Shown: positions 1-64,000 of the stretch, piece after piece | Layout of the letters: every line of letters begins with the position of its first letter | Numbering within the stretch: position 1 is the first letter of the stretch | From: the human T2T-CHM13v2.0 reference genome, Homo sapiens | Reading direction: 5' to 3' (one strand) | Assembly: GCF_009914755.1 (NCBI RefSeq) | Contig: NC_060933.1 | Length of the DNA stretch: 64,000 bases | The notes under the pieces: generated by a model | What the model was told of the DNA's origin: nothing | What the model saw: only the letters and a program-made list of their open reading frames with translations | The model's database searches: none | Program-made: the position numbers and the translations under genes

Positions 1-221
<221 letters not shown>

Positions 222-808
222 TCAGAAGCCAGGCCAGTTACAGCCACAAAGCACCAAACGAGTCCAGGTAGGGGCCAGACTCCACCGGCTCCTGCTGCTC
301 GGCTCCTGGGGGCCACTGTGCCTGCCAGCCCCGGGCCAGGGCCTCTGCGACCCCTGAGGAATTCCCAGGCAGCCATGTCAAGGTCCTCATCCCAACACAT
401 TCTCCACCGAACAGCCCCAGGAGTGTCTGTTCCTTGCCGTGGGAAAGGCCAGGACAGCAGAGCCCACTCCCCTTGCCTGGTCGGCCTTGGGGACTGGTCA
501 GCACCAAGGCGAGGCCAAGTGGAAGAGCTTCTCTCTGTGCTGGAGATGGGGAGGCTGAGGAAGGGCTGTGGTGGGCCTCTGGCAGCTGCACACAGAGGGC
601 ACGGTGACACCGTGTGACAAGGACAGGTGCCCGGCACGGGCAAGAGGAAAGGAAAGAGCCTCGGGCCTGATCCCGTGCACTCAGCCCAGCCGGGGGAGAC
701 CTTGTGTCCTGACGGCCGAACACACCCTCCGGCTGCCCCCCAGGACCACGAGGAGCTCAGCAGGATGCCCAGGGTCCCAGTGGCTCCTGGGCCAGCTGCA
801 GCCCTCAC

Positions 809-3800
809 CTCAGGTAGCGGCGGATAGGCTCACAGGCCACCTCCAGGATGACCATGGAAGGGTCCAGCACACGCAGCGCCTTGATGGCAGAGATATAGAG
901 GGTGATGATGTCACACGTGTTGACGCCTACAGCCAGGGCAGAAGCCAGCAGTCATGCAGTACCCGGGACCACAGCCTCCCAGGGGCAACACCCGAGTAGA
1001 CAGCTGGCCATGCCGGTAGGTGGTCTACAGGTCCCCACTGCAGCCTCGTTCCCTTGTCCCCCCATCCCCACCTCTACCTGTTCACAGGTCCCGCCCTGCA
1101 GGGAGGTCTGTTCTGAGAGAACTAAGTCTCATCACCTCAGACCTACCGGTCAGTCCTGACTCCCTCCAAAGAAGAAACAAGCAAGCTGACGGGCACCTCA
1201 GATCCCCTAAGGACCTCACCAATTGCTTCTCAACCCATTTCTTCCTTAGACCTACAAGTCCAGGGCTGGCAGACTAGGCCCCAGGCTCCCTGGACATGGG
1301 TCCCCTGGTGAGTGTCTAAGCCCAGAGTGCTGGGTGGCCGGGCAGCACACAGCACCTGGATGCAGGAGCCGAGTCTCCAGGGCAGCCTTGAGGGACACGA
1401 GCAGCTGCTGCCTCTGGTCCGTCCTCTCCAGGCAGTACTTGAGGTCCTCGATGGCTGGCCGGGAGTCTGGGAAGTCTACAAGAAGAAGAACATCCCTCAG
1501 GGACAGACATGGATGCGTGCGCACGTGCAGGCTGGTGCAGAGTGTGTGCGGTGTGGGAAAGGACACGTGCTTGCCAGCCCCAGGACGATGATGAGACCAC
1601 CTGCTAGGCACCAGACATCCCCCCGACACTCTGGCGTGCTGATGCATTTGACCACAATGCCACAGGGTGGACAGAGCAACACCCAGGGGCCAGTCCCCAG
1701 CAGGAGCCAAGGCCAAGGCAGCACAGCAGTGGACACCCAGAAGCACTGTCCAGCATCTGCCACACCTGCCCTGATCCAGGCACGGGGGACGCCGCAGTGG
1801 GGACAGTCCCAGCACTGCCCGGTGCACCCCCCTGCAAGAGCGACAGCGAAGGCACAGGGAGCCCCAGACGTGGACACAGGGAGCCCAGATGCAGACACAG
1901 AGCCGACATGGCGAAGGCCCTGGGAGCCCCAGATGCAGACACAGAGCAGACACGGCGAAGGCACAGGGAGCCCAGACGCAGACACAAGGAGCCCAGACGC
2001 AGACACAGAGCAGACACGACGAAGGCCCTGGGAGCCCCAGATGCAGACAAAGAGCAGACACGGTGAAGGCACGGGGAGCCCAGACGCAGACACAGGGAGC
2101 CCAGACGCAGACACAGAGCAGACACGGTGAAGGCACAGGGAGCCCAAGACGCAGACACAGAGCAGACACGGCGAAGGCACAGGGAGCCCAGATGCAGACA
2201 CAGAGCAGACACAGCGAAGGCCCTGGGAGCCCCAGACGCAGACACAGGGAGCCCAGACGCAGACAGAGCAGACACGGCGAAGGCCCTGGGAGCCCCAGAC
2301 GCAGACAGAGCAGACACGGTGAAGGCACAGGGAGCCCAGACGCAGACACAGAGCAGACACGGCGAAGGCACAGGGAGCCCAAGACGCAGACACAGGGAGC
2401 CCAGACGCAGACACAGAGCAGACACGGCAAAGGCCCTGGGAGCCCCAGACGCAGACACAGAGCAGACACGGTGAAGGCACAGGGAGCCCAGATGCAGACA
2501 CAGAGGAGACACGGGGAAGGCCCTGGGAAGACTCCCCAGACGGGAGAGCGGACCCCAGGGCCGGGGCAGGACCACCTCGGACGATGCTGAAGAGCTCCTC
2601 GATGCGCAGGCTGGCGTAGATGCGGTAGAAGAACCTTTGCACGTGGCAGCGCCAGCGGCGCAGGGTGTTGCCGGCCTCGGGAGATGCGGGCCTGGCGGGG
2701 CCGTCCTGCAGGAACACCTTGCCGAGCCAGCCAACCACCCGCTCGATCCACTGTCAGGAGAACGCTAGTGTGAGCTGCAGGGAGGCATGGTGAGCCCCGG
2801 GCTGACTCAGAGGCTGGGAGGAGCCTCACGGCCACCCACCCTGTCGGCCGGGACCGAGGGGAGCCCGAAGGCCACCTGCGTCTGGAGGCTGGAGCACATC
2901 AAAACCTGCAGGGTGGGTGATGGCCCAAAAGGCGACGTCCCGGCCCCCCTGCAGTCTTCGTGCCTCTCACACGCGCCAGTGCCCACACTTATCACTGGCA
3001 GCAGCAACCCTAGCGTGAGACATGACAGACACACACGACCTGTGCGCTGTGCCTGGTGGGCACACTTGCCCCCACTTAAATGGATAAACACGCCCTTGAG
3101 ACCAGCCGGGGGGCCCAGGCGAGCACAAACCTCTAGGTGGCAATTCCGCCGCGGGGCCCAGGCGTGCTCATGCCCCACAGACCTGCTACCCAGTGGCAAG
3201 ACCGCACGGATGTTCACCGTCTCCACCCTACTACCCACTCTTGCCCACCGCTTTGGGGACACCCTCCCTCTTTGAAAACCCAACATCACAGCCAATCTGC
3301 ACCTCAGTAGGGGGACTCTGAAACACTGAGGAAAGGACAGGTGACACATGGGAACAGGATGGGGGGACCCACATGGCTGGGCCCAGCTCCCCTATGGCTC
3401 CGGGAGCCCAGAGCAGAGCCCCAGACCACACCCCAACAGCACAGGTGCCTGGAGGCCCCATGTGAGGGTGTCTCGCTCCCCGCTGTGGTGCAGGCTGGCT
3501 GTAGGTCAGTCCATTAGGGACCGGCCAAGCGAGTCCACACTCAAGTAGGGCAGCAAACAGGAGAAGGGGATCCATTCAGTGGCTCCTCTGGTGGGCCCAG
3601 CTTCGCCACACCTGCCTGAGGTAGCCCCCTCGGGATCCTGGCCCGATACCGCCTGCAGCCATGGGATTCTGCGCAGATCCGAAGAGCGCACCTCAGATGC
3701 GTCCTCGCTGTCACCAGGGCCCAGAAGTACTGGTCTCTACCCCACATCAAGACAGCTCCAGCCACCACCCGGTCTGGGCCCACCCAGGCCTCCATGCTCT

Positions 3801-6195
3801 GGATGCTTCTGAAGCCAGGTGTCAGGTTTGCCAGAAACCTACTCCCCTGTCTCCAGCGGGGCACAGCCCAAGGGAGGGGTCCTCACCTTGTGGAACTCAC
3901 GCAGGAAGGAGCGCTCGTACTCGCCCCGGCAACGGTCCTCCATCCTCTCCCGGGTCACCTGGTGCAGGGTGGTGGTCACAGCCTCGGCACTGACCCGCTC
4001 CAGCAGACTGAGCCTGTGTCTAGAGGAGAGCCCTGGCCATGGGGCACCCAGAGCACACACCGGCCCCTCTAGCCCAGAACAGCCCCATGCCAGGACTGCC
4101 CTGCCTGTAGAGTGCATGCAGCACACACACACACACACACCCAGCACACACCTCCCCACAATCCTCAGCTGTGGGGGGCGGTTGTACCAAAGGCTTCAAG
4201 AAGCCACTGGGAGCACAGAGCACTCCCAGGCTCTGCTGTCCCCGCCCAGCTGGCCTCTATCCAGGTAGGGACACTGGCCTTCCCCATGTGATCAGTGGCA
4301 GCAGGTGTGGCTGTCGGGGGCCCTAGCCTTATCTCCTAGGATCAACTCTGAAACGACAACCAACTGCACTGCTACCCTGGCCGCAGAGGTACAGATGCCA
4401 CTGTTTGTGCCTTTCAGTGCAGTCTCTGGTCTACAGTGACAAAAGGACTCAAGAGGAGGATGAGAAAAGTTGCCGTGTAACTTTTGCAGGGATGAGCCCA
4501 ACAGAAGCCCTTCACGGTCTCCCTGACCCCTGCCAGCAAAAGGAGCACTCCTTTAGTCCACCTTTAGTCCACCTAAGACCTCTCAAGTAGCTGCATGGCT
4601 ACACCCCCGTTCAATGTGACAAAACCACCACAAATGGCCAAGGGTATGACAATTGCTAGAGAACTACAACAGGACCTGTCTCTCACAACAAACCCCTCTC
4701 CTCTCCAAACTAACAAGAGACTGCTTGCCCTCACAGTGACCTGATCTTCCTGGAGAGAAGCAGCAGCAAGCTTCTGTTCACAATTACAGGGCAAGGAATG
4801 TCGACGAGGGTGAGAATCATTCCTCCCCAGGATCGACAAAAGGCACAGTGGAATTCTGCAGAGTCCAGGAAGTTTGGAGTTGCTAAGAAATTTGCTGCTG
4901 CAGACACAAGCCACATAGGGCCTTACCAGGGTCAAGGCATGAATCTGTGGGACTGAAGGTGAGTGACAGAAGAGAGACACCTGTGTCCAGGACACGCTGC
5001 ACAGGAATCCCTGGGACTCTCTCTCTGTCATGTTCCTGGTTATCAGGACGGCTCACCAGCTTTCTGCTGAGGCCAGCTGGACCCAGGGGAGCAGCGGGGA
5101 ACCAGAAGGAGCAAGGGCATGGCCATCGGGACAGACTACTCACAAGACCTGGCTGAGCTGATGGAACTGCTCCAGAGCCTGGCGACACCAGCACTGTTGC
5201 TTGTCACTGCTGCACCCTGCACACAGCGGGCTCTGCAGGAGCCGGTAGTACCGGCGACGGGCATACCGGCTGTCCAGCTCCCCTTCCAGTTCCGGGTCTG
5301 TGCCCCCTTCCCCCTTCCTCTTACTCTGCATATAGACTCTCAAGAAGCACCCATACAGACGCTGGATCATCTCTTGGAAGGTTCTGGGGGTGCTAAAGAA
5401 CAAGACTCCGCGCAACATAGTGTGGACTTCTTCTCGCAGCCCCTGAGCACCAGTGCCCATCAGCAAGCCCAGGCGAGTCCATTTCTCCAGCAGCTCTAGG
5501 CTACGCAGGTAGGGATCCAGGCGGCTCTCCAGCAGGCCAAAAGCGTCAAGGAGTAGCAAAAGGCACTGGGGCTCATCCGCAGAGTTCTCGCATTGGGAGA
5601 TGGCATTCCAGAACTCAGGGGAGATGTTGGCCTGCAGATCGTTCTGCAGCACCTCCACGAACCACTCCTCCAGGACCGAGTGTAGCCCGTGGCCCCTCAG
5701 AACCTCCACCGCCGCCCGGAGCTCCTCTTCCTTTGGCGGGACTGCACCGCTGGTCCGGGAAGACACCTGGGGTGCAGAAAACCGTGAGGCGAGGGGAACA
5801 CAACATAGAGGTGGGGAGAGGCGGGGAAGGGAAGAAGCTGAGGGGGAGGCTGCAAAAACTCCGCTGCCCCCTGTCCGTGCTGCCCGGACGTTGGGCCGAA
5901 GCTATGGAAGGGCTGTCAGCGGAGCTGAACGAAACGAAACGGAAAGGTGGTGGAAAATGGCAGGACAGGACAGAGGCGGATGATGGACAGAGCCGTATGA
6001 ACCCGAGGGTAGCGGCCCCAAAGCGCGTACGGTCCCGGAAACTCCGCGCGGGGCCGCCCCTCTCTTCCCAGGCCTCACCAGCCCCAGCGCAGCCGGCGGC
6101 ACCAGGCCGGTGCTCACGGTGTTCCAGGCCACTAACAACTCCTGTCCGGGCCGGGAGTCGCTGTCCCCCTCCGCCACCACAACTGCCGCCGCCAT
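809..6195 (-). CDS. ANAPC2: Anaphase-promoting complex subunit 2 (cullin-like APC/C subunit), exons 1-6; CDS continues left of the window
   Basis: ATG at 6195 (MAAAVVVAEGDSDSRPGQELL). Coding exons 6195-6079, 5766-5144, 4019-3887, 2750-2576, 1475-1356 and 926-809, all GT-AG and phase-consistent (cumulative 117/740/873/1048/1168/1286 nt). Recognisable APC2 peptides DFPDSRPAIEDLKYCLE and RLLHPGVNTCDIITLYISAIKAL. Confidence 0.96.
1846..2530. repeat. VNTR/minisatellite in ANAPC2 intron 4 (~43-44 bp unit built from ~21-22 bp modules)
   Basis: Repeated GCAGACACAGAGCAGACACGG(T/C)GAAGGCACAGGGAGCCCAGAC, with variants ...GAAGGCCCTGGGAGCCCCAGAC and shorter GCAGACACAGGGAGCCCAGAC modules. Confidence 0.95.
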
Positions 6196-6389
6196 CTGCA
6201 CCCACCGACTCCGAGATTCGCTCGGCGCGGCGCGCGGCGATGACGCACGTCTGCACGCGCAGCCATGACGCGCACAAGGCGCTCAGCGATGACGCGCTAG
6301 TTCGGCGCGCCGTGGGGGAGTCGTGCGCAGGCGCGGACAGCGCTGCTTCCGCGGCGGTTGGGGTGGTGGGGCCCCGGGCGGCGTTGACC
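6196..6389. promoter_or_regulatory. Bidirectional CpG-island promoter ANAPC2/SSNA1
   Basis: Head-to-head ATGs only 194 nt apart; CpG-dense; three ATGACGC CRE/ATF half-sites (TGACG at 6241, 6266, 6290). Confidence 0.85.
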
Positions 6390-7577
6390 ATGACCCAGCA
6401 GGGCGCGGCGCTGCAGAACTACAACAACGAGCTGGTCAAGTGTGAGCGGCGCAGCCGGGACGGGGAGGTCGGGAGGGCCGCAGGGCCGGGTTCCCGGCTC
6501 GCAGCGGGGTGCCCCTGGACCCGCCTCGCTCCGGGCATCGCGCGGCTGAGCAGAGCCCTCCGTGCCGGAGGCCGGGTGTCCGTGGCCCGAGCCCTCGCTG
6601 GCTCGCAGGCCCCGCGCCGGGCGCTCGGGGGTGGTGCCTGACTCTGGCTTCCTCGGGTGGAAGGAGGCCCGCCCTCCGCCGCCGCGCTCCTGCCCTGGGC
6701 CCACAGCGCCGCCCCTCCCGGCCCCCAGGCATAGAGGAGCTGTGCCAGAAGCGGGAGGAGCTGTGCCGGCAGATCCAGGAGGAGGAGGACGAGAAGCAGC
6801 GGCTGCAGAATGAGGTGAGGCAGCTGACAGAGAAGCTGGCCCGCGTCAACGAGAACCTGGCACGCAAGATTGCCTCTCGCAACGAGTTCGACCGGACCAT
6901 CGCGGAGACGGAGGCCGCCTACCTCAAGGTGGAGCTCGGGAGGCCAGGCCGAGCATCAGGGGATAGGCACGGCAGGGGTGTTGCCACGGCAAGGCGTCAG
7001 GACCGGCTGGGGCTCCCGGCTGTGGGCAGTCTGTGCCTCGCTGGCATTTCGGGCAGGGGCAGCGTGGCCAGGCCCATTGAGGAACCCAGGCTGCTGTGGG
7101 AGTGACTGTGGGGCTGTCTGTGGGGCCTGGGGCATCCTGGGTCCTGGTCTTTATCCGGTTCTCGCTAGCCATGTGGTTATTTCTGCTCAGTGTGAAGAGC
7201 CAGGTCTTGGGCAGAGCACCCAGCACGGGCCAGTGCTAACCCAGCCTGGCTTTGAGGGTGGAGAGGAAGTGTTTTGGGTCAGATTCCGGAGGGAAGAGGG
7301 CCCTGCCACCCCGTCTGCCAGTCCCCTTGGGCTTCCGCCTTCCCCCACACAGGATCCCTTGGCTACAGCACCCCCAGCCAGGTCCCAGCACCTGAGTGTG
7401 AGGACAGCTGGGGCTTAGGACCTTACCAACAGGTGAACATTAACAACCTTCTCACTTCTCTGGCCCCAGATCCTGGAGAGCTCCCAGACTTTGCTCAGCG
7501 TTCTCAAGAGGGAAGCTGGGAACCTGACCAAGGCTACAGCCCCAGACCAGAAAAGTAGCGGCGGCAGGGACAGCTGA
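6390..7577 (+). CDS. SSNA1: Microtubule nucleation factor SSNA1 (NA14/DIP13), 119 aa coiled coil
   Basis: Exons 6390-6441, 6729-6928 and 7470-7577 (TGA), total 360 nt; [29 protein letters not shown]...SSGGRDS. Confidence 0.97.
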
Positions 7578-8008
7578 CCAGACCACAGGCAGGGCCTGCC
7601 TCCGTGTGCCCCTCAGCTCAGCCCCAGCAAGTGTGTGCTCAGAGCATCTTTGTTCTTCACGGCAGCAGCTACCTTCCCTCACTGTCTCAGGTGCCAAGAG
7701 GGGCAGGTGCCAGCCTCCACTGGCATCAGTGACAAGCCCAGGGCACAGCCCACCCGGGGGTCCTCGCTTCATGCTCACACAGGCTATGGGGATGGTGGGC
7801 TCCAGGTCAGCTCTGCAAGGGGCTTGTCTCTGTGGCACCCACACTCCTGCCCTGCCAGGGAGGCTCTGGTTGTCTGAGCACCATGGGGGCCCCCTCACCT
7901 TGTCCCTCCTCAGCCAGCAGAGGCCCAGGGCAAGGGACAGGAGGACAGGGGTTCTCCTTCACCGCAGAACCCAAACCTCAGGTCTCACCCCTGTGGCCTG
8001 TGATTATG

Positions 8009-8014
8009 AATAAA
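8009..8014 (+). terminator. SSNA1 polyadenylation signal AATAAA
   Basis: First AATAAA ~430 nt after the SSNA1 stop. Confidence 0.8.
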
Positions 8015-9296
8015 GATTATCTTTGTAAAGATCCGTGCCAGCCTGCTGCTTGCCCGTATCAACAGCATGGGGCTGCCAGACACCTGCAGAGCCAGAGCCT
8101 GAGGCTCCCCCTTGGGAGAGGAGGGAGGAGGGTCTGGAGTGGCCTCCCTGTGACTGCCCCACTAGCCTCAGGGACACCGCTGAGGGTGCCCACCCTCCCC
8201 AGGCCAGCCCCACCCTGAGCCCTCCCCAGCAGGGCCGCCGATCCTCTTCCCCTGACTGGCCCACGGCTCAACCTCCTCTCAGGAGCTCTGCTTGCTCGTC
8301 CTGTTCTCTGCCACACCCTGGTGGCCAGCATAGGACCCAGCCCAGAGAGACAGCTGGGGATGCCAAGCATATCCAGCAGCTGCCTCAGACTCGGGTCCCT
8401 CTCAGCAAGGACTGGGGGGACTTCACACCCCCCACCCCCGTCGGTTCCTCAGTTGCAAGTTTTGCTTGGCCTGATGACACCACTGCTGCCACCAGGCCCT
8501 GCTGCCCACCTTTCCCTGGCCGCACACCAAGCACTGGCCACTTCCGTCCTTCCATGTGCCCTGGGGCCTCTGTTTTGTCCCTGCAGCAACCAAGCACGGC
8601 CCGAGGACTGGGCCGATTTGGGAGGCATGTGTTGATCCAGAGGGTCCAGAAAAGAGCTGGGCCTAACCCGACCAGGGAAATACACCAAACTCTCCTTCCG
8701 CCGGAGTCTGGCCAGACAGCATCTCTTTATCTCTTTGCTCTTAGGTTTGATCCTCCAGGGAGGAAATGGTGCTTGGGTTCCATGGGCTGTAAACAGCCCC
8801 AGCTCTGGCCGTCTGAGGCAGGCGCTGCTCCCGGCCTGCCTCATCCTGTGGGTCGGGGGGCACGCCAAGCCCAGCAGAAGACACCGTCCCCTGTGCTGCC
8901 CTCATGCTGCCCTTCCCTTGGTCCCTCCCCAGGCTCTGGGCCCCTCAGAGAAGCCACTTCAGGCCCAACAGCTGCAACACTCTCACCCTCCCACCTGAAG
9001 TCTAGGCCCCTGACAGCAGGCCTGTCATCCTACCTCCCACAGTGCCAGCTCTGGGAGGCTGGGGTGGAGGGGCAACAGGTTAACAGGCCATGGAAGTTGG
9101 GAGGTCAGAGCCTTGGCCACTGGGACATCAAGGAGTGGGGGTACCAGATCGGGGTCACCTCCCACACACCCTGGCATAGACGTGCAAACTGGGGCCCACT
9201 GGACCCCATGTGGCCTCTTCCTGCAGAGACCTCCCCCTGCTCCCTTCTCAGCCAAGGACCACGCAGTGGGGACACCAGCAGCCTTGTCCAGTGCTG

Positions 9297-9302
9297 TTTA
9301 TT
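9297..9302 (-). terminator. TPRN polyadenylation signal AATAAA
   Basis: TTTATT on the + strand ~470 nt past the TPRN stop. Confidence 0.75.
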
Positions 9303-9774
9303 GAGTCCATCATCAGAGGCAGGAAAGACGCCACTCATCACAGAGGGCATGTGGGCTGCGGGCAGGGGCTTAGGGTCCTGCAGAGGACAAGTAGCTGGGA
9401 CAGCCCTTCACCCCGACACCCCATGGCCACTGTGAGGCAGGCTGAGGAGACAGGACAGGGAATGGCCAGGTGCAGAATCTGCACAGCCCCCTGCCGGGTC
9501 GCAGATGGCCACCACCCAGCAGGCCCCTGGCACTCACCCACAGGCAGTTCCCCACCCCACTTCCCCCTTGGACCCTCCCAAATCAGGGCCGGGGAGTGAG
9601 ACCCAGACCTGGCCCCGATGGCAGGAGGCACCCTAGCTGCTTCCAGGGCCAGGAGGGGTGGGTGGGATACAGTGAGGCCAAACAAGGCAGAAGCGGGTGC
9701 AGTAGTCCCTGGCTACTGCCCAGCTTCCGGGACTCCCACAGCTGGGCTCAGCCTTGGTCCTGGCAGTGCTGGGC

Positions 9775-18374
<8,600 letters not shown>

Positions 18375-18399
18375 GCTGCGAACGCGGCAGCGGACGGCT

Positions 18400-18800
18400 G
18401 GACTGAGGGCCGGAGTGGCAGCCGCCGCCGCGGCCAGCCTGGGCGCCGCGGCCACGCCCCCTCCCGGGCCACCGACCATTGGGGAAAGCCCGCTCTCCCC
18501 GCCCCGTGCGGGAGGCCCACCTATGGCAGGGGAGGAGGGCGGGCCCCTCAAGTGACCCTACCGATTGGACAACACTCGCCTCAACCCCGCCTCCCAAGGG
18601 ACTTCATTGGACAACGCCTATCACCGGAGCTGGCCTCCATTGGGGAAGGCCCCCCGGACACACCCCGGTGCCTCGCGCCGCTCACTGGCAGACCCCACTT
18701 CCGCCTCTGCGCTCTCAGCTCCCGGCGTCCCTGGGGGTAGCCGGGTGCGCGGCCCCTGGACCCTGCGCCCCGAGTGACCTTGGCTGAGCTTGGGACTTCC
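18400..18800 (-). promoter_or_regulatory. TPRN CpG-island promoter with multiple CCAAT boxes
   Basis: ATTGG (CCAAT on -) at 18478, 18564, 18606 and 18639; GC boxes; CpG island spanning exon 1. Confidence 0.7.
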
Positions 18801-19719
18801 TCATGCTGCCAGCACCGAGGCCGCCTGTTCCGTCCGCTGAGAGCGCGGTGCAGGAAGGGCGCTGCTCCAGGACCGAAGGCACCCGTGTCCGTGGACGGTG
18901 CACAGGCCACACTCTGGCCCGGACCCTGCTTTCACCAGGGGTCCTCCGACCTCCGGCAGGTGCCTGCGGGGCTTGGAAATGCCAATTCTGGAGCCCCGAG
19001 CAGCCCCAACGAACCAGTTTCTCAGAAATCCCTAGTTTTTATAGGCTGCCCAGGTGGGAGCCTCTTAACCCAACCTTGCCATCCGTGGTCCCCAAAAAGC
19101 ATCTGCAGGAGCAGGCACAAAGGAAGCAGCCTCTCCCGCCACACGCAAGCAGGTTCACCAGGGCAGGGCCCTGCATGCTTGGAGAGCTCTCCAATGCATT
19201 CAGAGCCAAAAAAAAAAAAAAAAAAAGCCAGGGTAACGGTGGGCCCCATAGGGCCGACCCCTGTGTCTGATTATTCCACCCTGCTGCCACGTTAAGGTTA
19301 CTCCTCTCCCATCGGTTGAACGTCCCCTCATCAAGGCTCCGGATACCATGACCCTGAGGGCACAGCCTCCCGGCTGACAAGTCCCTTCTGCCCCAGGGAG
19401 GGCTTCAGAGTGCTTCCACAGCCTTTCAAGCCTGCAGACAATAGGGAGACCGCTTGGAGTCACGGGGAGAAGGGGAATTGGAGTGCACGGACATCACCTT
19501 CTTTCCATCACCTGCCCTGCAGTCAGCAGCCTGCTCAGTAGACACTGCTGTTTCCCACACCAAGGTCGCCTGGGTCTCTGCAATGATGCAGAACAGATTT
19601 TTTTTTTTTAACTTGGGGATGCCCTTCTCAGCTTCTGTGCCCCATGACAGTCTGCAGCAGCCGCTAGCTTAATGCTTGCCTTATTCTCCTGCCACTCCAT
19701 TAAGCTGGAGAAAATAAAC

Positions 19720-20028
<309 letters not shown>

Positions 20029-20456
20029 AGAATAAACTTTCATTTCAGCTTTCCAGAAGCCAAGTGTCTCCTCCCTTAGGGCCCTCCTCAAATCACCTTT
20101 CTAAAGGAAGCATCTGATGTTCATCACTTCTACCCTAGTAGGGTTGCCCAATTCTGAACTACCAAAATAAAACAGGGGAACACACAAAACACAAAATCTA
20201 GAAATAAATAACATTACGAGGAAACTCACTCCCACTGTTCAGCTTGAATCTGGCTTTGACAAAAGTTATGCCAATCCCAGGCTGGACACAGTGTCGTAGC
20301 AACAAACCAGATAAGCTGCCTCCAACGCAAGCCCCTCCATGGTTTACACAACTAAGCATACACGCCAGGCAGAGGCTGACACCGCACTCCGCTGGCCAGG
20401 CTGATGCATGAGAGCAGAGGTCAGCACACCTGTTCTGTAACGAGCCAGATAGGAAA

Positions 20457-20757
20457 TTTTTTTTTTTTTTTTTTTTTGAGACAGAGTCTCGCTCTGTCGC
20501 CCACGCTGGAGTGCAGTGGTGCTATCTCGGCTGACTGCAATCTCTGCCTCCCAGGTTCAAGCAATTCTCCTGCCTCAGCCTCCTGAGTAGCTGGGATTAC
20601 AGGCATGCGCCACCATGCCCAGCTAATTTTAGTATTTTTAGTAGAGACGGGGTTTCACCACGTTGGTCGGGCTGGTCTCAAACTCCTGACCTCGTGATCT
20701 GCCCGCCTCCGCCTCCCAAAGTGCTGGGATTACAAGCGTGAGCCACCGCATCTGGCC
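20457..20757 (-). mobile_element. Alu
   Basis: Poly-T plus reverse Alu consensus; AGA(T/C)AGGAAAT flanks. Confidence 0.92.
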
Positions 20758-20961
20758 CCAGACAGGAAATATTTTAGCCCACTGGTTTTTGCCAGGGACA
20801 ATTTTGTTCCCCAGGGCCCTTAGCAATGTCTGGATAAACATCTGCTTGTCACAAGTGAAGGCTGCTACTGGCATCTACCCAGGAGAGGCAGGAGCACTGC
20901 GAAACAGACTGCATCCTCACTAGAGAATCTTCTGGCCCCAAAGGCCAAGAGTGCCAATTAA

Positions 20962-21324
<363 letters not shown>

Positions 21325-21774
21325 TGCTTTTGCTTTTAATCATTTAGGGGTGTAAAAACCATCCTCAGCTCAAGGGTCATACAAAAACAGGCCTTAGGAC
21401 ATTGTTTGCTGATCCCTGCTCTACAGAGTGCCAACAAGGCCCACAAAGACCACACTCTGGCAAGAAGTCATGGGCTCTGGGGTCACAAACTATTCAATGG
21501 GTCTTTAACATGAGCCCAGATTGTTGTCTTCATACAGGGTGGGGGGGGGGGTGCCTGAGTTACCCACCTCCTAGAGCAGGAAGGAGGGATTCTCCAGAAC
21601 AAGTGATTCCCACCACCACCATCCACTAAGCTCTAGCCACAGGTTTCAATCCATTTAAAACCGCAGCTCTGTAACCAGCTACACCACGTAGCAGAGAGTA
21701 TCTCAATATTCATCCTATTTAACCCTTGAGGGTTACAGGCAACCACTATTCATTTCAGGAAAACATTCTCTTAC

Positions 21775-21780
21775 TTTATT
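21775..21780 (-). terminator. TMEM203 polyadenylation signal AATAAA
   Basis: TTTATT on + about 900 nt past the TMEM203 stop. Confidence 0.65.
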
Positions 21781-22674
21781 TGCATCTCAGCAAAGGTTCT
21801 CATGTGGCACCTGACTGGCATCAAACCAAAGTTCGTAGGCCAACAAAGATGGGCCACTCACAAGCTTCCCATTTGTAGATCTCAGTGCCTATGAGTATCT
21901 GACACCTGTTCCTCTCTTCAGTCTCTTAGGGAGGCTTAAATCTGTCTCAGGTGTGCTAAGAGTGCCAGCCCAAGGTGGTCAAAAGTCCACAAAACTGCAG
22001 TCTTTGCTGGGATAGTAAGCCAAGCAGTGCCTGGACAGCAGAGTTCTTTTCTTGGGCAACAGATAACCAGACAGGACTCTAATCGTGCTCTTATTCAACA
22101 TTCTTCTGTCTCTGCCTAGACTGGAATAAAAAGCCAATCTCTCTCGTGGCACAGGGAAGGAGATACAAGCTCGTTTACATGTGATAGATCTAACAAAGGC
22201 ATCTACCGAAGTCTGGTCTGGATAGACGGCACAGGGAGCTCTTAGGTCAGCGCTGCTGGTTGGAGGACATTCCTGAGTCCAGCTTTGCAGCCTTTGTGCA
22301 ACAGTACTTTCCCAGGATCCACAGGAAATACTCAGAGTCCACCTGGACATTTTACTTATATTCAGTTTCCAAGTGTCAGAGGGGTTCAGGACTGTCTGGC
22401 CTGGGGGGCCTCCTCATGACCTCAATTCAGGATTATCTACTCAAAGCATTAAACAAAAGGAAATACATTTTCAGGATGAAGGCTGCTCTTTTAAGCCCTG
22501 CTGAAGAAACCATTTCAAACAGGATTGGAATAGGGAAACCCGGCACTCAGCTCGGCGCAAGCCGGCGGTGCCTTCAGACTAGAGAGCCTCTCCTCCGGTG
22601 CGCTGCAAGTAGGGCCTCGGCTCGAGGTCAACATTCTAGTTGTCCAGCGCTCCCTCTCCGGCACCTCGGTGAGG

Positions 22675-23085
22675 CTAGTTGACCCGACAGGCGCGGATCA
22701 TGAGCAGCTGCAGGAGAATGAAGAGCGGGGACGTAATGAGGCCGAACCAGAGCTCCCGAGTCTGCTCCGCCAGCTTCTGGCACAACAGCATCTCGAAGAC
22801 GAACTTGAGACTCAGGACCGTAAGTACCCAGAAAAGGCGGAGCACCGCCAGCCGCTTCTCTCCATCCTGGAAGAGGCGCACGGACACGATGGTGGTGAAG
22901 TAGGTGCTGAGCCCGTCAGCGGCGAAGAAAGGCACGAACACGTTCCACCAGGAGAGGCCCGGGACCAGGCCATCCACACGCAGTGCCAGCAGCACAGAGA
23001 ACACCAACAGGGCCAGCAGGTGCACGAAGATCTCGAAGGTGGCGAAGCCTAGCCACTGCACCAGCTCCCGGAGCGAGAAGAGCAT
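22675..23085 (-). CDS. TMEM203: Transmembrane protein 203, 136 aa, single coding exon
   Basis: ATG at 23085: MLFSLRELVQWLGFATFEIFVHLLALLVFSVLL...MIRACRVN; several hydrophobic segments. Confidence 0.95.
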   Translation of the reverse strand: MLFSLRELVQWLGFATFEIFVHLLALLVFSVLLALRVDGLVPGLSWWNVFVPFFAADGLSTYFTTIVSVRLFQDGEKRLAVLRLFWVLTVLSLKFVFEMLLCQKLAEQTRELWFGLITSPLFILLQLLMIRACRVN

Positions 23086-23299
23086 CGCGCCCGTTGAGCG
23101 CGGGCCGGGGCCCGGCCGAGCGTGCCACCCGCGGGGCTGCGTCTCCTCTCCCCGTGGCCCTCGCCCGCGCCTGCCGCCGCTGCTGCGAGCGAGAGGCAGC
23201 GAGCGGCCCCGCCAGCCCCAGCCCTCGGCCCTGATGCGCCGGCAATCCCCCGGCCCCGACCCGGGACTCAACCCTGGCCGCCCGTGAACGCCCGCCTCG

Positions 23300-34085
<10,786 letters not shown>

Positions 34086-34701
34086 GGCCCGCGGCTGCCC
34101 GTGCCCCCTCTGACAGCCATCCTCCTGGGAGCCCAGGAAGGCATCCACGAGGGAGCTCCTGGCCAGCAGCCGTCATCCTCTCGGACCAGCCAGCTGGTCC
34201 TCTGGGAACAGCCAGCTCCCGAGCACAGCCGCACTCCTGTTGACCCTGGATCCCACCCTTTGAGCCTGACCCCACTGCAGCCTCTGCCCAGCCAGCCCTG
34301 CGCTCCCCCACCCTGACAGTGAGCTGTGTCCTCGTCCCCCCACCCCCTTCCCAGTCAAGGTGGTGGCCTGGGCCGCTCCACCTCACCGGTGCAGTGACCC
34401 AGGACGGCATCAGCAGCCCAGTGAGCACCAGGGGTGGCATAGGGCACCCATGAGGCTGCGCTGCACTCCTCTGCCCTGGGGCCACCTCGGCTGCTGCAGC
34501 CTGCCCAGCAGCACATTCCAGTCACTGCCCCCGCACTCCCACAGGGCTCAGGCTGGGCTCAGAGGCCACTGAGATGCCAGCTCCTTGAGAGCAGTGGGGG
34601 TGTCCCAGGCCAGAGCAGCCTCTTCCTCTCCTGGTCCCAGAAAAACCCTTGCAGTAAATGGTGGCCTCTGGGTGGTTACTTCTAGCGCAGGCTTCCTTCC
34701 T

Positions 34702-34854
34702 TCCTCTAGCTCCTCCCGGTGCCCTGGGTGCTGGGTGCTGGATGGATGGGCGTCCTCTAGCTCCTCCCGGTGCCCTGGGTGCTGGGTGCTGGATGGGTGG
34801 GCGTCCTCTAGCTCCTCCCGGTGCCCTGGGTGCTGGGTGCTGGATGGGTGGGCG
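34702..34854. repeat. 3 x 51-bp tandem repeat in the NDOR1 3' UTR
   Basis: TCCTCTAGCTCCTCCCGGTGCCCTGGGTGCTGGGTGCTGGATGG(A/G)TGGGCG starting at 34702, 34753 and 34804. Confidence 0.95.
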
Positions 34855-35665
34855 CCACGGTGCACCCTTGTTGGGCTGCCTGTGCCCGAGTGGCCTCTGC
34901 AGCTCTTATGTCTGCCTCTAATGGGATGTGCGCCCTGACTGCCTCGTTCTTAAGGGCATAGTGGGTCGGCTAAGATCTGATCGCCAGGACTGCGTTCTGG
35001 GCAGGTGCTGGGAAGGCGGAACCAAGCCGTCCGTGCCGCTAGGGAGCCGAGACTGCCGGAAAGAGGAGCGGCAGGAGGGGGCGTGGTTGTGCAGCCCCAC
35101 CCCCGGGAGGGGCTTTAGGCACTGGGAAGGAAAGTCCTGTTGGAGGAGTTCGGTGGCTGTTCACACCCGCCTCGCTGTCTTGGAGTCTTGATCTGTCGTC
35201 GGCGGGTCGCTGGCACAGGACTAAACATGGCTGAGGCTGGGCTCCAGCCAGATCTGGCTGGGGACAGCACCGCGTGGGCCCAGGATCCACCCAGAGCAGG
35301 CAGGCCTTGCTGGGGCCCCAGTCAAGTCCACTTCCAGTGAGGAGAGCCAGCCGGGAGGTCAGTGCCAGAGCTCTGGTGGAGCCCAGACCCTGCCTTCCCT
35401 GAGGGCCGCCCCTGTCGCCGCCCTGGGGTCCCTGTCCTCCTATCCTGACTCCTGCCCCAGGGCCACCACCCCTGAACTGTGCCCTGGGGCCCCCACCCTC
35501 CACCTGGCCGACTCCAGCTCTGGGCCTGTCAGTCCACCTGGGTCCTCTCTGGGCCCTGAGTGCCTGGACCCTCTGTGCCAAGCACCAGCAAGCAAAGGGG
35601 ATGACCTTGGGCACCCCCAAGGTGCTGAGACTACAGCCAGTGAGCCCCTGCTGGGGGCCAAAGCC

Positions 35666-36271
35666 ATGGAGGGTGCCTGGGCCCTTCCAACCTGGAAGGA
35701 GGAGGGGAGAGAGCAGGCAGCAGGGCAGGGGGAAGAGGAGGAGTGCCCGATCTGCACAGAGCCCTACGGGCCCAGAGAGCGCCGCCTGGCCCTGCTGAAC
35801 TGTAGCCACGGCCTGTGTGTGGGCTGCCTGCACAGGCTGCTGGGCTCGGCCTCCAGTGCCGACCTGGGCCGGGTGCGCTGCCCGCTGTGCCGCCAGAAGA
35901 CGCCCGTGCTGGAGTGGGAGATCTGCCGGCTACAGGAGGAGCTGCTACAGGCCGACGGGCCCTCACGCCAGCCCCGCCGAGAGGCCCCTGCATCCTATCA
36001 CCGCAACCCTGGGCCCTGGGGCTCCCTGGAGCACCGCTACCAGCTGCGCTTCCTGGCAGGGCCCGTGGGCGGCCGGGGCTGCCTGCCCTTCCTGCCCTGT
36101 CCACCCTGCCTGGGTGCCCGGCTCTGGACCCTGCGGGAGCGGGGACCCTGTGCCCGCCGCCTGGCGCTGCTGAGCCTGCTGGCCCTTGAGCTTCTGGGGC
36201 TGCTGCTGGTCTTCACGCCGCTCCTGCTGCTGGGACTGCTCTTCGTGCTCCTGGACCGCTCTGGCCGCTGA
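35666..36271 (+). CDS. Unnamed RING-HC (C3HC4) finger protein with C-terminal transmembrane segment, RNF152/RNF183/RNF186-like, at least 201 aa
   Basis: Strong Kozak GCCATGG; C-x2-C-x15-C-x-H-x2-C-x2-C-x17-C-x2-C (aa 27-75); 31-aa Leu-rich tail (aa 166-196); intronless; shares AATAAA 37011 with NDOR1. Confidence 0.85.
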   Translation: MEGAWALPTWKEEGREQAAGQGEEEECPICTEPYGPRERRLALLNCSHGLCVGCLHRLLGSASSADLGRVRCPLCRQKTPVLEWEICRLQEELLQADGPSRQPRREAPASYHRNPGPWGSLEHRYQLRFLAGPVGGRGCLPFLPCPPCLGARLWTLRERGPCARRLALLSLLALELLGLLLVFTPLLLLGLLFVLLDRSGR

Positions 36272-37010
36272 GCAGAGCCCAGGACAGCCCCGCCGCCAAC
36301 AGGCCAGGGGGCCCAGACTGGCCCACGTCCCCATGCCTGGGTGCTGTGAGGCCTGATGACCAGGCTGGAAAAACCCAAGGTTGGGTCCAGGGCAGTGGCC
36401 TTCAATCAAGACCTCCCATTGCTGAACCCACAACCAGGGCTACCCAGAGGCCTGACCCTGCCAGAGTCCATGGCTGCACTGCTGCCCAGACACTAGCTGA
36501 ACCCAAGGACACCAGCGCCCAAGGACAGCTCCTGGAGGAGGCCAGCCCAGCAGGAAAGTCTGTGAGCAGGACCCCATTCACCCTGCGGCAGACGGGCACC
36601 GTACTGGCCACGGGCTGACGCCGGCCACACTTCCCCTCCGAGGGCCAGCTGAGCACAGCAGGCATGAAAGCAAACAGAGATACAGCAGTGAGTCAGTTCC
36701 TTGGAGAGGGCAGGGACTCCGCCCACCCTGTGTTCAGATAAGGGCCAGTGTGTGTCCCTGAAGGTCAGGCCAGCCGGGGGAGGGGTCCATGCTGCGAAAA
36801 TTCAGCCTGCAAAGGCTCCTCTCCCCACTTGATCAGGCCCAGACCAGGTGGGGGTTGGCGCTGGCCTGTGTTGCAGGGGACAAGGGCCCACCCAGGCCTT
36901 GGAACATAAGCTCTGCCCCTGCACACCCTCATGTCACCACACCTGGGATGGAGACATCAGGTGGCCCAGCGAGAGATGGAGGACTGATCCTGGAACGTGA
37001 AGCAGCTTTC

Positions 37011-37390
<380 letters not shown>

Positions 37391-38095
37391 TGGGGCGGGC
37401 TCTTCCTCCCACCCAAGTGGTCCAGGTGCCAGACAGGAGGCGCTGGGTCCTTATTCCCCTACCACCATTTCAGCCAGTCTTTGTCCCTAACTCCTGCACA
37501 TGCCCAAAGGCTACTCCCACACAACCCTGGAAGACCCAGGTGGGTGCTCAGGTCCAGATGGGCACCAGGAGGGAAATCAACCGAGTTGTCCCCCACACAG
37601 GCACCCCCACACCATTGAAAATGTCCTCTCTGCCCAGCTGGGGTGTCTCTGCACACCCACCAGGTAGTCCTGCCAGGCGCACACAAGCAGCCCACTCTGT
37701 ACGTGTGGGGGTTTGCACCGACACAGCCCACCCGGCCCTCCTGAGCTGCATGCACAGCCCAGCCTGGCCCCCAGTGCGCAGGGCAGGCCCAACCCGAGCA
37801 GCGCTGGGCCTCTCTCTGGCAGCTCCAAGCTGGGCCCTCTCTGGGTTGCAGCCCTGGGTGCCCACCCTAGGCCCAGGCCTGAGCACAGCCCACAGGAGCA
37901 AGCTTCAGTCCAGGAACAGGTGCAAACTTTGGCAAAGAGTTTTAATGGCAAAGTTGGCTGCAGCGACAATGCCACTCGGGGTGGGGCCGGAAGCCATGGT
38001 GGGGAAGGAAGGGTCAGCGGGCGGCAGGGCAGGGCCGGGTCCCTGAAGAAGCAGCGAGCGAGGCTCAGCGGGCAGTGGCGGGCAGGCAGGCGCTA

Positions 38096-38881
38096 CTACA
38101 TGATGGAGCAGGCGGACAGTGGGTTCCGCACGTGGCAGGTGCACGCGGCCCCACAGTACTGCCGGAAGGTCTGGTAGCAGCTGCCCTCGGGCTCAGCCCC
38201 CCACTGACCCCCGGATGGGGCCGTCAGCGCCTCAGGCGGCAGGCGGCTCAGGATGGACGTGTTGACAGCCAGCGCGGCCAGGCCGTAGTCGGTGAAGAGC
38301 ACAGTCTCACGGCGGCAGGTGGGGCAGGAGATGAACTTGTACTTGGGGCAGGACTCGTAGAGAATCTGCAGGCACTGCTCACACACAGAGTGCAGGCAGG
38401 ACAGCACGCGGGGCCTCCGCTGGGTGACATTGTAGGAGTGCCCACAGGTGGGGCACTCCAGGGGCTCGCCTGCCGCCGCCGAAGAAGCCGCCGAGGCCGA
38501 GGGGCCAGGCCGAATCACGTACTGATTCACAATGACCTCATCCTCTGGGGCCACGCGGGGAAAGCCCAGCTCCGAGCTTCCCTTACGGGGCCGCCGTGGC
38601 AGTGGCGGGGTATGGGGTGCCCCTTCCAAGGCAGGCATGTCCCCCCCACAGGCCTGGTTGACAATGATCTCTGTGTCTGAGGGCCAGGCACGCTTGGGTG
38701 CCAGAGTTGGGGTGGGCCGGGGAGCAGGCGGGAAGCAGGGGGCAGCCGGTAGCTCAGGGAACTTTTCAGGGTGGACAATCTTCATGGCCTCCATCTTGAG
38801 GATGACATGGGGACCCTTCAGGCAGGACATGAGGAGGCCCGGCCAGCCACTGCCCGCCTCGGGCCCGGGGTCAGAGGGCAT
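38096..38881 (-). CDS. RNF208: RING finger protein 208, 261 aa, single coding exon
   Basis: MPSDPGPEAGSGWPGLLMSCLKG...; RING CPTC-x15-CLHSVCEQC-x15-CPTC; ends CSIM. Non-coding exon 1 donor at 39657, acceptor at 39408; ATTAAA at 37941-37946 (-). Confidence 0.95.
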   Translation of the reverse strand: MPSDPGPEAGSGWPGLLMSCLKGPHVILKMEAMKIVHPEKFPELPAAPCFPPAPRPTPTLAPKRAWPSDTEIIVNQACGGDMPALEGAPHTPPLPRRPRKGSSELGFPRVAPEDEVIVNQYVIRPGPSASAASSAAAGEPLECPTCGHSYNVTQRRPRVLSCLHSVCEQCLQILYESCPKYKFISCPTCRRETVLFTDYGLAALAVNTSILSRLPPEALTAPSGGQWGAEPEGSCYQTFRQYCGAACTCHVRNPLSACSIM

Positions 38882-39599
38882 CCGGCTGTCTCCAGTCAGA
38901 CTGGATGTTCGGGTGGGTGGGGGCGTTGTGTGGGGCTGGGGGGCAGGTGACAGGGCAGCATCCTGGTCCCGCCAGGCCTGGGGGGGGCCCCGGACGGCCC
39001 GTGGACTCCTAGGGACAGCCGGCGAGAGTTGGGGGTGCAGGGCCCCCCCCAGTGGCCACAGTGGCTTCTCTGGTCCAGTCCTGGGAGGAGGAGGAAGGGG
39101 TGGGGGAGGGGGAGGCAGGCGGGGGCAGGGAGGGGTGGGAGGCTGCCCTGGGCTGGGGGTCTGGCCCAGGGTCTCACCCAGGGTCTCTGGCTGCTGAGGC
39201 TGGCGAGGGGGCGCGGGGGGGGCTCCCCCTGCAGCCGAGGTCAGCAGGCCGCGGGCCGGGACATCGGGGCAGGCAGGGGCTGGGTGGGCCCCATGGCTCC
39301 AGGACAGGGCGCCCAGGGAAGGCAGCTAGCCGAAGCGCTGGCTGCAGGAGGACCGGGGCGGCAGGCTCCGCGGCAGGAGCAGAGGCGAGGCCTGGGCCAG
39401 GCCTGAGCTGCAGGTGAGAGACGGCATGAGGGCAGTGCCCCGGCCACCCCCACCCTAGCCCTCGCCCTGCACAAAGGACCGGGCGCCCGACCTCTGACCC
39501 TGACCTCAGCCGTGGGATCCCGACCTCCGCGGGCCTCAGAACCCAACCCCCTCCCCGGTCCCCGCCTCCAAGGCCAGACGCACCTTCCCGAGGGCCGAC

Positions 39600-40120
39600 C
39601 CCCGTCGCGTGGGGAGGGGCGCTGAGTCCGCCCCCGGCCCCCGCCCCCTGCGCTCACCTGCCCCAGCCTGGCGTCCCGGCCGCGCGCCGCCGCCGCAGAG
39701 GTTGTCTCAAAGGCAGGCCCGGACGCGGCGCCCGCGCCTCGGCCCGGCAGCTCGGGGGGCTCCGGCGGCTCCGGCGGCGGCCGCAGCGACCTCAGGCGAT
39801 GGCGGGGCCCGGGCGGCACCGAGGGGCGCGGGCGCGGGCGTGGGGCGCGGGGCGCGGGTTTCGGCACGGCGGCGACGGCGGCAGGTGCGTGCGGAGCGTG
39901 GCGCGCTCTGCGGCGGAGGCGCGGGGACCGCAGTGCGCGCGGCGCCCGCCCGCGCCCGCAGCGCCACCCCCCGTCTGGGGACCCGCGCGGGGTCCGCGGG
40001 GCGGGGCCAGCCTCCCGGCCGCCCCTCGGTCCGCTCCCGGCGTCGCTCTCGCCCGCGGACTGCGTGGGGGGCAGGACCCCCGCGTCGCCCCCAGTTCTCT
40101 CCAGGCTGATCCTGGGTCCT
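39600..40120 (-). promoter_or_regulatory. RNF208 CpG island / non-coding first exon
   Basis: Very CpG-dense; 5' splice site CAG|GTGAGC on - at 39658/39657. Confidence 0.7.
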
Positions 40121-41825
40121 GGTCAAGCCCCCGCCCCCCCAGATTCAGGAGGAGAATCCGGCTGTTCTCCTCCCTCACAGTAGGAGGCCTCAGGACTCTG
40201 GAGTGAGAGGGAGGGGACCTGCGCGGAGGATCCCAGGGGAGCTGGTTCCAGGGCCCACCGGTGCCTTCCCCCGTCCCCGGCCCCCCGCCCCATGGGAAGG
40301 CCCCGAGTCCTCCAGCTCCGCCTGTGCCCGGTGCCGTAGCTCAGATAGATCGCTGTGACTCTAAGGGGCAAGAGCGGGGCGGGCGGAGCGGATCAGAAGG
40401 CCGAGGCCGGTGGACGGACGGGTCCGGTGGGAGTGCGCGAAGGACAGGCTGGCAGCCCAGTGCGGGGTGGAGGCGGCCCTGAGGACCGCACCTGCCCGGA
40501 CAGGGTGGCCCCTGGCACTCCAGCGCGCAGGCCCGGGCCTCTCCGCTTCCTCACCCGGGGCTTCCCTGCCCTCCTGGGTCCGCCTTCTGCCTGTGGAGCC
40601 CTCGGGCTTGCTGGTCACCGTGAGGCAGGGGACCAGGGCTTCGAGGGCCTCCGCTGCCACGCTGTGACCAGCTCTGGCCCCGCACCTGGCCCTGGACATC
40701 CTGGCCTCCTTCAGCTCCTCTCTCCGCTGGACTGGCCAGACCGCACCTGCTCTAGGCAGAGCCCCAGGGCCTGCAGAGTGCTGAGCCCAGAGGGGACGGT
40801 GCCGCTGGTGCGGGAGCTCGCGTGGGCAAAACAGGCTGGAGGAGCAGCCCTGCGCATAGGGTCTGGCTTGGCCCCTCTGTGGGGCCTCGGGCGAGTGTCA
40901 CTCAGAAGAGCAATAGGGAGAGGTGTGCGGGTGACAGGGGCGCTGCTGGAGGGGTCCTTACGGGGCCCTGGCAAGATGGTGGGGCAACTGAGGCAGCCTG
41001 GGCCTGGGGAGGGCCGGGAGCCCAGCTCCGCCGCAGACTCTGCTCACCGACCCGGCGTGCGCCCGAGGAAGCACCAGGCCGCAGGCCCCGCCCCCTCAGC
41101 GAGACCCCACCCCGTAGGGGATGAGATCCCGCCCCCGCCACGAGGCCCCGCCCCCCAGGCCAGGCCTTTTCAGACCCGCCATTCAGAGCTGGAGAACCCC
41201 AAGCCGAGTATTGGTCACATCCGAACCGGGTCTTTCGGGAAACCCCGGAGCGCGTGGGCTTCTGGGCAATAATATTTCCACGGCCGGTTCCTGCCTTGTT
41301 TGCGCATGCGCCATAGGCGCCACTCAAGTGGCAGGCAGGGAGGTGGGCGGGACTTCCGGCGCCTGCGCAGTGGACTTCCGTCGCCGGCCTCTCAAGTTTT
41401 GGGTCCCCAGGAGCACCCAGTTCTCCCCAAATCGGGGCCGGGTTGCCTGAACTCATGTCCCGACCGGTCTGACTGGCCCTACACAGGCCACGTCTGACTG
41501 GACCCCGCCCTTCCTGGTGCTCCCCTGGGCCCCAAGGGCCCCACTGCCGTGGGTCGTCCCCGCGGCACTCGCCAGTGCCCGCTGCACCCCTGCCTGCGCC
41601 GGTGCAGATGGAGCCTGGGTTCGGCTGGAGGCGGGGGGCCCAAGGTGGGGACGCTGGGGGGGCGCGTGTGGCCCCCACGCCCGCCAGCCAGAGGGTAACT
41701 GCAGTTTGAGAAATGAGCTAAAAATGTCAGTAGTGTCTAAAGCCCGTGTCACTGATTGTAAGATAAGACCTGTGACAAAACGTGCAAATCAAACATTTTT
41801 TATCAGTGAAAAAAGCAGAAAAGCC

Positions 41826-42540
<715 letters not shown>

Positions 42541-43290
42541 TCACCCCACTTCCTTTCCAGAGCCGTGACCTCAGGCTCACCTCCTGCCCTCCTCTCAGGC
42601 AAGCTGCAGATGCCCTTTAGGGCCCAGGCCATGCCCCGGATGTGAGGGGCTGAGTCACTGGTTTGGCAGTGCCCCTCAGAGCCCAGGCCTGGGCTGCCAC
42701 CCACCTGAGGACGAGGGCTGGGCCAGCTGTCGTGCTCCAGTTGCTGGGGCCTCTTGGGATCTTGGGAACCCCATCTCTGAGCCCCGCCCCATGGCCCCGC
42801 CCCTCCCAAGGAGGGAAAAGGCGGCTGCCAGTCGCTCAACTCAGGCACTGGGACCTAGAGCTCAGAAGACCGAGAGGACAGACTGCCGTGTTGCCACCAC
42901 AGGTAAGCCCTTGGCCGCCGGGACTGCCCTGAACTCAGGGGCACTGCAGGGTCAGCCCCCTTCTCTCCCATCTCTCAGCCTCCCCGACCCCATTCCCAGC
43001 TCCATCCCAGGACCAATGCCACCAGGGGAGGGGGAGGATCCCTGGCAGGGGTGGCAGCTGGGAGACACCGGCCCTTGCTGCTTGCTCACACTTGGCTCAC
43101 GCCCATGACACTAGCCTTGCACACACATTTGGAGGTGATGGCACCCCGGCACTGATGCCTTGGGGATGCTGAGCTTGGACGAGGCACGCTGCTCCTGGTG
43201 GGGGCTTTCCTGGGCCGCAGGCTCGTGGGCAGCCATCCCACTCCACTGAGTTCATGTCTGTCTTCTCTGCCCACCCCTGCAGGCTGGACC

Positions 43291-43725
43291 ATGGACCCCC
43301 AAGAGATGGTCGTCAAGAACCCATATGCCCACATCAGCATCCCCCGGGCTCACCTGCGGCCTGACCTGGGGCAGCAGTTAGAGGTGGCTTCCACCTGTTC
43401 CTCATCCTCGGAGATGCAGCCCCTGCCAGTGGGGCCCTGTGCCCCAGAGCCAACCCACCTCTTGCAGCCGACCGAGGTCCCAGGGCCCAAGGGCGCCAAG
43501 GGTAACCAGGGGGCTGCCCCCATCCAGAACCAGCAGGCCTGGCAGCAGCCTGGCAACCCCTACAGCAGCAGTCAGCGCCAGGCCGGACTGACCTACGCTG
43601 GCCCTCCGCCCGTGGGGCGCGGGGATGACATCGCCCACCACTGCTGCTGCTGCCCCTGCTGCCACTGCTGCCACTGCCCCCCCTTCTGCCGCTGCCACAG
43701 CTGCTGCTGCTGTGTCATCTCCTAG
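43291..43725 (+). CDS. CYSRT1: Cysteine-rich tail protein 1, 144 aa
   Basis: ACCATGG Kozak; [26 protein letters not shown]...[29 protein letters not shown]; upstream intron 42903-43282; AATAAA 43955-43960; AP-1 site TGAGTCA 42651-42657. Confidence 0.94.
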
Positions 43726-45550
43726 CCCAGCCCACCCTGCCAGGGCCAGGACCCAGACTTCAGCAAATGTGGCTCACACAGTGCCGGGACATGCCGGGAC
43801 ATGCGGGGTGGCTGTTGTCATGGGCGTCTGCCCCTTCACACCAGGCACTGGGGCTCAGACCCACCAGGAAGGTGGCCGTTCAGCCCGAGCTCCTGAAACG
43901 GAATCCCAGGTCCTGGCTGGAGAGGGACACCCCTGATTACCTTAAGGCCCAGGCAATAAAGCAGGGTGATCTTCCTCCCAGCAATTCTTCTTTGCTGCAG
44001 GCTCCTTTGGGAGGGGGTTGTAGCTGGACACAGGGCATCTGCCCCTTTATGTGGACCCGAGAACACACACACACAGTCACTGTGGACACTGCAAGGACAG
44101 GGATGCCACTGCCTCATGACGTCCACACTTTCCCCTGGCCTGCAAGTCCCGGGTCTGCCCAGAGACTGCACGAGGGCTTGCAGCGTGTCCACAGCCCTAG
44201 CTGAGCCAGGTCTGGATTTGAGCTGACCTGCGCTCCCTGGGGCCGAGACTGAGACTGTGAGCTGGGGTCAGTCCATGGGTCGGACAGCAGGAGGATACAG
44301 CGCATGGAACTGGGGGGACCCCAGGAAAGGCCTCCAAGAGAAGGAGCGTGTCGACAAGAGGGTGGTGGGTGCAGCAGGTGCTGCAGGTTTCAGGGAGTGG
44401 AAGGTTGGGACAGGAGAGCCCAGACAGCCAGGACCACGCCCTGCCCACTGGTGATTCACCTCCCAACCTCAGCTGGGATGTTTTTCTAGTTTCCCAGGAA
44501 ATATCTAATTCCTGCACACCTCCTGTCCTGCCTCGGGGCCTGGGCTTCCGGGAGGAGGTGGCCTGGACCAGGCCTTGAGGATGAGGCAGGAGGAGGCTGG
44601 GGCCGTGGGTGCTGGGCCGTCTCCTGGTCTGCTGAGCAGGGTGGGGGCCTCTCTGGGGCTGAGCACCAGGCGCTAGGCTGCTCTGCGCAGGTACTGCCTC
44701 ACCACTGTAAGCCAGGATGCCAGGCAGGGAGTGAGCATTGAGGCCAGCTTGGGGCGCCCTGGTGTTCCGGGCAGGGCAGAGACAAGGCGAGGAGGTGGCA
44801 GCCGAGCTGGCCACGCAGGACAGACGGGTCCTCACGCCATGCCAGCCCTTCCCTGACGCATGGTGACCAGCTCCACAGCAGGGCAGGGCAGGCGCGTGGC
44901 ATGCAGAGGTCTCCAGGCGTGGGACAGATGGGTCACTGCCCTGACCCTGTGCCAGGACTTAGCGTGCCAGGCTCCCCGCCTTGCCCCGTTGCTGGCCCCC
45001 ACCAGAGGGTGACCACACCCAGGCCAGCCACGAGAACTTGTCTGACCAGTCCTGGGGGCAGACTGCCAAGAAGGTGGGCAGGGGTGAGGAGGGGCCATTT
45101 GCTTCCACCCAGCGGGGCTGTGAGTGGTTCTGGGGTCCTGCCCACCTGTCCCAACCCTTCTTGGTCCCTCAACTCTGCTCTGCCTGCAGTCTGGTGTGGA
45201 CACACTGATCATACCTCCCGGAACCTGGGCCTCCCAGGGTGGCCTGGAGGCTGCAGACGGGCAGAGCAGCCAGGAGCTGCCCACCAAGGAGGCGTCTGGC
45301 ACTGTCTGGGGTCCCGAGCTGGGAGCGGGGATCCCCAGACACGGAGCTGGTGCGCCACCTGGAGTCCATGTGGACTGGTGCAGCCCTCTGCCGTCCAGCC
45401 GGCATCAAGGTGAGGCTGAGAAGCCACACAGATCCACAGACAAGCACAGTGGCAAAGTCTGCAGAAGGCTCTGAGCCAGGAGGGAACCCTGGCAGGCTTC
45501 CTAGAGGAGGAGATGTGAGCAGAGACCAAGGCAGGAAAACATTCCAGTAT

Positions 45551-45650
45551 GGAGGGGAGGTTAAGGGAAGGAGAGGGTAAGAGTGAGGGAGCGGAGGGAA
45601 GGGGAGGGGAGGGGGAGGGGGAGGGTGGGGGAGGGGAGAGGTGAGGGAGG
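45551..45650. repeat. G-rich polypurine low-complexity tract
   Basis: GGAGGGAAGGGGAGGGGAGGGGGAGGGGGAGGGTGGGG... Confidence 0.8.
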
Positions 45651-46004
45651 TTTTGAGTGTGGCGAAGGGTGTGAGCGTGCGGAGAAGCCCTAAGAGTGGG
45701 GGAATGGACCCCAAGGCCAGCCTGGATAAGGTGTTAGCAGAAGCTGGCTGGGTCTGGACAGGAGGGGGTGGGCAGGGGGCGGGGGGCACCTTATCTCTTG
45801 CAAGTGGGTGGTGCCGTTAGATCTAGTTTCAAGGCTTTGTGGCTGAAACGGGAGCCCACGCCCGCCACAGCTGGCCACCTGCCTCTCTCCTGACTCCCGT
45901 GCAAGGCCAGTAATGCAACCCAGGAGGGAGCCGCAGGGCGCCCTGGGTCCCCCACTCCCTTCTCCGGCCACCCCGTGGCTGTGCATAGCTGCCCAGCAGA
46001 GCCC

Positions 46005-46755
<751 letters not shown>

Positions 46756-48488
46756 ACTCTGGCCATTCCCACCCCTGCAGGGGAAATGCCTGCCTTGGAA
46801 CCCCTGACCACACACCATCATGGGTTCAGCCCACTCAGAACAACCTGGCAGTAGCATCCTATACGCAGCTTCGTGTGGCCCAGCAGGGTGGTGTCATCCC
46901 AGCCGTGAACATCCCAGGCCACAGCCTAAGGTTGGGGGCTGGGAGGCTCCGCAGGAGGCTGGTGACCTCCCACCTGTCCTGGCCACAATTACCAGACCCC
47001 AGACTAGCCCGACCGGATGTGCCTGGTGAGGACACTGCTGTCTGAGTGGGCGGCAAGCCTGGCTTGGGCCTAGACGCAGCGCAAAGGATGGCTCCCAAGA
47101 GGATGCGAAGGCGTCCCGGGGGCCTGGGCTGCAGGCTGGAGGGGCAGGGCCGGTCTGGCTATGCCTGGCGGGCTGCCCAGAGCAGGTCTCCCCTCTCCCA
47201 CAGACGTCCCCGGGGTGTACCGGGAGGGTGGCAAGACTACCTCCTTCCTCCCTGCCCTGCATGGCAGCCCTGTGAATTCACCCACTCAACAAAGCTCATG
47301 GAGTTCCCACTGTGTGTCGGGTGCGGTTCTGGGAGGGTCTCGTGTAGGCACGAAGCCATACAGGCATTGAAGGGGATGCCTCGGCGGGGCCTGCCTGAGG
47401 CCAACAGAGGGCTGGGGCCTGCTTGAGGTCTCACAGCCCAGTTGGTCTCATCCTTCGCTGAACCTTTCCTGGCTCCGAGCAGCCACCACACAGACCCTTT
47501 TGAGGGGCCGGGGCTGGGGCTGGGGCCAGACTGTGGACAGCAGTTACCACCAAGTCAGTGCTGCAACACCCCCACCCCCACTGGAACGAGCTGTCACTCA
47601 GGAGCCCCAGGGAAGGACTGCTGCCCCCCACCCCCAGAGCAAGGGCGCAGGAGGGAGACGGAAGAGAATTTGCTGAGCGGACACTCAGAAGCTTCTACCT
47701 TCTCCAGGGCAAAGTCCCCATGCACACAGCGGGGGCTGGGCAGCAAGCAAAGCAGGGCACCAGCAGCCCCTGGGCAGGGTGAGCCTCTGGGGGAGCTGCC
47801 CCGCACCCCAGGGCAGGAAGAGGCCCAGTCCTCCTAGGGGACACCCCACAGGCGGTGGGGCCAGCTGGGACTCCGCTGGGGAGAACTGTGCGCTGGGCCA
47901 GGCAGCGGGTGGGGAAGGTGGCCTGGGGAGCTCTGTCCTCCCCTCTGCAGATGGAGGCTGCCGGCCGCCGTCGCTGGCTATACCAGGGCCGAGCCCGCTA
48001 GCAGCCTGCTGGGCCCAACCCTGCCCTGAACCCGGATCTGAACCCTCTGACCTCGGGCTGGGTGCCCTCCCCGGCTACGTGAAAAAGCCCGTCCTCCCCC
48101 ACCACCTGGTGCAAAGGGCTTCCCTCCCCTGCTCTGCCGAGGGCAGGGATGACCCTGAGAAGGTCTGGGGAGCCCTGAGGTGCATGGAAGTGGGGGACTG
48201 GCGTCTCTCGACTCCCGGGCAGCCCCAGCCATACTCTAGCATCCTGCCTGGCTGGGTGGAGTGTGTCTCTTGGGTCACACGGATGCCTGCTGAGGATGCC
48301 CAGTACCGAGGGCCGGTGCCCCGCCCCGCAGTGCCCTCGGCCTGATTCAGAGCCCACCCCTGGGAGGAGCCCCACTCCAGGAGGGTTGGGCTGGGGCTTG
48401 GAGGTCCTAGCCACAGAGTGACAGGATGGAGACAAGGCCTAGGGGCCTTGGGGCCAGGAGGGTACCCCCGTGAGGGCCTGGGCTCCTG

Positions 48489-48607
48489 GGTAAACATTAA
48501 TGGGCTCAGTACCCAGCAGGTCATGTGCGCGATCAGGGGATCTTTGACCTGCAACTGCTCCCGCCCCATGTCTCCTCCCTGCAGGTGCCCCCTCACCACC
48601 CACACAG
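48489..48607 (+). promoter_or_regulatory. Putative SLC34A3 promoter / non-coding exon 1 with HNF1-like and HNF4/DR1-like sites
   Basis: GGTAAACATTAAT 48489-48501; GGATCTTTGACCT 48538-48550; donor CAG|GTAGG at 48607/48608; acceptor at 49332. Confidence 0.55.
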
Positions 48608-49371
48608 GTAGGAGCTCCTAGGACCAGGCTGAGGCCCAGGGACAGTGAGGCCGAGGCTGGGTGGCCTCCAGGCCAAGGGCTTGGGCCCCATCCTGAGTCT
48701 CCAGGACCCAAGGGCAAGAGACGCCAGGCTTGGGCAGCAGGAGGGAGGGTGAGGCACAGGACGCCTGGACCTGAGCCCAGGGCACTAGGTGGAGGGGTCC
48801 AGGTGGGGGGCCCCAGGGGTGGGGTGACCAGGCCCAGGAGGCTAAGGCAGCAGCTTCGGGGCCAGGAGCCTTGAAGTGGTGTGAGGACCCCACCTGCTCC
48901 CCATCACCAGGGCGTGGGGCCCTTATCAAGCCGAGACGTCACTGTTTAGTATCAAATGCCAAAGTCTAAGTCGGGACCATCCACAGTGTCCCCGATGACA
49001 CCAGATAGGGGAGGTCCCCAGGTTCCCCAGCTCATGGCCTGCACCCTCGGCACTAGCCTTCCAGTCAGGACCAGCAAGGGAGCCGGGGAGCTGGAGCCCC
49101 TTCGAGTCTACCCCTGAAACTGGACTGGGCTCGCCTGACAACTGCCTGAGGTCATTGTAGCCATCCCCCTGTGGATGGAGAAAGGGGGATGGTCACTGAG
49201 GCCTGCAGGGCGTAGAGAGGGAGGGTGGCGGCCAAGGGCTCAATTCAGGGGACCCAGGGGTGTGAATCCAGCTTGTGAGGACAGGGCCGGGGCAGGAGGA
49301 AATGTCTCTGACACGCGCGTCCCCCCCAGCAGATCTAGACCTGGGCCTGGGTCTGTCCCTGCCCGAAATCC

Positions 49372-54085
<4,714 letters not shown>

Positions 54086-57009
54086 CGGGCAGTTGCTGCG
54101 CAGACCGCCCCACCCTCCCCGGCTGGGAGGGCTCTGGAGGGCCCTGGAGGGGGGGTCCCCGCGGCAGCTGACCTCCGGTCACCTGCTTCCCCTTCTGTGC
54201 AAATAAACCAGGCTGTTATCTGGGGTGGCGGTCCTCACTCCCCTAGACAGGGGCCGCCTGCGCAGGTGGGGGAAGCAGCCCGATGCTGCCTCCTGGTGGA
54301 CACTCCGGGGCCTGGGGCTCAGGCACAGGAGCCCGCCCACCCCAAGGTGTGTTTCTCACGGCAGCCGCTGGGGACAGAAGCTCCCAAGGAATGGCGGGCC
54401 TGGGGGGGCGGGGACTTCCCACAGTGGGAGCTGGGGCCCCTCCTGGGGGCGCAGGGGAGAGCCCAGCCAGCAGGGAGCAGGGCCGGTGGTGCAGGGTGTG
54501 GGGGATCCCGGAGCTCCTCTGCCCCGGCGGATGTCATGGTTGGGGTGGGGACTGGAGTCCCATCAGGTGCGTGGGGTGTGAGAAGGGACCCTGACGGCTT
54601 GGAGGGCCAGGTGGTCCCAGAGGCACCACCTGTCTGTCTGCCCTCTGTGTCTCTCAGCCGGTCCTGGGCTGGGCCCCTCGGGGACACTTCTCTGCAGGGC
54701 TGGGCCACGGCAGGTGCTCAGCTCCCAGAACCCACCAGGAAGCCAGTCTCACCCGCCAGGCTGGGGCACACTGAGGCCTCCCACTGCCACGGAGAATGAG
54801 ACCCTGTCCCGGGAAGGCCTGTCCGTGGGGTGGGCCCAGGAGGGCGGACAGCACCCATGGGGAGGACTTGGGGGCCAGGGGGCCCTCCCTCTGCTGTGTG
54901 GTCGGGTTTCCACACAGGAAGGCTTGTCTGCCAGCCAATGGGTAACTGGACACCTAGGAAGTTGAGGGGGGGCTCCTGCCACCTCTAGCCCAGAGCTGCC
55001 CACAGCCCTAACCCAACCCCCACTCCCGCCAAGGGAAGAAAGCCTTGGGTTACCCCAGAACTGGAGCATTCATTCAGGCACACAGAGACGGGTGGGTGAG
55101 GGGACGGTCCCATCAGGGACAGGTCTAGTTTGCTCATTTGAGTCTGCTGCTGTGGCCAGTCACGTTCTCCCTTCCAGAACTGCAGCCCTGTTGGGGGGCA
55201 GCTCTCTTCCCAGAGCCTCCCAGGATTGCCTGGTCAGACCCCACTAGGGGATAGAGGTGCAGCCACTCAGGAAGATGAGGCCTGAGGGGGCCCCACGGCC
55301 ACTTCTCCTCTGTGGCTCTGTTCTTTTCTGCCCTCAGTTTCCCTTTGCCCCTGCTCATGACCCCCAGACCCTCTGTGCCCTTGGCCCCCAGTCTTCCCTG
55401 GGTCCTCTGCCCCAGCCACCCCTCAAACTCTTAGGCCTCCTGGGCCTTGGTTTCACCTACCGAGGGAGGTGACCACCTGCTCTGGGAGCCAGGGGTGCCT
55501 CAGGGGTGGGCTCCAGTGAGAATGGGACCCCCAGCAGCTAGAGCTTTGGTTCTCACAGCCCTGTGATTCTAGGACGCCCCTGTGGACCTGACATCAGCCT
55601 CATAGAACCGTCTGGCACCCCTGTAGGGGACAAGCCTGGCTAGCTCCCTGGGGAGCCTGAGGGGCCGGGGAGCTCCCCTGTCCTTTGGGGGGGGATCAGT
55701 GAGGCCCTTGTGGAGAGAGGGAGGAAGCACCCCATGCACCTGTCCTTCCAGGGCAGGTGAGGCCTCCCACAAAGGCTGGGCGTCTGGTCCTTTAAGGCAG
55801 CCAATACTGTCTGCCTGCTGTCCCTGCCTGGCGGTAACACACCCTCCCACTGGGACCATGGCCACCAGTAAACAGAGCCTTCGTTGTGGATCCTCCGACA
55901 GCTGCAGGAGGAGGAGGGCAGGTGCCCAGCACTCCCACAGCCACGCCTGCCCCGCTTCCCTGCCCTTCTGGCCCTCCTTGGACCACATCCTGCCTGGCCA
56001 CAGACCCCAGGCCCAGGAGTTGGTCCTCCTGCCCCACACTATCCCGCCTCTCCATCCTGCAGCAGGGCACCTTGGCTCAGGGTGGGACCTACAGAGCCTT
56101 CCCCAACCAGTTTTGTGCAACAGGGGTGGCTGCTGTCCTTGTTGGGCTCAGGCCCAGGCTTCAGGGTGTCTACTGCTGTCTTGTCCCCAGCCAGTGTCCA
56201 CCTCACCAGGGCAATGCAAGGGCAAAGTAGGCAAGCTGGTGCCATGGCGAGCTCTGGGGCTCTCACCTGGGCAGGTGACACCTGTGAAACGGGTGGCACA
56301 CTGACCTCCCAGCCCTGTGGGCACTGGTCACAGGAAGCAGGGGCCTTTACTGGAGAGGGGTTGGGAGACTCTGACAAGGTGCAGGAATGCCACACACCTC
56401 AAAGAGCAGCCTCAGTTGGGCTCTGCACAGTTCACTGAGGAAAAAAACAGAGCTTCTCCTTCTCCCCTTTGTGACAACTCAATGTTATGAGACTCCAACA
56501 TGTCCCTGACTACTGCCTGGACAGCTGAGCTACTCTGCAGGACCCCAGGATGCCCTGGGCACTAGGAGAAACCTGGGATGGCTGGCAGCAACCTGTGCAC
56601 CCCTCAGGCCGCTGCAGGACCCCAGTCCCTCTGAGGGTCAAGGCCTGTGTCACAGTGGTCACTGGAAGCCAGGCCCGCCTTCCTGGGCTGATCTGTGGGG
56701 GAGGCCACCCTCCTGGACAGGATGGCAAACTGGCAACAGACCCCCGAGGAGTGAGCACAGCTGCAGGCCCTCGCCCCAGAAGGACAATGCTGATCCCCGC
56801 GCATGCTCCGGTGCTGCGTGTCCCGAGTTCTGGTATCGCGCATTATGTGGTGAAGACAGAGGTGCAGTCCCTCCAGGAAGAGAGAAATAAATAAGCAGAT
56901 GTTGTTTCCAACAGCCTCCAATTGGGAGACAGATGCCCAGTGGCCAGAGCACAGGAGACTGTCAGGGCCGACCTGATGGTGTAATTTATTTAAAATGCTA
57001 CAAAAATAC

Positions 57010-57814
<805 letters not shown>

Positions 57815-58639
57815 TTAAACAGGCGCAACCACATGTAATTCATTTTAAGTTTCTTTTCCCACCCAAGTAAAAATCAAGTCATAAATTAGGAAAAGCATTA
57901 ACAGAAGTATGTTTCAGCCCCAGCGCGCTGACCTGTGGTTGGAATACCGGCCCTGGAGCCCGGAGGTCGGGGCCCACCCGCCGAGGGAGGTCTGGGCGCT
58001 GTCCTGGTCTCCACGGAGCTCGCGCACTCACGGGGCCGAGGCACCAAGGCGACCGGCGCAGAGCCAGCGCCGTCTCCACAACAGGGCAGGGCGCGCAGCT
58101 GCGGGGGAGGCCTCGCCCCTCCGCTCCCCTCCCCTGCCCTCCGCCCCGGCCCTCGGGGCGCGGCGTCCCCCACGTGCTCCCCTCACGCGACCGCGAGGGC
58201 AGTGGGCGTGCGGCACCCGGGAGCAGGAAACTCCGTGGCCTCTGCGGCTCTGTGGAGAGCTCCCCTCCACCGCCGCAGCCCCCGAGCCCGTGTATCTTCC
58301 TGCCTTTAAGGCATCGCAGCCTCCTCGGCCTGGAGGCCCCGGGCTCGCTCCGTGCGGACCCCGCTCCAGAACCCGCCCAGCGCGCAGATGCCGTGTCCCG
58401 GCGCAAGGCCAGAGAGGGCGCAACTCTGGACGTGGGGCCGCCACCGAGCCTGCCCTTCCCGGCTCCCGAAAGGCCCCGGGCTCAGAGCCAAGACTGCGCT
58501 TGCCCGAGGCCCGTCGGGCCCGCCCTCCCTCGGCGCCCCCAGCGCAGCTGCCCGCCGCCCGACCGGAAGCCCGCACTCGCGCCTGCGCCCCACCCCGTCC
58601 GCGCGCCGGCCGCGGCACTGCGGCGGTTACCAGGACGCT

Positions 58640-58940
58640 GAAGCAGCGCAGCCAATAGCGCCAGCCTGGCGGCGTGCTCCCGGCAGCCAGCCAATGAGAC
58701 GGCAAATCAATCATTTGAAACACCCAATGGACGGAGCACTGCGGCGCCAGGAGGGGGATTGTGATAGGGAGATAGGAGGCTGCGGCTGACCAATAAAGAC
58801 CAAACTGGCTTAAAAAGGCGGACCTTAGGCAGCTTGATTGACGGGGGCAAGGCCAATCAAACGAGGGAGCTTGCCAGCCTCGTTCTGGCAGCCCATTCCG
58901 AGACTAGCGGAGGCGGGCAGGGAGGGTATATAAGCGTTGG
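58640..58940 (+). promoter_or_regulatory. TUBB4B promoter: five CCAAT boxes, CHR-like TTTGAA, GC box, TATA
   Basis: CCAAT at 58652, 58691, 58724, 58790, 58853; TTTGAA 58714-58719; TATATAA 58927-58933. Confidence 0.8.
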
Positions 58941-59029
58941 CGGAGCGTCGGTTGTAGCACTCTGCGCGCCCGCTCTTCTGCTGCTGTTTGTCTACTTCCT
59001 CCTGCTTCCCCGCCGCCGCCGCCGCCATC

Positions 59030-61225
<2,196 letters not shown>

Positions 61226-61368
61226 AGCCTTCAGTCACTGGGGAAAGCAGGGAAGCAGTGTGAACTCTTTATTCACTCCCAGCCTGTCCTGTGGCCTGTC
61301 CCACTGTGTGCACTTGCTGTTTTCCCTGTCCACATCCATGCTGTACAGACACCACCATTAAAGCATTT

Positions 61369-63605
<2,237 letters not shown>

Positions 63606-64000
63606 TCAGCCTGCTGGCCACTTAGCAGCAGGTTGGCCTGTGGCAGCTCGCCTGCCCTCTGCTCACCTGTAAATGGGGCTGCAGTGGCACTTGCCTTCTA
63701 GAGCTCTCTCAGCCTGAACAGGCGGCACACACCACATGCTGGGAACACGTCAGCACCACAGCAGATGGCCGCCTGCCTTGTACCAGCCCCTCCAACCCTC
63801 TCCCACCCCTCATTCCAACTGCCAGCAAATCAGGGGTGCTCTGCCCTGGCAAAGCAAGTACAGGCACAAGACGTGTGGGCCAGGACATAGGCGAGGGACG
63901 GACCCTTGGACACACGCAGGGCCCACCAGGAGGGTGTTGCGTGGGCTTGGCCTGCACCTGTGCCACCCCAGGAGGCCAGTAGCCTCCTGCACGGGAAGAG

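What the first reader, a model, noticed from the sequence alone, without database searches (positions are those of the whole stretch)
35666..36271. Hidden tail-anchored RING-HC E3-ligase-like gene inside the NDOR1 3' UTR
Seen: an intact intronless 201-aa ORF with optimal Kozak. It has all eight RING ligands (CPIC...CSHGLCVGC...CPLC, 35744-35890) followed by the typical R-x2-T, an acidic run before the RING, a CLPFLPCPPC segment and a 31-aa hydrophobic tail (36161-36253). It lies between the NDOR1 stop and the first AATAAA (37011). Established: N-terminal RING plus C-terminal TM is the layout of the RNF152/RNF182/RNF183/RNF186 endomembrane E3 ligases. I know no gene symbol or functional study; recent annotation builds may carry an unnamed model here, which I cannot verify. 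Inference: an uncharacterised lysosome/ER E3 ligase, expressed from its own internal TSS or from bicistronic NDOR1 mRNA, with reads misassigned to NDOR1.
Basis: partly seen in the sequence, partly recalled or inferred. Interest (0 to 1): 0.9.

Follow-up and report, generated by a model that had tools for sequence, protein, structure and literature searches.

The report
Annotated, unstudied membrane RING ligase gene
A real, vertebrate-conserved gene for a small membrane-anchored RING-type ubiquitin-ligase-like protein sits inside the last exon of NDOR1; it is already in the gene catalogues as LOC122513141, but nobody has yet studied what it does.

Summary
Window 35666-36271 (+) is an intact 201-codon ORF with a C3HC4 RING (C27-C75; Pfam zf-RING_5 1.6e-8, above the curated cut-off) and a 31-residue hydrophobic C-terminal tail followed by only five residues.

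ORF length alone is not beyond chance here: 116 of 300 shuffles reach 201 aa. The coding case rests on other evidence:
- the RING match;
- GC3 of 0.85;
- 100 homologues from fish to human;
- all eight zinc ligands invariant in 92 of 92 aligned sequences;
- no human deviation at 66 of 66 highly conserved columns.

It is not hidden. RefSeq carries it as LOC122513141 (NM_001395982.1). A 2026 E3 census lists it (UniProt A0A2R8Y4M4) as a high-confidence but unassessed and unscreened RING. A 2024 preprint calls it an unknown ER-membrane protein.

It shares only RING-level similarity (30-39%) with the ORFs I take to be RNF183 and RNF182, and with its neighbours RNF208 and RNF224. It is a separate lineage with the same layout.

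Beyond the annotation: 80 of 92 orthologue models carry a longer N-terminus with a conserved EPLL motif. In human that stretch is open and in frame but has no ATG, and two upstream ATGs precede the annotated start.

Verdict: already-known gene model of unknown function, most likely a tail-anchored E3 ligase.

The parts
34086..37030 (+). NDOR1 3' UTR (last exon 33941-37030), which contains the whole LOC122513141 transcript
   Evidence: Hub annotation. The only canonical AATAAA downstream of the NDOR1 stop is at 37011.
35163..37030 (+). Single-exon transcript NM_001395982.1 of LOC122513141 ('ring finger protein-like'), 3'-coterminal with NDOR1 mRNA
   Evidence: Hub annotation. I could not test the TSS.
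35227..35340 (+). Upstream ORF 1: ATG in a strong context (ctaaacATGg), 37 codons, in a different frame from the CDS
35405..35665 (+). Open, ATG-less stretch in frame with the CDS. It is homologous to the N-terminal extension of placental orthologue models (AAPVAALGSL..YPDSCPRA...SEPLLGA). The best non-AUG start candidate is CTG 35423 (gccgccCTGg).
35642..35653 (+). EPLL motif, encoded upstream of the annotated human start. It occurs upstream of the RING in 62 of 92 aligned homologues, and as [EQS]PLL in more distant fish-like members.
35601..35798 (+). Upstream ORF 2: ATG (aaggggATGa), 65 codons, out of frame, overlapping the annotated start codon
35666..36271 (+). Annotated CDS, 201 aa plus stop (P0001)
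   Evidence: GC1/2/3 = 0.76/0.54/0.85
35744..35890 (+). RING-HC (C3HC4) domain, C27 to C75, followed by invariant R76-Q77
   Evidence: Pfam; PDB sequence match to the TRIM32 RING; ligands invariant in 92 of 92; model and Foldseek
35912..35956 (+). Helix 83-97 (EWEICRLQEELLQAD), the most conserved segment (mean top-residue frequency 0.90 for residues 81-97)
36014..36055 (+). Helix 117-130 holding the invariant L121-E122 and near-invariant H123-R124 (LEHR)
36080..36109 (+). Cys/Pro-rich juxtamembrane segment CLPFLPCPPC (C139 near-invariant). C162, just before the membrane segment, is also near-invariant.
36161..36253 (+). Hydrophobic tail anchor L166-L196 with invariant E175 and P185 inside it
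   Evidence: (helix 161-200; block pLDDT means of about 86-95 across residues 161-200)
36254..36271 (+). Five-residue C-terminal stub DRSGR, then the TGA stop
37011..37016 (+). AATAAA poly(A) signal shared by NDOR1 and LOC122513141

Best explanation
Window 35666-36271 is the coding sequence of a genuine single-exon gene, conserved across vertebrates (RefSeq LOC122513141, UniProt A0A2R8Y4M4). It is nested in the last exon of NDOR1.

Shown here:
- It encodes a small protein with a cytosol-facing C3HC4 RING near the N-terminus.
- Three conserved helical or Cys-rich modules follow the RING.
- A single very hydrophobic C-terminal segment comes last, with at most five residues after it.

Inferred:
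- It is a tail-anchored protein, inserted post-translationally into the ER membrane and possibly sorted onward.
- Its RING recruits a ubiquitin-charged E2. The features that active RINGs use are conserved: an Ile or Val between the first two cysteines in 16 of 16 sequences, Pro in CPLC, and Arg immediately after the last cysteine.
- The conserved middle modules and the membrane segment, with its invariant Glu and Pro, select membrane-proximal or intramembrane substrates or partners.

In human the ancestral, longer N-terminus has no ATG. The annotated protein therefore starts at a lineage-specific Met just before the RING.
For: RING:
- Pfam zf-RING_5 1.6e-8, zf-RING_2 2.4e-8 and zf-C3HC4 5.3e-5, all above their curated cut-offs.
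- Best solved relative is the TRIM32 RING, E 9.7e-9.
- Foldseek best hits: 2ct2, E 7.7e-4; 5fey_B, rmsd 1.4 A over 54 columns.

Conservation:
- 100 homologues at E <= 1e-3: placentals 68-92% identical, opossum 69%, birds about 51%, turtles 52-53%, and a characid fish.
- A profile search finds 50 cluster representatives at E <= 1e-30, most of which match through the C-terminal segment.
- A falcon orthologue's best human match is this locus (2.2e-42); the next is 8.7e-5.
- All eight ligands plus P28, R76, Q77, W84, L121, E122, E175 and P185 are invariant in 92 of 92 sequences.
- Human deviates at 0 of 66 columns that are >=90% conserved in the other 91 sequences.
- GC3 of 0.85 against GC2 of 0.54.

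Tail anchor:
- The only hydrophobic windows start at residues 162-182, with a KD peak of 2.77.
- Five or fewer residues follow the segment in the 16 orthologues aligned.
- The AlphaFold2 model has helix 161-200 with block pLDDT means of about 86-95.

Literature:
- The E3-ome census supplement lists it as RING, category 1, unassessed, not screened (passages of the supplement; category definition).
- A preprint calls it an unknown ER-membrane protein with a predicted PLPP6 interaction (passage).
Against: - Nothing here shows that the human protein is made, is in a membrane or transfers ubiquitin.
- ORF length alone is not significant (116 of 300 shuffles).
- The annotated start Met is Met in only 6 of 92 aligned sequences, human included. 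80 of 92 models start at least 20 residues further upstream.
- Two upstream ATGs lie in the annotated leader, one in a strong context and one overlapping the start. Both should depress translation from 35666.
- The model is only moderate overall: mean pLDDT 71.4, pTM 0.43.
- The hydrophobic stretch is long (31 residues) and holds a Glu and a Pro, so a hairpin or an unusual topology is not excluded.
- Orthologue sequences are mostly automatic gene models, which are built to keep frames open.
Confidence: 0.75

Rival explanations
1. The protein is real and membrane-anchored, but its RING is not a stand-alone catalyst. It acts as an adaptor or regulatory subunit, for example of a membrane enzyme such as PLPP6, or as the inactive half of a RING heterodimer.
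For: - The only published functional hint is a predicted interaction with PLPP6, not ubiquitination.
- The most conserved parts include non-RING modules: helix 81-97 at 0.90, residues 115-131 at 0.81, and the TM at 0.80 with invariant E175 and P185.
- The E3 census marks activity as 'Unassessed'.
Against: - All eight ligands are invariant in 92 of 92 sequences.
- The positions that active RINGs use for E2~Ub are conserved: Ile or Val between the first two cysteines in 16 of 16 sequences, and P73 and R76 right after the last Cys in 92 of 92. The role of these positions is recalled from RNF4/BIRC7/c-Cbl work and was not tested here.
- The closest solved RING, TRIM32, is from an active ligase.
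Confidence: 0.13
2. The gene is functional in most vertebrates, but the human copy is translationally silent or nearly so. The ancestral start was lost, the ORF sits behind two upstream ATGs and inside the NDOR1 3' UTR, and the human 201-aa model is an annotation of a decaying or repurposed locus.
For: - There is no in-frame ATG in the 147 open codons upstream.
- The human Met1 column is Met in 6 of 92 sequences.
- uATG 35227 has A at -3 and G at +4; uATG 35601 overlaps the start out of frame.
- The upstream in-frame stretch shows no codon-position GC periodicity: 0.68/0.67/0.69.
- My literature searches found no paper reporting the protein experimentally.
Against: - The core ORF is intact, with 0 of 66 deviations at highly conserved columns. 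A silenced copy would be expected to accumulate some, although a recent loss would leave little trace.
- RefSeq curates it as an NM_ protein-coding record (hub annotation).
- The start context is strong.
- Other species' models also begin at this Met.
Confidence: 0.09
3. It is a chance ORF or processed pseudogene in GC-rich 3' UTR sequence.
For: ORFs of this length are common by chance in this composition (116 of 300 shuffles).
Against: - Pfam RING above the cut-offs.
- Full-length conservation down to fish.
- Invariant ligands.
- No closer parent copy anywhere in the human assembly: the next best locus has E 1.8e-5 and matches the RING only.
Confidence: 0.01

Closest known systems
RNF183 family of membrane E3 ligases (RNF183, RNF186, RNF182, RNF152; Okamoto, Imaizumi & Kaneko 2020, PMC7313026; abstract and passages read)
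   Same: - Same layout: C3HC4 RING near the N-terminus and a C-terminal transmembrane segment in a small protein.
- The RING is 38% identical over 63 aa (E 8e-11) to the 192-aa ORF at chr9:125.50 Mb. It is 30% identical over 79 aa (E 1e-11) to the 247-aa ORF at chr6:13.85 Mb.
- I take these two ORFs to be RNF183 and RNF182 from length and recalled map position.
- The Atlas's nearest clusters are auto-named RNF183-like (0.96) and rnf152-like (0.93).
   Different: - There is no similarity outside the RING, and no RNF152_C match.
- Seven other human loci match the RNF183-like ORF better than this locus does (4.8e-5).
- The C-terminal modules (EWEICRLQEE helix, LEHR helix, GCLP..PPCL, TM with Glu and Pro) have no paralogue in the human assembly at E <= 1e-3.
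- The review counts four members and does not mention this gene.
RNF208 and RNF224, the neighbouring genes in this window (38096-38881 minus strand; 46291-46755 plus strand)
   Same: - Same RING subtype: C-x2-C-x15-C-x-H-x2-C-x2-C, then C-P-x-C-R-[QR]-x-T.
- 38% identity (E 4e-9) to RNF208 and 30% (E 3e-6) to RNF224.
- All three coding sequences lie within about 11 kb, which suggests an old local duplication.
   Different: - The last RING loop is x17 here and x15 in both neighbours.
- No alignment outside the RING region reached significance.
- I did not run hydropathy on RNF208 or RNF224, so whether they have membrane segments was not tested.
TRIM32 RING domain (PDB 2ct2, 5fey)
   Same: Closest solved structure by sequence (E 9.7e-9) and by fold (5fey_B, 44% identity, rmsd 1.4 A over 54 columns).
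   Different: No Pfam match to any non-RING domain such as a B-box or NHL repeats. The architecture is otherwise unrelated.
RNF227 and RNF228, other recently annotated small RING genes (HGNC 2026 paper PMC12807706 and E3-ome paper PMC13061254; passages read)
   Same: - Late additions to the human gene set that were counted as new RING E3s.
- RNF228 is a single-exon gene annotated from PhyloCSF and Ribo-seq without a publication.
   Different: - RNF228 lies in 2q36, not 9q34, and has a different GeneID (122319436).
- RNF227 and RNF228 received symbols, and RNF227 was assayed for activity.
- LOC122513141 has no approved symbol in any source I saw and no assay.

Membership tests
RING-HC (C3HC4) zinc finger (Pfam zf-RING_5 / zf-RING_2 / zf-C3HC4) | Eight zinc ligands in the order C-C-C-H-C-C-C-C with canonical spacing | tested here: met
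   C27, C30, C46, H48, C51, C54, C72, C75 with spacing 2/15/1/2/2/17/2. Invariant in 92 of 92 homologues.
RING-HC (C3HC4) zinc finger (Pfam zf-RING_5 / zf-RING_2 / zf-C3HC4) | Profile score above the curated gathering cut-off | tested here: met
   zf-RING_5 34.8 bits against 27.9; zf-RING_2 34.6 against 27.3; zf-C3HC4 23.4 against 21. zf-C3HC4_3 falls just below (26.2 against 27).
RING-HC (C3HC4) zinc finger (Pfam zf-RING_5 / zf-RING_2 / zf-C3HC4) | Cross-brace RING fold | tested here: met
   This is a predicted model only. Block pLDDT means are about 65-84 across residues 21-90. The best Foldseek hits are all RING domains, led by TRIM32.
Active RING E3 ubiquitin ligase | Binds an E2~Ub and stimulates ubiquitin transfer | not testable with these tools
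   Only indirect evidence. An Ile or Val between the first two cysteines is kept in 16 of 16 sequences. P73 and R76 after the last Cys are invariant in 92 of 92. The role of these positions is recalled from the literature, not taken from a call.
RNF183 family (RNF183/186/182/152, as defined in PMC7313026) | C3HC4 RING at the N-terminus plus one or two C-terminal transmembrane segments | tested here: met
   RING at 27-75; single hydrophobic segment at 166-196 of 201. Family definition from the passage.
RNF183 family (RNF183/186/182/152, as defined in PMC7313026) | Close sequence kinship ('high homology') with the four members | tested here: inconclusive
   - Similarity is RING-only: E 8e-11 to the RNF183-like ORF and 1e-11 to the RNF182-like ORF.
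- That is of the same order as those two ORFs to each other (2e-13, also RING-only).
- But the RNF183-like ORF finds seven other human loci ahead of this one.
- RNF186 and RNF152 were not compared directly.
RNF183 family (RNF183/186/182/152, as defined in PMC7313026) | Lysosomal localisation and tissue-restricted expression | not testable with these tools
   No expression or localisation data are available here. The one preprint passage says ER membrane, without showing data in the passage read.
RNF152 subfamily | RNF152_C domain (PF19325) | tested here: not met
   Not among the Pfam matches at E <= 1.
Tail-anchored membrane proteins | A single hydrophobic segment at the extreme C-terminus with a very short stub after it, and no N-terminal signal or other membrane segment | tested here: met
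   KD-19 windows above 1.6 start only at residues 162-182. The stub is DRSGR (5 aa) in human and 0-5 aa in the 16 aligned orthologues.
Tail-anchored membrane proteins | Post-translational insertion (GET/TRC40 or EMC route) | not testable with these tools
   Inference from the layout only.
TRIM family | RING followed by B-box and coiled coil | tested here: not met
   Pfam reports only RING-type models and a sub-threshold FYVE match (E 0.27); no B-box model appears. The similarity to TRIM32 is confined to the RING.

The most novel reading that the evidence does not exclude
The annotated human 201-aa protein may not be the whole story.

- The vertebrate-conserved N-terminal region, with its EPLL motif, is still open and in frame in human (35405-35665) but has no ATG.
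- Human cells may therefore make an N-terminally extended proteoform from a non-AUG codon. The best candidate is CUG at 35423, in the near-ideal context gccgccCUGg, which would add 81 residues.
- Alternatively or in addition, use of the annotated AUG may be gated by an ATF4-like pair of upstream ORFs. These are a 37-codon uORF with a strong start at 35227 and a 65-codon uORF from 35601 that overlaps the start out of frame.
- That would make this membrane RING ligase a stress-regulated translation product hidden within what is counted as NDOR1 3' UTR.
Probability: 0.15. Interest if true: 0.5.

Novelty: already known. Interest (0 to 1): 0.3.

Why it matters
The gene model is already public, so the discovery claim falls. 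What remains open:

- It is one of the few human RING proteins with deep vertebrate conservation and no functional data at all. The 2026 E3 census marks it unassessed and absent from every screen it collates.
- Because it shares its exon and poly(A) site with NDOR1, short-read expression counts, 3'-end single-cell data, eQTLs and 3'-UTR variant interpretation at NDOR1 can be confounded by it.
- The start-codon turnover, the conserved EPLL motif that the human model lacks, and the invariant Glu and Pro inside the membrane segment give concrete handles for a first functional study.

Tried and rejected
- Homodimer test: complex prediction on two copies of residues 20-100 gave 'no answer' (score 0.00, controls not run, my alignment not used). 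This is no evidence either way.
I used the single-protein searches it offers instead.
- Recalled clone-based names (AL807752.4 to .7) as possible aliases: 3 papers, all gene lists for lncRNA or expression signatures. None could be tied to this locus, so the lead was dropped.
- RNF228 as a possible approved symbol: rejected. RNF228 lies within a 2q36 deletion interval and has GeneID 122319436.
- Literature for translation evidence: 'NDOR1' + 'PhyloCSF' gave 1 unrelated paper. 'NDOR1/RNF208/novel protein/Ribo-seq', requiring at least 3 of 4 terms, gave 0. 'A0A2R8Y4M4' gave 0. These searches cover main texts only, not most supplements.
- Rfam over 33900-38000: no family at gathering score.
- A human-specific frameshift in the upstream region: I first suspected one from two primate models. 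Ungapped tblastn showed instead that upstream of about 35400 different species' models use different frames. The in-frame homology from 35405 on is shared by placental models from many different groups.
- dN/dS and synteny in other mammals: not possible, because no vertebrate genomic DNA other than this assembly is reachable with the tools.
- ORF length as evidence for coding: rejected (116 of 300 shuffles).
Full report
**1. The observation**

Window 35666-36271 (+) translates without interruption to 201 residues and a TGA stop.
- The start context is aaagccATGg.
- The eight RING ligands are C27, C30, C46, H48, C51, C54, C72 and C75 (35744-35890). Their spacing is C-x2-C-x15-C-x-H-x2-C-x2-C-x17-C-x2-C, followed by RQKT.
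- The only AATAAA between the NDOR1 stop and 37100 is at 37011. The other hexamers found are weak variants, AGTAAA at 34653 and ACTAAA at 35220.

**2. Is it more than chance?**

Length alone is not. In dinucleotide-preserving shuffles of 34086-37030, the longest ATG ORF reached 201 aa or more in 116 of 300 shuffles (mean 196 aa). This is expected at 63-71% G+C. The coding case rests on other evidence.
- Pfam: zf-RING_5 (E 1.6e-8, 34.8 bits, cut-off 27.9), zf-RING_2 (2.4e-8) and zf-C3HC4 (5.3e-5, 23.4 against 21) all match residues 26-77.
- Solved structures: the closest sequence is the TRIM32 RING (2ct2, E 9.7e-9).
- Codon positions: G+C is 0.76/0.54/0.85 inside the ORF.
- Homologues: a search of 5.8 billion proteins gave 100 hits at E <= 1e-3. 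Many are named 'ring finger protein-like' in placentals (68-92% identity). Others come from opossum (69%), birds (about 51%), turtles (52-53%) and the fish Astyanax.
- Alignment of 92 sequences: all eight ligands are invariant, as are P28, E32, Y34, R76, Q77, P80, W84, L89-Q90-E91, L121-E122, E175 and P185.
- Constraint in human: the human sequence deviates at 0 of the 66 columns that are >=90% conserved in the other 91 sequences. The human core therefore shows no sign of relaxed constraint.
- Orthology: a falcon orthologue searched against the whole human assembly finds this locus at 2.2e-42 and the next at 8.7e-5, consistent with one-to-one orthology.
- Profile search: against 1.84 billion cluster representatives, 50 match at E <= 1e-30, most through the C-terminal segment. 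Weaker hits match only the RING.

**3. Anatomy of the protein**

The AlphaFold2 model was built on the 92-sequence alignment (mean pLDDT 71.4, pTM 0.43).
- Residues 1-22 are disordered.
- The RING spans about 26-80.
- Helices lie at 83-97, 117-130 and 147-159.
- One long helix runs from 161 to 200, with block pLDDT means of about 86-95.

Foldseek returns only RING domains. TRIM32 is best (5fey_B, 44% identity, rmsd 1.4 A over 54 columns).

Mean top-residue frequency by region is as follows:

| Region | Residues | Conservation |
|---|---|---|
| N-terminus | 1-22 | 0.33 |
| RING | 23-80 | 0.82 |
| Helix | 81-97 | 0.90 |
| Linker | 98-114 | 0.60 |
| Helix 2 | 115-131 | 0.81 |
| Cys/Pro-rich region | 132-160 | 0.78 |
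| Membrane segment | 161-196 | 0.80 |

Kyte-Doolittle 19-residue windows above 1.6 start only at residues 162-182, with a peak of 2.77. Five residues (DRSGR) follow the segment in human, and none to five in the 16 orthologues. This is the definition of a tail anchor, with the RING on the cytosolic side.

Two invariant non-hydrophobic residues, E175 and P185, lie inside the membrane segment. A near-invariant Cys (C162) lies just before it. I infer that the membrane segment does more than anchor: it may recognise a partner or substrate within the membrane, and C162 may be acylated. Nothing here tests that.

**4. Likely mechanism**

Shown: a conserved RING fold, a tail-anchor layout and purifying conservation at the protein level.

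Inferred:
- Post-translational insertion into the ER membrane.
- Recruitment of an E2~ubiquitin by the RING.
- Ubiquitination of membrane-proximal proteins chosen by the conserved middle modules and the membrane segment.

The positions that active RINGs use to hold E2~Ub are conserved. An Ile or Val sits between the first two cysteines in 16 of 16 sequences. The Pro of CPLC and an Arg directly after the last Cys are invariant in 92 of 92. The role of these positions is recalled from work on c-Cbl, RNF4 and BIRC7 and comes from no call.

**5. What the annotation does not say: the N-terminus**
- 80 of 92 orthologue models carry at least 20 residues upstream of the column of human Met1. Only 8 carry 0-5. 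That column is Met in 6 of 92 sequences, human included.
- The human frame is open for 147 codons upstream of the ATG. The last stop is TAA at 35222-35224, and there is no in-frame ATG.
- From about 35405 the upstream frame is homologous, in frame and without gaps, to the N-terminal extensions of placental models from many different groups. Examples are 63% identity over 67 aa and 63% over 95 aa.
- It ends in SEPLLGA. EPLL occurs upstream of the RING in 62 of 92 sequences. It occurs as [EQS]PLL in more distant, fish-like members.
- Upstream of about 35400, different species' models use different frames. This points to start-codon turnover or model noise there.

Evidence against translation of the human extension:
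- It shows no codon-position periodicity (0.68/0.67/0.69).
- The orthologue sequences are gene models, which are built to keep frames open.

Candidate in-frame non-AUG starts exist. The best context is CTG at 35423 (gccgccCTGg).

The annotated leader also holds two ATGs. One is at 35227 (A at -3, G at +4; 37 codons). The other is at 35601 (65 codons, out of frame, overlapping the start). Both should lower or condition use of the 35666 start. This arrangement resembles ATF4-type control, a comparison made from memory and untested.

**6. Relation to NDOR1**

The RefSeq transcript (35163-37030) lies wholly within NDOR1's last exon (33941-37030), according to the hub annotation. With one canonical poly(A) signal, full-length NDOR1 mRNA carries this ORF in its 3' UTR. 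I could not test whether the ORF is translated from NDOR1 mRNA or from its own transcript.

**7. Comparison with what is known**

The gene is not hidden.
- It is LOC122513141, 'ring finger protein-like', NM_001395982.1 (hub annotation).
- The supplement of the E3-ome census (Cell 2026, PMC13061254) lists 'LOC122513141, 122513141, RING, A0A2R8Y4M4'. It is marked category 1, activity 'Unassessed', and 'Not screened / Missing from screen' (passages). Category 1 is the high-confidence set of 672.
- The preprint 'Computing the Human Interactome' calls it 'an unknown protein', places it in the ER membrane and predicts an interaction with PLPP6 (passage).
- The name LOC122513141 occurs in the main text of that one paper only. 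A0A2R8Y4M4 occurs in none.
- RNF228, which I considered as a possible symbol, is a different gene in 2q36.

A review defines this 'RNF183 family' by an N-terminal C3HC4 RING, one or two C-terminal membrane segments, high mutual homology, tissue-specific expression and lysosomal localisation (PMC7313026; abstract and passages).
- The layout criteria are met.
- Sequence kinship is confined to the RING. It is 38% over 63 aa (E 8e-11) to a 192-aa ORF at chr9:125.50 Mb, and 30% over 79 aa (E 1e-11) to a 247-aa ORF at chr6:13.85 Mb. I take these to be RNF183 and RNF182 from length and recalled map position.
- Those two ORFs are themselves related only in the RING (36%, 2e-13).
- The RNF183-like ORF finds seven other human loci ahead of this one (4.8e-5). 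They include RNF208 and RNF224 in this window and loci on chr1, chr19, chr6, chr18 and chr17.
- Nothing else in the human assembly matches this protein outside its RING at E <= 1e-3.

I therefore read it as a separate, old lineage within a wider group of small RING proteins. It works like the RNF183 family, but membership is not established.

Its two neighbours share its RING subtype. RNF208 is 38% identical (4e-9) and RNF224 is 30% identical (3e-6), both with the same x15 first loop and the C-P-x-C-R-[QR]-x-T ending. Three such coding sequences within about 11 kb suggest an ancient local duplication.

**8. Verdict**

It is a real feature, correctly described and correctly interpreted in kind. 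As a gene model it is already known. Its function is unknown, and the most likely one is a tail-anchored membrane E3 ligase (0.75). The points worth carrying forward are the non-ancestral human start, the conserved EPLL motif that the human model lacks, the upstream ATGs, and the invariant Glu and Pro in the membrane segment.

Noticed in passing
window 34702-34854: A 51-bp unit repeated 3.0 times (99% matches) lies in the NDOR1 3' UTR, upstream of the LOC122513141 TSS. It produces the repetitive 87-aa ORF at 34658-34921. It may be a variable-number repeat.
   Followed up: no
window 35666-46755: Three RING genes of the same RING subtype lie within about 11 kb: LOC122513141 (+), RNF208 (-, 38096-38881) and RNF224 (+, 46291-46755). 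Pairwise RING identities are 30-38% and the first-loop length is identical, which looks like an ancient local cluster.
   Followed up: partly
window 35227-35340 and 35601-35798: Two upstream ATG ORFs lie in the annotated leader. The first has a strong context and the second overlaps the main start out of frame. The layout resembles ATF4-type translational control, a comparison made from memory.
   Followed up: partly
window 35444-35498: An imperfect 27-bp tandem duplication (2.0 copies, 79% matches) lies inside the in-frame upstream region, giving the repeated CP(R/G)A..T(P) peptide pattern.
   Followed up: no
G000:C2:222804901-222805023 (no locus id): The RNF183-like ORF also hits a 350-aa open frame on chr2 at about 222.8 Mb (E 4.5e-4). 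This may be the recently named RNF228 in 2q36. I did not check it.
   Followed up: no
P0147, P0151, P0158, P0163: A second, more divergent group of family members ends in ...LGCFLYMVVP... It probably represents fish paralogues. These sequences keep the RING, the WEI(R/K)xLQ(E/Q)E helix and an N-terminal xPLL motif, but lack the membrane Glu. This suggests an extra duplication in some lineages; the taxa are unknown because the library has no names.
   Followed up: no
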